From the NCBI GenBank assembly GCA_947501605.1, contig CANMWZ010000008.1:32001-96000 (forward strand): a stretch of 64,000 bases of DNA, given 5' to 3'. Position 1 is the stretch's first letter. Each line of letters begins with the position of its first letter. Of the stretch, positions 1 through 64,000 are shown one piece after another. Origin of the DNA: Planctomycetota bacterium (GTDB lineage Bacteria > Planctomycetota > UBA1135 > UBA2386). Under the pieces are notes generated by a model that made no database searches, had not been told where the DNA came from, and worked only from the letters and a program-made list of their open reading frames with translations. The translations under genes were made by a program, and so were the position numbers.

Positions 1-762
1 TCCGACCACCACCAGTTCTAGCGCCCGGCGAAAGTCCACCGCGAATGCGCCCTGCGACTCCGTGCCGTGCTGCAACGGCAACTCCGCCAGTGACCAGGTA
101 CTGCCACCGTCATGCGACCGAAGGGCGCGGCTCATCACACCGCCGGTGACGAGGGCTACCTCGTCACCGATCGCCCGCAAGCACGCGCAACTGGCGGCGA
201 ACATCGCTTCCCCAGCCACGGCTGTTGGCAAGGTCACGCGCGGTTGCCAGTTCTGGCCACCATCATCACTGACGAACAGCTGGAAGACGCCGTCGATGGG
301 ATCCCCGACCAGGTACGCGCGCGTGCCGCCGTAGTGGCTGCCTTCCGCTGGCGCCGCAAATGCAATCGCGTCGAAGAACGCGCCCGGCCTTGGGTCCTCG
401 AAGACGATTGTCCACGACGTGCCACCGTCGTCCGTGCGATAGACCCGCGCCGGCGTTCCCGCGGTCGCCACCAGCGCGTGACGAGCATCCGTCGCCGCGA
501 TCGAGCGGAAATCGAGGTCCTGCGCCCCGGCGGGCCCGACCGACGACCAACTCTTGCCCGCATCCATGCTGCGAAGCACCGTGCCTCCTGTACCGCTGGC
601 CCAGAGAACCTGCGACGCGACGGCGGACAGACCGCGGAGACTGCAGCCAGGTCGCACCTGCACCACGCTCCACTGCGGCACCCGTATCGTGGGGTCGGAA
701 CCGACGGTGCACGCAACGACTGCAACGGCGAAGAGCACGATGGCGGACAGACGCATGCGCAT
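1..762 (-). CDS. Secreted BNR/Asp-box repeat (Ycf48/sialidase-like beta-propeller) protein; 3' end runs off the left edge
   Basis: Not in the ORF track (no stop inside the window). Translated by hand from ATG 762: MRMRLSAIVLFAVAVVAC (signal/lipobox-like), then Asp-box repeats RSMDAGKSW, RTDDGGTSW, SDDGGQNW, RSHDGGSTW. Confidence 0.8.
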   Translation of the reverse strand, partial: MRMRLSAIVLFAVAVVACTVGSDPTIRVPQWSVVQVRPGCSLRGLSAVASQVLWASGTGGTVLRSMDAGKSWSSVGPAGAQDLDFRSIAATDARHALVATAGTPARVYRTDDGGTSWTIVFEDPRPGAFFDAIAFAAPAEGSHYGGTRAYLVGDPIDGVFQLFVSDDGGQNWQPRVTLPTAVAGEAMFAASCACLRAIGDEVALVTGGVMSRALRSHDGGSTWSLAELPLQHGTESQGAFAVDFRRALELVVVG

Positions 763-867
763 GGGGTACACGTTGCCTGCCCGGCAACAAGCGCGGTCTC
801 GCGAAACGGAGGCAGGCTCATTCCCTGCTGCCCATCCTGCAGACAACACGCTAGGCTCGTGGGCCGC

Positions 868-3576
868 ATGCTGCGTGCTCTACTCGCAATTGCGGTCGTC
901 GCCTCGTCGCTCCGCGCGCAAGTCGGTCCGGAGCCCACGCTGTGGTCGATGCAACCGCTGCCGTCCTGTTCGGCTCCGATCGAGTCACCGCGCATCGACC
1001 AACTCGTCGACGAACGACTGCAGCCACTGGGGCTCTCGCGCGCACCGAAGGCGGATCGTCGCACCTTGCTGCGCCGAGCGGCCCTGATGCTGACTGGTCT
1101 GCCGCCGTCGCCGCAGCAAGTCGCCGACTTCATCGCCGACCCGGACGCCGATGCCTTCGCCAACTGCATCGACCGCTTGCTCGCCTCGCCCGAATGCGCC
1201 GAACATCTAGCGCGGCGCTGGCTCGACCTCGCGCGCTACAGCGACAGCAACGGTCTCGACGAGAACCTCGCCTTCGCCAACGCCTATCGCTACCGCGACT
1301 GGGTCGTTCGCGCAATGCAGGAAGACGTGCCCTACGACCGCTTTGGCACCCTGCAACTCGCCGGCGACTTGCTGCCCGAGACCGATCCATCGCCGCGCGC
1401 AGACCGCATCGTGCCACTCGGGTTCTTGGCCCTCGGCCCGCGCATGTTGGCCGAGCAAGACAAGGAGAAGCTCGTACTCGACACCGTCGATGAACAGGTC
1501 GATCTGGTCGGGCGGACGTTTCTCGGGCTCACGCTCGGCTGTGCCCGCTGCCACGACCACAAGTTCGATCCAGTTCCGACTCGCGATTACTACGCGCTTG
1601 CCGGCATCTTCAAGAGCAGCAAGTCGTTCGCCGAACTGGGCCATGTCAGTCAGTGGCTGGAGCAACCACTGGCCTCCAACGCGGACCTCGCGGTGCGCGA
1701 AGCGGCGATCAGCGCACGGACAGCTGCCGCCAATGCGCTTCTGGAGTTCGACAAGGGTGTGGCGAGTAGCCTGCCTTCCGGGCTCGCGCCGCGGATCGGC
1801 GACTACCTGATCGCCGGCTATGCCGAATCCGCCCGCAGTCTGGTTCGCGAGGCGGAGAGTGCCGACGCGACCAACCTAGTGCGCGACGATTCGCACTGGG
1901 GCGCCCCGGGCTGTGCAGTCCTGCACACAGCCTCGGGAGGTAGCCAGTTCGCCGACTACACCTTCGACACCAGCGCCCTCACGCACGGCCCCGGCGACTA
2001 CCTGTTGGAACTGCGCTATGCCGCAGCCGAGTCGCGACCGCTGCGCGTCGAGGTCGACGGTGTCGCTGTGATCGCACGCTGCGCAACAGCGATGACAGGC
2101 GGCTGGCGACCTGAGCACCAGCGTTGGATCGAAGCCGGCAGGTTTCCGGTCACCACTGGAAGCCACACCCTGCGGCTTGTGGCACTTGGTGACAACGTGC
2201 CGCACCTCGACCGCTTGGTCCTGCGTCCGCTCCTCGCCGCGGCTCCGGCCATGGACCTTGCGGCGGCTGCCGTGCGCAACGCAGCATTCCTGGTTTCCGC
2301 CGCCGACGGTCCCATCGGTCGCGCCTTCGCAGCCGCTGCGGATTCGATGGAGGTCGTACAGGTTGCCACAGAATGGCAGCAGCGCTTGGCGAAGTTTGCC
2401 CAGGCAGACTTCGCACCGGTTGGTGAAGTCGAAACCGCGGATCAGCGCTTGCTACACGGCTTCGGCGGGCTGTTCGAACTCGATGACGCGCTGCGCTACC
2501 AACTGCTGCCCGCAGCGCGACGCCTAGTCCGCGAGCGTCTCGCCGACGCGCTGACGGCCGTGCAAGCCGCCGTCCCCGAGGAGCCTCCCCACGGGCTCTG
2601 CGTCACCGAGGGCGAAGTCGTCGACTTGCCCGTGCACCTTCGTGGCAGTCACCTGACGCTGGCTTCCGAAACCACGCCCCGCGGGTTCCTCTCGGCCATG
2701 GCTACGCAAATCGCGTCGCCGCCTATCGGCAGTGGCAGCGGCCGTCTCGCGCTCGCTCAGTGGATCTTCGATCCGAAGAACCCGCTGACCCCACGCGTCG
2801 CCGCCAATCGAACCTGGCAGTTCGCGTTCGGCGAGGGGCTCGCACGAAGTGAATCCAATTTCGGCATCCGCGGCGAGGAGCCGACGCACCCTGCACTCCT
2901 CGAGGCTCTCGCTGCCTCGTTGGTCGCGGATGGCTGGTCGATTCGTCGTCTGCTGCGCACGATCGTCCTGTCGGAGACCTGGCAGCAAGCAGCTCGCGGC
3001 GATGCCAACGCCGAAATCGTCGATGCCGACAACCGGCTGTATTGGCGGTGGTCGCGCCAGCGTCTACCGGCTGAGGCAGTTCGCGATTCGATCCTAGCTG
3101 TCGCCGGCACCTTGGATCGCAAACAAGGCGGCAGCTTGCTCGGCGTCGGCAACCGCGGCTACGTCACCAACGACCAGTCCGGCGACAGCGCGCGCTACGA
3201 CGCACCGCGTCGCTCGCTCTACCTGCCGGTGATCCGCAACGCGATGTACGACCTGTTTACAGTGTTCGATTACGCAGACCCAAGCGTTCACCTGGAGCAG
3301 CGGCCACAGAGCACCGTTGCCCTGCAGGCGCTCCTGCTGATGAACAGTCCGTTCGCCATCGAACAGGCCAGCGCTCTGGCCACCGCGGCGTCCGCGGCCG
3401 CCACGGAGCCGGCGGAGCAGCTCGTCTGGCTCTGGCAACGCGCACTGCAGCGTCCGCCAACCGCGCGCGAGACTGCCGCCGCTGCCGACTGGCTGGCGCA
3501 GGACCTCGAGGACAAGGGGCTCGCATGCCTGTGCCAGGCCTTGTTCGCGACCAACGAGTTCGTCTTCGTCGACTGA
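868..3576 (+). CDS. DUF1549/DUF1553 (PSCyt2/PSD1) planctomycete protein with an internal CBM6/CBM35-like insert
   Basis: Signal peptide MLRALLAIAVVASSLRA-Q from ATG 868. Motifs WLDLARYSDSNG, LGCARCHDHKFDP, LTPRVAANRTWQ, PTHPALL, RRSLYLPVIRN, QALLLMNSPF, LFATNEFVFVD. Central EAE...YLLELRYA...TGGW...GSHTLRL segment resembles a CBM. Confidence 0.88.
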   Translation: MLRALLAIAVVASSLRAQVGPEPTLWSMQPLPSCSAPIESPRIDQLVDERLQPLGLSRAPKADRRTLLRRAALMLTGLPPSPQQVADFIADPDADAFANCIDRLLASPECAEHLARRWLDLARYSDSNGLDENLAFANAYRYRDWVVRAMQEDVPYDRFGTLQLAGDLLPETDPSPRADRIVPLGFLALGPRMLAEQDKEKLVLDTVDEQVDLVGRTFLGLTLGCARCHDHKFDPVPTRDYYALAGIFKSSKSFAELGHVSQWLEQPLASNADLAVREAAISARTAAANALLEFDKGVASSLPSGLAPRIGDYLIAGYAESARSLVREAESADATNLVRDDSHWGAPGCAVLHTASGGSQFADYTFDTSALTHGPGDYLLELRYAAAESRPLRVEVDGVAVIARCATAMTGGWRPEHQRWIEAGRFPVTTGSHTLRLVALGDNVPHLDRLVLRPLLAAAPAMDLAAAAVRNAAFLVSAADGPIGRAFAAAADSMEVVQVATEWQQRLAKFAQADFAPVGEVETADQRLLHGFGGLFELDDALRYQLLPAARRLVRERLADALTAVQAAVPEEPPHGLCVTEGEVVDLPVHLRGSHLTLASETTPRGFLSAMATQIASPPIGSGSGRLALAQWIFDPKNPLTPRVAANRTWQFAFGEGLARSESNFGIRGEEPTHPALLEALAASLVADGWSIRRLLRTIVLSETWQQAARGDANAEIVDADNRLYWRWSRQRLPAEAVRDSILAVAGTLDRKQGGSLLGVGNRGYVTNDQSGDSARYDAPRRSLYLPVIRNAMYDLFTVFDYADPSVHLEQRPQSTVALQALLLMNSPFAIEQASALATAASAAATEPAEQLVWLWQRALQRPPTARETAAAADWLAQDLEDKGLACLCQALFATNEFVFVD

Positions 3577-3586
3577 GCCTGCCGCC

Positions 3587-5026
3587 ATGCACCACGACGC
3601 CGATTGCATCACTCACAACGCAGCGCACGGTGCCACTCACAGTCGACGCGAGTGGCTGCGCTCCGCCGCGATGGGGCTGCCGATGCTGGCACTCGCGCAC
3701 ATGCTGCGGGCCACGCAATCCCCGCTCGCTCACGAGACGCCGACGCTGCAACCGCGCCGGCCTCACCTTGCCGCCCGTGCGAAGCGGGTGGTGTTCTTGT
3801 TCATGCATGGCGGCCCTTCGCAGGTCGACACCTTCGACTACAAGCCGTTGTTGCAGCGCGATCACGGCAAGCCCCTGCCGTTTGCCAAGCCGCGGGTCAC
3901 CTTTGCCGAGACCGGCAACCTACTCGGCTCGCCGTTCCGCTTCGCGCAGCACGGTCAGTCCGGTGCGTGGATCAGCGAACTTTTTCCGCACCTAGCACGC
4001 TGCGCCGATCGCATCTGCTTCTTGAAGGGCCTGCACGGCAGCAATGATGCTCACGGCGGCGCCCTCCTCAAGATCCACACCGGCAGCGATACGCTGGTGA
4101 GGCCGTCGATGGGCAGTTGGGTAGTGCACGGGCTTGGCACCGAGAATCAGAACCTGCCCGGTTTCGTCACGATCTGCCCCACCCTCGGCCACGGCGGCGT
4201 GAACAACTGGTCGTCGGCGTTCTTGCCGGCGCTCTACCAAGGCACACCGCTCGGCAACGCCAGCGTGGACGCCAAGGAAGCGAGCGTGAAGTTCCTCCGT
4301 CGCGGCGACTTGTCACGCTCGGTCCAGCGCCAGCAACTGGATCTTCTGGCGCACTTCAACGAGGAACACGCGAGCACCAGAGAGGAAGATCCGGTACTGC
4401 GCTCGCGCATCGCCTCGTTCGAGTTGGCGTTTCGCATGCAGCTCGAAGCCAGCTCGGTGCTCGACGTGGATGCCGAGAGCCAAGCCACGAAGACGCTCTA
4501 CGGACTTGATGAGGCCCGCACCCAGAACTTCGGGCGCCAGTGCCTGATGGCCCGGCGCATGCTCGAATCCGGCGTGCGCTTCGTTCAGTGCACCCACAGC
4601 TACAAGTGGGACCAACACAGCAACCTCGAGCCCGACCACCGCAAGAATGCCGGCGAGGTCGACCAACCGATCGCCGCCCTGCTGACCGATCTGGAGCGTC
4701 GCGGCATGCTCGAGGACACACTGGTCTGGTGGGGTGGCGAGTTTGGGCGCACTCCAACCAGCGAGGGTGGCAGCGGACGCGACCACAATCCCCACGGGTT
4801 CACGCACTTCCTAGCTGGCGGCGGCGTCAAGGCTGGCTTCTCCTACGGCGGCACGGATGACTACGGCTACTACGCGCAGGAGGATGCCATGCATGTGCAC
4901 GACCTGCACGCGACCCTGCTGCACCTGCTCGGGCTGGACCACGAGCGACTGGTCTTCCGGCATTCGGGTCGCGACTTCCGCTTGACGGATGTTCACGGCA
5001 AGGTCGCCCAGGCGATTCTTGCCTGA
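3587..5026 (+). CDS. DUF1501 domain protein (Tat-exported)
   Basis: SRREWL twin-arginine motif; AKRVVFLFMHGGPSQVDTFDYKP, WDQH, GEFGRTP, GRDHNP, HDLHATLLHLLG; usual partner of DUF1549/1553 genes. Confidence 0.92.
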   Translation: MHHDADCITHNAAHGATHSRREWLRSAAMGLPMLALAHMLRATQSPLAHETPTLQPRRPHLAARAKRVVFLFMHGGPSQVDTFDYKPLLQRDHGKPLPFAKPRVTFAETGNLLGSPFRFAQHGQSGAWISELFPHLARCADRICFLKGLHGSNDAHGGALLKIHTGSDTLVRPSMGSWVVHGLGTENQNLPGFVTICPTLGHGGVNNWSSAFLPALYQGTPLGNASVDAKEASVKFLRRGDLSRSVQRQQLDLLAHFNEEHASTREEDPVLRSRIASFELAFRMQLEASSVLDVDAESQATKTLYGLDEARTQNFGRQCLMARRMLESGVRFVQCTHSYKWDQHSNLEPDHRKNAGEVDQPIAALLTDLERRGMLEDTLVWWGGEFGRTPTSEGGSGRDHNPHGFTHFLAGGGVKAGFSYGGTDDYGYYAQEDAMHVHDLHATLLHLLGLDHERLVFRHSGRDFRLTDVHGKVAQAILA

Positions 5027-5068
5027 TGCCGATGCTTGGCCGGCACCGGTGCCAACGCAACGGACTGG

Positions 5069-7834
5069 TCAGCGCCGTCGCCGCTCCGCTTCCTCGAGTT
5101 CCCGCATCAGTTCGCTTAGGCCCAAGCGCTGCAGGAGCTGAGGAAGATCGCCGAGCCGGTCTTCGAGTCGTCCGAAGCCGCCACCCTCGCGCTGCGCGGC
5201 GATCAAGCTGGTCACCAGTTGCCGTGCAGTTGTCTTGGCGGCCTCCACGTCTCCGGCATCCAACTTGACGCGAACGATTCGCCGCATCGTCTGCATCTCT
5301 TCCGCCGCGAATCGCGGCTCCCTCGGCTTCCGGTCGGTACCAAGCGTGCGCTGCAACGCCAGCGCTTCTTCCAACGGTGCCAGACCAGCGCGCGGATCTC
5401 GTTGCGACTCGGCTTCGTGGACGCGACTCCCCCACAAACTGAGGGCGCGCGCGAGCAAGGCCTGAAACTCAGGATGCAGCGGTTGGTGCTCCACCAGCGT
5501 CCGCGCCTCGGACACCAATTGTTCGAGGACCGCAGGCGTCGGGCCGCCCGGACTGCGTGCCCGAGAAGGTGGCAACTGCGCCTCGCACAACTCAAATCGA
5601 TAGGCGTCGTTCTTTGGTTGCTCGGCCACGAGCTGCTTCAGGATGGCGAGCGCTTCCTGCATCGAGGCACTCAAAAGGTTGGGCTCCGCGCGCCCCGCCA
5701 TTCGCGCTTGCTCGATCAAACAGCGGGCGAGCAGAAACCGATACTCGGAGCTCTCTTGATCCTCGGCCAAGAGAGCCCGCAGGGTCAGAAGGGCCGCCTC
5801 GATGTGCCCGCGCGCCTGTTGCTGCAACTGGGCAAAGGACGGCTCGGCGAGCGGATCTCGCGGTGGAGCAAGCGAAGGCTCGGAGTCTCGGCGCCGTTCG
5901 CGAGCCGCATTGCGTCGCGCACGCGGTAATGCATCTGCGCCTCCCGCAGGACCACCGGCAAAGCCCCGCATCAGTTCACCGCGGCCTTCACGAAATCCCG
6001 GCACAGTTGCCAGCAGATAGTGCGCACGCGCGCCGAGCCAGCGCACCTTGGGCAAGGGATCGACCGCCCCCTTCTCCAGGATCTCTAGCGACTGTGAGTA
6101 GCACGAAGCCGCGACTCGGGGCTGCCCGCGACGGACTTGCACCTGCCCCAGCTCCTGCAACAGGGCTGCGAGTTCGTCCTTTTGTTCAGGGTCCCCGATC
6201 TCACGCAGCAGCGTCGCTGCTCGCTCGTAGGCCGCCACCGCCTCGTCGTGCGCGCCGAGGCGCTCCTGGATGGTGCCGACGCGGGCATAGCTGCGCGCCG
6301 TCTGATGGCGAAGAGTTGCGTTGTCGCGATTGCGCTCGGCGAACTTGTCGTAGAAGTCGAGCATGCGCTCGAGCAGCGCGAGCGCGTTGGTGTCGACCGG
6401 TGCTCGCAAGGCAGTGACGGTTGCACCATTCTCCTCCGCGTCTTCGAGGAGGGCATAGAGCGGGTCGGGGCCGACAATCGTATCGAACACGTCCTCGAAG
6501 ACCTCCAACGTGTCCTCGAGGTTGGCTCGATCGCGTTCGCTGGCTTGTAGCGCAGCTTGCTGGCTCTGGATTGCGGCGCGTTCGCTGGCGGTCCGAAGGT
6601 TCAGCGCCTCCCTTGTGGTCCAGTACGCGCTCCAGCCAACAACGGCTGCCGTGACCGTTGCGACCACGGCGATGACGCCAGCCGAGGCGAGTGCCCGATT
6701 GCGGCGGCACCAGCCGCTGAGCAATTCCAGACCCGACTGACGCCGCGCCGCGATCGGACGATCTTCGAGATACGCTCGAAGGTCGCTCCCGAACTCCGCG
6801 GCGGTCGCGTAACGCCGGGCGGGCTCGATCGCCATCGCGCGCGCCACGATGGTCTCGAGGTCATGTGGGATCGTTGGCAGCAAGCGGCGGAGTCGTTCGC
6901 AGCGACCGGCGCGGATGCGGTCGATCAATTCCGCTCGCGATTCGGCGGCAAAGGCCGGTCGCAAGGCGATCAGTTCGAACAGCGTCGCGCCGAGCGCGTA
7001 CACCTCGCTGCGCGCGTCGTAGTGCCCGGAGAACTGCTCGGGCGCCATGTACTGCAGCGTGCCGAGGACATCGCCCGTGTGCGTGAGGCCATCGTGCTGC
7101 AGGGCTTTTGCGAGGCCGAAGTCCGTCACCCAGACGTGTTCGTCGCCATCAAGCAACAAGTTCGCCGGCTTGACATCCCGGTGGAGCGTCCCTTGCTGGT
7201 GGGCGTGATGGAGCGCATCGGCGACCTCGGCGCCAAGCCGCGCGGCCAGACGACAACGATCGCGCAGCACGGTCGACGCCCCCGAAGACGGTTCCGCACG
7301 TAGCGATTTCACGACCATGTCGAGGCTGCGGCCATCGATGAACTGCATGGCGTAGAAGTGCAACCCGTCGGCCTCACCGCTGTCGAACACCGGCACGATG
7401 TGCGTGTGGTGCAACCGCGCCGCCGTCTGCGCCTCTCGACGGAAGCGCTCGAGCTGGTTGCCACTCAGTAGGCTGGCTTGCGGCAAGACCTTGAGGGCCA
7501 CGCGTCGATCGAGCGATTCCTGCACGGCCTCGAAGACGACGCCCATGCCGCCGCGCCCGACTTCGCGCACGATTCGATATTCGCCGAGTCGTTCGAGCTT
7601 CGGCAGTTGCAGGCGACGACCACCGGATACCGAGGTCTCGCGGTCGCGCTTCGCGTTCTCGAGCAGAAGCAGCGTATCCAGCAGGTCGCTCAGTTCTTGA
7701 CCATGCGCCGGATGGAGCGCTGCAAACTGTCTGGCGGAGATCGACTCGCCCTTGCGGACCCGTTGCAGGAACTCCTCAGCCAGTAGATCCAAGGGCTCCC
7801 GACTCTCGCCCTGAATTCCGTCGCGGTCGCTCAT
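5069..7834 (-). CDS. Hanks-type Ser/Thr protein kinase with a TM segment and C-terminal TPR-like repeats
   Basis: GRGGMGVV, VALK, HRDVKPAN, DFG and APE motifs intact; hydrophobic stretch ALASAGVIAVVATVTAAVVGW; helical repeat C-terminus. Confidence 0.93.
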   Translation of the reverse strand: MSDRDGIQGESREPLDLLAEEFLQRVRKGESISARQFAALHPAHGQELSDLLDTLLLLENAKRDRETSVSGGRRLQLPKLERLGEYRIVREVGRGGMGVVFEAVQESLDRRVALKVLPQASLLSGNQLERFRREAQTAARLHHTHIVPVFDSGEADGLHFYAMQFIDGRSLDMVVKSLRAEPSSGASTVLRDRCRLAARLGAEVADALHHAHQQGTLHRDVKPANLLLDGDEHVWVTDFGLAKALQHDGLTHTGDVLGTLQYMAPEQFSGHYDARSEVYALGATLFELIALRPAFAAESRAELIDRIRAGRCERLRRLLPTIPHDLETIVARAMAIEPARRYATAAEFGSDLRAYLEDRPIAARRQSGLELLSGWCRRNRALASAGVIAVVATVTAAVVGWSAYWTTREALNLRTASERAAIQSQQAALQASERDRANLEDTLEVFEDVFDTIVGPDPLYALLEDAEENGATVTALRAPVDTNALALLERMLDFYDKFAERNRDNATLRHQTARSYARVGTIQERLGAHDEAVAAYERAATLLREIGDPEQKDELAALLQELGQVQVRRGQPRVAASCYSQSLEILEKGAVDPLPKVRWLGARAHYLLATVPGFREGRGELMRGFAGGPAGGADALPRARRNAARERRRDSEPSLAPPRDPLAEPSFAQLQQQARGHIEAALLTLRALLAEDQESSEYRFLLARCLIEQARMAGRAEPNLLSASMQEALAILKQLVAEQPKNDAYRFELCEAQLPPSRARSPGGPTPAVLEQLVSEARTLVEHQPLHPEFQALLARALSLWGSRVHEAESQRDPRAGLAPLEEALALQRTLGTDRKPREPRFAAEEMQTMRRIVRVKLDAGDVEAAKTTARQLVTSLIAAQREGGGFGRLEDRLGDLPQLLQRLGLSELMRELEEAERRRR

Positions 7835-7837
7835 CGC

Positions 7838-8431
7838 CTACGGCGCCTGGAACCCGCCGAGCAGTCCCTTCAAACGGGTCAGGGCGCGGACGTAGCGATT
7901 GCTCGCGGCGTTCTCGCCGATGCCGAGCAACTCAGCGACCTCCTTGTTGGTCAGATCTTCGAAGTGGCGCAGCGTCAGTACTTCGCGATCGATCTCGTCC
8001 ATCGAGTCCAGCGCGACCGTTAGTTGCTGCTTTTGTTCGTCGCGCATCGCCGCTTGGCTCGGCGACGTCAGCGAACCCGCGATGAAGCCAGAGAGCCCGT
8101 GGCTATTGGCAAAGGCTCGTTCCTTGGCAGCGCTGCGCTTGCTGGCCCCCAGGTGGCGGCGATGCAGGTCGATCAGGGTCTGCTGCCCCACCAATCGCAG
8201 CCACAGTGGCAGTGGGTGTTGGTCGCCACGGAAGGCATAGAGCCGTTGCTGCGCCGCCAGATAGACCTCCTGCACGACGTCCTCCGGATCGATGCGACCG
8301 AACAGGCGAGGATCGAGCCGGAACTGCACCATGCGGCGCAAGCGATCGCGCTGGGCCTCGAACAGGGGAGCGAAGGCGGCATCGTCACCCGCGCGCAGTT
8401 GCTCGGTCAGTTTCGCTTCGTCGTCAGCCAT
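7838..8431 (-). CDS. ECF sigma-70 factor of the planctomycete kinase-associated type
   Basis: Start taken at MADDEAKL. Region 2 RLRRMVQFRLDPRLFGRIDPEDVVQEVY; linker TSPSQAA; region 4 DREVLTLRHFEDLTNKEVAELLGI; 3 bp upstream of the kinase. Confidence 0.9.
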   Translation of the reverse strand: MADDEAKLTEQLRAGDDAAFAPLFEAQRDRLRRMVQFRLDPRLFGRIDPEDVVQEVYLAAQQRLYAFRGDQHPLPLWLRLVGQQTLIDLHRRHLGASKRSAAKERAFANSHGLSGFIAGSLTSPSQAAMRDEQKQQLTVALDSMDEIDREVLTLRHFEDLTNKEVAELLGIGENAASNRYVRALTRLKGLLGGFQAP

Positions 8432-8523
8432 ACAGGGAGGCGGCACCATACGTGAGACGGACCAAAACGTCGCCCGGCGAGCCATCCCACTGCGCCCTTG
8501 GCCTACAAGCCAAGGTCAACCGC

Positions 8524-8778
8524 TCAGCGGCGCATGCGGCTGAGCGATCGGTAGCAAGTCCCCGTGCAGGTCACGGTCGCGATCACGCCAAACACCAGCC
8601 AGGGCTTGCTCTCGTACCACAGAAAGCCGGCAGCGCCGACGGTCGTACCCAGCGCGACGCCGGCGCAGCTCAGGTAAAACCCGATGAGCGACGCCTTGGT
8701 CTGCTTGCGGTCCTGCTGCTGCTGGAATGGCGTTACTGGCGCGGCCGGCAACGATGACGGGTCCAAACTCGACGTCAA
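8524..8778 (-). CDS. Small hypothetical membrane protein (2 TM)
   Basis: Two hydrophobic segments (LIGFYLSCAGVALGTTVGAAGFLWY; PWLVFGVIATVTCTGTCY). TTG start at 8778 overlaps the upstream stop (TTGA); the ORF track extends it to 8841. Confidence 0.55.
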   Translation of the reverse strand: MTSSLDPSSLPAAPVTPFQQQQDRKQTKASLIGFYLSCAGVALGTTVGAAGFLWYESKPWLVFGVIATVTCTGTCYRSLSRMRR

Positions 8779-11039
8779 GGCAGATAGCGCGACAGTCGCG
8801 CCCCCAGTCGGTTGGCGAACATGGTTGGCATCTTGGACCACATTCGGCGTGGCAGGTCCAGCTTGGGGTTGCCTGGGTGGAAGTCAGGCGGCTTGGCGCC
8901 ATCACCGACGAGGATGTACTCGTAGCGAAGCGGCTCCGAGACGAAGCCCATGTTCTTCTTGAAGTGCGCCGGGCCCGACTCCAGTCGGCTTCGGCCAAAG
9001 TCGAACCGCGTGAATCCTTCTTCCACGGCCCACTCCATGATGCCGCAGTAGATGAGGTTGTTGGCACCCGTGTCGTTGATGCCGGTCAGTGAGCCTGAGT
9101 AGTAGGCATTGACTGTGTCGCGGAACAAGAAGCTCATCACCGCGGCCAGGGTCTTGCCCTGTGGATCCACAACGCGATGGAAGACGACTTTGCGGCCGAA
9201 CTCCTCGCACAGCGCCGCGAACCAGCGCTTGGGCAGCGCCGGCGAACCGAGCCGCTGTTTGTTCTCCGCAAACAGATCGAAGAACATGTCGAGATCGCAA
9301 TCGGATTGCACACTGAGACCATGCCCGACCTCTTCACCGCCCTGCGGTCGCCGGGCCCGGCGCACTTCGGCACGCGCCTTCTTCGGGATGGCTGGCAAGA
9401 CCTTGGCAGGATCATCAGGCAGGTTGCAGCGGAACGTCACGTAGAGCTGCGAGTTGGTGCGCACGCCAGGACGTTCCTCCAGGTGGCGCAGCTCGACATA
9501 GCCGGCAGCGAGTCGGCGGCCGAGCTCGGCGGCATAGTCCAGCAGTGCTTGCTGCGCATGTAGGGACTCGGCGAGCGCCCCGCCATAGACGCCGTAGGGC
9601 ACGCTGATCAGATTGCGGCCCAAGAAGGGGCTCTTCACCAGGAACAGCGGCAGCACACCGATCCAGCGGCGACCCTGCTCGACGATTAGGTAGTGCGGCT
9701 CGTGGTGGAACACCTCGGTCGTGCACCGCCGCCAACCGCTCAGATGGAAGAAGGAGCCGTGTGGGTGCCGCGTGACGAAGGCATCCCAGCGGGAGTCCTC
9801 TCCGGGCAGCAGCTCTCGGACCCGCATCGTCGTGAGATCGACGGGCGAAGCCGCCGCGCCATTCTCCATCTCTCTCGGCGGACCTTCGCTTGTTGCTGTC
9901 GCGCTGGCAGCCGGATTGATCGCAATCGCGGCCGGACGCGGCGGCGGAGGGAGCGCGCCCTCGTGCTCCGGCAGTGGCAACGGCAATGGCTCCGGCGCCC
10001 CTTTCGTGGCTGTCACCGGCAGCAGATCCACCACCGCCGCGATCGGATCGCTCGGGCCGCGGCTGCCTTCGCCATGGGTCGACACCACTTCCGCGCCGCC
10101 TTCAATCACCTCTTCGACCTTGTAGTCGCGCAGGTTCGGAGCCTGCGTAAAGATGATGATCTCGCCGATCAGGCCAAAGCCAATGAGCTGCACGCCAAAC
10201 GCCGCCAGAATGGCGCCGATGACGAATAGCGGACGGTCAGCGAGGCCGACGCCCAAGAACAGCTTGGCGTAGATCGGCTGCGCGGCGAGAGCCACACCGA
10301 GCACCATGCCCAGGAAGCCCACATAGCCAAAGAACCGCAAGGGCTGCTGCGTGAAACGCGTGAGGAACGAGATCGCGAGGATGTCGAGCAGGCGACGCAG
10401 GTAGACCCCGACGCCATAAAACCCGGCGCGCCCGCGTTCCTCGCGGTGACGGACCTTGACCTCGACGACGCGGAAGCCCTGCCGCAGCGCCAGTACCGGC
10501 AGAAAGCGGTAGAGCTCGCCGTAGACGCTGACTTCCTCCAACACCTGCTTGCGGAACCCGCGCGTGCCCGAGTTCAGATCGTGGTAGGGCATTCCCATCA
10601 CGACGCGCAGCATGAAGTTGAACAACCGCGACTGCAGTTGATTGAGCCACGGATCGACTCGCGGCGTGCGCCACGTTGCGACACAGTCGGCGCCGGCTTC
10701 GAGCGCCGCCACCACCTTGAGGACGTCCTCCGGTTCGGTCTGCAAGTACGGCGGGACGTTGACGATGTAGATGCCCTCGGCCCTCGCTACGCCGGCCGAC
10801 AGTGCGATGGACTCTCCCAGTCCGCCGCCCTGGAGTCGCACGATCTTGATCGGACAACTGCACTGCATCGACTCGATCTGGCGTTCTACTGGTCCCACAG
10901 GCCCGTCGAGCACGAGCACGAACTCAACCGCATAGCCGCCCTGCGTCAGCGCTTCGTAGAGCGCGGTGACCACTTTCTGGGGCTGCGCTTCGGGGTTGCC
11001 GATCGGGACGACGACTGAGACGAGTGTATGGACGCTCAT
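8775..11039 (-). CDS. Fusion: degenerate ArnC/DPM1-like GT2 domain + 2 TM + Pro/Ala linker + FemAB-like (GNAT) exosortase-A-system domain
   Basis: ATG 11039 overlaps the upstream stop. GT2 features VSVVVP, YGELYRFLPVLA, V-HRE; FemAB-like WDAFV..HPHGSFFHLSGW, LISVPYGVYGG, FDFGRS, FKKNMGF. One continuous ORF. Confidence 0.85.
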   Translation of the reverse strand: MSVHTLVSVVVPIGNPEAQPQKVVTALYEALTQGGYAVEFVLVLDGPVGPVERQIESMQCSCPIKIVRLQGGGLGESIALSAGVARAEGIYIVNVPPYLQTEPEDVLKVVAALEAGADCVATWRTPRVDPWLNQLQSRLFNFMLRVVMGMPYHDLNSGTRGFRKQVLEEVSVYGELYRFLPVLALRQGFRVVEVKVRHREERGRAGFYGVGVYLRRLLDILAISFLTRFTQQPLRFFGYVGFLGMVLGVALAAQPIYAKLFLGVGLADRPLFVIGAILAAFGVQLIGFGLIGEIIIFTQAPNLRDYKVEEVIEGGAEVVSTHGEGSRGPSDPIAAVVDLLPVTATKGAPEPLPLPLPEHEGALPPPPRPAAIAINPAASATATSEGPPREMENGAAASPVDLTTMRVRELLPGEDSRWDAFVTRHPHGSFFHLSGWRRCTTEVFHHEPHYLIVEQGRRWIGVLPLFLVKSPFLGRNLISVPYGVYGGALAESLHAQQALLDYAAELGRRLAAGYVELRHLEERPGVRTNSQLYVTFRCNLPDDPAKVLPAIPKKARAEVRRARRPQGGEEVGHGLSVQSDCDLDMFFDLFAENKQRLGSPALPKRWFAALCEEFGRKVVFHRVVDPQGKTLAAVMSFLFRDTVNAYYSGSLTGINDTGANNLIYCGIMEWAVEEGFTRFDFGRSRLESGPAHFKKNMGFVSEPLRYEYILVGDGAKPPDFHPGNPKLDLPRRMWSKMPTMFANRLGARLSRYLP

Positions 11040-12058
11040 CGACTGGCCTCCCGAGCGGTGACGGAGATCCGCTGACGGAAGAACCGCGACACCTTGATCT
11101 GCAGTTCGGCTAGGAACCCGAGAAGAAAGACGTTGGCGGCAACCAGGAACGCGACGGAGCCAGCCGCCACCGCCGCGAGATCGTAGTCCTGGAACCAGTG
11201 CCACGAGCCATCGACGCTGACCTTGACGAAGCCGAGCACGAACAGCGCCGGCGCGACGAAGAACAGCGGCAACGACAACAGCAAGAACCAGCGAATCGGG
11301 TGGGCGGCGAAGTTGATCAGCATCTTGATGCCGACCAAATCGGCGAGAACACGAAAGATGCGGCCCAGACCGTACTTCGACTTGCCCGCATGTCGCGCAT
11401 GGTGCCTCACAGGGAGTTCGGTGATGCGCGCGCCGATGCCCACGCCGAGCGCCGCCATGAATCGGTGCATGTCCGAATACAGGTGGAGCGTGCGCACAAC
11501 CCAGCCGCGGTAGGCCTTGAGCGAACAGCCGGTGTCGTGGATCCGGGCGCCGGTGACGCGAGCGATCAGCAGGTTCGCAAAACGGCTCGGCAACAGGCGC
11601 GTGGCCACGCGGTCCTGCCGGTTTCGACGCCAACCACAAACCACGTCGTAGCCCTGGTCGATGCGTTCGAGCAAGCGGCCGATGTCTGCCGGGTCATTCT
11701 GCAGGTCGCCATCCATCGTCACGACGATGCGGCCGCGCGACTGCTGGAAGCCGGCTGCCATTGCCGCCGTCTGGCCGTAGTTGCGGCGAAAGAACACCAG
11801 ACGCAAGTGTGGATCGCCCGCGGCCAGCGCACGCATGGTGTTGCGCCCACCATCGCGACTGCCGTCGTCAACCAAGACGATCTCATAGCTGCGACCGAGG
11901 TCACGCAGCGCAAAGGTCAGCGCCGAGTAGAGCGGCGCCAAGTTGTCGCGTTCGTTGTAAATGGGCACGACGACGCTGACGTCAGGTGCGGGTTGGGTTG
12001 GGCCGCGCGGCTCCAGGATCGCCATCGTCGAGGGGGGTGCTTCGTAGGCCTGTGGCAT
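11036..12058 (-). CDS. GT2 glycosyltransferase, ArnC/DPM1-like (polyprenol-phosphate glycosyltransferase type)
   Basis: VSVVVPIYNE, VDDGSRD, RNYGQTAA, TMDGDLQNDP, HDTGCSLKAY, MHRF, GKSKYG; two C-terminal TMs. Start chosen at MPQAYE. Confidence 0.92.
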   Translation of the reverse strand: MPQAYEAPPSTMAILEPRGPTQPAPDVSVVVPIYNERDNLAPLYSALTFALRDLGRSYEIVLVDDGSRDGGRNTMRALAAGDPHLRLVFFRRNYGQTAAMAAGFQQSRGRIVVTMDGDLQNDPADIGRLLERIDQGYDVVCGWRRNRQDRVATRLLPSRFANLLIARVTGARIHDTGCSLKAYRGWVVRTLHLYSDMHRFMAALGVGIGARITELPVRHHARHAGKSKYGLGRIFRVLADLVGIKMLINFAAHPIRWFLLLSLPLFFVAPALFVLGFVKVSVDGSWHWFQDYDLAAVAAGSVAFLVAANVFLLGFLAELQIKVSRFFRQRISVTAREASR

Positions 12059-12069
12059 CGTGCGCAGAC

Positions 12070-12459
12070 CTACAAGAGGGTCATCGTCGCGGACACCGCT
12101 GCCGCCGCAAGCGCGACGAGCACGATCCAACGAACTCGGAGTCGGCGGTAGTGCGAGGAACGATGCCCCGGACCTTGCAAGACGGTGGCGAAGTGACCTG
12201 GCAACGTGCGCTCGGCGGCGGCCAGATCGCCGCGCGCGATATGGTCGAGCGCGCCTTGAACGCGACCCGGCAACTGCTCATCGAGGCCGAGGTCGGCGAT
12301 CAGATCGCGCACGGTCAGACCCTTGAACTCGCGGCGCAACCGCACTTTCAGCTTGGCTTCGGCAGTAGTAGCGGCCGACGGATGCCCCCATGGCAGCGGC
12401 GTATGCGTGCCCGCTCCACCGAGCCCATCCTCCGGTGGCTGGTTGCCGTCGTCGTGCAT
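12070..12459 (-). CDS. Hypothetical protein with C-terminal membrane anchor (129 aa)
   Basis: AGGAG RBS upstream of ATG 12459; helical core, then RRLRVRW followed by a hydrophobic tail. Confidence 0.6.
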   Translation of the reverse strand: MHDDGNQPPEDGLGGAGTHTPLPWGHPSAATTAEAKLKVRLRREFKGLTVRDLIADLGLDEQLPGRVQGALDHIARGDLAAAERTLPGHFATVLQGPGHRSSHYRRLRVRWIVLVALAAAAVSATMTLL

Positions 12460-12586
12460 TCGCTCTCCTATCGGCAGGGCAAGGGCCTTGTCTCCATGCC
12501 CCGTGCGCGCCGGCAGTGGCTCCGCTACCATCGGAGTCCGCTTCCCCTCCCCTTCCTGAACCCTAAGACCGCCAGGAGTTTGCGCG

Positions 12587-13636
12587 ATGGACAGGCCTGT
12601 GCGCATCGGGCTCGCTGGCATCGAAGACAGCCGGCTCCAGGCCGAACTGGAGGCCTTGCCGCGACAGCTGCAGGTCCGCAGCTTCAGTTCGGTGTTCCAG
12701 GCAATCGACGGCTTGCTGGCGCTCGACCCTGACCTGTTGTTCGTCGGCCTGGAGGAAGGCGCCAACCTCGACGAGTTGACGGGCGCCTTGGTGTTGACCA
12801 AGCGACTGTGCCCCCTCGTCGCCTTCGTGCTCGTCGCCCCGAGCGCCCGGGAAGTAGAACTCGCAGCCTTGAGGCAGCGGATCGGGGCGGACCTACTGCG
12901 CTTGCCGCATTCTCGGGCCGAGGTCGCGCGTGTCGTCGACGCGGCGCTCTTCAGCGGCGACCGGCCGCGTAGCGAGGTGTTCCTGGATCTCCTCCACGGC
13001 GTCGCCGACGAGATCAACAACCCACTGCAGTTCTTGCTCGGCTACCTGCAACTCCTCCAGTTGCAGCTCGAAGGGCCGGACCACCGCGACGCAATGGACC
13101 AGATCGCAGCGGCCATCGATGGCGCCCACCGGATCAAGGCGACGGTCGAGCGCCTTGCCGGCATCGAACACGCCGCTGCCGGTCCGCGTCGAGCCGATCC
13201 CTTCGACGTTCGCACGGCACTCGAAGCCAGCCTGAAGCGCCGAACTTCTGGGCGCGCGACACCAACCGTGGTGCGTGAGCCGGCGCGGGGTTCGTTCTTG
13301 GTGCCTGGCGACCCCGAGATCCTACGCCCGGCATTCGACGGCCTTGCCGCCGCCGCACTCGAGTTCGAGGAAGCCGGCGCCACGGTGCACTTTGTCGTGA
13401 CCCGAATCGATGCGGCTGTACGGCTGCGCCTGTCTCTGCGTGGCGACGCGTTTGGCGATTGGCAGTTGCCGCGGACTTGGGAACCCTACTACCTCTGCCG
13501 AGTGCTGCGAGGCAGCGCCCACGGCCTGTCGTTCTTCCTGTTGCAGACCGCCGTGCATGCGCACCGTGGGCAGGTGACGGCTCGACGATTGCCAGACGCC
13601 GCCATTGCCATCGATATCGAACTGCCACGCCACTGA
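12587..13636 (+). CDS. Degenerate receiver + HisKA + HATPase protein (probable pseudo-histidine kinase)
   Basis: AGGAG RBS. H-box-like GVADEINNPL with His replaced by Asp; receiver-like PDLLFVG; HATPase-like tail WEPYY...GSAHGLSFFLLQTAVHAHRGQV. Confidence 0.75.
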   Translation: MDRPVRIGLAGIEDSRLQAELEALPRQLQVRSFSSVFQAIDGLLALDPDLLFVGLEEGANLDELTGALVLTKRLCPLVAFVLVAPSAREVELAALRQRIGADLLRLPHSRAEVARVVDAALFSGDRPRSEVFLDLLHGVADEINNPLQFLLGYLQLLQLQLEGPDHRDAMDQIAAAIDGAHRIKATVERLAGIEHAAAGPRRADPFDVRTALEASLKRRTSGRATPTVVREPARGSFLVPGDPEILRPAFDGLAAAALEFEEAGATVHFVVTRIDAAVRLRLSLRGDAFGDWQLPRTWEPYYLCRVLRGSAHGLSFFLLQTAVHAHRGQVTARRLPDAAIAIDIELPRH

Positions 13637-13733
13637 GTCCGCGCCAAGGGGTGTCGTCCTATCCGCAGGAGGGCTGCAGTCAGGGCACCGTCCTGGTCGA
13701 TGGATGCCCGTCTGCTTTCGCAGACGGTTGCCC

Positions 13734-15113
13734 ATGGCCAAGGTCCTCGTCGCCGATTCCGATCCCCAGAGCCAGGAGTCACTCCATGACGTCTTGGTTC
13801 GATCTGGGCATATCGTCGAAGCGACGACCACAGGCGAGGCTGCCATTCGTGCAGTCGATGACGGCGACATCGATCTCCTCATCTGCGACGCCGATCTGCC
13901 CGACCTTCCCGGCATCGAACTGCTGGCCGCAGTACGCCGGAGCCATCCGACGACGGCTGTGATCCTCACCACGGCGTTCGGCTCGGTCGATGATGCCGTC
14001 CACGCCATGCGCGAGGGCGCGGCCGATCTGTTGCGCAAGCCGTTCAGCGCCGACCAAGCGCGCCTAGCCATCGATCGCGCGCTCGAGCGTTCGCTCCTGG
14101 TTCGCGAGAACCAGAATCTCCGTCAGGCGCTCGACGACCGGGTGCAGATTGGCAACCTGATCGGCGAAGACCCGCGCATGCAGGCGATCTTCAAGACCGT
14201 GCGCGCGGTCGCCGACACGCGCACGACCGTCCTGGTCACCGGCGAATCGGGCACCGGCAAGACGGTTGTCGCACGCGGCTTGCACGCGCTCAGCCCGCGG
14301 CGCAACGGTCCCTTCGTCGAGGTCAACTGCGGCGCGCTGCCCGAGACCCTGCTCGAATCGGAGCTCTTCGGCCATGTCCGAGGGTCGTTCACGGGCGCGA
14401 TCAAGGACAAGCCGGGCAAGTTCGAAGCGGCTCATGGCGGCACGATCTTCCTCGACGAGATCGGCACCAGCACCCCGGCGTTCCAAGTGCGGCTCCTCCG
14501 CGTCCTCCAAGATCGCGTGCTCGAACGCGTCGGCGACAACCGCACGATCGCACTGGATGTCCGCATCGTGCTGGCCACCAACCTCGATCTCGAGCAGGCC
14601 GTTCGCGACGGACGGTTCCGCGAAGACCTCTATTACCGCATCAATGTCGTCTCGATCGAGATGCCGCCGCTGCGCCAACGACAGGAGGACATCCCGGCAT
14701 TGGCGATGCACTTCCTGCGGCGCTTCGCCAAGGACCACGGCAAGCGCGTCGAGCGACTGACTCCAGCCGCCACTGCAGTTCTGCGTCGAGCCCGCTGGCC
14801 CGGCAACGTCCGCCAACTCGAGAACGTCCTGGAACGCGCCGTCGTGTTCAGCCAGTCGCCGGTCATCGACGTGGCCGACCTGCCGCCGAATCTCGTTGAA
14901 CAGGATGCTCTACCTGCAGCTGCGAACGCCGCCACACCGCCGGTCGCGCTCGAACCGGTGCAGCCACTGCGCACCGCACTCGACGCTGCCGAGCGACGCA
15001 TCCTCGAACAGGCGCTCGTGCACTGCGACGGCAATCGCGAACGTGCCGCCAAAGTGCTCGGTATCAACCGCAGCACCTTGTTCGCCAAACTCCGCCGCTA
15101 CGGCGTCCGGTGA
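13734..15113 (+). CDS. Sigma-54-dependent NtrC-family response regulator (REC-AAA+-Fis HTH)
   Basis: Receiver DLLICD...TAF...KPF; Walker A GESGTGKT; ESELFGH, GSFTGA, FLDEI, FREDLYYR, WPGNVRQLEN; HTH AAKVLGINRSTL. Confidence 0.95.
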   Translation: MAKVLVADSDPQSQESLHDVLVRSGHIVEATTTGEAAIRAVDDGDIDLLICDADLPDLPGIELLAAVRRSHPTTAVILTTAFGSVDDAVHAMREGAADLLRKPFSADQARLAIDRALERSLLVRENQNLRQALDDRVQIGNLIGEDPRMQAIFKTVRAVADTRTTVLVTGESGTGKTVVARGLHALSPRRNGPFVEVNCGALPETLLESELFGHVRGSFTGAIKDKPGKFEAAHGGTIFLDEIGTSTPAFQVRLLRVLQDRVLERVGDNRTIALDVRIVLATNLDLEQAVRDGRFREDLYYRINVVSIEMPPLRQRQEDIPALAMHFLRRFAKDHGKRVERLTPAATAVLRRARWPGNVRQLENVLERAVVFSQSPVIDVADLPPNLVEQDALPAAANAATPPVALEPVQPLRTALDAAERRILEQALVHCDGNRERAAKVLGINRSTLFAKLRRYGVR

Positions 15114-15160
15114 TCTCGTGTCTTCACCGACGCCAGTGCGCACCTTCTTGCCTTCGATGC

Positions 15161-15177
15161 CTGGCACACGGACGGCA
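15161..15177 (+). promoter_or_regulatory. Candidate sigma-54 (-24/-12) promoter of the TPR gene
   Basis: CTGGCACACGGACGGCA gives GG-N10-GC spacing with a good -24 (TGGCAC) and an imperfect -12. It lies right after a sigma-54 activator gene. A TATAAC hexamer nearer the ATG is an alternative sigma-70 -10. Confidence 0.35.
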
Positions 15178-15233
15178 CCTTCGGGCTGCGTCCTGTCGCT
15201 ACGGACGACCCTCGCTATAACAAGGACCACTGC

Positions 15234-18200
15234 ATGTTCCGGCGCAGCCTGATCCTCATTCTCGCCCTTCTGCTGTTGAGCCTCGCGTTCACGGTGGGCT
15301 ACGCGCTGTTGCCGCTGCGCGGTCCCGAAGATCTGCTGGCCGATGCCCGCATGAAGCTACAGCAGGGCGAAGCCGTGGCAGGCGTCAAGCTGCTCGATCA
15401 GAGCGAGGTCTCACCCGCACTGCTGAACACGCCAGGCCTTCGGCGCGAGGTTTGGAAGATGCGGCTGCAAGCCCATCGCACGCTCGACGTACCCCGTCGC
15501 GCCCTCGACGACATCGAGAACCTCATCCGCGAGGGCGATGAAGATCTCTCGTTGCGCATGGACCGTGTGTACTACCTTGGTCGCCTGGGCCAGGGTGACG
15601 AAGCCCGCAAGCTGGCGCTCGAGTTCACCGCCGCCAATCCGAACGTGGCACGCGGTCTCGAGCTGGCGGCCGAAGCCTGCAAGGTTGCCTACACCGACCC
15701 GCTCCGCGAGACCTCGAAGAACCTCCGTGCTGAACTCGGCTACGACGACCAGCGCGACGGCATGGCGGCGTTCCTCGAATTCGTGTACCGGCCGGAAGGC
15801 GATCCCGGCATCGAGGCGGCTCGGCAGAAGCTACAGATCCTCTACAGCCGCGAAGCGCGGCTGGCGCAGAAGTGGCCAGTTCTGCACGACCAACTGCGAG
15901 GCTTGCGCGAGCGCGTGCAGGAAGCACTCACGCTCTTCCAGCGCGCCCTCGAAGTCGCCGGATCCGAACCAACGCAGCGAGGCAACAACCTGTTTGCCGC
16001 TGCCTACAACGGCGTTGCCTTTGCACTGCAACAAGCCGAACGGACCGACGATCTCGTGGCCCAGTCCGAGATCTACCTTTCGACCTACGGTCATGGCTAC
16101 CGCACGGACGCTGCGATTGCCGAGACCGCGGCCAACTACCGTGACGGTCTCTACGAAGCCGCAGTCGAGGCCGCCGAACGCTTCCTGCCTGACGCGCAAC
16201 TCGGCGAGCGACTCGCCAAGAACGCAGTTCTCTGGCAGATCCGAAGCCTCATCGTGATCAAGGCCCTCGCCCTCTACCGACTCGGTCGTCGTGAGGAGCT
16301 TGGCAACCTGGCGCAGACCTGCACGAAGTACATGGAGGGCCGCGGTTACCTCAACGCCCTACCCGGACTCCTGTGGGGCTTGGCCAACGTCCTTGGCAAG
16401 CAACGCGAGCACACAGCGAACAATCTCGGCTGGTTCATTGACATGAGCCTGCGGGAGCCGGCGCCGCAGAATGACGACGACCCGGTCGACCTGCTGATGC
16501 CGTTGCGCATCGAGTATGCGATCAGTGACGGCAAGCCGGTTACCGAACTGCTCGCCACACTCGACTCGTGGAGTGTCTATCGACCGAGCAATCCGCTGCC
16601 GCAGGTCATGCGGGCTCGCCTCCAGATCCGCTTCGGTCAGGAAGCTGCTGCCATGGCAACGGCCAACGCCATTCTCCAGCAGCGCCCTGAGGACGAAGAA
16701 GCACTGCGCCTCTTGGCAGAAGCTGCAGACCTCGCCTACCGAGCCTCGCAGCAGGACGGCAACTCGCTCCTGCTGCAGTGTCTCCAACGTGGCACCGATC
16801 GCCCAGACGCGCCGCCGGCCCCGATCTGCTATCTCCTCTGTGGCGAAGCCGCCCTGAAGCAGCAGCGTCCGGTACTAGCACGGTCGTGTGCGCGACTGGC
16901 CGCCGATCGATTCCCCTGGTCAAGGTGGCCGTTCTTGCTGGAGGCTCGGGCCGAGATCCTCGCCAACAATGCCGAAGGCGCGATCGAAGTGCTCGACCGC
17001 CTGATCGTCTCGCATCCGGAGTGCGACGAAGCCGTTCGCCTGGCGTTCGAGGTTCGCACTGCCAATGAAATGCCGGTCCGCGCCTTGCTACCCATGGCAG
17101 TGCGCGTGATGCCCGATTCGAAGGACGTGCTCGCCGCACTGTTGCGCTGCGCCATCGAAGACGACAGTCCTGGCCTCCTGGCGTTGGCCCGCCGCGCCAT
17201 TGCGATGCCCGATGCATCGGCCAAGTTGTTGGCGCTTGCTGCCACCGCGGTGGCCAGCAAAGGCGAGGCGATCAACGCTCTGACCGTTCTTGCCCGCGCG
17301 CGTGCCGCGATGCCACCGACGCTCGATGCGCGCACGGGCGCCGATCTCCTGAGCGCTGGCCTCGCGTGTCTCACGGCCTCGGCCGCGGTCACCGAGGACG
17401 CCATGTTGCTCGAACTCGCGCGCATGGCTGTTGCGGACCTGCACTGGAACGGTCCCGAGGCAGCGCGCGCCTTTGCGACCGCGGCAGCGGCCCTCTGGCG
17501 GACCAAGCGCCCGCGCACCGCCAGCATGCTGCTTGGCGAGGCCCTCGCCCTCGGCGATGCCATCGAGATTCGCGACGGCGCCACGCACGCCTTGGCCGGC
17601 GAGCTGTCGTTGGCCCTTGGCCGCACCGAAGCAGCGCGCACCCACTTCACCGCAGCCCTGAGCTTCGACGACGGGGTCCACGCCGCCGAGAGTTTGGCGC
17701 GACTCGAGTTCCTGCATGGCGACACGGCCCGCGCCATCGCTGCCTTGGCGATGGCACCGATCGTCGAGGATCCGGCCCTCGCCATACTGCTTGGCCATTC
17801 GGGCGCGAACGTCCTGGTCCAGAAGCAGCTGGCTCGCGATCCGAGCGATTTGCTCGTGGCCACGGCCTACGCCCTGACTGTGACCGGCAAGCCCAGGCCA
17901 TTCGGTGAAGAACTCGGGCGAGCGCCGGCCGATCTCCAACGCGAGGTCCTTACGTTGTGCTGCCAGCTTGCCGAACCAAGACTCGCAGGCCAAGCCGTCC
18001 AAAGCGCAGCGACCTTGCGCCAGAGACTGATCAGCTCACCAACGCTTGCCATGCTGCATGCACGCGCGTTGGCCGCAGCCGGCGATGTCACCGCCGCTGC
18101 AGCGATTCACGCCACCCTCTTCGAGAACGGATCGCGTTCTCTACCCCTCTACGGCGAAGTCGTCCGCGCCCGCGCCCTCCCTGGCTACGTTGTGCCGCGG

Positions 18201-19274
18201 CCCATCCTGGTCGAGTTGCGCGAGGCCGCCGCCAAGCAGGCGGCCACGCTGACCCCGGAAATCCTGGCGATGGTCGCTCTCGATGTTGCAGCCGATATCG
18301 AACGCCAGGGGCAACCCGACGTGGCCTTGCGAATCCTCGCCGAAACGTGGCGCACCATGCCGGTGCAGAGCAACGCGACGCCACGGGATGCGGAACGACT
18401 GGTAGAGCAGGGCCTCGTGCTTCCGGCCTTCGAGCTACTTGCCAAGTTGCGTGCAATCGGGGCCGAGGGCGACCAAGAGGAAGCGGCGCGGGCGCTGTTC
18501 CGCCTCGCGACCAGCCGCAGCAGCGACCTGCCGCAACCGACACGCGATGCGATGCGCGCGGCCGCCCTCGCCGACTTGACGCAGCAACGACATGAGGCTG
18601 AGGCATTCGCCTACCTCCTAGCCGAGGAGTCACGGCTCGAGCACCTGCCGATGACCGAACTCGAAGCAATGGTCTCGGCGGCGGTGCGAGCCTGCTGTCG
18701 CGCCAAGGGTGACTGGAGCATCGCGCTTCGTGCCCTCGGTCTGGTGGAGAAGGCAGCAGGCGCAACGAAGGCGCTCGCGCTGTGTGACACGTTGCTCTCC
18801 GAACACCCGACGATGCCGCAGCTTTGGCTCGAACGCGCCCGCCTCATGACGGCGGCGCGGGAGGCCCAGGTCGGAATCGCCGGCGCCCGGAGCTTCCTTG
18901 GCTACATTGTTGACCCCGCATTCGCGATCGAGTTCGTGGCGCTCGCCGCCACGCATCGGCGCCTCTCGCTCGAAGACGTTTCGATGTTCGAGCGCCTACC
19001 GCCGGAAGTGCGCGCGACCCCGCGCGGCCAATTTGCGGCAGGTCTGATCGCGTTGCGGCGCGGTGCGGCAGCAACTGCCGAGCAACTCCTGGCCGCCGCC
19101 GGCGATCAGGGAGAACTCAGCCTCTTCGCCCGCGCACTCGCGAACCTGATGCTGCCAGGTCAACCCGCCAAGATCCGCGCCAAGCAACATCTCACGACCT
19201 TGCTCGAACGCTACCCGAGCAGTTCGCTGGCACGAAACGTCGGCAGCTTCGTCCGCCAGTTGTCGCCGAACTGA
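15234..19274 (+). CDS. Large TPR-repeat protein with N-terminal signal/anchor (1346 aa)
   Basis: AAGGA RBS; hydrophobic N-terminus; Ala/Leu-rich helical repeats; typical TPR ending LLERYPSS. Occupies the position PrsT holds in exosortase loci. Confidence 0.8.
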   Translation: MFRRSLILILALLLLSLAFTVGYALLPLRGPEDLLADARMKLQQGEAVAGVKLLDQSEVSPALLNTPGLRREVWKMRLQAHRTLDVPRRALDDIENLIREGDEDLSLRMDRVYYLGRLGQGDEARKLALEFTAANPNVARGLELAAEACKVAYTDPLRETSKNLRAELGYDDQRDGMAAFLEFVYRPEGDPGIEAARQKLQILYSREARLAQKWPVLHDQLRGLRERVQEALTLFQRALEVAGSEPTQRGNNLFAAAYNGVAFALQQAERTDDLVAQSEIYLSTYGHGYRTDAAIAETAANYRDGLYEAAVEAAERFLPDAQLGERLAKNAVLWQIRSLIVIKALALYRLGRREELGNLAQTCTKYMEGRGYLNALPGLLWGLANVLGKQREHTANNLGWFIDMSLREPAPQNDDDPVDLLMPLRIEYAISDGKPVTELLATLDSWSVYRPSNPLPQVMRARLQIRFGQEAAAMATANAILQQRPEDEEALRLLAEAADLAYRASQQDGNSLLLQCLQRGTDRPDAPPAPICYLLCGEAALKQQRPVLARSCARLAADRFPWSRWPFLLEARAEILANNAEGAIEVLDRLIVSHPECDEAVRLAFEVRTANEMPVRALLPMAVRVMPDSKDVLAALLRCAIEDDSPGLLALARRAIAMPDASAKLLALAATAVASKGEAINALTVLARARAAMPPTLDARTGADLLSAGLACLTASAAVTEDAMLLELARMAVADLHWNGPEAARAFATAAAALWRTKRPRTASMLLGEALALGDAIEIRDGATHALAGELSLALGRTEAARTHFTAALSFDDGVHAAESLARLEFLHGDTARAIAALAMAPIVEDPALAILLGHSGANVLVQKQLARDPSDLLVATAYALTVTGKPRPFGEELGRAPADLQREVLTLCCQLAEPRLAGQAVQSAATLRQRLISSPTLAMLHARALAAAGDVTAAAAIHATLFENGSRSLPLYGEVVRARALPGYVVPRPILVELREAAAKQAATLTPEILAMVALDVAADIERQGQPDVALRILAETWRTMPVQSNATPRDAERLVEQGLVLPAFELLAKLRAIGAEGDQEEAARALFRLATSRSSDLPQPTRDAMRAAALADLTQQRHEAEAFAYLLAEESRLEHLPMTELEAMVSAAVRACCRAKGDWSIALRALGLVEKAAGATKALALCDTLLSEHPTMPQLWLERARLMTAAREAQVGIAGARSFLGYIVDPAFAIEFVALAATHRRLSLEDVSMFERLPPEVRATPRGQFAAGLIALRRGAAATAEQLLAAAGDQGELSLFARALANLMLPGQPAKIRAKQHLTTLLERYPSSSLARNVGSFVRQLSPN

Positions 19275-20092
19275 GCGAGCGACGCGGACACCGTGGTGAA
19301 ACGGAACTCGCCAAGCAAGCGATCGAGTTTGGGCAGGGTCTTGCGCAGGTTCACGTAGTGGCGAAAGCCGCGCAGCCCGCCGAGCGGTTGGCGGGGCTGA
19401 TCCGGATCCACTTCCCACGGGTGTAGATAGACGCAGCCCGGCGCTCCACGTCGCTCCTGTTGCCAAAGTCCTCGGCGCAGCATCCAGAGCGGGAACAGGC
19501 GCAGATAGCCGCCCCCACCGACCGGCAGACGCCTACCGAAGACGTCCCAACACAAGGGCGGCACCTCGAGCACTTCCCCGTCAGCGGTCGCCAGTCGATA
19601 CGGCGAACTCGGCGCGCCGCGCACCCCGTAGTCGGGGTGCAAGATTGGATAGATCGAACTGTCGATGGTGAAGCCAGCTGCCAGCAACTCATCGATCGCC
19701 CACGCCGAGCGCTTGGTGATCGACCACGTGCAAGCCCGGAATGCGCGCGGCCGTTCGCCACAGATCGACTCGAGCAGGTCGCTCGTGAGGCGGAGTTCGT
19801 TGGCGAAGCCCGCGCGCCCGACATCTGGCAGCAGCTGGTGGTCGTAGCCGTGACTGCCGATCTCATGACCGGCCGCGTGCACTTCGGTGACGAGGCGCGG
19901 TGCGCGCTCGGCGATCCAACCGAGAAAGAAGAACGTGGCGCGGGCCTGTCGCCGATCGAACAAGTCGAGCAAACGGCGCGTTGCATCGACGCAGCGGAGT
20001 TCGAAGCGGTCCCAATCCGCTCGGTCGATCTGCTGGCTCATGTTGAGGACCTGAAACCAGTCCTCGACATCGACCGATAGCGCGTGCGCCAT
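19211..20092 (-). CDS. Polysaccharide deacetylase, exosortase-A-system type (DUF3473)
   Basis: HALSVDVEDWFQV, ATFFFLGWIAE, HEIGSHGYDH, DSSIYP, GGGGYLRLFP, YLHPWEVDPDQPR, FRHYVNL. Confidence 0.93.
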   Translation of the reverse strand: MAHALSVDVEDWFQVLNMSQQIDRADWDRFELRCVDATRRLLDLFDRRQARATFFFLGWIAERAPRLVTEVHAAGHEIGSHGYDHQLLPDVGRAGFANELRLTSDLLESICGERPRAFRACTWSITKRSAWAIDELLAAGFTIDSSIYPILHPDYGVRGAPSSPYRLATADGEVLEVPPLCWDVFGRRLPVGGGGYLRLFPLWMLRRGLWQQERRGAPGCVYLHPWEVDPDQPRQPLGGLRGFRHYVNLRKTLPKLDRLLGEFRFTTVSASLAQFGDNWRTKLPTFRASELLG

Positions 20093-20094
20093 CG

Positions 20095-21618
20095 TCACGG
20101 CAACAACCCTCTGGCCTGCTTCATCAGGGAAGCGAGTAACGCTTCGCAGCGCGCATCGGCCGCCGCTTCGCCGCCCGGGCCATCGGCATAGGTCTCGACG
20201 CGCAGCAAGAAGCCGTCGTTGGTCGAGCGAAACAGCGCTCGCGGTGCGTGGTGCAGGAAGAACTCGAGATAGCTGCCGGTGCACAGACCGTGCGAGCCGT
20301 AGGCATAGAGACTCAGGTACGGGCGACCGCCGCGGCGCGTCCGCAGCAGGATCCGGCCGGCCTGGTCCGTCTCGCCCGACGACAACTCCACCTTCCCTTC
20401 CCCCACGATGTCCATGTCGCTACCAAGCAGGCAGATGTGCGGCGGGTGGATGCTCTTCCAATTGCTGCCATGAAACACAGCGACGACAAACATCGTCTGC
20501 TGGGCTTCGTCTTCGTAGCGCCGCCAGGTGGCGTCGTCGGTGCCGAGCAGTTGGAACATGCGCGGCGTCATCGCGAACAGTTCCTTCTGCTCAAAAGGCC
20601 CGATCACCGCAGGCAGCGCCACGGCGCGGCCCGAACGATCTGCTTCCGGCTTGGTCAGCGACAAGAGGAGGAGACCAAGTGCAAAGGGCCACAAGACCGC
20701 ACCGAGGCGCGTTGCCGAGTGACCAGTCGCCGGCGGCGGCGCCAACACTGCGGCCAGCGGCAGCCTCTCGGAAGTTGGCGGCCCAGCCGAGCTCCGTTGC
20801 GCTGCCCGACTGCGCGACAGCAGGGCATCCATGCCGAGGACCAGGGTCAGGTCGACGACCCATGCCAAGCCGTTCAAGACATCGTGGCCCGTGGCGCTCG
20901 CGAACTGGACACCTTCGAAGTAGGCCAGCCAGCAAATCGCAGTGATGCGAAGGAGGTTGACGAACACGGCGATCGGAGCTGCCGCCAAGAGCAACAGCAC
21001 TCGCCGCCACATCGTCTTAGGACCGACGAAGAACGCGATGCAATAGACCAGCGTGATCATCGCCAGCAACGACCGGAGGCCACCGCACGGGTCGGCGACG
21101 TTCAAGGACTCGGTCTGGCCAGGAACGAACAACGACGCACCTTCGTTGGTGATCGCAAGCCCGGTGTTCTCCGCGAGCCACACTCCCCCGCGCACCGCGA
21201 TCTCCTTCAACTCGAAGGCCACTCGGTCGGTGACATAGATGGGCATCGGCACGGCGAATGCAAACATCCAAAGCACTGGCCAGAGACCAGCAAGTCGGTC
21301 GCGGCCGAAGGCCACCCAGGCCGCGCCCGGAACCGCCAGGACGAGACTGGCGGCCGACAGCGAGTCGATGGTCAAGGCGGCACCGACGATATGCACGAAC
21401 AGCGCCGGACCGAGCAACCATAACCCGCGAAGGTCCAGGCGCGCTTCGCGCGAGCGCCAGTCCGATCGACGCCCCCAGATGACCGCCGCCATGACGATCG
21501 GGACCAGGGGCCCATGCGCGAAGTAGCCCTCGGGCAGGGACCACAGCTCCCAGCACCACCACAGCGGCAGGGCGTAGGCGAGGATCAGGGGTGCGATGAC
21601 GGCGAGGATCGGATTCAC
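20095..21618 (-). CDS. xrtA: Exosortase fused to an EpsI-like domain
   Basis: Multi-TM protein with HGPLVP and the Cys-Arg-His triad (VADPCGGLRSL, NLLRI, HDVLNG); C-terminal EpsI-like region with IHPPHICLLG. The subtype is inferred from gene context. Confidence 0.85.
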   Translation of the reverse strand: MNPILAVIAPLILAYALPLWWCWELWSLPEGYFAHGPLVPIVMAAVIWGRRSDWRSREARLDLRGLWLLGPALFVHIVGAALTIDSLSAASLVLAVPGAAWVAFGRDRLAGLWPVLWMFAFAVPMPIYVTDRVAFELKEIAVRGGVWLAENTGLAITNEGASLFVPGQTESLNVADPCGGLRSLLAMITLVYCIAFFVGPKTMWRRVLLLLAAAPIAVFVNLLRITAICWLAYFEGVQFASATGHDVLNGLAWVVDLTLVLGMDALLSRSRAAQRSSAGPPTSERLPLAAVLAPPPATGHSATRLGAVLWPFALGLLLLSLTKPEADRSGRAVALPAVIGPFEQKELFAMTPRMFQLLGTDDATWRRYEDEAQQTMFVVAVFHGSNWKSIHPPHICLLGSDMDIVGEGKVELSSGETDQAGRILLRTRRGGRPYLSLYAYGSHGLCTGSYLEFFLHHAPRALFRSTNDGFLLRVETYADGPGGEAAADARCEALLASLMKQARGLLP

Positions 21619-22793
21619 GTGCCGACTCCCAGCAAGAGTTCTGCGGCAATGGCCTCGACGCGTGCGGCGTTGCCGTCCCAGGTGTAGTTGCGTTGCCGCA
21701 GCAAGGACTCACCAGCCGCGCCAAGCCGTTGCCGCAGCGCCGAGTCCTCGACGAGCTGCAGCAGATTCTGCGCGAGACTCTCGATCTCGCCCGGCTCGAA
21801 CAGCAGCGCATGCACCCCATGGGTGACGACCTCGCGCAAGTTGGCCTGATTGGGCGCGATCGTCGCCACACCAGCAGCCAGGGAATCGAACAGCTTGAGC
21901 GGTGAGGCGTAGTCGTTGATCGCCGGAATCAAAGCCACATCGAAGGCGCAAACGTGAGCCGGCACGAGCGAACTCGGAACGGTCCCGAGCACATGCATGC
22001 GCGACTGCAGCGAGGCGGATGCCGCCTGTTGCACGAGACCAGACAGCGCCGGCCCGTCTCCGAGCAGCACGAGATGCAGATGACGGAACTGTGGTCGCTG
22101 CATGAGCGACAGCACAAGCTCGAGCCGGTGCCACGGCCGCATGTAGCCAACAAAACCGACCACAACCGCGTCTTCGGGCAGGTTCCAGCGGCGACGGATG
22201 GCGTCACCCGCGGAGCGGGCAGCTAGGTCGTAGCGCCCAGGCTCTGCCCCGTTGCCGATCACGCGGATCGCCTCTTTGCGCGCGCCGAGTTGGACCAATC
22301 GACTGCCGAGCACCTCGGTGACCGCGAGCACGCGATCCGCGGAGGTGAGCACCAAGCGCTCGGTTGCTCGCGCACGGCGCGGCAAGCGCAGCAGACCCAG
22401 TTTCTCCATCTCGTCCGCCATCGGCGAGTTGACCTCCAACAAGAGCGGCACAGAGAGTTCACGAGCCACGTCGAGACCGGCGCGGCAATGCAGCGCATGA
22501 CGTTCGTAGACGAGGTGCGGGCGCAACTTGGCCGCAGCGTCGCGCAGCATCGAGCGGGCGCGGCGATTGTAGGCTACCTCCAACACCTCGACCGCGGCGC
22601 GAGGCAACGACAGGCGTTGCCAGAACGAGGCCTTGCCCTTGGCCGACGCCGCGGTGGCATTGGTCTTCTGCACCAAGGCGCACTCTTGGACTTCGTGGCC
22701 GCGGTGGCGCAGCGCTTCGATCAGCTCGCGAACATGAACGGCTTGGCCGTCATCAGCACGGATGCGATGGTGATAGAGGATGCGCAAACTCAT
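21615..22793 (-). CDS. GT4 family glycosyltransferase
   Basis: DGQAVHVRELI, YERHAL, LEVNSP, GFVGYMRPWH, GDGP, YASPLKLFD. Confidence 0.9.
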   Translation of the reverse strand: MSLRILYHHRIRADDGQAVHVRELIEALRHRGHEVQECALVQKTNATAASAKGKASFWQRLSLPRAAVEVLEVAYNRRARSMLRDAAAKLRPHLVYERHALHCRAGLDVARELSVPLLLEVNSPMADEMEKLGLLRLPRRARATERLVLTSADRVLAVTEVLGSRLVQLGARKEAIRVIGNGAEPGRYDLAARSAGDAIRRRWNLPEDAVVVGFVGYMRPWHRLELVLSLMQRPQFRHLHLVLLGDGPALSGLVQQAASASLQSRMHVLGTVPSSLVPAHVCAFDVALIPAINDYASPLKLFDSLAAGVATIAPNQANLREVVTHGVHALLFEPGEIESLAQNLLQLVEDSALRQRLGAAGESLLRQRNYTWDGNAARVEAIAAELLLGVGT

Positions 22794-23998
22794 CGCCGCA
22801 CCCCCAGCGCCGCGGCATCAAGCCCGAGCGCTTGGCGAAAAATGGTGCACAGTTGCAGCACAGGCGACTCCCATCCGAACTGCTCGGCGTGCTGGCGCAC
22901 GCGCGCGGGTTCGGCCGGCACGGCGAGCACTGCCGCAATCGCTGCGGCCAGAAGGTCCGCATCCGGTTCCGCGATCAGGGCCCCAAGCGAACCATCCGCT
23001 GGTGGCGGGTCGCCGAGAATCTCGGGGATACCGCCGGTCCGGGTCGCCACAACACGAAGCCCTGAAGCCAGCGCCTCGGTGACCACATTGGGCCAGCCTT
23101 CGCGTTCGCTCGGTAACACGAGCAGGTCGCAAGCCCGACACGCCAGCGCCACACGTTCCGGTGGCTGGGTGCCGAGGAAAATGACGCGGTCCCCACCGGC
23201 ATCCTGGATGACCGAGCGGTCGGGACCATCGCCGACCAAGACGAGACGGACGTCGTTTGGCAACTGCGACAGCGCCGCGGCAGCAAGATGAAAGCCCTTG
23301 GCCGCGACCTGGCGGCCGATGCCGAGCAACAGCCGCCCGTTCGCAGGCAGGCCGAGTTCTCGTCGCGCCGAGGCGGCGTTGCCGGGGCGGAAGCGCTCGA
23401 GATCGACTCCGTTGCGGGCCACTTCGACGTGGTCCATCGGTAGTCCAGCCGCGTGGGCGAACCGATCCGCGAGTGCTCGGCTCACCGCGTAGCAACGCAC
23501 AGCCCGGGGGACGGCTTCGGCAATGCGAGCGCGAATGACCGAGTCTTTTGCGAGTACGTTGATATCCGTGCCGCGAGCCGTCATCACGAACGGCAGGGAC
23601 AATTGCCGCGCGATCACCGCCGCGGCAATGCCATCGGGCCAGACATAGTGCGCGTCGAGCACGACCTTGCGACCCTTGGCGAGCGTGCGAACCAAGTCGA
23701 TTGCCCCGGCTGCGACGGCATCGGCCTGTCGTCGCGCCGACAACCCTGGCCAGTGGCGGAAGCGCGGATGGTGTACGACCACGGAGTCCACCACCTCGCG
23801 ATCGGGAACCGTGTGCCAGCGTTTGTAGAGTCCGTTCCGGACAAGCCAAGCGACCTGCGGCACCGGTGCGACCACTTGCCAATCCACCTCGGGCATCGCC
23901 GCAGCAACGCGGGTCATACGCTCTTGCACGAAGATTCCGTGCGTCGGCATGACCGACGACGGAAACAGGTTGGTGAATGTCAACACCAACGGCTTCAT
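22790..23998 (-). CDS. GT4 family glycosyltransferase (TuaC/WlbH-like)
   Basis: TNLFPS...HGIFVQER, DAHYVWPDG, TARGTDIN, NGVDLERF, PSEREGWPNVVTEALASG; ATG overlaps the asnB stop. Confidence 0.92.
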   Translation of the reverse strand: MKPLVLTFTNLFPSSVMPTHGIFVQERMTRVAAAMPEVDWQVVAPVPQVAWLVRNGLYKRWHTVPDREVVDSVVVHHPRFRHWPGLSARRQADAVAAGAIDLVRTLAKGRKVVLDAHYVWPDGIAAAVIARQLSLPFVMTARGTDINVLAKDSVIRARIAEAVPRAVRCYAVSRALADRFAHAAGLPMDHVEVARNGVDLERFRPGNAASARRELGLPANGRLLLGIGRQVAAKGFHLAAAALSQLPNDVRLVLVGDGPDRSVIQDAGGDRVIFLGTQPPERVALACRACDLLVLPSEREGWPNVVTEALASGLRVVATRTGGIPEILGDPPPADGSLGALIAEPDADLLAAAIAAVLAVPAEPARVRQHAEQFGWESPVLQLCTIFRQALGLDAAALGVRR

Positions 23999-25851
23999 GC
24001 GCACCACCGGCGGAGGAAGCGCGCAAACATCAGCACCGCCCACAGCATTTCGGCGTGGTCGCGCACCCCGCGCCGGTGCTGCACGAGCATCGAGCGCACG
24101 ACTTCTGGGTCGACCCACTCGCGCAACTGTCGGCCCTCGAGTTCCAAGCTCAACAAGTCACCAACACGACCCTGCAGCCAACTGCGCAGCGGCACCGAGA
24201 ATCCCTGCTTCTTGCGGGTCAGCGCCGCCGGATCGAGCCGGCGCGCCAACGCGCGTCGAAGGAACACCTTGGTCTGTGCCCCATGCAACTTGCGGGCAGT
24301 CGGAATCCGCGCGGCGAACTCGACCATCTTCTGGTCGAGAAACGGCGCTCGGACTTCAAGCGCGGTCGCCATCGAGGTGCGGTCGACTTTGACCAGGATG
24401 TCGCCCGGCAGCCACGTGGCGAAGTCGGCAGCGGTAGCTCGCTGCAGCGGATCCCGATTCTGACCACGTCGATACGCGTCGAGCACGGGCTGCAACGGAT
24501 CGCCGATCGCCGCGCGCAACTCCGGGCGAATTACCGAGAGGACTTCTTCCGGCAGATTGGCGCTGACGGAGCGCGCGTAGGCCAAGGCCGGATCGCGGGC
24601 CAGATTCTGCAGCGTGCGGCGAAGGCGTAGAGGTCTAGGCAGCCAATCGCCCTTCGGCGCCAGGGCGGCAAGCCCAGCCCACATGGACGAGGGGAGCCAC
24701 CCGCGCGCCTGGTTCTCTCGCCAGTCGAACACGTAGCGTCGATAGCCGCAGAAGTTCTCGTCGCCGCCATCTCCGGACAAGGCCACGGTCACGTGCTTCC
24801 GCGCCAGCCGGCTGACGTGGTACGTCGGCACCGCACTGCTGTCGGAGAAGGGCTCATCAAACGTCTGTGCTAGCCAGTCGATCTCGGTCATCGCCGCAAT
24901 CGAAAGCTCTTCTTCGATGAGTTCGGCTCCGCATGCTCTGGCCGACTGTCTCGCACCGGCGCGTTCGTCGAAGGCGGGATCGTCGAACCCAATCGTGCAG
25001 GCGCGAACCCCTCCACCTTGGCTGCGGATCATGGAATCGACCACGGCGTAGCTGTCGATGCCGCCGGACAGGAACGGCGCCAGTGGCACCTCGCCCATCA
25101 ATCGGATCTTGGTGCACTCATCGAGCAGCGACAGGGCGGCCGCCTGCTGCTCTGGCTCTGACCGATCGTCGACCTCATCGAAAGGGATGTCCCAGTAGCG
25201 CTCCGTCCGGACGGCATCGCCACGAACGAGGCACCAGTGTGCCGGCGGCAACTTGTTCACCGAGTTGAAGATGGAGATGGGGTCGGGAACGTAGCGAAGG
25301 GCAAAGAACTGCCCCACTGCATCAGGACGTAGCGTTCGATCGATGCCGAGCACGTGCAGCGCTTTGATCTCCGATGCGAAGGCAAAGCGACCATCCTGCA
25401 TCGTCCAATGAAACGGCTTCTTGCCCATCCGGTCACGGGCGCAATAGAGCGTGTGCTCATTCCGGTCGATCACGGCAAACGCAAACATGCCGCGAAGATG
25501 GCGCGCCAGACCCGTGCCCCATGCGCGATAGCCGTGGAGCAACACCTCGGTGTCGCTGTTGGTGCAGAACACCGCTCCTTCCTGCTCCAAGACTGCTCGG
25601 ACTTCCAGGTAGTTGTAGATCTCACCGTTGAAGGTAACCGTCAACGTCCCGTCCGCGGTCGTCATCGGCTGCTGCCCGCTAGCGAGGTCCACGATTGCCA
25701 AGCGCCGATGGGCAAAGCCCCAGCCTGGGCCGACGACGACGCCATCACCATCGGGGCCTCGGTGGGCCAATGCGTTCGCCATCGCTCGAAGCTGCTCGGT
25801 ATCGACGACTCGCGCGCGTTCGGAAAAGTAGACTCCGGTGATTCCGCACAT
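23995..25851 (-). CDS. asnB: Asparagine synthase (glutamine-hydrolysing)-family amidotransferase
   Basis: N-terminal MCGI, HRGPDG, FNGEIYN, LSGGIDS, SGDGGDE, KVDRTSMATALEVRAPFLD, KQGF. Confidence 0.95.
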   Translation of the reverse strand: MCGITGVYFSERARVVDTEQLRAMANALAHRGPDGDGVVVGPGWGFAHRRLAIVDLASGQQPMTTADGTLTVTFNGEIYNYLEVRAVLEQEGAVFCTNSDTEVLLHGYRAWGTGLARHLRGMFAFAVIDRNEHTLYCARDRMGKKPFHWTMQDGRFAFASEIKALHVLGIDRTLRPDAVGQFFALRYVPDPISIFNSVNKLPPAHWCLVRGDAVRTERYWDIPFDEVDDRSEPEQQAAALSLLDECTKIRLMGEVPLAPFLSGGIDSYAVVDSMIRSQGGGVRACTIGFDDPAFDERAGARQSARACGAELIEEELSIAAMTEIDWLAQTFDEPFSDSSAVPTYHVSRLARKHVTVALSGDGGDENFCGYRRYVFDWRENQARGWLPSSMWAGLAALAPKGDWLPRPLRLRRTLQNLARDPALAYARSVSANLPEEVLSVIRPELRAAIGDPLQPVLDAYRRGQNRDPLQRATAADFATWLPGDILVKVDRTSMATALEVRAPFLDQKMVEFAARIPTARKLHGAQTKVFLRRALARRLDPAALTRKKQGFSVPLRSWLQGRVGDLLSLELEGRQLREWVDPEVVRSMLVQHRRGVRDHAEMLWAVLMFARFLRRWCA

Positions 25852-25854
25852 GGC

Positions 25855-27234
25855 TCAGCGTCCCCACTTGGGCTGCGTTCGTCCGACCATGACCGGAACG
25901 GCACCGAACGGCGCACGATGGCGCACGGTCACGACATTGTTGCCCCGACCGCTCGCTTCGGCGACCGGCGGCTTCAGCCAGAGAGCAAGGCCGATCGCGC
26001 TGAAGCTCGTCACCAACGCCAGCCAGTGATAGAGCAAGTCAAAGTGGCCGCGGTTCAAGAACACGGCCCCGACCATGAAGCCCACTGTGGTTGCCTCCAT
26101 CATGCGGGCATAGTCCATGGCCCACCGCATGTCGGCTCGGGCCTTGCCCATGCGGAAGATCCGGCTGCACGAGAAGAAGACGGAGAACAACAGCACCAAG
26201 TAGATGGCGAAAGCAATCGTTCCGCTCTCGGCCCAGATCTGCAGGTACGAGTTGTGTGCAACATAGGTCGTGCTCGAGTCGACCTTCGCGACCTGGGCAT
26301 AGTCTCGATAACGGGACTGGAAGTTGCGCACCCCGACGCCGAAGACAGGATTGCCTTCGATCATCCGAAACGCGACCTTCCACGAGGTCAGTCGTGCGCT
26401 CGCGGACGACTCGGAGGTGTCGCCGATCGTCGACATGCGTTCGATGACTGAGCGCGGTGCGAAGACGAAGAACGCCATCACACACACCAACAAGCCCATG
26501 CTGGCGCGCACGAGATGGCCCGAACGCCATGCGATCCACACGGCAACCGCAACCAACGCGAGAAAGGCGCCGCGACTCTGCGTCAACAGCACCGTCATCG
26601 TCGTCAGGATGATGGCGATGCGGCTCGCCCGTCGCAGCCACCTGCGGTGACCCTCGCTCGAACCCAGGTACCACAGCAGTGGTACGTTCATGACCATGGC
26701 GAGCGCGAAGTCGTTGTTGTCTTCGAGCATCCCACCCGGACCGCGAAGGATGGTGGCGCCGCCGGTGAGGATGCCGAACACGCCGCCCTTGACGCCGTAG
26801 AAGGCCAAGCACACGGCGATCGTCAGCATCATCACTCGCAGGCGCTCCTTCGTGTTCACCTGACCGCTGGTGAACAACGCGATGACGATGATCTTGAGGA
26901 ACTCGAACAGGTAGCGGGTGACGTAATCATCCTGAGTCCGTGCTTGGACATAACTGAGGATGACGAGGGTGCCGAGAACCAGCATCAGCCACGAGCGCAG
27001 GTCCCACTTGGCAAACGGACGCCGCCCGCGCTCGTTTGCCCACCAGCCGGCGATCATTGCCATGCCGACGTAGAACGACAGGCGCATGTCGCGCGCAAAG
27101 CCCCAGCAGAGGTCTTGCGGACGCATGTAGGCGAGCCAACTGAAGACCAGGAGCCCGAGGAATGGCCTGCGGAAGCTGAGCGGCAACGCCAGCATCACGA
27201 TCCCGAAGACCATCAGGTCGCGAAACGCGCCCAC
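25855..27234 (-). CDS. O-antigen ligase/polymerase-like membrane protein (exosortase-A-associated O-glycosylation ligase type)
   Basis: Many TMs; YMRPQ, DNNDFALA, TQSRGAFL, NPVFGVG, AHNSYLQIWAESG. Confidence 0.88.
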   Translation of the reverse strand: MGAFRDLMVFGIVMLALPLSFRRPFLGLLVFSWLAYMRPQDLCWGFARDMRLSFYVGMAMIAGWWANERGRRPFAKWDLRSWLMLVLGTLVILSYVQARTQDDYVTRYLFEFLKIIVIALFTSGQVNTKERLRVMMLTIAVCLAFYGVKGGVFGILTGGATILRGPGGMLEDNNDFALAMVMNVPLLWYLGSSEGHRRWLRRASRIAIILTTMTVLLTQSRGAFLALVAVAVWIAWRSGHLVRASMGLLVCVMAFFVFAPRSVIERMSTIGDTSESSASARLTSWKVAFRMIEGNPVFGVGVRNFQSRYRDYAQVAKVDSSTTYVAHNSYLQIWAESGTIAFAIYLVLLFSVFFSCSRIFRMGKARADMRWAMDYARMMEATTVGFMVGAVFLNRGHFDLLYHWLALVTSFSAIGLALWLKPPVAEASGRGNNVVTVRHRAPFGAVPVMVGRTQPKWGR

Positions 27235-27235
27235 T

Positions 27236-28840
27236 TCAGCCGCCGAGTACGATCGAGAGCAGGTTGAGGGCGAACGGCGGCAGGCGGTGCGGCGCCACGT
27301 AGTAGGTGGTCACCAGCACAACAGCGCTCATCAGGATGGCGCCAGCCACCAGCGAGCTGCGGCGACGGCGGCTCACGGTCTTGGCTCGCTCCTCTAGGGT
27401 CTCGAGGTGGCTGACAGCTCCAAGCATCGGCACGGACAGGGCGCGCTCGACGTCATCGACGGTCTTCAGTGTTCCGCGGAGCACATCGAGCAGCAGGATC
27501 AACACAATGGCAGCGCCGAGTCCGAGCAGGCAACCAAGCCCTGCAACCAGAGCGATGTTCGGTTCCGTCGGCTTTTTCGGAACAAAGGCCTCTGCGACCT
27601 GCTTGACCGGGGCCTTGGAGTCGAGCTGCTGCTGTAGATCGAGCGCAGCCTCGAGTTGCTTGCGGGCGTCGTCGCGCTTGTCTTGAGCCTCTTGAAGGCC
27701 GCGCTGCTTGGCAAAGTAGATTTCGGCTGCGTCGGCCCGCCGCTTCTGTTCTTCGCGCGCGGCCGCTACTTCGTCGAGCAGTCGATCGCGAGAAGCGACC
27801 GCGGCCGCCAAGGCGACTTGCATCCCCTCGAGTTCGGTACGCGCCTCCTTGAGCTTCGGGTTCTCGGTCAACTCTTCGCTGGAGAATGCCGCACTCAACT
27901 CCTTCTCGAGCCAAGCCACACGGGTGCGAAACGTCCTGAGGTCAGGGTGCGCAGGCCCCATCGAGTTCTCGAGACTTCGCTTGCGCGCCTTCAGCTCCAG
28001 GAACCACTGAGCCTCTTGAGAGCCGGCTGGGAAGCGCGTCTCGATCGCCATCGCTGACGAGTCGAAGTCGCGGGGCGTACGATCGATCTTGCGCTGCGTG
28101 TTCGCGATCTGCTGTTCGAGAACTGCGACCTCGCGATGCGCGGCGTCGAGTCGCTCCTCCTGCCGCTTCATCGACGCTTCACGGATCCGCATGTCCTCGC
28201 GCTGCAGCGCTTCATCCCACATCCGCTCGAACCCGTACTGCGCACTGAGGTGCGTCAGTTCGCGGTTGATGCTGGTGTACTCCCCGAGCGCCGCTCTGGC
28301 GCGCTGGTTTGCCTGTTCGGACTGCAGCTCCGTGCCGCGGCGCATGTCTGCGACTTGCTGCGCCATCCAGGTAGCGACCAGGGTGTTCAAGAAGGCCGCT
28401 GCGCGCACACCATCGCGATCGCGATAGGTCACTACGAGTCGTGCATAGCCGCGACCCTGACCTGGGTTGATGTCGACGACCCTGATGCGCTCCTCGATCT
28501 CTCGTTCACCCTGGCGCCGCTCGAAGGCGTCAGGGACAGCGCTCTCGGGCCAACCAAGCTTCTTGATCGTTGGACCGGCCGATTGCGGGATGAGGATCGT
28601 CGCATTGTCGACGACGAACTTGAACGGGTCCTCCGTTGGTCGAGTCTGAACTTCGGCCGGCAACCGGTAGTAGTCGACGTAGACCTCGGCCACGTAGTAG
28701 CGCGGCACGAAGAAGGCAACGATGCCGCCGATCAGCAGACCGAGTAGTGAGACAGGAATGACCTGCCAGCGACGCCGCTTCAGCAGATCGAAGTAGCGCG
28801 CTAGCGACAGCTGCGGCAGTTCAACCGTTGGCTCGCTCAT
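27236..28840 (-). CDS. Polysaccharide chain-length determinant/co-polymerase (Wzz/GumC-like), lacking a kinase domain
   Basis: YFDLLKRRRW + TM, long coiled coil, GPAHPD, P..PTEPN + TM, DDVERALSVPMLG. Start taken at MSEPTVE. Confidence 0.85.
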   Translation of the reverse strand: MSEPTVELPQLSLARYFDLLKRRRWQVIPVSLLGLLIGGIVAFFVPRYYVAEVYVDYYRLPAEVQTRPTEDPFKFVVDNATILIPQSAGPTIKKLGWPESAVPDAFERRQGEREIEERIRVVDINPGQGRGYARLVVTYRDRDGVRAAAFLNTLVATWMAQQVADMRRGTELQSEQANQRARAALGEYTSINRELTHLSAQYGFERMWDEALQREDMRIREASMKRQEERLDAAHREVAVLEQQIANTQRKIDRTPRDFDSSAMAIETRFPAGSQEAQWFLELKARKRSLENSMGPAHPDLRTFRTRVAWLEKELSAAFSSEELTENPKLKEARTELEGMQVALAAAVASRDRLLDEVAAAREEQKRRADAAEIYFAKQRGLQEAQDKRDDARKQLEAALDLQQQLDSKAPVKQVAEAFVPKKPTEPNIALVAGLGCLLGLGAAIVLILLLDVLRGTLKTVDDVERALSVPMLGAVSHLETLEERAKTVSRRRRSSLVAGAILMSAVVLVTTYYVAPHRLPPFALNLLSIVLGG

Positions 28841-28933
28841 GCCCTGTTCCACTCGCCGGATATCGGCAGGATGCCTCACAGAACCTGCTCCCGACTGCCA
28901 TTCTTGCGCACCAGTACCTTGGCGCTCATTGCG

Positions 28934-29746
28934 TCAGAACCGGAAAAAAGACGAGTTCGTTTGCCCGCTGGCGACGTCCCAGCCGAAGCGAATCTGGGCG
29001 AAGCCGAGAATCGTCTGCACCGCGACGCTCACCGGCGTCAGGATGCGCTCGAGCAACCGCGACACCATGCCGAGGAAGGTCGGCGGGATGTAGATGATGT
29101 CGTTCTCGCGGATGCGGATGTTACGCTGCGTGTTGCCAGACATGATCATGTGGTAGACGTCAACCTCCACATGCAATGGGTGCTCGGCGTCCGGGCGGAT
29201 CAACTGCACCCGGCTCAAGTTTGCCAATGGCGTCCACCGGATTCTCGCGACCGCTTTGAGGATCGTGCAGTCTGCTCCCAACAAGGCCATGGGCACGATG
29301 CCCTTCGCGCCCACCTCGCCAAAGGCATAGATGTTCTTGCTCTCGCCAACGATGCGGGCCTGGACATCGACCTCGAACTGGAACACGCCCTGGAGGAGCC
29401 CCTTTACCAGAGTCGCAAGCTGTGCCTCGGTGAGACCGAGCACCTGCACCGGCCCGACGTAGGGGATCAGGATCTTCCCGTCGATCGCGATGCTCTGCGG
29501 CGCCGTGAGTCGGGCGAGTTCCGCGGCGGAGGGATCGAGAAACGTCGAGGCCGGAATCAGGAAGACGATCGAGTCACCGCCCGCGACGTAGTTCTCGACT
29601 ACGGCGTCGCCTTCGGCGCGCGAGCCAAACCCCTTTTCGTGAAACAGCTCGCGCAACCGCTTTTCCTCGTAGTTGCTGCACGAGGTCAACAAGCAGCCAA
29701 GGATGGCCAGCAGCAAGAACGACAGGGCAGTGCGGTTCGGAGTCAC
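28934..29746 (-). CDS. wza: Polysaccharide export lipoprotein (Wza/Poly_export + SLBB)
   Basis: Lipobox LTSC; DGKILIPYVGPVQVLGLT, IYAFGEV, ANLSRVQLIR, ENDIIYIP. Confidence 0.88.
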   Translation of the reverse strand: MTPNRTALSFLLLAILGCLLTSCSNYEEKRLRELFHEKGFGSRAEGDAVVENYVAGGDSIVFLIPASTFLDPSAAELARLTAPQSIAIDGKILIPYVGPVQVLGLTEAQLATLVKGLLQGVFQFEVDVQARIVGESKNIYAFGEVGAKGIVPMALLGADCTILKAVARIRWTPLANLSRVQLIRPDAEHPLHVEVDVYHMIMSGNTQRNIRIRENDIIYIPPTFLGMVSRLLERILTPVSVAVQTILGFAQIRFGWDVASGQTNSSFFRF

Positions 29747-29790
29747 GCGCGTCTCTTCGAGGGTTGCCGCACCGGTCGTGCGGCGGGCTC

Positions 29791-29831
29791 ATGGTAGGAG
29801 GCTGACTGTGCAGCGCAATCTCCGCGATTGC
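29791..29831 (-). promoter_or_regulatory. Candidate sigma-70 promoter for wza with an overlapping palindromic operator
   Basis: Minus strand TTGCGC-N16-TACCAT (29818-29791); inverted repeat GCAATC-N5-GATTGC (29815-29831) overlaps the -35. Confidence 0.35.
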
Positions 29832-29956
29832 ACGGAAGCTCCCCTAGTATCGGACGATCGCAGCCTGCGACCTGAGCCCGCGAGTTGGACCACTCGGTGC
29901 CGCCCGCCCGCGTGTGCGGCGACGGCAAGCAGCGGCCGCAGGCGAGGGCACGCGGC

Positions 29957-30967
29957 TCAGCGGCTCGCGTACTGCTGCTTGTAGTAGTCCTGGTAGGCGC
30001 CGCTGCGGACTCGCTCCCACCACGACCGATTCTGCACGTACCAGTCGAGCGTCTGCCGGAGGCCCTGCTCGAACGTGTGCCGCGGCTCCCAGCCAAGTGT
30101 TGCGCGTGCCTTGCTCGAGTCCATCGCGTAGCGACGGTCGTGGCCCGGGCGGTCTTTCACGTAGTGGATCAGGTTGTCCCCCTTGCCCAGCAGGCGGAGG
30201 ATCTCCTTGATCACGTAGATGTTCTCGCGCTCCGCGTTGCCACCGAAGTTGTAGACCTCGCCGGCCTGTCCCCGTTCCATCGCGGCGCGGATTCCCTCGC
30301 AGTGATCCGTCACGTAGATCCAGTCGCGGACGTTCTTGCCATCGCCATAGACTGGCAGATGCTTGCCCTCGAGGGCGTTTGCGATCATCAGCGGGATCAG
30401 CTTCTCCGGGAATTGGTACGGCCCATAGTTGTTCGAGCAGCGGGTGATGACGCAGTCCATGCCGTGCGTATGCACCGCGGCGCGCACGAGAAGGTCACTC
30501 GCTGCCTTGCTCGCCGAGTAGGGCGAGTTGGCCTGCATCGGTGTGTCCTCGGTGAAGAAGCCCCACGGGCCCAGGCTGCCGTAAACCTCGTCGGTGCTGA
30601 CGTGCACGAAGCGCTTGGTCTTGTAGATGCGGCTCTTGTCGAGCAACACCTGCGTGCCCTGCACGTTGGTTCGGACAAAGGCCGTCGCGTCGAGCACCGA
30701 ACGGTCGACGTGGCTCTCGGCGGCGAAGTGCACGACGAGGTCCGGTCGATGCGCAGCGAAGGCCTCGTCCATCTGCGCGCTGTCGGCGATATCGCCCTTC
30801 ACGAACGTGTAGCGCGGGTTGCTCGCCACGTCGGTCAGGTTCTCGAGGTTGCCAGCGTAGGTCAGGGCATCGAGGTTCACGACCTCGTGGTCGCTGCCGT
30901 TCAGCAGCATGCGCACGAAGTTCGAACCGATGAAACCAGCACCACCGGTGACGAGGATCTTGCTCAC
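29957..30967 (-). CDS. rfbB: dTDP-glucose 4,6-dehydratase
   Basis: GTG start overlapping the rfbD stop; GGAGFIGSN, DALTYAGN, HFAAESHVDRS, STDEVYG, YSASK, NNYGPYQFPEKLIP, DRPGHDRRY. Confidence 0.97.
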   Translation of the reverse strand: MSKILVTGGAGFIGSNFVRMLLNGSDHEVVNLDALTYAGNLENLTDVASNPRYTFVKGDIADSAQMDEAFAAHRPDLVVHFAAESHVDRSVLDATAFVRTNVQGTQVLLDKSRIYKTKRFVHVSTDEVYGSLGPWGFFTEDTPMQANSPYSASKAASDLLVRAAVHTHGMDCVITRCSNNYGPYQFPEKLIPLMIANALEGKHLPVYGDGKNVRDWIYVTDHCEGIRAAMERGQAGEVYNFGGNAERENIYVIKEILRLLGKGDNLIHYVKDRPGHDRRYAMDSSKARATLGWEPRHTFEQGLRQTLDWYVQNRSWWERVRSGAYQDYYKQQYASR

Positions 30968-31824
30968 TGGGACTCTTCCTTCAGATAGCGACGCAGGGCG
31001 TCGTGGTAATCGGGCAGCCGCTTCCCGCGAACCGCCGCGAGCTTGTCCGTGTCGAGCACGGACCAGGCTGGGCGAGCCGCGGGGCGGCCGAGTTCTTGGC
31101 TGGTCATGGTGCCTACCGTGACCGCCCCGAACCCGGCTGCAGCCAGGATATCGGTCGCGAAGCGGTGCCAACTGCATTGGCCTTCATTGCTCGCATGGTA
31201 GATGCCGCCAGGAGCCTTCAACTCACACAGGTCGAACATCGCAGCCGCGAGGTCGTCCGTGTAGGTAGGACGGCCAATCTGGTCCGTGACCACCTTCAAC
31301 GGCTGACCAGAACGGGCACGCGCCAACATGGCGGAGGGGAAGTTCTTGCCCTTCGGACCGAACACCCAGCTGGTTCGCAGAACGTAGAAGTCTTGGCGCT
31401 GATGCGCCGCGAGCGCCTGTTCGCCCAGCAGCTTGCTGCGGCCGTAGGCGGACAGCGGGGCGGTGGTCGCGTCCTCGCGATAGGGAGTCGTCGCGCGACC
31501 GTCGAACACAAAGTCCGTACTGACGTAAACGAGGCCGATGCCGAGTTCGGCGCAGACATCGGCAACGTGCGCGGTGCCAGTGCCGTTCTGCGCCACAGCC
31601 TTCTGCGGCTCCTTTTCACAGCCATCGACGTCGGTCCACGCGCCGCCATGCAGGACGAAACGAGGCTTCTGCTCGACGAGCCAACGGCGCACGGCACCTT
31701 GGTCTTCGACGCGCAGATTCGTCGTGTCGGTCATGCAGACGCTGCGCCCGCGTCGCCCGGCCTCGCGGGCTACAGCGCGGCCGAGTTGTCCTCTCCCACC
31801 TGTGACAAGGTAGTCGACGCTCAT
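30964..31824 (-). CDS. rfbD: dTDP-4-dehydrorhamnose reductase
   Basis: GGRGQLG, AWTDVDGCE, STDFVFDG, YGRSKLLGE, DQIGRPT, PAARP. Confidence 0.95.
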   Translation of the reverse strand: MSVDYLVTGGRGQLGRAVAREAGRRGRSVCMTDTTNLRVEDQGAVRRWLVEQKPRFVLHGGAWTDVDGCEKEPQKAVAQNGTGTAHVADVCAELGIGLVYVSTDFVFDGRATTPYREDATTAPLSAYGRSKLLGEQALAAHQRQDFYVLRTSWVFGPKGKNFPSAMLARARSGQPLKVVTDQIGRPTYTDDLAAAMFDLCELKAPGGIYHASNEGQCSWHRFATDILAAAGFGAVTVGTMTSQELGRPAARPAWSVLDTDKLAAVRGKRLPDYHDALRRYLKEESQ

Positions 31825-31858
31825 GCTGCATTCCCTGCTGTGACCCGCAGTGCGGGCC

Positions 31859-32593
31859 TCAGATGTCCATCCGGTTGCAGCCGTTGTCGCGAATCAGCGT
31901 TGCGGCGCGATACAGCGATTCGAACGTGCCAGCATCGGTCCACCAACCCTTCAACACTTCGGCCGTCATCGAGCCACGGCGGATGTACTCGTTGTTGACG
32001 TCGGTGATCTCGAGCTCGCCGCGGGCTGACGGCTTCAGCGTGCGGCAGATCTCGAACACGTGCTTGTCGTAGAGGTAGATGCCGATGACCGCTTGGTTGG
32101 TCTCCGGTTGCTTTGGCTTCTCGACGATCTTCTCGACCTTGCCGTTCTTGACCGTGGCAACGCCAAAGCGCTCGGGGTCGTGCACTTCCTTCAGCAGGAT
32201 CTTGGCACCCGTTCCCTGCGCCTTGAAGTCATCGACGGCCTTCTTGATGTTGCTCTCGATGATGTTGTCGCCCAACACCACGCAGATGGCTTCACCGTCG
32301 GCGAAGTGCTCCGCCAGTTTCAGCGCGTCGGCAATGCCACCCTCGCCCTGCTGGTAGGCGTAGTTGAGACGCTGCAGACCGAAGTCGGCGCCATTGCCGA
32401 GCAGCTGCAGGAAGTCACCGGCGGAGTTTCCGCCCGTGACGATCAGGATGTCCCTGATACCAGCGTTCACCAAACACTGGATCGGGTAATAGATCATCGG
32501 CTTGTCGAAGACCGGCAGCAGATGCTTATTGGTGATCTTCGTGAGCGGGTAGAGCCGCGTGCCGAGACCACCTGCGAGAACAACGCCCTTCAT
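31859..32593 (-). CDS. rfbA: Glucose-1-phosphate thymidylyltransferase (short, SpsI-like form)
   Basis: LAGGLGTRLYPLT, KHLLPV, LGDNI, PERFGVA, EKP, RGELEITD, WTDAGT. Confidence 0.9.
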   Translation of the reverse strand: MKGVVLAGGLGTRLYPLTKITNKHLLPVFDKPMIYYPIQCLVNAGIRDILIVTGGNSAGDFLQLLGNGADFGLQRLNYAYQQGEGGIADALKLAEHFADGEAICVVLGDNIIESNIKKAVDDFKAQGTGAKILLKEVHDPERFGVATVKNGKVEKIVEKPKQPETNQAVIGIYLYDKHVFEICRTLKPSARGELEITDVNNEYIRRGSMTAEVLKGWWTDAGTFESLYRAATLIRDNGCNRMDI

Positions 32594-33528
32594 GAGTACT
32601 GACTCCGGTACCAGTCGTAGGTTCGTTGGATTCCTTCGGCGAAGCCAACGCTCGGGCAGAAGCCGATTATGGATTTCGCGCGACCGACATCCGCCAGCGA
32701 GTGCCGGACATCGCCTTTGCGAGCCGCGGCGTACAGAGGTTGGACACTCTTGCCGGCGACTCGACTGAGTTCGGCGAGCAGGTCGCGCACGGTGATCGAC
32801 TGGCCGTAGGCCAAGTTCACGATCTCGCAGCCGGTCGTAGTCGCAAACAGCGCCTTCTCAACGCCCTCCACCACGTCCTCGACGTAGGTGAAGTCGCGCG
32901 ACTGCGTGCCATCGCCATCGATGCGCGGTTGCTGGCCGCGCAGCAACGAGAAGCAGAACGCAGCCACGACCCCCGAGTACTGGCTGTCCGGTACCTGGCG
33001 TGGGCCGAAGACGTTGAAGAACCTAGTGATGACGACGGGCAGGCCGTACACGCGGGCGTAGCTTCTGCAGTAGAGCTCGCCCGCTAGTTTGGCCGCCGCG
33101 TAGGGAGACAGCGGGTCCTCACGCATGCTCTCATGCTTCCACTGCTCCTGCTGGTTGCCATAGGCCGACGAACTGCCGGCGTAGACGACGCGCGCGCCAT
33201 GCTGCTTGGCGGCGAACAGCACCTGAGCCGTGCCGGTAGCGCAGGCGTGGTGCGTATCGAGCGGCGTTTCGAGGCTGCGTGCAACCGACGGCAACGCCGC
33301 CAGGTGTACGACGTGCTTGCTGTTGGCAAACGCGCGCTGCACTGCAACAGCATCGGTAACGGAACCCTCGACGATCTCCAGATCGCCCTCGACCCCGTCG
33401 AGATTCGTGCGCCGACCCGTCGAGAAGTCGTCGATCACTGTGACGCTGCGTCCCGCAGCCAGGAGGCGCCGCACAAGGTGCGAACCGATGAAGCCGGCAC
33501 CGCCGGTGACGAGAACCCGAGTACTCAA
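32590..33528 (-). CDS. NAD-dependent epimerase/dehydratase (UDP-sugar 4-epimerase, WbpP-like)
   Basis: AGGAG RBS with TTG start; GGAGFIGSH, HLAALPSVARS, YAAAK, RFFNVFGPRQ, GDGTQSRDFTYV, GDVRHS. Confidence 0.92.
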   Translation of the reverse strand: MSTRVLVTGGAGFIGSHLVRRLLAAGRSVTVIDDFSTGRRTNLDGVEGDLEIVEGSVTDAVAVQRAFANSKHVVHLAALPSVARSLETPLDTHHACATGTAQVLFAAKQHGARVVYAGSSSAYGNQQEQWKHESMREDPLSPYAAAKLAGELYCRSYARVYGLPVVITRFFNVFGPRQVPDSQYSGVVAAFCFSLLRGQQPRIDGDGTQSRDFTYVEDVVEGVEKALFATTTGCEIVNLAYGQSITVRDLLAELSRVAGKSVQPLYAAARKGDVRHSLADVGRAKSIIGFCPSVGFAEGIQRTYDWYRSQYS

Positions 33529-34065
33529 ACGATGACTCCTGCGGCAGGGACCGTGGCGGACAACCAGGCAAAGCGCATCCGGCCATCGACCCGATCGCCC
33601 ACGGCGACGTAGCCGAGGCCCTTTGTCGCGCTGGTCCCCGCACGGGTCATCGGCATGGCGCGCCTTCTGTCTGCTTGCGGATACGAATTCGCGCTCGCAG
33701 CAGCGACTGGTGCGGGCCCTGAGTCGCCGCCCCCTGCCCGGGGCGCACCGCCCTCTCCTTGCGGCAGAAGGCGCCCCCGAGCAGGCCGCAACCTGTGCAC
33801 GTCATCGTCTGTGTTCAGCGCTCGGGTCACGAAGCGTGGCGGAAGGGGAATGAGATCAAGTGTGCTGTATCGCTGCCCTTGTAGGGTGTCCACCCGAGTG
33901 TGCGGTTTCCCGCAAGAGACGGAGAAGCCCTTGGTTGAGACGGGCCCAGAACCCCCCATGAGATCGACCACTGCACCTTGGCCTCGGGCGGTTCTGCGCC
34001 CGCCATCTCGGGACGAAGGTCGCCGCCCGGAGCTACTCTCCAAGGTGGTCACAGGCCCGCACAGG

Positions 34066-34095
34066 TTGACAGGTTGCGCGCGTCGGCCTTACCGT
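34066..34095 (+). promoter_or_regulatory. Candidate sigma-70 promoter of the zinc-ribbon gene pair
   Basis: TTGACA-N18-TACCGT about 40 bp upstream of GTG 34136; the -35 sits inside the tandem ACAGGTTG-ACAGGTTG. Confidence 0.45.
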
Positions 34096-34135
34096 CCCCC
34101 GGCCCCCTCTCCCCCTCGTCGAGGATTCCATCATC

Positions 34136-35473
34136 GTGGCTAGGCGCGACCGTTCGTCGTCCTCCCGTTCGTCATCGGCCGCCAAGCGCCCGTCCTCTTC
34201 GTCCACCACGCGCGCAGCCGGTCGGCCGCGGAGCGATGGCAAGGTCGACATCTTCTGTCCCCAGTGCGCCGCGCAGTATCGCATCGCCGAAGACGCGATC
34301 GACATCAAGGTGGCGTGCACGCAGTGCCAGCGCGTCTTCTTCCCAAAGGCAGGCGCCACCAAGCGACCGAAGGCCAAGGACTACAGCAAGGCCTACATCG
34401 GTTTCGGTGTCGGCGCGGTCCTGATAGTCGGCACCTTGGTGCTGATGAGCCGCGGTGGCGACCAGCCAAAGCCGAAAGCCGCGGCGCCAACGAACACCGC
34501 AGACGCACAGTTGCAGATCGATCGGAAGGCCCGAGCCGATCAGGGCATGCGTTGGGCTCGTGCGGTCGCCACCGGCGACCTGCTGACATTGCGCACCTAC
34601 TCCGACTTGGCGGCGATGGCCACGGTTCTCGGTATCGACGCCACTCTGGTCGGCGATGCACGCGACCAGGCAATCGTTGCCGCGCTGCCCAAGCACGACG
34701 CCACGCGCCTGTTCTCCGAGATGGAATGTTCCTCGGCGGATGTAAGTGAGTCGGCCGTGAAGGCAGGCGCAGGTGCGATGACCTTCTACTTCAGCAACAA
34801 GCCCGGCGACACGGTCTACGACCCCAAAGCCGGAGCCCAGGTCACCGTGCAGTGGAGCCTCCAGGCCTCGCAGATGCGCGTGGCCTCCTTCGAGGTGACG
34901 GCGAAACCCGTCGTCCGGGGCAAGCGTCCAGGCGATTCGTCGAACACTTTCAAGCCCAGCGAAGAGGTCGCCAAACCCAAGCTCGTCGAGACCAACCGAG
35001 GTGGCGCCCTGGTAAAGGTCAAGGAGTCCGATCCGGCTCCGATCGCGCACCTCGCGGACACGCCTGAGCCGGTTCGCGAGAAAATCGATGCCTTGGTCAA
35101 GGACCTGATCGCGAGCGCGGATCCGGACTCTCCAGGCTACCTGTTTGGCCGCAGCTCCTCGGCACTCAAGGCGATCGGCAAGCCGGCCATGCCGCGCTTG
35201 GTGAATGCCCTCTACGAGCTCTACCCGGACGTCCAGGGCAACAACCAGAAGATCTCGCAGGTCACGCGCTGCCTGCTCGACATGACCGGGATGGCCTTCG
35301 CGTATGACGTGCGCGGCAGCGGCGACGCGGCAAAGGACAAGCCTGCTCGCGAATCCGTCATCCGGCAGTGGTTCGCGTGGTGGTGGCGCTTTGCCAACGA
35401 CACCTATCAGGACGCGATCGACCAGTCCGAGGATCTGCTCGACGCGAGCAGCAGCAAGCCCAAGGACAAGTAG
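34136..35473 (+). CDS. Zinc-ribbon (MJ0042-type) single-TM protein with a C-terminal helical domain
   Basis: CPQCAAQYRI...CTQC, TM YIGFGVGAVLIVGTLVLM, C-terminal LLDMTGMAF...RQWFAWW. Confidence 0.8.
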   Translation: MARRDRSSSSRSSSAAKRPSSSSTTRAAGRPRSDGKVDIFCPQCAAQYRIAEDAIDIKVACTQCQRVFFPKAGATKRPKAKDYSKAYIGFGVGAVLIVGTLVLMSRGGDQPKPKAAAPTNTADAQLQIDRKARADQGMRWARAVATGDLLTLRTYSDLAAMATVLGIDATLVGDARDQAIVAALPKHDATRLFSEMECSSADVSESAVKAGAGAMTFYFSNKPGDTVYDPKAGAQVTVQWSLQASQMRVASFEVTAKPVVRGKRPGDSSNTFKPSEEVAKPKLVETNRGGALVKVKESDPAPIAHLADTPEPVREKIDALVKDLIASADPDSPGYLFGRSSSALKAIGKPAMPRLVNALYELYPDVQGNNQKISQVTRCLLDMTGMAFAYDVRGSGDAAKDKPARESVIRQWFAWWWRFANDTYQDAIDQSEDLLDASSSKPKDK

Positions 35474-35530
35474 GCGTCCCGCCCATTCCCAACCTCTCCC
35501 CAGCCCGTTCCCTAGCCAGCCTGAAATCCC

Positions 35531-36730
35531 ATGTCCGTCCTCGCCATTGCCTGTGACAACTGCGGCGCGAAGTACCGCCTGCCTGAGTCGTTCTCCGGAG
35601 ACAAAGCCAAGTGCCAGAAGTGCGGCAGCGTGATCGATGTCGCTGCCCAGCGCAAAACGGCCGGAGCACCGGCAACGGCACCAGCACCAGCCCCGAAGAC
35701 CGCATCGGTACCGCTCAGTCCTCCAACGAGGAAGAAGGAGTCAGCCGTCGGTACTCGCGCCGCGAGCACGTCAGCGGCAAAGGTTGAGGCTGCGCCGACG
35801 CGGCTGGCGCGTTCAAGCCGCGGCACGAGTGCGGAGCCCGCTGAAGCGAAGGACGGCAAGAGCGGCCGTACGCGCGGCGACCGAAAGGAAGCCGGCGAGC
35901 GCGAACCAAAGAAGAACAACACCATGCTGTTGGCTGGCGGCGGCATCGCGGCCCTCGCCATCGTCGCGGTGATTGTTGTCCTCGGCTCGGGCAGAAAGGA
36001 ACCAGCCAAGGGGACCGACCAAGCAGTCGTCGGGAACCAAGAAGCCGCCAAGCCCGCGCCAGAGGCAAGCAAGCAGGATGTCGCGCCACCGCAGCCCAAG
36101 GTCGAGCCGAAAACGGAGCCGAAGACGGAGCCGGCGCCAGTTCTGGCCGACGCGAGCGCCAAGCTGCTCGACGGAAAAGCCGAACCAGCCGTGGCCACCA
36201 CCGAGAAGCCGGCAGCAAAGGAGGCCGAAGCACCGGCGCAGCCTGCCGATGACGGCACTCCCAAGGAGAAATGGGAGCGCAACACGACCAAGAGCATCGA
36301 CGAGGTCTTTGATGTGAAGTCGCTCGGCGAACTGCCATGGACGGCAGAGGCCGACGATGCGAAGCGGGAAGAAGTTCGGGCCCTGGTTGCGACGGTTGTC
36401 GATGGCGGCAAGCCCGCGCGAGCGGCCAAGACCGAACTCGAGAAGATGGGCTACTTCGCTGCCTTTGGCATTGTCGAGCGCTTGCGCCAACTCGACTACA
36501 AGTCCAGCAGTGAGCAGATGACCGCTTGGGAGTTCAACAAGGTGCTCGAGACGATCTTCGCCGGCTTGAATGCAGGCTTCGTCGCGGTCGAGGACGGCGT
36601 CGATCTCGACCCTCGCAAGGCTGACCACAACGCGCGCACGGCCGAGGCGTGGAGCAGGTTCTTGGGCAAGTATCCGACCAAGGCCGAGTTTGACGCGTGG
36701 CGCAAGGAACGCCTCAACCGCGCCAAGTGA
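35531..36730 (+). CDS. Zinc-ribbon (MJ0042-type) single-TM protein with Pro/Ala/Lys/Glu linkers
   Basis: CDNCGAKYRL...CQKC, TM MLLAGGGIAALAIVAVIVVL, EPKTEPKTEP linker, helical C-terminal domain. Confidence 0.8.
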   Translation: MSVLAIACDNCGAKYRLPESFSGDKAKCQKCGSVIDVAAQRKTAGAPATAPAPAPKTASVPLSPPTRKKESAVGTRAASTSAAKVEAAPTRLARSSRGTSAEPAEAKDGKSGRTRGDRKEAGEREPKKNNTMLLAGGGIAALAIVAVIVVLGSGRKEPAKGTDQAVVGNQEAAKPAPEASKQDVAPPQPKVEPKTEPKTEPAPVLADASAKLLDGKAEPAVATTEKPAAKEAEAPAQPADDGTPKEKWERNTTKSIDEVFDVKSLGELPWTAEADDAKREEVRALVATVVDGGKPARAAKTELEKMGYFAAFGIVERLRQLDYKSSSEQMTAWEFNKVLETIFAGLNAGFVAVEDGVDLDPRKADHNARTAEAWSRFLGKYPTKAEFDAWRKERLNRAK

Positions 36731-36762
36731 CCCAGATCCCAGCGACCCAGATCCCAGTGACC
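36729..36762. repeat. 15-bp tandem repeat GACCCAGATCCCAG(C/T) x2 plus a partial copy
   Basis: Read directly; located at a convergent gene junction. Confidence 0.8.
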
Positions 36763-36903
36763 GGGCTCCGGCGGCGTTGGCCTGCGGTGGGTCATGTGCT
36801 GCGGGCCGCGTCAGCCGGCGTAGCCGAGGTTGTCGGGGCGGGCTAGATCTTGGCCGCGCCCAGGGTCTTCAAGACTCACGGCGAACCGACTCGCTCGCGG
36901 TTG

Positions 36904-38655
36904 TCAGAAGGCCCCAGCACTGCCGCCACTGCGATGGTCGCACACGGCGATGCGCTCGCCATCGTCGCGAATCGCGATGCACTGCACCCGCGCAATCGCG
37001 CGGGGCCGGGGCTCAAACGTGTGCCCCATCGCCGCCAGTTTCTGACGCACGTCGCGAGGCAGTGAGTTCTCCTCCCACATCAGCGAGTCCGGCATCCATT
37101 GGTGATGGATGCGAGGCGCTCGCACAGCGGACTCGAGGGTCATGCCATGGTCTACGACGTTGAGCAGGACCTGCATCACGGCGTTGATGATTCGACCGCC
37201 GCCCGGCGCGCCCAGAACGACCACGACCTTGCCGTCGCGCACCACGATCGTCGGCGTCATCGAGGACAGCATTCGCTTGCCAGGTGCAATGGCGTTGGCT
37301 CGGCCACCGACCAAGCCGAACTGGTTGGGAGTGCCCGGACGAGCGGCAAAGTCATCCATCTCGTCGTTGAGCAAGAAGCCCGCGCCCGCAACCACATCAC
37401 CGCTCCCGAACGTCGCATTGAGCGTCGTCGTGCAGGCCACTGCGTTGCCTGCCTGGTCCACCACCGAGAAGTGGGTCGTGTCGTCGCCCTCGGGGGCCCC
37501 AGGCGGCACGCCAGGCGCAACCTCGCTGCGGCGATCCGTGCGCAGACCCTGCCGCAGCGTAGTCGCATAGTCCTTGGACACGAGTCCTGACGTTGGCACC
37601 GAGACATGGTCAGGATCGCCGAGCCACTTGGCGCGGTCGGCATAGGCACGACGCATGACCTCCGTCAGCAAGTGCAAGGTCTCGCTGCTGCCAAACCCCA
37701 TCGAGCGCAGATCGTAGGGCTCCAACAGGTTGAGCATCTGGAGCAGTGCCACTCCGCCCGAAGAGGGCGGTGGCATCGACAGCACTTCGCAACCACGATA
37801 GGTCCCACGCAACACTTCGCGTTGCACCGGTGCATACGTCGTGAGATCGGCGGCCGTCACGTAGCCGCCATTGCTCGCCATGTGCGCAGCGATCAGTTCG
37901 GCGGTGCGGCCGCGATAGAACCCAGAAGGGCCGGCTTCGGCGAAACGCTCCAATGTGGCCGCAAGATCTGGCTGCATCAGCAGCTCGCCCTGCTTCAGTG
38001 GTTCGCCATCCTTGAAGAAGATTGCTCGAGCGGTCGCGCTGCGGCCCAGGAGCTCACGTTCGTCGCGCAAAGCGGCGGCTAGGAACTGGTCGACCGGGAC
38101 ACCGTGCCTTGCCAGCGCAATCGCTGGCTGAGCCAACTCCCGAAGCGACTTCTTGCCGAACTGCGCCAAGGCGAGGCAGAGACCGGCTGGGCTTCCTGGA
38201 ACCGCGGCTGAGGTCGCACCGTACTGCACCTTTTCGGTGTCGAGTGTGCCATCGGGCCGGAGATACATCGTCGCCGTCGCGGCGGCCGGGGCCTTCTCGC
38301 GAAAGTCGAACGCCGCGGTTTGCCCATCGTGCATGCGCACGATGAGGAAGCCACCGCCGCCGAGGTTGCCGGCCTGAGGGTGTGTCACCGCGAGCGTCAA
38401 TGCGATCGCGACCGCCGCATCGACGGCATTGCCGCCGTCGCGCAGCACTTCGAGTCCGACCGCCGTCGCATGCGGCTCACAGGTCGCAACGGCGGCGTTG
38501 CGGCCGCGTGCGATCATGTCGTTCGGCAGCAGCGCCGGGTTTCGACCATCGCCGTGAACGGCACTGGCAGGCAACAACCACCCCGCCACCACAAAGCCGA
38601 GCGCCACCCTGATGCGCCGCGAGGCTTGACCGCTATCGCGCCCGCGAAGTCTCAT
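36904..38655 (-). CDS. ggt: Gamma-glutamyltransferase
   Basis: GGNAVDAAVA, GNLGGGGF, FDFREKAP, PPPSSGG, autoprocessing site DTTHFSVVD, LNDEMDDF, KRMLSSMTP, GAPGG. Confidence 0.96.
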   Translation of the reverse strand: MRLRGRDSGQASRRIRVALGFVVAGWLLPASAVHGDGRNPALLPNDMIARGRNAAVATCEPHATAVGLEVLRDGGNAVDAAVAIALTLAVTHPQAGNLGGGGFLIVRMHDGQTAAFDFREKAPAAATATMYLRPDGTLDTEKVQYGATSAAVPGSPAGLCLALAQFGKKSLRELAQPAIALARHGVPVDQFLAAALRDERELLGRSATARAIFFKDGEPLKQGELLMQPDLAATLERFAEAGPSGFYRGRTAELIAAHMASNGGYVTAADLTTYAPVQREVLRGTYRGCEVLSMPPPSSGGVALLQMLNLLEPYDLRSMGFGSSETLHLLTEVMRRAYADRAKWLGDPDHVSVPTSGLVSKDYATTLRQGLRTDRRSEVAPGVPPGAPEGDDTTHFSVVDQAGNAVACTTTLNATFGSGDVVAGAGFLLNDEMDDFAARPGTPNQFGLVGGRANAIAPGKRMLSSMTPTIVVRDGKVVVVLGAPGGGRIINAVMQVLLNVVDHGMTLESAVRAPRIHHQWMPDSLMWEENSLPRDVRQKLAAMGHTFEPRPRAIARVQCIAIRDDGERIAVCDHRSGGSAGAF

Positions 38656-38894
38656 CGCTCCGGACCGCCCAGCCTTTCGCCGAACGTGACGCCCTGCGAG
38701 TGCAGGTACTGGATCACGCGGTCGATTTCGGCCTGCTCGCCTTCGAGTTCGAGGGCGATGAACCCGCCCAGGTCCGTGACCGAGGCGCCACGAATGTTGA
38801 CAACGACGTCGAACGAGCGATTGATCTTGTAGAGCAAGGGCTCGCGCACGAGGTCCTGGCTGAACTCGAAGTGGATGTTCTTCTTGGTCTTCAC
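38652..38894 (-). CDS. Stand-alone NIL-domain protein
   Basis: 80 aa; F...LVREPLLY...FDVVVNIRGASV....GFIALELEG pattern; stop overlaps the ggt ATG. Confidence 0.8.
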   Translation of the reverse strand: MKTKKNIHFEFSQDLVREPLLYKINRSFDVVVNIRGASVTDLGGFIALELEGEQAEIDRVIQYLHSQGVTFGERLGGPER

Positions 38895-38965
38895 TGGGTC
38901 GGGGTCCGAACCGGCTGCGATGCCGGGCGAGGATGATACGAATGGCGGGGTCCAGGCGCTCGCAC

Positions 38966-38993
38966 TTGATCCAGAACCGCCGCTCGATACCCT
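38966..38993 (+). promoter_or_regulatory. Candidate sigma-70 promoter of tRNA-Cys
   Basis: TTGATC-N16-TACCCT, ending 15 bp before the tRNA. Confidence 0.4.
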
Positions 38994-39008
38994 CTCCGCC
39001 TCGTTCTT

Positions 39009-39079
39009 GGTCCCGTAGCCAAGTGGTTAGGCAACGGATTGCAAATCCGTCTACGGCGGTTCGATTCCGCCCGGGACCT
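39009..39079 (+). tRNA. tRNA-Cys (GCA); CCA not encoded
   Basis: Acceptor stem GGTCCCG/CGGGACC, D-arm TAGCCAAGTGGTTAGGC, anticodon arm ACGGA-TTGCAAA-TCCGT, T-loop GGTTCGATTCC, discriminator U. Confidence 0.97.
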
Positions 39080-39126
39080 CACTCCTCTCTCGGCCCTCAA
39101 GACCGGCCGCGCAGCGTCTCTCCAAC

Positions 39127-39210
39127 ACTGGCGCCCATTACTGGCGGCCCATTACTGGCGGCCCATCACCGCCGGCAGCCCATCACCGCCGGCGGCCCAT
39201 TACCGCCGGC
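39127..39210. repeat. Imperfect tandem repeat, ~6 units of 13-17 bp (ACTGGCGGCCCATT grading to ACCGCCGGCRGCCCATY)
   Basis: Read directly; between tRNA-Cys and the convergent TIM-barrel gene. Confidence 0.8.
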
Positions 39211-39233
39211 AATCGGCGCCCTGACGGATCGCG

Positions 39234-40214
39234 TCACTTGTTGGCCGGTAGACCCGTGCTGAGTTCGTCGCGCACGCGCTCGAGCAGCGCCTTGGTCGCG
39301 CGAATCCCTTCGTCCTCCGAGAGGCGACCGCCCTCGTACTCGATTCCGATACGGCCACGCCAACCGTGGTCAAGGCAGCAGATGCGCAGCATCTGCCGGT
39401 AGTCGGTGCCGGTCTCATCACCCTTCTCGTCAAAGTCGTGGGACTTGGCCGAGACGCCTTTGGCGAACGGCATGAGTTCGGCCGTGCCGATGTAGCGATC
39501 GTACAGCTCGTCTTTGCTGACGCGGAAGTTGCCAAAGTCCGGCAGCGCCCCCATGCGTGGGTGCCCCACCATCGCCAACACGGTGCTGAGCCACTTGCCG
39601 TTGCTCGACAAGCCCCCGTGGTTCTCGACGATGACGTTCACGCCAGCGGTTTCGCCGTACTCGCATAGACGTCGCAGACCGTCGACCGCGAGCTTCGTCT
39701 GCTCCGCCCACGAACCGCTGCTTTGCGCGTTGACGCGGATCGAGTGGCAACCAAGGCTCCTCGCTGCATCGATCCACTTGTGATGGTTGGCGACTGCCTC
39801 GCTGCGCTTCTTCGCATCCGGATCGCCGAGTGCGCCTTCGCCATCAACCATGATCAGCACGCTTTGAACGCCTTCGCTCTCACAGACCGTCTTTAGGTCC
39901 TTCAGGTACCGAGCGTCCTGCGCCTGTTCCTTCCAGAAGCTGTTCACGTACTCGACCGCGTCGATCCCGTACGCCTTGGCGCGCTTGGGGAAGGTCAGAT
40001 TGTCTTTGCCGTCGCGACCGAGCGTGCGATGCAGGGACCACTGGGCGAGGCTGATGGTGAACAGAGGCTCGCCGCGATCCTGGCCCAAGGCCGGAGTCGC
40101 CGCTTCCGCGGGCAGCCCCAGCAACGAGAAGCCGCCGAGGCCAGCCGCGCCAGTAGCAGCGGCGCGGAGGAACTGACGACGATGTGCGAGCGAGCGAGAG
40201 GAGTCGTGGCTCAT
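39234..40214 (-). CDS. Tat-exported sugar-phosphate isomerase/epimerase (xylose-isomerase-like TIM barrel)
   Basis: HRRQFL Tat motif; SLAQWSLHR, LGCHSIRVN, ENHGGLSS, LPDFGNF, VSAKSHDF, GIEYEG. Confidence 0.9.
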   Translation of the reverse strand: MSHDSSRSLAHRRQFLRAAATGAAGLGGFSLLGLPAEAATPALGQDRGEPLFTISLAQWSLHRTLGRDGKDNLTFPKRAKAYGIDAVEYVNSFWKEQAQDARYLKDLKTVCESEGVQSVLIMVDGEGALGDPDAKKRSEAVANHHKWIDAARSLGCHSIRVNAQSSGSWAEQTKLAVDGLRRLCEYGETAGVNVIVENHGGLSSNGKWLSTVLAMVGHPRMGALPDFGNFRVSKDELYDRYIGTAELMPFAKGVSAKSHDFDEKGDETGTDYRQMLRICCLDHGWRGRIGIEYEGGRLSEDEGIRATKALLERVRDELSTGLPANK

Positions 40215-40310
40215 CGTCGCATTGGAGCGCACACGGACCGGCGCGCAACCGCCGGGTGCCTGCCCACGAGATCTCGGCCTTTACCCGAGGCTCGCGCAGC
40301 CTCTCTCGAC

Positions 40311-42011
40311 TCACATCATGGGCGTCGGCGCCATCGCCGCTGCGTTCGGATCGATCGGGCCGAGGATCTTCTTCGTCACTGCCGACTCGCCAAACGTCCA
40401 GACCATGGACGTGACCATGTAGACCATCAACCCGGCGGCATAGTTGTAGAGCAGCACACCGAACATGAGCGGCATGTAGCGCATGATCTGCTGCATCTGC
40501 CGCTGCTGCGGATCGGTCGGCAACGGCATCTTGGACTGCAGGATCAGCATCAGCGAGATCCAGACCAGTGGCAGGATGTTGAAGTGGCCCGGCCAGAAGG
40601 GCAGCCCGAACAGCATGTCTGGCGCACTGAGATCGCCCATGAACAGGAAGCCCTGATGGCGCAGGTCGTAGGCCGTGCGCAGCGCCGTGAAGAGGCCGAT
40701 GTAGATCGGCATCGTCAGAAAGATGGGCAGGCAACCGCCGAGCGGCGGCATCAGCTTGTTCTCGCGCTGGAATGCGATCATCGCCTGCTGGTAGGCCTTC
40801 GGATCGTCGGCGTATTGCTCCTTGATCTTGTCGAGCTTGGGTTTCACCACGGCCATGCGCTTGCCGTACGCCCGCATCGACTTCTGCATGCGGAAGTTCA
40901 GCGGCGCGAGACAGCCGCGGACGAGGATCGTCAGCAGCATGATCGACACACCCCAGACGCCACACATGCCGTGGAACAAGCCGAGAAGCTTGACCAGCAT
41001 GGTCGCCATGAAGCGACCGCCAGGGATCACGATGCTGCCGCAGCACGGTGGCTCCAGATCGACATCGAGAATCGGCGAGAAGCGCGCATGCTCGGGGCTC
41101 TCGTCGAACACCGAGAACGACTTCGGCCCCAGGTAGAGCCCGAACGACACCGTGCTCGCCGAGCCAATCACCGGGATCGGCAGACGCAACTGCACGAGCG
41201 TGCGAGGCATCGAGCGCGCGGCCACCATGAGATCGGCGTTGGCGATCCGCGGCAGCGACTCGACGTCGACACGGGTCACCGCCGAGCGCGTCGCCTCATC
41301 CATCGGGAACAGGAAGCTGCCGAAAAAGCGGTTGGAGGACCCGGTCATCTCGAAGCGCTGCGCGTCGAACATCATCAGGTCCTGTCGCGCTCCCTCGGCA
41401 CTGGCCCCTACGTGCGCAACCTCACCCGTCTCGGTCGATGCAACTGCCCACGCCGAGGTGCCGAACATCGCCAACTCCGTGCGGTTGACGATTGCGGGAC
41501 CACTCATCTGCAGCATGACGCTGGGGACGGCGGCATCCGCGAGGCGCAGATTCTCGAGCTTCAACTCGATTGCGAAGCCGCGCTGGTCTTGTCGATGACG
41601 GAAGGTCTTGGTGAGCCGCAGTCCGCGAGATGACTCGATGGCGAAGGACACTGCCCCAGGTGCGACGGAGCGGGACCAAGCTTGGTCCCACGGATTCTTG
41701 TCGAACAACGACGTTTCGACTTCACGCACCAACAGCGAGTAGTCGCTGCCATTGCCCACCAGCAGCATGTAGTCAGCGGCGGTCAACTCCTCTGGCTTCT
41801 TCGCTTGCGCCGAGGGCGTGGCGAAGTGATCCATCAACTGCAGGAAGTAGATGCCGGCGCCGCGGTCGTCGAACTTGACGCGAAAACTCCCCTGCTGGCC
41901 AGGTGCGCCGAACTCGTGCGTGAACGCGGGCTCGCTCTGCGCTCGCAGCGAGGCGCTAACGAAGGCGAACAAGAAAGCGATCAGGTAGCGGTACATGCGG
42001 GAATGCGGCAT
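40311..42011 (-). CDS. yidC: Membrane protein insertase YidC
   Basis: LYLGPK, WGVSIMLLTILVR, KPKLDKIKEQY, GGCLP, QQRQMQQIMRYMP, AAGLMVY. Confidence 0.92.
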   Translation of the reverse strand: MPHSRMYRYLIAFLFAFVSASLRAQSEPAFTHEFGAPGQQGSFRVKFDDRGAGIYFLQLMDHFATPSAQAKKPEELTAADYMLLVGNGSDYSLLVREVETSLFDKNPWDQAWSRSVAPGAVSFAIESSRGLRLTKTFRHRQDQRGFAIELKLENLRLADAAVPSVMLQMSGPAIVNRTELAMFGTSAWAVASTETGEVAHVGASAEGARQDLMMFDAQRFEMTGSSNRFFGSFLFPMDEATRSAVTRVDVESLPRIANADLMVAARSMPRTLVQLRLPIPVIGSASTVSFGLYLGPKSFSVFDESPEHARFSPILDVDLEPPCCGSIVIPGGRFMATMLVKLLGLFHGMCGVWGVSIMLLTILVRGCLAPLNFRMQKSMRAYGKRMAVVKPKLDKIKEQYADDPKAYQQAMIAFQRENKLMPPLGGCLPIFLTMPIYIGLFTALRTAYDLRHQGFLFMGDLSAPDMLFGLPFWPGHFNILPLVWISLMLILQSKMPLPTDPQQRQMQQIMRYMPLMFGVLLYNYAAGLMVYMVTSMVWTFGESAVTKKILGPIDPNAAAMAPTPMM

Positions 42012-42072
42012 CGTTGGTCCGGCCTACAGGTCGGCGGTCATGGCGTCGGCGGCGACACTCTGGCTCTTCTGC

Positions 42073-42828
42073 TCAACGCCCTTGAGCCAAGCGATCGGCT
42101 AGGTAGCCGGGCAGTTCGGGGATCGCGCGGATCTTGCGCATAGTCGCTTCGTGGTCGTAGGCGACGCGGTGGAACTGTGCGACCTTGCCATCCAGGGTGA
42201 CGAATGAAGCTCGCGTGTCGCCGTCGCGTGGCTGACCAACAGACCCGATGTTGATGATGACCTTGCCTTCACCCAACTCGTAACGATCGCCGAGTTCGCT
42301 TGGCGGATAGAAGCCGCCACTCTCGTGGAAAAGGCCGGGCACGTGGCTATGGCCGACGAAGCAGAGCTTCGCGCTACCCATGCGCTCGAAGCACTCGCCC
42401 ATCTTGCCGCGGTCCTGGCCGTCGCGCGGGACGAGGTACTCACGAACTGGGTCGCGCGGGGAACCGTGCACCAGCAGCATGTCGCCCTCGCGATAGGTCT
42501 CCTTCATGCCGTCGAGGTACTTCCACAGCCGCATGTTCTCTTCGCGCGGCCGGTCTTTGCGATTGAGCTGGTCGCGAGTCCAGTCGATCGCCGCCCTCGC
42601 CTTGTCGTTGAAGTCCGAGGCATAGAACATGGCACCGTGCTCATGGTTGCCTAGCAACGACAGTTCGGCTCGCCCCATCACCATCAGCAGGGTCTCACGC
42701 GGCTCCGGTCCATAGCCGATCACGTCGCCAAGGCAGAGGACACGTTTGCAGCCGAGCTCGTCAATGCGTTGAAAGCACGCGGTCAGCGCCTCGGTGTTGC
42801 TGTGGATGTCAGAGACGAATGCGATCAT
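42073..42828 (-). CDS. Metallophosphoesterase (calcineurin-like, YfcE/MJ0936-type)
   Basis: SDIHSN, CLGDVIGYG, GNHE, VHGSP, GHSH, GSVGQPRDGD. Confidence 0.92.
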   Translation of the reverse strand: MIAFVSDIHSNTEALTACFQRIDELGCKRVLCLGDVIGYGPEPRETLLMVMGRAELSLLGNHEHGAMFYASDFNDKARAAIDWTRDQLNRKDRPREENMRLWKYLDGMKETYREGDMLLVHGSPRDPVREYLVPRDGQDRGKMGECFERMGSAKLCFVGHSHVPGLFHESGGFYPPSELGDRYELGEGKVIINIGSVGQPRDGDTRASFVTLDGKVAQFHRVAYDHEATMRKIRAIPELPGYLADRLAQGR

Positions 42829-42929
42829 GTCCGGTTCTCGCGGGACCATGGATCGCCCGCGGGGGCGGAGACGGTACCGACGCCAGCGTCCCACTGCCAG
42901 GAACGATCGGCTATCTTGCGGACGAGCCG

Positions 42930-43865
42930 ATGTCTCCGTCACCCCCACCGCGTGGTCCATCCCAGGAACCCCTGTGGGTCGTCACTGGCCCTACCGCCTC
43001 GGGCAAGTCGGCGCTCGCCCTGGAGCTTGCGGAGCGCTGCTCGGGCGAGATCCTGTCAATGGACTCGATGACGGTTTACCGGCGCATGGACCTAGGCACG
43101 GCCAAGCCGACCTCAGCCGAACGAACTCGGGTCCCGCATCACCTCATCGACCTCGTCGAGCCCGACCAGGAGTTTGACACGGCGCGCTGGTGCATCGCCG
43201 CGGCAGCGGCCGTCGACGATGTTCGCGGTCGCGGCCGAAGGCCGATCTTCGTCGGCGGAACCCCGCTCTACCTCATGGCCTTCTTCAAGGGCCTGATGCA
43301 TGGCCCAGCCGCCAATGCCGAACTTCGGCAGCAGCTGGCGGATCGGGAGACAGCGGAGCCAGGGTGCCTTCACCGCCAACTCGAGCAGCTCGATCCAACG
43401 GCTGCGGCGCGCATCCATCGGCACGATCAGCGTCGCGTCGTGCGCGCACTCGAAGTGGTGCTCACCACTGGCAGGCCGATCTCCGAGCAGCAAGAACATT
43501 TCGACCGCGACACATGGTCGCGACCATGCCGTCTCATAGCCCTCAACTGGCCGCGTGAGACCCTGCACGAACGCGTGAAGGCGCGCACCGAGGCCATGCT
43601 CGACAGCGGCCTGCTTGCCGAGGTCGAGGTGATCGAACGTAGCGGCGGCTTCTCGCGGACCGCAGGCGCGGCGATCGGCTACGCCGAGTGCCGCGACTTC
43701 TTGCGCGGCCGCTACAAAGACCGCACGGAGTTGCGCAACCGAATCCGCCGCAACACGCATCACTTGATCCGAAGGCAGAGCACCTGGCTCCGACGACTCC
43801 GTGATGTGCGCTGGCTGCCCGGCGACACCGACGTCGCGGCCATGATGCAGAAGCTAGTTGACTGA
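42930..43865 (+). CDS. miaA: tRNA dimethylallyltransferase
   Basis: GPTASGKS, SMDSMTVYRRMDLGTAKP, PHHLID, VGGTPLY, RVVRALEV, AIGYAE, RRQSTW. Confidence 0.95.
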   Translation: MSPSPPPRGPSQEPLWVVTGPTASGKSALALELAERCSGEILSMDSMTVYRRMDLGTAKPTSAERTRVPHHLIDLVEPDQEFDTARWCIAAAAAVDDVRGRGRRPIFVGGTPLYLMAFFKGLMHGPAANAELRQQLADRETAEPGCLHRQLEQLDPTAAARIHRHDQRRVVRALEVVLTTGRPISEQQEHFDRDTWSRPCRLIALNWPRETLHERVKARTEAMLDSGLLAEVEVIERSGGFSRTAGAAIGYAECRDFLRGRYKDRTELRNRIRRNTHHLIRRQSTWLRRLRDVRWLPGDTDVAAMMQKLVD

Positions 43866-43920
43866 GCGGGGCGCATTCTCGACGTGCGGTGGCCATGCTG
43901 CGCGCTACTCTCAGCCGCCC

Positions 43921-44571
43921 GTGACCGCCCAACCGACTGATCCCGCTGCACTCGTCAGCAAAGCCAAGGCAATGGGTGTTGCGATCGACGAGTCGGCAGC
44001 AGCGTTGCTGCTCGCCTACCTCGACGCGATGCTCACCGTCAACGAGCACATCAACCTGACCGGAGTCCGGGATCGCGAGCAAGCTGTCGTGCTGCACGCG
44101 TTGGACAGCCTTGCCTTCGGACTCACGGAATCGCGACCGTCACATGCCCTCGACCTCGGCACCGGCAACGGCTTCCCCGGGGTGGCGGTGGCGATGCTGC
44201 ATCCGCGAACGTCGGTCGTGCTCCTCGACCGCACGGCGAAGAAGATCCGGGCTATCGGCGCCTGCCTGCTGACAGCTCGCATCCAGGGCGTTGAGACGGC
44301 AACCGTGGATGCGGCGCAGGCTCCTGGCCTGCACAAAGAGATGCGCGGGGCCTTCGATCTCGTAGTAGCACGCGCAGTCGGGGCCCCCGCCGAGATGGCG
44401 CAGATGGCAAAGCCACTGCTGTCCCAAAAGGGTCAACTGGTGCTCTGGCTCGACGCGGCGGCCGAAGCCCCCGCCCAACTCGACGGCATGAAGCGCGAGC
44501 GAGACATCGGCTACGACCTCCCGGAGCCGGCGGCACGGCACCGTCGCTTGGTCATCTACCGCCGCGCGTAG
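43921..44571 (+). CDS. rsmG: 16S rRNA m7G527 methyltransferase
   Basis: NEHINLT, HALDSL, DLGTGNGFPG, FDLVVARAV; GTG start chosen. Confidence 0.92.
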   Translation: MTAQPTDPAALVSKAKAMGVAIDESAAALLLAYLDAMLTVNEHINLTGVRDREQAVVLHALDSLAFGLTESRPSHALDLGTGNGFPGVAVAMLHPRTSVVLLDRTAKKIRAIGACLLTARIQGVETATVDAAQAPGLHKEMRGAFDLVVARAVGAPAEMAQMAKPLLSQKGQLVLWLDAAAEAPAQLDGMKRERDIGYDLPEPAARHRRLVIYRRA

Positions 44572-44600
44572 GCTCGCAGCCCATCGCGTGCAAACAGCGG

Positions 44601-44658
44601 CCCTCGACGGGCCGTTCCCGGCACAGGTCCTTCCCGGAACAGGCGCGTTCCCGGAACA
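44601..44658. repeat. Imperfect 16-17-bp tandem repeat containing TTCCCGG(A/C)ACA x3
   Basis: TTCCCGG at 44615, 44631 and 44648; located at the convergent rsmG/lipoprotein junction. Confidence 0.75.
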
Positions 44659-44711
44659 ACCAAGCCGCCGCGCAGCTACCAGACCCACATTTACGCGGGT
44701 TCGCTTGGCAA

Positions 44712-45086
44712 TCAGCGCGTCGTGATCTCGTCGATCAGCGGCATGCTCGTCACGGTCACGAGGCCGAACCGACCGAGGTGCTCAAGCTTGCTCGTGCTCG
44801 ACGGGTAGTTGACCATCGGATCGTTCTTGTCGTAGTTCCAGAAGTGGCGATCGATGGTGTCGCAGATCTTCATCAGATCGCGGCCAAACGCGTTGTTGCG
44901 GCCGTCATTGCGACGGCGCACGCCGCGGAAGAACGACTCCGTCTCGTACTTGTCCGCGAGGCCTTCCACGTCGCGCAGACCCATGTCGCGCTGTTCCTGG
45001 GTCAAGCCCGAGGAGTGGCCTTGCCACGTGAAGCTCTGGCATGCACCGAGCGAAAGAAGAGCGACAGCGAGGGCGAACTTGCGCAT
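44712..45086 (-). CDS. Hypothetical lipoprotein
   Basis: MRKFALAVALLSLGA-C lipobox; coding-like composition. Confidence 0.75.
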   Translation of the reverse strand: MRKFALAVALLSLGACQSFTWQGHSSGLTQEQRDMGLRDVEGLADKYETESFFRGVRRRNDGRNNAFGRDLMKICDTIDRHFWNYDKNDPMVNYPSSTSKLEHLGRFGLVTVTSMPLIDEITTR

Positions 45087-45325
45087 GGGTCGTGCGAAAA
45101 CGCTGGGGAAGAGGGGTCTTTAGGGGCGAGTGCGACCGCGGGGCACGCGGCGCAGGGGCGGGAAGTTACTAGCCGGAAAACCTGTTCGCAATCACTTCTC
45201 CACGAACTTCCTCGGGCCGAAAACACGCAGGCCTCACGGCGATGCGACCTGAAGGTGGACCGTGGCCGACAACGGATCCCAAAGCCCCCTTGCGGCCCGG
45301 GCCCTCGATTCGCCACGATCCGCGC

Positions 45326-46615
45326 ATGTCTCGCATGATGTGCCCGCGTGGCACGGACGACCTTCTACCCGAAGCCCTGCCGGCCCTCGACCACGTGTTC
45401 GCGGCCTTCCACAGGACCATGGACACGTTTGGCTACCGGGAGATCCGCACGCCGATGTTCGAGGAAACCGCGTTGTTCGTGCGGAGCCTCGGTGACGAAA
45501 GCGATGTCGTCAGCAAGGAGATGTTCAGCGTCCAACGCGGCGATACCAACGTGACCTTCCGCCCTGAAGGTACGGCACCGGTAGTGCGCGCCTACCTGCA
45601 GCACAACCTCGACAAGACCCGCGCCTTTCAGAAGTTCTGGTACGGCGGACCGATGTTTCGCTTCGAACGCCCCCAGGCAGGTCGTAGCCGTCAGTTCTAC
45701 CAGCTAGGCGTCGAGGCTCTCGGCAGTCACAGCCCGCTGCTCGACTCCGAAGTCGTACTGCTGGCCCATCGCGCCTTTGCAGCGATGGGGCTTCGCAACT
45801 ACCGCGTCCACTGCAACTCGATCGGCGACGCGGAAGATCGCACGACATTCCGCCTCGTCCTGCGAGCCTACTTCCAGCCGCTCCTGCAGCAGCGCTGCGA
45901 CGACTGCCAGCGCCGCTTCGAGCGCAACGTGTTCCGCATGCTCGACTGCAAGGTTCCGCAGTGCCAGGCAACCAACAAGGCAGCGCCGCAATTTCTCGAC
46001 CACCTTCGGCCGGCGAGCCGCGCGCGCTTCGACGAATCGCTAGCCGTGCTCCAGGCGTTCGACGTGCCCATCATCGTGGATCCCGGGATCGTGCGTGGCT
46101 TCGACTACTACACGCATCTTGTCTTCGAGGTGCGCTGCCCCGACCTTGGCGCGCGCGACGCGATCTGTGGCGGCGGCCGATACGACGGCCTCATCGAGCA
46201 AATGGGTGGCCCGTCCTTGGGCGCAGTAGGCTTCGCGATCGGCGTCACCCCGACGCTGCTGGCGCTCGAGATCCAGAAGCACCCGGCGATCGCACCGCGC
46301 GAGAACTTCGCCGCGGTGTTCGTGGCGCCAATTGGCGACAGCGAACGCACCGCGGCACTCCGACTGTGCCAACAGTTGCGTGACCAGGGCATCCCCTGCG
46401 ACACGGATTACGAGCAGAAGAGCTTGAAGGCCCAGTTCAAGTCCGCCGACAAGCGCGGAGTCAAAGTGATGTTGGTGCTTGGGCCCGACGAGGTGCAGAA
46501 CGGTCGCGTGCAGGTGCGCGCATTGCATCTAGGCCAGGACCACCAGTTGGCGCTCGACTCCGAACTTGCAGCCCACGTCCGCCAACTGCTCGCGACCACA
46601 AAGACCGCACCGTGA
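45326..46615 (+). CDS. hisS: Histidine--tRNA ligase
   Basis: PRGTDD, TPMFEET, KEMF, RPEGTA, MFRFERPQAGRSRQFYQ, VRGFDYY, GGGRYDGL, KAQFKSADK. Confidence 0.97.
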   Translation: MSRMMCPRGTDDLLPEALPALDHVFAAFHRTMDTFGYREIRTPMFEETALFVRSLGDESDVVSKEMFSVQRGDTNVTFRPEGTAPVVRAYLQHNLDKTRAFQKFWYGGPMFRFERPQAGRSRQFYQLGVEALGSHSPLLDSEVVLLAHRAFAAMGLRNYRVHCNSIGDAEDRTTFRLVLRAYFQPLLQQRCDDCQRRFERNVFRMLDCKVPQCQATNKAAPQFLDHLRPASRARFDESLAVLQAFDVPIIVDPGIVRGFDYYTHLVFEVRCPDLGARDAICGGGRYDGLIEQMGGPSLGAVGFAIGVTPTLLALEIQKHPAIAPRENFAAVFVAPIGDSERTAALRLCQQLRDQGIPCDTDYEQKSLKAQFKSADKRGVKVMLVLGPDEVQNGRVQVRALHLGQDHQLALDSELAAHVRQLLATTKTAP

Positions 46616-47241
46616 ACGCCAAGGCCAAGGCCGATGGGCTCGCGCTCTACGGCGGCGCGTTCAATCCCCCGCACCTCACCCACCGGCGCATCGTCGAAGC
46701 CGCGCTACTGCAGTTGCCAGTGGCAGAACTTGCGGTGCTCCCGACTGGCAACCACCCACACAAGAAAGCTCGCGAGGTGGCCACGGCGGAACACCGACTG
46801 GCGATGTGCCAGCTTGCGTTCGGCGCCATGCCGCGGGTGCGCATCGACGACCGTGAGCTCCGCCGCAGCGGCATGTCGTTCACGGTAACGACGCTCGAGG
46901 AGCTCTACGCCGAGGACCCGTCGAGGGAGCTGTGGTTCGTCATCGGCGCCGACAACCTGCCGCTGCTGCCGAGCTGGCGCGAACACCACCGCATCTTGCA
47001 ACTGGCGCGGATCGCGACCTTTCCCCGGCTGCATTGTCGTATCGAGCGCCGCGAACTGGAACGCCTCGACCTGTCTGCCGACGAACGCGAACGCTTGCTG
47101 GAGCGCGTGCTCGTTCTCGAACCCGATGCGGTTGCAGCGCAGGATGTGCGAGCTCGCCTTCGGAGCGGTGAGTGCAACCTCCCCGAACTGGATGTCGCAG
47201 TCGAGTCCTACGTTCGCACCCACCACCTCTACGGGACCTGA
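46612..47241 (+). CDS. nadD: Nicotinate-nucleotide adenylyltransferase
   Basis: YGGAFNPPHLTH, HPHK, SFTVTTL, VIGADNL, YVRTHHLY; GTGA overlap with hisS. Confidence 0.92.
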   Translation: MNAKAKADGLALYGGAFNPPHLTHRRIVEAALLQLPVAELAVLPTGNHPHKKAREVATAEHRLAMCQLAFGAMPRVRIDDRELRRSGMSFTVTTLEELYAEDPSRELWFVIGADNLPLLPSWREHHRILQLARIATFPRLHCRIERRELERLDLSADERERLLERVLVLEPDAVAAQDVRARLRSGECNLPELDVAVESYVRTHHLYGT

Positions 47242-47245
47242 CGAG

Positions 47246-48070
47246 ATGGCTGCGCTCGGCCCCTACTACGCAACACCGGCAGTCCTGGCCCTCACCGGAA
47301 TCGCCCTGCTGTGGAACCGTCGCGTGCGCGGGTTCCTTCCCGATGACGTGCCCAGCCAAGGCCGCAAGCAGCACGGTCGGCGCATGCCACTCGCGGGCGT
47401 CGTCATAGTGCCGCCGATCCTCTTTTGGTTGCTCGCGGATCACCGATACGTGGTGGCCATCGCGGTGGCGGCCGTGGCAATCCTTGGCTTCGTCGATGAC
47501 TGGCACAAGGAGAAGGGTCGGGACTTCGACTGGCGCATCAAAGCTGCCGGGCTCGGCACTGCGGCGTTCGCCATCCCGTGCACGCAGAGTTCACCGCTCG
47601 AGGATCCGATGCGGTTCCTGTTTGCGTGGGCTCTGGTGTTCGTCCTGACCAACGCGATCAACTTTCTCGACAACACGGACGGGGTCGCGGCGTCCGTAGC
47701 CGGGGCCAGTCTTGTCGGCGCCACACACGCAGAGGGCCCTCTCGCCGCCGCGGGCTTTGCGGCTTGCGGCTTCGTGGCGTGGAACTGGCCGCGACCACTG
47801 TGCTTCCTCGGCGATTGCGGTGCCTACGCGCTCGGTCTCTGCGCTGGCACGGTATGCATCGAGTCCCTGCCCGCGTCCTCGGCGTTGTTGCCGTTCGCAC
47901 TGCCGCTCTTCGATTTCGTGCAAGTGGTCACGGTGCGACTGTGCCTGGGGCTGCGACCATGGCGCGGTGATCGGCGCCACATCTCGCACATCCTGCAGAA
48001 TGGAGGCCTACCGCGGTGGCTCGTTGCACCAGTGCTGGGCGCAGTGACCTGGTGGTGCGCAGGTTGGTGA
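47246..48070 (+). CDS. MraY/WecA-family polyprenyl-phosphate sugar-1-phosphate transferase
   Basis: Multi-TM; GFVDD, NAINFLDNTDG, FLGDCGAY, GDRRHISH. Confidence 0.85.
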   Translation: MAALGPYYATPAVLALTGIALLWNRRVRGFLPDDVPSQGRKQHGRRMPLAGVVIVPPILFWLLADHRYVVAIAVAAVAILGFVDDWHKEKGRDFDWRIKAAGLGTAAFAIPCTQSSPLEDPMRFLFAWALVFVLTNAINFLDNTDGVAASVAGASLVGATHAEGPLAAAGFAACGFVAWNWPRPLCFLGDCGAYALGLCAGTVCIESLPASSALLPFALPLFDFVQVVTVRLCLGLRPWRGDRRHISHILQNGGLPRWLVAPVLGAVTWWCAGW

Positions 48071-48084
48071 CGTGATCGAGCGGA

Positions 48085-48555
48085 TCAACTGCCCGCGGCT
48101 GCGGCTTGCTCGTCGACCCAACCCTGCCACGCCGCGACGTCGACCCCGAAATCCTTGCCCGTCAGCATCTGCAAGTTTCGTCGCGCGCTCTGCGCGATCT
48201 TCGCGTCTGTGGAGCCGAGCGCCGGCAGCAGAAGCCGCGCCGCCTCGAGCTTCTGGTCGGTTGGCCGCCCTTGCATCTCCGCGGTACGGCGGTTCTTGAA
48301 CTCGATCAGTTCCTTCAGCACGGCGCTCATCATGGCGTGAAGGCGCAGCGACTCGCCCCACAGCAACAACGTGTAGAGCCCGAGCATGAACACGCAGAAG
48401 CCGAGTACGAAGTTCTGGCCGAAGGTCTTCGCCACCCAGTCGGCGCCCGGCAAGTAGCTGCCGAGCAAGGCGACGAAGGAAACGCCAAGCAAGAACAACG
48501 GCGTGACCTGTCGGAACAGCGCCTCGTAGCGCTGTGGCTGCTGGCCGGACAGCAT
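48085..48555 (-). CDS. Hypothetical membrane protein (2 TM + HEAT-like C-terminus)
   Basis: Two hydrophobic segments; C-terminal LQMLTGKDFGVDVAAWQGW; 4 bp downstream of sucD. Confidence 0.75.
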   Translation of the reverse strand: MLSGQQPQRYEALFRQVTPLFLLGVSFVALLGSYLPGADWVAKTFGQNFVLGFCVFMLGLYTLLLWGESLRLHAMMSAVLKELIEFKNRRTAEMQGRPTDQKLEAARLLLPALGSTDAKIAQSARRNLQMLTGKDFGVDVAAWQGWVDEQAAAAGS

Positions 48556-48559
48556 GGCG

Positions 48560-49443
48560 TCAGCGACCCAGCACCTTCTTCATCGTGGCGCCCAGCACGG
48601 ACGGAGTGTCGCAGACATGAACGCCAGCGCGCTTCATCGCCGTCTTCTTGTCTGCCGCCGTGCCCTTGCCGCCACTGATGATGGCACCAGCGTGGCCCAT
48701 GCGCTTTCCGGGCGGAGCGGTCGCGCCAGCGATGAAGCCGACGATCGGCTTCTTGACGTGGCTCTGGATGAACTCGCAGGCCTCTTCCTCAGCGGAGCCG
48801 CCGATCTCACCGATCATGATGATGCCTTCGGTTCCAGAGTCGTTCTGGAACAACTCGAGGCAATCGATGAAGTCGAGGCCCTTGATCGGGTCACCGCCGA
48901 TGCCGATGCAGGTCGATTGCCCCATACCCGCGCTGGTCACTTGCCAGACGGCTTCGTAGGTCAGTGTGCCACTGCGCGACACGATGCCGATCTTGCCCGG
49001 ACGGTGGATGTAGGCCGGCATGATGCCGATCTTGCAGCCGCTCTTGTCAGTCACCGGCGTGATGATGCCGGGGCAATTCGGACCGATGAGGCGCGTCTTG
49101 CTGCCATGCATGTAGTTGCGCACCAGGGCCATATCCGCAACCGGAATGCCCTCAGTGATCGCGACCACGAGTTCGAGCTCCGCCTCGATCGCTTCGCAGA
49201 TCGCATCGGCCGCGAACGCCGCCGGCACGTAGACCACCGAGGCCGTGGCTCCGGTCGCCTTCTTTGCGGCCGCAACCGTGTCGAACACCGGCACCCCGGA
49301 CTCGGTCACTTGGCCGCCTTTGCCCGGAGTCACGCCGCCCACCATCATGGTGCCGTAGGCGAGCGAGTTCTTGGTGTGGAAGGCGCCGGCTTCGCCGGTG
49401 ATGCCTTGGACTAGGATCTTGGTGTTGCCGTGGACAAGAACGG

Positions 49444-49447
<4 letters not shown>
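48560..49447 (-). CDS. sucD: Succinate--CoA ligase alpha subunit
   Basis: [50 protein letters not shown]. Confidence 0.98.
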
Positions 49448-50613
<1,166 letters not shown>

Positions 50614-50628
50614 GAGTTGAGGGCGGGG

Positions 50629-50657
50629 AGGGTAGCGAGCAGGGACTCCCGGTCCAA
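50629..50657 (-). promoter_or_regulatory. Candidate sigma-70 promoter of sucCD (very short leader)
   Basis: Minus strand TTGGAC-N17-TACCCT ending 15 bp before the ATG; no SD visible. Confidence 0.4.
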
Positions 50658-50917
50658 CGCGGAGATGCAGAATGCGGCCGCCAGCTGGCCCCACTTCGTG
50701 GCGCCGAGGCCATCACCGGCACGCCCGTGCACCGGACGGTGGCATGAGACCCTTGACCGCGCTTTGCCGACCCTGCGGCTCCTGGTGAAGGCCGCGGCGG
50801 GATCTCGCTCCGCGACTACTCGCTGGTTCCGGAGCGGTCTTCCACAGCCTGGGTGGGCCGAGTGTCGATCACAGGCGACGCGGAGGACGAAGCCAAAGTG
50901 CGTCCACCCACCGGCCC

Positions 50918-53900
50918 ATGATCCAACGCTGCACACGACGACCGGAAGAAGGGTTCACATTCATCGAACTCGCGATCGCCATGCTGGTGATGGCCATCAT
51001 CTCCACGGCCTTGGTCCACCACCTCGCGCTGCATCTGCGCAGCACGGCCACGGAACGCGATCGCACGTTCGGCATGAACAAGGCGAACGCAATCCTCAAC
51101 GAGATCCAGGGCTTTGTCGAACAGGCGCTGCCGGGCCAGGACGGCGACCTCGACTCCCTCGATGACGGCATCGTCGACAAGCCCAACTTGACGATTCTCC
51201 GTGACCCAGGCGGCAATCTGATGGCCGCGGACTCGCTGGCTTCGGACAACAACTTCGTCCGCGGCGCCTGGGAATGGACCCGTCGCATCACGGTGCGCCC
51301 CTTCCCCGGCGCCGACAACCGCAACCTCCGGTTTGCCACGGTGAGCGTCAGCAAGCGCGACCCAGGCGGCACGCTGCGCGTCGTCGCCAACCTCAGCGCC
51401 GTGGTGAACGCACCGAGCACGGCGTTCGCGACCACCCAGGTCTTCGACCTCTATCTGCTGGCGATCGAGAACATCCCGGGCTGGTGGGTCTTCATGGACT
51501 CCATCCAACCATTCGTCGAATCGACGATCACCGATCTCGAGACGCGCAATCCAGGCATGGAAGTGCGCACGCACTGGATCACCAAGTCGAGCTTTGGGCG
51601 CAACCCGGTCTACCGGCCGCACATCAACAGCACGGTCGACAGCGTCGCGGCGCACACCAACGTCTACTACTACCCCGGCCGCATGCCGACCGGCAGCGCG
51701 TCGGCCTACTACTACGTTCCAGCCAACATGCACGGCCACCTGTCGGTGGACGGGGTCGACACTCACGGCTACGACGCCGACCTGAACGAACAACCCTACG
51801 CCCTCGCGGATTACTGGAACCACGCGATGCGCTACCCCGACGAGCTTGCACTTTGGCAGGCTCGCGTAGCGGCCGTCGAAAGGCGCGAAACCGATATCGC
51901 GAACGCAATCACCGCTGGGACCACGCCGCCGGAACCCCTCGACGACATGTCCAAGGAGCCGACCTTCCGGCTGTTCCTGGAGGACCTGAACACCAACCCG
52001 TCGAAGTTCAAGAATGCACTCGTCATCAACCTGCACGGCGAGTTGCTGCCGATGCCGGCGCTGCGCAACTACTCCGACGCTGCCAAAGACCCCGTCAATC
52101 TGCCCAACGTGCGCGCGGTCACGCACCCCGAGAAGTTGCGCACCGTGCGCGTCCCCGCTGGCGTCAGCGAGGACGCCAAGTTCCGCGTCTACGCCTACAA
52201 CACCCACGAGCCCACGTTTGTCTCAGGCGGTGGCAGCCCGATTCTGTCAGCTCCGATCGCCATCGAAGTGATGGACCTAGACCTCACCGACGCCGGAGGT
52301 CCCACGCTGCTGGCAACGGTAGGCTTACAGTGTCTCGCTGGGGGTGTGGATGCCAACGTTGACGGCTCGGCCGATGCCTACACGGCGTTCGCAGACGCCA
52401 AAGTCGTCGGCACCCCGGGCCTGCTCGCCCGCGAGATGTACTACTCTGCCAGCTACGTGAACCCCGGCGTCGGCGAGCGCAAGTTCACGCGCATCCTGCT
52501 GTACAACACGCCCTGCGTTGCAACGGAAGTCAGCAACCGCGGCCTCCGCAATCAGGAACGCAGCCAGCTCTACCGCATGTCGTATGTCCCGTCGCCTTGC
52601 GAGGCGGCCCGCGACTTCTCGGTCGACCTCTTCAACAGCACTTCGGGCATCCCGAAAAACTCGGCGCGGTGGCGCTTTCAGGTGCCGGCCGTGGCCTTCA
52701 CGACCCCGTTGTTTCGCAACGCCACGACCGACCTGCCTCAGACCCTCAGCGACGATGTCGTGGTCGAGGTTCGCACGCGCTTGTGGACCGGCTCGAACCC
52801 AGCGACGTCTGGGACGATGTGGCCAAGCTCCGCCCGCAATGCGCCGGAGAACCTGTCGAAGACCTACACGTGGTGGGCCGACAGCAACAACGACGTGCCG
52901 ATCACCGAGCGAGCACAGTTCCAAGGCGACCCACGCCACAGCCCCTATCGAGATCTGCTGCGCGACCACCAGACCGGGGACCCCGGCTTCCCGACGACGT
53001 CGTACCGGCCGACCATGCCGGATGGCTACAACTGGTACTTCGACAACCTGAATCGAAGCGGCGAAGTCGCGACTACGGATGCCCCGGGACTGAGCACCAC
53101 CCGACTGGCGGATCGTTGGCGCGGCCGCGTGAACTTTGATGCGCCTCGCCTGTTCGAACTGCTGCGCAAGGGCTTGGTCACCAGCGACTGCGTCTACACC
53201 ACGCTGACCGGGTGGTCCTACTACTACCTCGGCATCGGCAACGACATTGGCTACGACTCGGCAAACGGATACCCGAACTCGATCCCAGTCAACCTGACGC
53301 CCCACGGCGGCACCGGCAGCGGCTTCCACAACAACATCACCAGCTCGCGCACCTACGTGCGAGCGGCTGGGGCGGCAACGGACTACTGGTGGAGCATGCC
53401 GTGGCTCGGCGAGCTCTGCCCCGACTCCGCCTACGCATCCCAGTGGGCCGCTACCGATGCGGACGGAAACCTGGCCGGAAATCTAGTGGCAGGTACCGCC
53501 GCGGGTCGCTTCTACCAGCAAGCGATCAACACCGTGCACACCGGCAGCACGCGCCAGGGCTGGGGCATCGAGATGCTCTCGGCGCACCAAAACACGAACC
53601 AAGAAGGCTGCACGTCCTTCTTCAACATCGGCACAGCAGCGAGCACCTTCCACCACCAATCCGGAACGGCGAACGGGACGCTGACCACGATCGGTTCGGA
53701 ACTGGCCGAGAACTACAACTTCCGGATGCCCTCGACGGCACCGATCAGTCGCCCCTTCGGTGTCGCGACCAACGGCACCGGCACGACTGGAAGCGAGTGG
53801 ACCCTGTCGCCCTACAGCACCGAGCGCTTCACCGGCTCGCTCTATCGCACCTACTTCACCCACCCAGCCGGCCAGACTGGATCGGGCTTGGTCAAGGTCG

Positions 53901-54469
53901 TGAACCCAGGTGGCACTGACGCGGCCTACGTGGTGGTGAACGGCTTCGACAACACGGTTGAGTCCGGCTCCACCTTCATCGCCAAGTTCGCCGTGCTCTC
54001 GCTCGTGCACTCGTTCTTCGAGGCCGGCAGCACCACCAACACCCTCCGCATCAAGCAGCCACCCCGGGTCGAGATCCTGTCGCCTACGGACATCAGCGAG
54101 CTCGTCGATCCGACCGATGTAGAAGTCGTCCTGCGCGCGAACTGGACGCGCTGGGACTCCGTGACCTACACGGAGACCGGCACCTACGCCGAGGACGAGA
54201 CGGAACTGCAGTACGTGCTGATGTACTCGACCGACCGGGGCGCCTCATGGCGCTACGTGCAAGACAACAGCGCGGCCGCCGCCGGCGTCCGACCGACCGC
54301 CCCGACGTATCTGGTCGATGACCTCGGCACCGGCGATGAGGTCTACACCTGGGACCTGCCGAGCCTCGACTTCCCGCAGGGCAGCTACTTCCTGCGCGTC
54401 GAGTGTTACCGAAGGGACGCCTCGCTGCACTACAGCTACCACCAGACCAAGCTGTTCGTGCAGCGCTGA
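50918..54469 (+). CDS. Giant prepilin-type N-terminal cleavage/methylation protein (1183 aa)
   Basis: Class III signal EEG|FTFIELAIAMLVMAIIS; PilV/GspI-like region (WTRRITV...ATVSVS); ~1000-aa Thr/Gly/Tyr/Asn-rich extension. Confidence 0.85.
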   Translation: MIQRCTRRPEEGFTFIELAIAMLVMAIISTALVHHLALHLRSTATERDRTFGMNKANAILNEIQGFVEQALPGQDGDLDSLDDGIVDKPNLTILRDPGGNLMAADSLASDNNFVRGAWEWTRRITVRPFPGADNRNLRFATVSVSKRDPGGTLRVVANLSAVVNAPSTAFATTQVFDLYLLAIENIPGWWVFMDSIQPFVESTITDLETRNPGMEVRTHWITKSSFGRNPVYRPHINSTVDSVAAHTNVYYYPGRMPTGSASAYYYVPANMHGHLSVDGVDTHGYDADLNEQPYALADYWNHAMRYPDELALWQARVAAVERRETDIANAITAGTTPPEPLDDMSKEPTFRLFLEDLNTNPSKFKNALVINLHGELLPMPALRNYSDAAKDPVNLPNVRAVTHPEKLRTVRVPAGVSEDAKFRVYAYNTHEPTFVSGGGSPILSAPIAIEVMDLDLTDAGGPTLLATVGLQCLAGGVDANVDGSADAYTAFADAKVVGTPGLLAREMYYSASYVNPGVGERKFTRILLYNTPCVATEVSNRGLRNQERSQLYRMSYVPSPCEAARDFSVDLFNSTSGIPKNSARWRFQVPAVAFTTPLFRNATTDLPQTLSDDVVVEVRTRLWTGSNPATSGTMWPSSARNAPENLSKTYTWWADSNNDVPITERAQFQGDPRHSPYRDLLRDHQTGDPGFPTTSYRPTMPDGYNWYFDNLNRSGEVATTDAPGLSTTRLADRWRGRVNFDAPRLFELLRKGLVTSDCVYTTLTGWSYYYLGIGNDIGYDSANGYPNSIPVNLTPHGGTGSGFHNNITSSRTYVRAAGAATDYWWSMPWLGELCPDSAYASQWAATDADGNLAGNLVAGTAAGRFYQQAINTVHTGSTRQGWGIEMLSAHQNTNQEGCTSFFNIGTAASTFHHQSGTANGTLTTIGSELAENYNFRMPSTAPISRPFGVATNGTGTTGSEWTLSPYSTERFTGSLYRTYFTHPAGQTGSGLVKVVNPGGTDAAYVVVNGFDNTVESGSTFIAKFAVLSLVHSFFEAGSTTNTLRIKQPPRVEILSPTDISELVDPTDVEVVLRANWTRWDSVTYTETGTYAEDETELQYVLMYSTDRGASWRYVQDNSAAAAGVRPTAPTYLVDDLGTGDEVYTWDLPSLDFPQGSYFLRVECYRRDASLHYSYHQTKLFVQR

Positions 54470-54525
54470 GCTGTCCACGGAAGGACTTCCAACTGGCCGC
54501 GTCGCCGCTAGCCTCTGCTGGCTGA

Positions 54526-55623
54526 ATGGCCGGGATCCTAGTCTACCAACAGCTTCGCGAACTCATCGACCAGGGCGCGATCCACAGTCAGCCGGCGATC
54601 TCGCGTTCGCAGATCCAGCCAAGCTCCCTCGACCTGCGTCTTGCGACTCGCGGCTACCGCGTACGTTCAGGGTTTCTCCCCGAGCACGTGCGAGTGGCCG
54701 ACCGGCTCGAGGAGATGACGCTTTACACCTTCGACCTCACGGACGGAGCGGTGCTGGAGAAGGGCCACTGCTACATCGTCCCGCTGCTGGAACGCATCGA
54801 GCGGCCACTGCCCTATCTGATCCGCGCCAATCCCAAGTCCTCCACCGGGCGACTGGACCTGTTCACGCGCCTCCTCGCCGATCGCTGTGGGCGATTCGAG
54901 ACGGTTCCGCCCGGCTACACAGGACCACTGTTCCTCGAGATCGTGCCTCGTAGCTTTCCCGTCCGCGTGCGCACCGGCCTCTCGCTTTGCCAGATCCGAT
55001 TCTCGGAAGGTGACGCCCAACTTACTGACGGGGAGCTGCGCGCCGAATACGCACGATCGCCGCTGCTGTTCGACGACGGGGGGCAGCCGATCCCGATCGA
55101 GCGCGTGCGCTTCGAAGGCGGACTGTGCATGGGAGTGGCGATGCGTAAGGATCGCGACCTGAGCGGACCCGTCGGCTACGTCGCCAAGCGCTATTCTGGC
55201 ATCGTCGACACCGCCGTGGAGAACGGCCACGACAGCAGCCTCTACTTCGAGCCGATCCAAGAGCAACCACTGGGCCGCATGATCGTGGAACCGGAGGAGT
55301 TCTACATCTTCGCCAGCAAGGAGCGCATCCGCGTCCCTCGTCACCTAGCGGCCGAAATGGCGGCGTATGACGTCGGCATCGGCGAACTGCGAACCAACTA
55401 CGCCGGCTTCTTCGACAACGGGTTTGGCGGCGACAAGGGCACCCGTGCGGTCCTTGAGGTGCGGCCCCACGATGTGCCCTTCCTCGTCGAGGACGGCCAG
55501 GTGTTCTTCAAGTTGGCGTTCCTCAAGACGCTTGCCGACCCTGAGGTTGTCTACGGCGACCGTGCGCTCAGTTCGCACTACCAGGGCCAAGGCCTGAAGC
55601 TCAGCAAGCACTTCCGCGTCTAG
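54526..55623 (+). CDS. dcd: dCTP deaminase, long two-domain form
   Basis: QIQPSSLDLRL, ANPKSSTGRLDLFTR, EPEEFYIFASKE, GELRTNYAGFFDNGFG, AVLEVR, YQGQGLKLSKHF. Confidence 0.9.
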   Translation: MAGILVYQQLRELIDQGAIHSQPAISRSQIQPSSLDLRLATRGYRVRSGFLPEHVRVADRLEEMTLYTFDLTDGAVLEKGHCYIVPLLERIERPLPYLIRANPKSSTGRLDLFTRLLADRCGRFETVPPGYTGPLFLEIVPRSFPVRVRTGLSLCQIRFSEGDAQLTDGELRAEYARSPLLFDDGGQPIPIERVRFEGGLCMGVAMRKDRDLSGPVGYVAKRYSGIVDTAVENGHDSSLYFEPIQEQPLGRMIVEPEEFYIFASKERIRVPRHLAAEMAAYDVGIGELRTNYAGFFDNGFGGDKGTRAVLEVRPHDVPFLVEDGQVFFKLAFLKTLADPEVVYGDRALSSHYQGQGLKLSKHFRV

Positions 55624-55651
55624 CCGCCCGTAGGGCACACCGTGCCTCAGT

Positions 55652-55730
55652 GTTCGGGGATGGGGCGTTCGGGGATTGGGAGTTCGGGGCCGGCATTCGG
55701 GCTCGCAGCGATTGGGCTCGCGGCGATCGG
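55652..55730. repeat. G-rich 15-bp-period tandem repeats (GTTCGGGG... x3; GGGCTCGCRGCGAT x2)
   Basis: GTTCGGGG at 55652, 55667 and 55682; GGGCTCGC at 55699 and 55714; located at the convergent dcd/kinase junction. Confidence 0.8.
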
Positions 55731-55772
55731 CCGCCCCGTTGCGTCGAGCCTCCTGATGACTCGCCGGCGGCC

Positions 55773-57431
55773 TCAACGAAACAAGGACTCGACGTCGACT
55801 GGGCCGATCGACTCACCACCACGGGCCCCGGTCCCCAACTCCTCGGCCAGCGCCACCATCTCACGGAGCGCGAGACCGCGTTCCCGTTCGCGAGCCAAGG
55901 TGTGCGCTGCGGCGCAGACGATCTCGTAGTCGCGGACTTCGTTGAGGTGGATCGCTCGAGCGATCAGCGCACCACCATCGGGATCGATCAACCTCGGTGC
56001 AAAGTCGAGCCGGTGGAGGCCACTCGCCAGATCGTGAACCATCGCGGCTGTTCGGCCTCCCACCTGGGTGCGCCTGGGCTCAACCTGCAACTCGCCGTCG
56101 GTGCCGGTGCGGCGCTCCCATACCATCACGCCGGCGTGCCCGTCGATCTCCACGACGCAGGCGGCAGCACCAAGACGGGCGACGAGATTGGCGGTGGAAG
56201 GCCGCAGCCACCAACTCGACAGTGCGACGACGTACAGCGCTGCAATCAAAGATGCAGCGATGCGATGCCGGCGCACGACGTGGCGTCCGGTCCGCATGGC
56301 GCGGCCAATCGAACCGAGTCGGCTCGCATACGGCAACTGCCCGTCAAGCCAGCGTTCAAGGTCGTCGCGCATGGCAACTGCGCTCGGGTAGCGGCGGGCA
56401 GGATCACGCTCCATGGCTCGAAGGCAGATGTCTTCGAGTTCGCGCGGAATCTGTCGGCGAACATCGCGCGGCTTGCGGAACGTCCCCTCGGCGACGGATT
56501 GCAGCAGCTTGGTTCGCCCATCGTCGGCGAACGCGCGCTGCAGCGTCAGCAGTTCGTAGAGCAGAAGCCCGGCCTGGTAGAGATCCGTCAGCTCGTCCTT
56601 CCCAGTCTTGCCGCGGTAGATCTGTTCGGGCGCGAGATAGGCCACGGTACCGAACAGACGGCCGGTGACGTCGCCTTCGCTGTGGCCGATCCCGGCTAGA
56701 CCGAAGTCGACCAACACCGGGCGCCCGCCGCGCCGCATCAAGACGTTGCCGGGCTTCAAATCGCGGTGCACGACCCGATCCGGCTGATGCGCGTGCGCGG
56801 CGGCCAGCGCCAAGGCCACATCGGCGACCCACAGTGCCACGGTTCGAAACCATTCGCCGTCCAGTCTCGACGACTCCGCGGCCCTCGCCGGCTCGATTAC
56901 GCGTTCGACGCATTCGCGGGTCGGCGGATAGACGCCAGCCGCGACCAACGTGCGCAGCACGTGATCCAGAGATCGACCCTCGACCAGCTCCATTGCCAGG
57001 AAGTGAGCCTCCTCATGCTTGCCCGAATCGAGCAAGCGCACGATGCCGTCGTGATGGAGCCCTGCCAGAGCACGCTGCTCTCGTTGCAGGTCGCGCAAAA
57101 TTGCGCTGTCCTCGCGCAGCGAGTGGAACAGCTTCAGGGCCACGTCCCGACCGATCTTCTCGTCCCGCGCGCGCCAGACTTTGCCGTAACCGCCGCTACC
57201 GATCAGCTCGAGCAGTCGGTAGCGACCAGCAATCAGCGCCTGCGGTTTGTGAAGCTCGGGGAACACAGCCATCGCCGCATTCGCTGCCAGGCAGATCGAC
57301 CGCAGTTCGCGCCGCTGCTCCTCGGTCGGCAACCGCTGCACCAGCGCATCCAGGTCCGGCACGTCCCCGACCTCCTGTGCCGCCAGGTACTCCATCACCA
57401 ACAAGTCCACTGGGTCGTCTTCGTGATTCAT
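55773..57431 (-). CDS. Hanks-type Ser/Thr protein kinase with TM and a short extracytoplasmic domain
   Basis: Start MNHEDD; GSGGYGKV, VALK, HRDLKPGN, DFG, APE; TM IAASLIAALYVVALSSWWL. Confidence 0.92.
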   Translation of the reverse strand: MNHEDDPVDLLVMEYLAAQEVGDVPDLDALVQRLPTEEQRRELRSICLAANAAMAVFPELHKPQALIAGRYRLLELIGSGGYGKVWRARDEKIGRDVALKLFHSLREDSAILRDLQREQRALAGLHHDGIVRLLDSGKHEEAHFLAMELVEGRSLDHVLRTLVAAGVYPPTRECVERVIEPARAAESSRLDGEWFRTVALWVADVALALAAAHAHQPDRVVHRDLKPGNVLMRRGGRPVLVDFGLAGIGHSEGDVTGRLFGTVAYLAPEQIYRGKTGKDELTDLYQAGLLLYELLTLQRAFADDGRTKLLQSVAEGTFRKPRDVRRQIPRELEDICLRAMERDPARRYPSAVAMRDDLERWLDGQLPYASRLGSIGRAMRTGRHVVRRHRIAASLIAALYVVALSSWWLRPSTANLVARLGAAACVVEIDGHAGVMVWERRTGTDGELQVEPRRTQVGGRTAAMVHDLASGLHRLDFAPRLIDPDGGALIARAIHLNEVRDYEIVCAAAHTLARERERGLALREMVALAEELGTGARGGESIGPVDVESLFR

Positions 57432-57482
57432 GCCGTCACCTGGGGAACGAGGGGAAGCTGGTGGCAACCCGCAGGCATTCGT

Positions 57483-58121
57483 TCAGAGGGCTGCAATCGC
57501 GCCGTCACGGCCATGCTGCTTCATGCAGCGCGCGAGCAGCACCAGGGCGCGCCGATGCAGTTCGCGCGCCGCAGAATCCGTGTTCTTGCCGAGCTTCTGC
57601 GCCACCTCGAGCCACTCGAGGCCGTCATAGTCGCGCAGGACGATGCAGTTCCGGTGCTCCTCGGGCAAGCACTCGAGGCAGTCCTCGACAGCGGCCTCCT
57701 GCTCGCGCTGGATCGACTGACCTTGCGGCCCAGTGACAGCCCCCGGAACCAACTGTGCCAAGTTGCCGCTCGCTTCGCCGAACTGCGCGTCGAGCGATTG
57801 CAGACCGCCCGGTGCCGTACGCTTCTTGGAGCCAACGCGATCGGCCTCGTCGCGGATCTGGCCGGCGGCGATTTCCGCGAGCCAGTGAATCAGGCTGCCC
57901 TCATGGCGCATCTCGAAGCGATCGAAGATCTGGAACGCCTTGAAGAAGGTCTGCTGCAAGACATCCCCCGAATCGAGCGAGGCTCGAAGCTTCTGCCCCA
58001 GGCGAGCCCGAACCGAGCGCCTTGCCCGTTCGTAGTAGCGTTCGAACAACCGTGACAGCGCGTCGCGGTCGCCGCCTTGTGCTTGCTTGACAAGTTCGAG
58101 GGTCTGTGTGAGTGGGTTCAT
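57483..58121 (-). CDS. ECF sigma-70 factor, kinase-associated
   Basis: LVKQAQGGDRDALSRLFERY, RARLGQKLRASLDSGDVLQQTF, WLAEIA, region 4 LPEEHRNCIVLRDYDGLEWLEVAQKLG. Confidence 0.9.
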   Translation of the reverse strand: MNPLTQTLELVKQAQGGDRDALSRLFERYYERARRSVRARLGQKLRASLDSGDVLQQTFFKAFQIFDRFEMRHEGSLIHWLAEIAAGQIRDEADRVGSKKRTAPGGLQSLDAQFGEASGNLAQLVPGAVTGPQGQSIQREQEAAVEDCLECLPEEHRNCIVLRDYDGLEWLEVAQKLGKNTDSAARELHRRALVLLARCMKQHGRDGAIAAL

Positions 58122-58212
58122 CCCGCAGCGTATGTTACCGGCGAAACGGAGATCGTCGAGCCAAGGGACTGCCGCTCCGACCTGAAATCCCACCCAACGC
58201 CACAAACAGCCC

Positions 58213-60273
58213 ATGCTCCCATCCCACCTAGCAGCAGTCCGGCTCCGGTTCTGGTTCGTTGCCCTGATCATGCTGGCCGCCCACGCGGTCGCTCAGAGCC
58301 CGGCGCAGGAGTCGCCCAAGACTCTGGCGCTGCTCGTCGGCGTCGATCGCTACGCCCAGCCGACCGAAGGCGAGTGGAAAACCCTGCGCGGCTGTGAAAA
58401 CGACATCCAGCTGGTCGCCGAGGTGCTCGTCGAACGCTTCGGGTTTCGCCCCGAAGACATCGTCACACTCAAGTCCGAACAGGCCACGCACGAGGCGATC
58501 GTGCGCGCCTTCTACACACACCTCATCGAAAGGGCCGGCAAGGACACCAAGGTCGTCTTCTGGTTCAGCGGTCATGGTTCCCAAGTTCCCGACCCGTCGC
58601 AGAAGGACCGCGCTGCAGCCGGTGACTACGAGCCGAACAAGGACCAGACCATGCTGGCCCATGACAGTCGCAAGGGCGCCTGGAACGGCAGCTACGACCT
58701 CGCCGACGACGAACTTCATTCGCTGCTTGCAGCATTGAAGTCTCGCGACGTCGTGCTCGTAACCGACTGCTGCCACTCCGGTGGACTGTCGCGTGGCGGC
58801 GAGCAGCTCGGAGTTCGCGGCGAAGCCGATGGCGACCAGCCGCACGATCTCTTGGCTCGCAAACAGTTCTGGCCGGAGACCGTCGCGCTCCTCGAGGATG
58901 ATGACCTGGGGTCGGAGCTTCTCCACGTGGTCCAGATCGCCGCCTGCGCGGCGCATGAAGAAGCCGGCGAAATCGAAGCCGGGGGTCGAGTGCACGGGAC
59001 CCTCACTTGGTTCCTGTGCCAAGCCATGCGAGAACTGCCAGCAACCGCATCGTGGCGCGAGGTCGTCGAGACGGTCCGCGCGCGGATCGCCGGTCGCATG
59101 GGCTCGCGGCCAGCACAATACGTGGACGCCATCGGCAAGGTCTCGCGAGCGATGTTGAGTGGCACGGCGAGGCCGGTACCGCTGGGTTACGTCGTCGAGT
59201 TCTCACCTGCCGGTGACTTGCAGATCGGCGCCGGTCGCATCCACGGCATCGGCAAGGAGACGACCTTTGACCTCCGCGACATCGACGGCAAGCGCGTAGC
59301 CGGCGCATCCGTGATCGACGTCCGAGGAGCAACTACGACCGTTAAGCTGAACGGTCCAGCGAAGTACGGGAAGGCACTTTGGGCGGTCCCGACCGGCAAG
59401 CTCGATGGTCGGTCCCCACTGTCCGTTTGCTTACCCGACGACAAGGCTCAGGAGCTCATCGCGCAGTGCGCCTACGGCATCGCCACTGACGCGGACCACG
59501 CTGACTACCAACTTGCGCGCGTCGCTGACGAAGTGGAGCTTCGCAAGCGAAACGGAGAGACGATTGCGCGAGCCAAGGACGAACCGACCGCCGTCCAGGC
59601 ACTGTTGTTCCGCGAGACCAATTTCCGCTTCCTCTGGGACGCTGTCGCCGCTCGCGGAGTTCACCCAATCGAAGTCTGCGTCAGACCCGCATTACCGGAG
59701 CAGTGCGAGGTCACGGAGGACGGCCGGACACTGCGTGTGGCCGCCGCCACGATCGATGCCAGGGCGAAGGGATCGCACATCCGCGTCACTGCCCCTCTGC
59801 TCGACGACCGCAGAGACAGCGGGGCGATAGTCGTCCTCGAGATCGCCAACCGGAGCGACGAGGACCTGTTCGTCGCCGTGCTCTCGGTGCAAGAAGATCG
59901 TGCGATCACACTGGTGTTGGGAAACGACCGCAACAGCAACCTGATCCACGCAGGGGAGGTGTTCCCAGTGCGGGTGCAGGTCGGACCGTCTGCGGCTTGG
60001 CTTCGCAACCGACCGATGGTCGATCGCTACCTGGTGTTCGCAACGCCCCGCTTTGCGGACTTCCGACCGTTCGCGCAAGCAGCGCCGACGACAGTGCGTG
60101 GCGGCGGCGAGGAGGAAGGGCTCTCCCTGCTGCAGACTCTGCAGTTCGGTGAAGTCACGCGCGGCAGTGACGCCCCCATGCCATGGGGCATCGCCTATGT
60201 CGATCTTGAGCTGCACGCACCGACGGCGAACAGCTCGTCACAGCCGACGAAGCCCGACAAAGCCCTGAAGTAA
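58213..60273 (+). CDS. Exported caspase-family (peptidase C14) protease with a C-terminal DUF4384-like domain
   Basis: Signal peptide ...LIMLAAHAVA-Q; ALLVGVDRY, LRGCEND, catalytic FSGHG and DCCHSG, HGTLTWFL; C-terminal IANRSDEDLFVAVL...DRYLVFAT...W domain. Confidence 0.9.
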   Translation: MLPSHLAAVRLRFWFVALIMLAAHAVAQSPAQESPKTLALLVGVDRYAQPTEGEWKTLRGCENDIQLVAEVLVERFGFRPEDIVTLKSEQATHEAIVRAFYTHLIERAGKDTKVVFWFSGHGSQVPDPSQKDRAAAGDYEPNKDQTMLAHDSRKGAWNGSYDLADDELHSLLAALKSRDVVLVTDCCHSGGLSRGGEQLGVRGEADGDQPHDLLARKQFWPETVALLEDDDLGSELLHVVQIAACAAHEEAGEIEAGGRVHGTLTWFLCQAMRELPATASWREVVETVRARIAGRMGSRPAQYVDAIGKVSRAMLSGTARPVPLGYVVEFSPAGDLQIGAGRIHGIGKETTFDLRDIDGKRVAGASVIDVRGATTTVKLNGPAKYGKALWAVPTGKLDGRSPLSVCLPDDKAQELIAQCAYGIATDADHADYQLARVADEVELRKRNGETIARAKDEPTAVQALLFRETNFRFLWDAVAARGVHPIEVCVRPALPEQCEVTEDGRTLRVAAATIDARAKGSHIRVTAPLLDDRRDSGAIVVLEIANRSDEDLFVAVLSVQEDRAITLVLGNDRNSNLIHAGEVFPVRVQVGPSAAWLRNRPMVDRYLVFATPRFADFRPFAQAAPTTVRGGGEEEGLSLLQTLQFGEVTRGSDAPMPWGIAYVDLELHAPTANSSSQPTKPDKALK

Positions 60274-60280
60274 CCGCGCG

Positions 60281-61426
60281 CTACAGATTGCCTAGCCGGA
60301 TCGCGCCGGTTGGGCAGTTGCGTTCGCAGGCACCATCGCGAGTACACTCGTAGTTGTGCAACTTGCGCACGACGTCTCCGATCGGAACGGCGGCAAAGCC
60401 GCTGGTCACGCACGTGGCAGCACAGATCCCGCAGTGGATGCAGGCGTTCATGTCGACGTGAAGACGCACATGATCGCGCGGTGACGAAGCGATGCGATCC
60501 TCTTCGGCCACGACCACCGGATCACAGTGGTAGCGAGTCAAGGGGTGCGTGGTCAGCACCTCGAGGGCCTCGCGTTCGCCGAGACGCACGATCTCGGTCA
60601 CATCCGGCATGTCCAACAGACCTATGTGCGAGACCTTGGGCTTGATCAGGACAGTGCGATCGTCGACGTAGCGATGCAGGTTCTGCTCGTTGAGAGCCAT
60701 GCCCATGATCTCGTACGTCTGCGAGAGGATGTGTGGCAGGCTCGCGCGGTAGTCGGTCTCCGCGTGCAGGTCACGATGCGACAGATCCACTGCGATCACC
60801 AGATCCGGCTTGCGCGCCTTCGCCAGCCTCAAGCCGAGTGTCTCGGTCATGCCACCGTCGATGTAATGATCGCCCAGCAGTTCCATCGGTTCGAACACCG
60901 CCGGCAAGCAGGCGCTGGCATAGACCGCATCGCCGACCGGGACCTCGTCGGCGCCCGGTAGCCCGAAGAACTGGGAACGTCCGGTCTTCAAGGACAAGGC
61001 GTTGCAGAAGAACGGTCGCGGCAGCTCGGCAAAGTGCTGCTGCGGCAGCCATCGCCGCAGGAATTGGAGGAAGGTCTTGCCCTTGTAAACCGAAGCGTGG
61101 CGGTAGCCCTTCACCAGGAACTTCAACAAGTTCAGCTTGAAGTAGTCCTTGAACGTGATCTGTGACGCAACTTCCTCGATGCGACGACTATCCATTCCAG
61201 TCGCGTACAACCCGCCCATCACCGCACCCATGCTCGTGCCGACGACTTCGTCGATGCGGATACCCAACCGTTCGATGGCACGGATGACACCGATATGGCA
61301 GTAGCCGCGCATGCCGCCGCCGCCGAGGACCAGTACGGTGCGGCGCGACGGCTCCGCCCGCTGTACGGAGAGGCCCGATTCTCGGCTCGAGCGAACCCGG
61401 TCGTTGCTGTCGTTGGGGTGGGACAC
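60281..61426 (-). CDS. Patatin-like phospholipase fused to a C-terminal 2x[4Fe-4S] ferredoxin domain
   Basis: GGGGMRG, GTSMG, ASACLP, DGG; C-terminal CIHCGICAATC and CTRDGACERNCP. Confidence 0.88.
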   Translation of the reverse strand: MSHPNDSNDRVRSSRESGLSVQRAEPSRRTVLVLGGGGMRGYCHIGVIRAIERLGIRIDEVVGTSMGAVMGGLYATGMDSRRIEEVASQITFKDYFKLNLLKFLVKGYRHASVYKGKTFLQFLRRWLPQQHFAELPRPFFCNALSLKTGRSQFFGLPGADEVPVGDAVYASACLPAVFEPMELLGDHYIDGGMTETLGLRLAKARKPDLVIAVDLSHRDLHAETDYRASLPHILSQTYEIMGMALNEQNLHRYVDDRTVLIKPKVSHIGLLDMPDVTEIVRLGEREALEVLTTHPLTRYHCDPVVVAEEDRIASSPRDHVRLHVDMNACIHCGICAATCVTSGFAAVPIGDVVRKLHNYECTRDGACERNCPTGAIRLGNL

Positions 61427-61597
61427 GTTGCGGCAAGAGCTTCGTGCAACCGAACCTGCGACGTCGTGCGCAAGTAATGGCGGCCGATCAACCGATAGAT
61501 CGGAGCGAGTCCGCAGCAGTCTGAAGGAACGTCTTCGATAACTGCGACGGCCAGGGTTGATAGGAGAAGAAGGAACCGGTCTTGCGATCGGATTGAC

Positions 61598-63082
61598 ATG
61601 ACCTCGTGGCGTGAACTACAGCGCATGCCGCGCACCGAACAGCGTCGCCTGCAGGACCGCCTGCTGCAGCGCTACGTGCGCGAGTACCTCTATCCGTTCA
61701 GCTCCTTCTACAAGGAGCAGTTCGATCGCGCCGGCGTCCGTCCGGAGCAAATTCGAACGATCGACGACTTGCGAAGATTGCCGTTGTCGGGCAAGCGCGA
61801 TCTGCTGCCGACGGAGGCCGACCCGCAACGCTTCAAGCGGTTCATCCTGCAGCCAGATCCGCAGTCTCTCAAACAAGCCTGGCCCCTGTCGCGCAAGCTC
61901 CCGCTGCTGCTGCAGAAGTGGACCAAGGGTGTAGCCTCGGTGCGCGAGAAGCTCCGCAACGAGTTCTACCCCTGCTTCATGACGTTCACGACCGGTCGCT
62001 CGGCGGAACCGGTACCGTTCTTCTATTCACCGAAGGACATCCAGAACCTGCACACAACCGGTGCCCGTCTGGTGGACGTGATGGGACTCCACTCGGAGTT
62101 GCGCATCGCCAATGTGTTCCCCTACGCGCCGCATCTTGCGTTCTGGCAAGTGTTCTTCGCCGGGCAAGCAACCGGGATGATGGCACTGTCAACCGGCGGC
62201 GGGAAGGTGATGGGCAGCACGGGCGACCTGCGTGCAATCGCGCGACTGCGGGCCGAAGCCCTGATCGGCGTTCCCGGTTACATCTACCACCTGCTGCGCA
62301 AAGCCGCCGCAGAGCACCTCGACCTGTCCTCGATTCAGTCCGTCGTGCTCGGTGCCGAGCGAGTTCCACCAGGCCTCAAGCAGAAGATCCGAGATCTCCT
62401 TGGCAGCATGGGCGCACGAGAGGTCCGCGTGTTCGGCACCTATGGGTTCACCGAAGCGCGGATGGCCTTCGCTGAGTGTCCCACCCAAGACAACAGTTAC
62501 ACGGGCTACCACCTCTATCCGGACATGGCGATCTTCGAAGTCGTAGATCCGAAGACCGGTGAAGTTGTGCCCGAAGGGTGCGACGGCGAGTTGGTCTTCA
62601 CCCCGCTACAGGCGCGAGCCAGCACGGTCTTCCGCTATCGCACCGGCGACCTGGTCCGCGGCGGTATCCAATACGATCCCTGCCCTCACTGCGGCCGTAC
62701 CGTACCCAGGATCAGCAGCGATCTCACGCGTGAGTCGTCGCTCAAGGACCTCCAACTTCTCAAGGTCAAGGGCACGCTTGTGAATCTCGAAGACTGCGCT
62801 GTGGTGCTCGGCGGTATCGCCGAAGTCGAAGAGTGGCAGATCGAACTGCGCAAGAAGGACGATGACCCTCTGGAGGTCGACGAGATGATTGTCCACCTCA
62901 CGGTGCGCGACGAAGCGATGCGCGAAGTCATCGCCAAGCAGGTGCGTGAGCAGTTCAAGGGCCGACTGGAGATCGCGCCGAATCGAGTCGAGTTCCTCGG
63001 CCTCGACGCGATGCTCCGGAAGATCGGCATGGAGACCGAGATGAAGGAGAAGCGCTTCGTCGATGCGAGGCCGAAATCATGA
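61598..63082 (+). CDS. Phenylacetate--CoA ligase-like (ANL superfamily) protein
   Basis: IRTIDDLRRLP, TTGRSAEP (variant P-loop), YGFTEA, GELVFT, RYRTGDL, CPHCGR, KVKG. Confidence 0.82.
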   Translation: MTSWRELQRMPRTEQRRLQDRLLQRYVREYLYPFSSFYKEQFDRAGVRPEQIRTIDDLRRLPLSGKRDLLPTEADPQRFKRFILQPDPQSLKQAWPLSRKLPLLLQKWTKGVASVREKLRNEFYPCFMTFTTGRSAEPVPFFYSPKDIQNLHTTGARLVDVMGLHSELRIANVFPYAPHLAFWQVFFAGQATGMMALSTGGGKVMGSTGDLRAIARLRAEALIGVPGYIYHLLRKAAAEHLDLSSIQSVVLGAERVPPGLKQKIRDLLGSMGAREVRVFGTYGFTEARMAFAECPTQDNSYTGYHLYPDMAIFEVVDPKTGEVVPEGCDGELVFTPLQARASTVFRYRTGDLVRGGIQYDPCPHCGRTVPRISSDLTRESSLKDLQLLKVKGTLVNLEDCAVVLGGIAEVEEWQIELRKKDDDPLEVDEMIVHLTVRDEAMREVIAKQVREQFKGRLEIAPNRVEFLGLDAMLRKIGMETEMKEKRFVDARPKS

Positions 63083-64000
63083 CCAATCACGATCTTGATC
63101 TGGCAATCGTCGCCGGCTGGCGTACGCCATTCTGCAAGGCTGGAGGTGCACTCGCAGGAGCCAGCGCCGCCGACCTCGCCACCCATGTTTTCCGCGAAGT
63201 GCTCGACCGCACCGGCATCGATCCGAAGGCAATCGATGAAGTGATCCTCGGCTGCGCGGGACCTGACGCCGCCGAAGCCAACGTCGCGCGCGTTGCAGCC
63301 CTGCGCTCGGGACTCCCCAAGGAGATCCCCGCCGTCACCGTGATGCGCAACTGTGCCTCCGGCATGGAAGCACTGCTGGCAGCCGAACAGCGCTTGCGGG
63401 CCGGCGACGGCGAGGTCTTTCTCGTCGGCGGGGCCGAGTCGATGAGCAACTTCCCGTTGCTCATGGGCAAGCGACTGGTCAAGTTCTTCACGGGTTTGCA
63501 GAAGGCGCGCAGCGTCACTCAGCGACTCATGGCGCTGTCCAAGTTCCGAGTGTCGTCGATGAAGCCCCGGGTCGCTGTGGTGGAAGGTCTGACTGACCCC
63601 ATCACCGGATTGATGATGGGCAACACGGCCGAAAACGTCGCTCGACTGTTCGGCATCGACCGCGCCGCAATGGATGCATTCTCATTGCAGAGCCACCAAC
63701 GTGCGGAAGCTGCGATCGCGGCAAACCGATTCGCAGTCGAGATCGCACCATTCGCGAGCCAACCGCATTTTGCTGCGATGATCAGCAGCGACGATGGCGT
63801 GCGCCAAGGCCAGACGATGGAAGCGCTGGCCAAGCTGCGCCCCGTGTTCGACAAGAACGCTGGCGATGTCACGGTCGGAAACGCCTGTCAACTCACGGAC
63901 GGAGCCGTGGGCATGCTGTGCATGTCGCTCGCACGAGCCAAAGCGCTCGGCCTGCAACCTCTGGCCGTCATTCGCGGCCACGCACGAGTGGGTCTGTCGC
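63079..64000 (+). CDS. Acetyl-CoA C-acyltransferase (thiolase, FadI-like); truncated by the right edge
   Basis: Not in the ORF track. ATG 63079 overlaps the upstream TGA. Hand translation gives RTPFCKAGG, IDEVILGC, NVARVAAL, TVMRNCASG (catalytic Cys), GGAESMS, MGNTAE, DDGVR, TVGNACQLTDGA. Confidence 0.93.
   Translation, partial: MTNHDLDLAIVAGWRTPFCKAGGALAGASAADLATHVFREVLDRTGIDPKAIDEVILGCAGPDAAEANVARVAALRSGLPKEIPAVTVMRNCASGMEALLAAEQRLRAGDGEVFLVGGAESMSNFPLLMGKRLVKFFTGLQKARSVTQRLMALSKFRVSSMKPRVAVVEGLTDPITGLMMGNTAENVARLFGIDRAAMDAFSLQSHQRAEAAIAANRFAVEIAPFASQPHFAAMISSDDGVRQGQTMEALAKLRPVFDKNAGDVTVGNACQLTDGAVGMLCMSLARAKALGLQPLAVIRGHARVGLS

What the first reader, a model, noticed from the sequence alone, without database searches (positions are those of the whole stretch)
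55773..60273. Candidate proteolysis-triggered signalling module: exported caspase-like protease + membrane Ser/Thr kinase + ECF sigma factor
Seen: an ECF gene followed by a TM kinase gene, divergent across only ~90 bp from a caspase-family gene. The protease has an intact His-Cys dyad (FSGHG, DCCHSG), a signal peptide and a DUF4384-like C-terminus. Protease and kinase C-terminus should therefore lie on the same (outer) side of the membrane. The three genes sit between unrelated metabolic genes (dcd, patatin). Known: some ECFs are activated by Hanks-kinase phosphorylation (EcfP/PknT in Vibrio, EcfK/PknS in Xanthomonas), and bacterial caspase homologues act in conflict and cell-death systems. 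Inference: an extracytoplasmic protease-to-kinase-to-sigma cascade, possibly with feedback on the divergent protease promoter. I know of no characterised system with this combination.
Basis: partly seen in the sequence, partly recalled or inferred. Interest (0 to 1): 0.78.

Follow-up and report, generated by a model that had tools for sequence, protein, structure and literature searches.

The report
Exported metacaspase, bait-loop kinase, sigma factor
A three-gene unit that recurs across uncultured planctomycete bacteria pairs a protease predicted to be exported and to cut after arginine with a membrane kinase whose outer domain carries a near-invariant Arg-Gly loop that varies in step with a loop on the protease, so the protease likely cuts that loop to control the kinase and its sigma factor, a route across the membrane that remains untested.

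Summary
The three genes are real, intact and placed as described. The trio recurs: 19 of 33 non-redundant loci of this caspase family carry kinase and ECF within 4 kb (0 of 60 for distant caspases), in several gene orders. Four kinase-caspase fusion proteins put the protease on the kinase's outer side. The protease is a true metacaspase with a conserved acidic S1 pocket, so it likely cuts after Arg. The kinase's DUF4384-like outer domain has an Arg-Gly loop in 137 of 145 relatives, and its flanks match one of the protease's own three Arg-Gly loops (R650), not the other two. Against a fixed trio: 9 of 16 loci of this kinase clade have no neighbouring protease, and 3 have a secreted CHAT protease instead. 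Best reading (0.55): the exported protease cuts the loop and so controls a kinase that phosphorylates the ECF (candidate Ser51). Cleavage, trigger, sign and regulon are untested; promoter feedback has no support. The gene combination is already known (Haliangium PCaspase/PCk/PCc-sigma); the exported bait-loop wiring was not found in eight literature searches. This scan noted similar modules, mostly with CHAT proteases, on other DNA.

The parts
55773..57431 (-). Single-pass Hanks-type Ser/Thr kinase, 552 aa (about 65-aa N-terminal extension, kinase domain 71-350, TM 391-409, outer domain 410-552)
   Evidence: the only one of 26 kinase ORFs of this genome inside a 42-member clade with SH-aLRT 100
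56205..56261 (-). Predicted transmembrane helix of the kinase (residues 391-409), preceded by a basic patch
   Evidence: hydropathy; hydrophobic segment at the same place in the aligned kinases
55776..56204 (-). DUF4384-like outer domain: beta-sandwich, two helices, exposed loop, short terminal helix
   Evidence: model pLDDT 90; profile match to DUF4384 proteins P 96%, E 2e-9
55818..55823 (-). Arg537-Gly538, candidate cut site or bait loop, 15 residues from the C-terminus
   Evidence: RG in 24 of 26 linked kinases and 137 of 145 untruncated relatives; the two most conserved columns
57483..58121 (-). ECF sigma factor, 212 aa, planctomycete kinase-associated type
57963..57974 (-). Sigma region 2.2 motif D50-S51-G52-D53; Ser51 is the candidate phospho-acceptor
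   Evidence: Ser or Thr at this position in 23 of 23 linked ECFs
58122..58212 (.). 91-bp divergent intergenic region; no promoter motif identified
58213..60273 (+). Predicted exported metacaspase, 686 aa: signal peptide, p20+p10 core (34-318), middle domains, DUF4384-like C-terminal domain
58213..58293 (+). Predicted Sec signal peptide (residues 1-27)
   Evidence: hydropathy only
58573..58773 (+). Catalytic His121 to Cys187, with S1-pocket Ser119 and Asp185 (Glu253 lies further on)
   Evidence: invariant or nearly so; aligned to AtMC4 Ser84, Asp137, Asp352
58792..58797 (+). Arg194-Gly195, first RG loop (after the catalytic Cys), candidate self-processing site
   Evidence: invariant in 38 of 38; low-confidence loop in the model
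60097..60102 (+). Arg629-Gly630, second RG loop
   Evidence: Arg invariant; low-confidence loop
60160..60165 (+). Arg650-Gly651, third RG loop; its flanks co-vary with the kinase loop across loci

Best explanation
This is a conserved three-gene unit in which a metacaspase predicted to be exported and Arg-specific likely cuts the kinase's outer Arg-Gly loop (R537|G538), which would switch the kinase and, through likely phosphorylation of sigma Ser51, the ECF regulon. Steps: (1) Export by a signal peptide puts protease and kinase tail on the same side (predicted; backed by fusions). (2) The protease is likely a zymogen that processes or restrains itself at its own three RG loops, as plant AtMC4 does at Lys225 (inferred). 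(3) An unknown cue, possibly envelope damage or Ca2+, releases it (inferred; no evidence for the cue). (4) It recognises the kinase loop with the same site that reads its own R650 loop (co-variation shown; recognition inferred). (6) The kinase phosphorylates the ECF (inferred from EcfP/PknT and EcfK/PknS). In some lineages a secreted CHAT protease fills the protease slot (shown as gene context).
For: Linkage: kinase and ECF within 4 kb in 19 of 33 non-redundant family loci, kinase in 23 of 33 (one of them unrelated), against 0 and 1 of 60 for distant caspases; at least three gene orders. Fusions with the caspase after the kinase's outer domain: L034, L038, L041 and P0061; three lack a signal peptide at the junction. 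Arg specificity: best folds AtMC9 Z 27.1 and AtMC4 Z 25.9; S1 residues conserved. RG loop: 137 of 145, background 8.6%, in a coil of the model. Co-variation with R650 flanks: mean -1.67 against -6.44 +/- 1.07 shuffled, p 1e-4, 21 pairs; holds with one locus per clade (9 clades) and within clades, p 0.004; none for R194 or R629. Swap: secreted CHAT proteins beside the same kinase clade in L216, L221, L225; in L221 the CHAT has a C-terminal motif matching the kinase loop. In two genomes with an unlinked caspase the clade kinase, with ECF and RG, lies elsewhere. ECF Ser/Thr in 23 of 23.
Against: Nine of 16 assessable clade loci found from the kinase side have no caspase-type protease nearby; two of these lie near contig ends. 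In six genomes (84-91% complete) with the RG kinase, no caspase of this family was found. Two genomes have the caspase but no full-length clade kinase was found. The RG loop is general in DUF4384-type domains (RG or RS in 9 of 9 inspected), so part of its conservation may be structural. The match of loop flanks in the window's own pair is modest (score 2) and negative in one whole subclade. The ECF keeps two acidic residues of the DAED motif, and its Ser sits one position before the EcfP Thr. No experiment exists for any step.
Confidence: 0.55

Rival explanations
1. Docking or inhibition without productive cutting: the kinase loop binds the protease active site like a canonical inhibitor loop, tethers the protease at the membrane, and signals by binding or release.
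For: Same conservation and co-variation data; PCi both inhibits PCaspase and is cut by it in Haliangium; fusions fit a stable tether.
Against: The protease keeps an intact dyad in 38 of 38; the loop's flanks are variable and Gly-rich rather than a rigid inhibitor loop.
Confidence: 0.15
2. Sentinel: the loop is a general bait for Arg-specific proteases from predators, competitors or lysed neighbours; the cell's own caspase is an output or amplifier, not the first trigger.
For: RG is kept in kinases with no neighbouring protease and in genomes where this caspase family was not found; EcfK/PknS responds to amoebae.
Against: Flank co-variation with the cognate protease and fusions point to a dedicated partner; all five caspase-lacking genomes tested have CHAT genes.
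Confidence: 0.15
3. Constitutive maturation: the protease trims RG loops in DUF4384-type domains as a processing step; the kinase then senses some other ligand.
For: RG loops occur in the protease itself and in standalone DUF4384 lipoproteins next to caspases.
Against: It does not explain why only one of three protease loops tracks the kinase loop.
Confidence: 0.1
4. Regulon only: the caspase is simply a target gene of the ECF and never touches the kinase.
For: Divergent layout here; metacaspase and sigma-70 operons are common.
Against: Fusions, loop co-variation and the CHAT swap; no shared promoter motif seen.
Confidence: 0.05

Closest known systems
[quoted passage not shown]
   Same: Peptidase C14 caspase, Ser/Thr kinase and sigma factor encoded together; the authors hypothesise that PCaspase proteolytically activates PCk.
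   Different: It is triggered by cA3 through SAVED-CHAT and PCaspase cuts the sigma factor itself; PCk could not be cloned. Here no SAVED-CHAT or PCi gene lies between the dcd and patatin flanks, the protease is predicted to be exported, and a membrane would separate it from the sigma. Sequences were not compared directly.
ECF43 sigma / Hanks kinase pairs EcfP-PknT and EcfK-PknS (PMC8999054, passages and section 3.4; PMC13147305, passages)
   Same: ECF next to a single-pass kinase, no anti-sigma, conserved Ser/Thr in region 2.2.
   Different: Motif here is D-S-x-D, not STTA; the outer domain is DUF4384-like, not TPR; no protease partner appeared in the passages read.
Planctomycete kinase-associated ECF groups ECF59/61/62/217 (PMC7826278; passages and supplement passages; supplement cut when stored)
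   Same: Planctomycete ECF with a membrane kinase at +1; best NCBIfam hit TIGR02984.
   Different: No caspase mentioned in the held text (0 hits); group membership not testable; regulation predicted only.
DdvA-DdvS of Myxococcus xanthus (PMC11506125; passages)
   Same: Periplasmic caspase-like domain proposed to start transmembrane signalling to an ECF.
   Different: DdvA is an anti-sigma with a fused TPR-CHAT and uses RseP; no kinase.
Type III-E Csx29 / Csx30 / RpoE (bioRxiv 10.1101/2022.08.17.504292; passages)
   Same: Caspase-like protease cuts a sigma-binding protein; some Csx30 C-terminal domains are DUF4384.
   Different: RNA-guided and CRISPR-linked; CHAT protease; no kinase.
Plant metacaspase AtMC4, Propep1, receptor PEPR1 (bioRxiv 10.1101/2020.03.09.983940; passages)
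   Same: Closest solved fold and S1 pocket; self-inhibited, Arg/Lys-cutting protease upstream of a surface receptor.
   Different: AtMC4 is activated by intracellular Ca2+ and releases a peptide ligand; here the receptor itself carries the candidate site.
Metacaspase / sigma-70 operons of Myxococcus, Haliangium and others (PMC3501461; passages)
   Same: Caspase-sigma linkage and probable signal peptides on many bacterial metacaspases were noted in 2012.
   Different: No kinase, cut site or mechanism in the passages read.

Membership tests
Metacaspase (Peptidase C14, p20+p10) | His-Cys dyad in a caspase fold | tested here: met
Metacaspase (Peptidase C14, p20+p10) | p10 region as well as p20 | tested here: met
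   second stretch aligns to AtMC4 338-401; structural match spans 34-318
Metacaspase (Peptidase C14, p20+p10) | Acidic S1 pocket for Arg/Lys | tested here: met
   S119, D185, E253 align to AtMC4 S84, D137, D352
Metacaspase (Peptidase C14, p20+p10) | Proteolysis after Arg/Lys, Ca2+ dependence | not testable with these tools
   needs biochemistry
Hanks-type receptor kinase | Catalytic Lys, Glu, HRD, DFG; one TM helix after the kinase domain | tested here: met
DUF4384 (PF14326) | Pfam score over the cut-off in the window proteins | tested here: not met
   no hit for either window protein
DUF4384 (PF14326) | Profile-level homology of both domains to DUF4384 proteins | tested here: met
   hhalign P 96% (kinase outer domain) and 95% (caspase C-terminal domain); hence 'DUF4384-like'
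ECF43 (EcfP/EcfK) | DAED replaced by an STTA-type motif lacking acidic residues | tested here: not met
   D-S-G-D here
ECF43 (EcfP/EcfK) | Neighbouring Hanks kinase, no anti-sigma | tested here: met
ECF43 (EcfP/EcfK) | Direct phosphorylation activates the sigma | not testable with these tools
   needs experiment
TIGR02984 / ECF59-like planctomycete ECFs | Score over the family cut-off | tested here: not met
   116 bits against 183.75; ECF group HMMs not available
PCaspase module (Haliangium) | Caspase, kinase and sigma in one cluster | tested here: met
PCaspase module (Haliangium) | Upstream SAVED-CHAT with CRISPR or CBASS cyclase | tested here: not met
   no CHAT match in this 91%-complete genome; flanks are dcd and patatin
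PCaspase module (Haliangium) | Orthology of the proteins to PCaspase and PCk | not tested
   sequences not fetched
DdvA-DdvS | Zinc anti-sigma fused to periplasmic TPR-CHAT | tested here: not met

The most novel reading that the evidence does not exclude
A bacterial protease-activated receptor kinase: DUF4384-type domains are bait modules whose Arg-Gly loop is cut by a cognate exported caspase-clan protease (C14 metacaspase or CHAT, interchangeably). The cut switches a membrane kinase, which phosphorylates an ECF sigma. A protease secreted by one cell could then signal to neighbours, giving a self-propagating extracellular alarm comparable in logic to plant metacaspase-to-receptor wound signalling.
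Probability: 0.4. Interest if true: 0.88.

Novelty: new variant of a known kind. Interest (0 to 1): 0.7.

Why it matters
If true it supplies three missing things at once: an input for the planctomycete kinase-coupled ECF sigma factors, whose regulation is only predicted in the ECF classification; a signalling role for exported bacterial metacaspases; and a function for DUF4384, which appeared in only 7 papers of the library. The claim is directly testable with two soluble domains and single-residue mutants (R537A, C187A, S51A). The organisms are uncultured, so tests need heterologous expression.

Tried and rejected
Complex prediction of caspase 30-675 with the kinase outer domain: no answer, score 0.00, controls not run; not used either way. 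First profile comparison of the kinase outer domain with the caspase C-terminal domain was not significant, nor was the direct comparison with larger alignments (P 2.5%); each matches DUF4384 proteins separately. Fold search of the outer domain gave only generic sandwich matches, best Z 4.8. Word-index search with the outer domain found only the window protein. Atlas search of the outer domain gave nothing at 0.9 or above; the search for the caspase C-terminal domain did not complete. Promoter feedback: no sigma-70 site and no shared motif by eye in 17 intergenic regions; no motif-finding program was run. Expression: four RNA runs, contigs only, covered the whole 15 kb about evenly, so DNA carry-over cannot be excluded. 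PADLOC hits are generic kinase, caspase and phospholipase domain matches, not evidence of a defence system. The outer-domain profile missed true clade kinases in two genomes (against 66, 84), so its misses are not absences. Patatin and dcd were rejected as parts: patatin was seen beside the trio only in L032. The ORF caller's longer starts (57467 for the kinase, 58271 for the ECF) were rejected on homologue alignments.
Full report
Observation. The three reading frames are present and intact. The ECF (57483-58121, minus, 212 aa) matches sigma-70 ECF models, best the planctomycete family TIGR02984 but below its cut-off. The kinase (55773-57431, minus, 552 aa) has all catalytic motifs and one hydrophobic segment at 391-409. 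The caspase (58213-60273, plus, 686 aa) has His121 and Cys187 invariant in 38 of 38 aligned sequences. The divergent gap is 91 bp. Named relatives are Planctomycetota MAGs; the genome is 4.65 Mb and 91% complete.

The protease. The model (pLDDT 84) matches plant metacaspases AtMC9 (Z 27.1, rmsd 2.9, 245 aligned) and AtMC4 (Z 25.9) over residues 34-318, so both p20 and p10 are present. AtMC4's S1 pocket is Ser84, Asp137, Ser350 and Asp352 (bioRxiv 10.1101/2020.03.09.983940, passages). These align to Ser119, Asp185, Ala251 and Glu253 here, with Asp185 and Glu253 invariant, so cutting after Arg or Lys is likely. The family keeps three Arg-Gly motifs, at R194, R629 and R650, all in low-confidence loops of the model. 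Export rests on hydropathy: 32 of 35 homologues scored have an N-terminal hydrophobic stretch (two partial sequences left out). The public gene call starts at Met20 and drops it, but the closest homologues carry it.

Recurrence from the caspase side. Of 52 loci of this family, 47 remained after merging at 90% identity and 33 had at least 3.5 kb upstream; 14 were dropped for short flanks. Kinase and ECF both lie within 4 kb in 19 of 33, a kinase in 23 of 33 (one, L048, is an unrelated kinase). For distant caspases, mostly actinobacterial, the counts are 0 and 1 of 60; these hosts have a different base rate. Gene order varies: ECF-kinase divergent from the caspase (as here), kinase-ECF divergent, and ECF-kinase-caspase in one direction. 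Four proteins fuse kinase, TM helix, outer domain and caspase: L034, L038, L041 and P0061. L038 and L041 are close relatives, and L038's caspase is split in its second half. Three fusions have no signal peptide at the junction and L034 keeps a remnant. This is the best evidence that protease and kinase tail share a compartment.

The kinase outer domain. The linked kinases form one clade (42 rows, SH-aLRT 100, quick tree) that holds only this one of the genome's 26 kinase ORFs; L052 falls outside it. Their outer domains share about 20% identity, yet 24 of 26 carry Arg-Gly at one aligned place, the others Arg-Ser and Lys-Gly. A profile search of 1.84 billion representatives gave 173 hits. Of the best 150, 115 have a kinase domain, 5 were scored as truncated, and 137 of the other 145 have RG at that site against a background of 8.6%; R and G are the two most conserved columns. 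The profile contained the motif, so marginal hits are biased, but the proportion is similar among the strongest hits. In the model (pLDDT 90) the motif lies in a coil between two helices after a beta-sandwich, 15 residues from the C-terminus. This domain and the caspase C-terminal domain each match DUF4384 proteins by profile (P 96% and 95%), though not each other, and 9 of 9 DUF4384 proteins inspected have RG or RS in the same region.

Co-variation. Across 21 linked pairs, the eight residues flanking the kinase RG resemble those flanking the cognate R650 (mean BLOSUM sum -1.67 against -6.44 +/- 1.07 shuffled, p 1e-4) but not R194 (p 0.58) or R629 (p 0.51, 20 pairs). With one locus drawn per kinase clade (9 clades) the mean was 1.61 against -5.15 +/- 1.98, and within-clade shuffles gave p 0.004; the two control sites again showed nothing clear. 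The samples are small, the window's own pair scores only 2, and one subclade scores negative.

Recurrence from the kinase side, which limits the claim. In 401 genomes of the phylum the outer-domain profile hit 20. Of 16 assessable clade loci outside this genome, 4 have the C14 caspase adjacent, 3 have a secreted CHAT or TPR-CHAT protein adjacent or two genes away (L216, L221, L225), and 9 have neither; two further loci were on contigs too short to judge. Four of the nine are in genomes with a full-length family caspase elsewhere. In six genomes of one family, 84-91% complete, the caspase family was not found; all five tested have 2 to 10 CHAT matches. Their kinases keep RG. Conversely, two genomes with an unlinked caspase have the clade kinase with ECF and RG elsewhere, and in two (G292, G301) no full-length clade kinase was found. 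The kinase-ECF pair is therefore the core and the protease slot is filled by either of two caspase-clan families, or in trans.

The sigma factor. Region 2.2 reads D-S-x-D, with Ser or Thr at the second position in 23 of 23 linked ECFs (two are near-identical, and two unlinked ECFs have it too). EcfP has STTA with the second Thr phosphorylated, and the review notes that other kinase-linked groups keep acidic residues with a Ser or Thr nearby (PMC8999054, section 3.4). Ser51 is thus a candidate, one position off the EcfP site. [quoted passage not shown]

Mechanism. Most likely (0.55) the exported metacaspase, once released from self-restraint at its own RG loops, cuts the kinase at R537, changes its activity, and so sets ECF phosphorylation. 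Shown: genes, motifs, linkage, fusions, co-variation, protease swap. Predicted: export, folds, Arg specificity. Inferred: cleavage, phosphorylation, order of events. Unknown: trigger, sign, regulon. Rivals are docking without cutting (0.15), a sentinel for foreign proteases (0.15), constitutive maturation (0.10) and mere co-regulation (0.05). Feedback on the divergent promoter has no support.

What is known. The Haliangium type III-B locus encodes PCaspase, kinase PCk and PCc-sigma, and its authors propose that PCaspase activates PCk, which they could not clone. The terms 'transmembrane' and 'signal peptide' do not occur in that main text (supplements closed). DdvA places a caspase-like domain in the periplasm upstream of an ECF, some Csx30 proteins end in DUF4384, ECF25 anti-sigma factors can carry DUF4384, one kinase family is listed with DUF4384, and metacaspase-sigma operons were noted in 2012. 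Passages of PMC11032199 and PMC8195603 added nothing on this module. Eight searches showed no paper on an exported caspase acting on a kinase's outer loop; the library lacks most subscription journals, bioRxiv supplements were closed and the ECF supplement was cut. This scan has unverified notes on similar modules in other genomes, mostly with TPR-CHAT proteases and none by sequence for this caspase.

Verdict. Real, conserved and testable; a new variant of caspase-sigma signalling, with a specific candidate cut site. Interest 0.70.

Noticed in passing
G000:C5:95214-97025 (L241); similar in L031:6236-7993, L272:3068-5911, L277:3904-5859: A second caspase type is fused directly after a kinase and TM helix with no DUF4384-like domain.
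   Followed up: partly
window about 5072-8515 (G000:C8:37072-40515): Another ECF and kinase pair in this window; its kinase has a long helical outer region and lies outside the RG clade. The genome has 26 kinase ORFs, many beside ECFs.
   Followed up: partly
L046:1961-2938, L048:698-1549, L054:4134-5021, L276:6919-7746: Standalone lipoprotein-like DUF4384 proteins with the RG loop, in three cases beside a second exported caspase that has one C-terminal RG loop.
   Followed up: partly
window 60281-61426 (-): Patatin phospholipase fused to a 4Fe-4S dicluster domain; the same gene follows the caspase in L032.
   Followed up: no
window about 55650-55740: Short imperfect repeats between dcd and the kinase; one RNA-run contig lacks 15 bases at 55667.
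   Followed up: no
window 50918-54469 (+): 1183-aa protein with a prepilin-type N-methylation motif and no other Pfam domain.
   Followed up: no
L031:8118-8423, L058:10036-10449, L114:1577-1879: A conserved unannotated protein of 100-140 aa sits next to family caspases in three loci.
   Followed up: no
P0062: The kinase-type outer domain with its RG loop fused to a sialic-acid acetylesterase domain; the record may be partial or chimeric.
   Followed up: no
window 55773-60273: Near-identical DNA occurs in freshwater sediment and lake metatranscriptome runs of three studies; this shows habitat, not expression.
   Followed up: partly
L049:10227-12281: A gingipain-family (C25) protease directly follows the caspase in one trio locus.
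   Followed up: no
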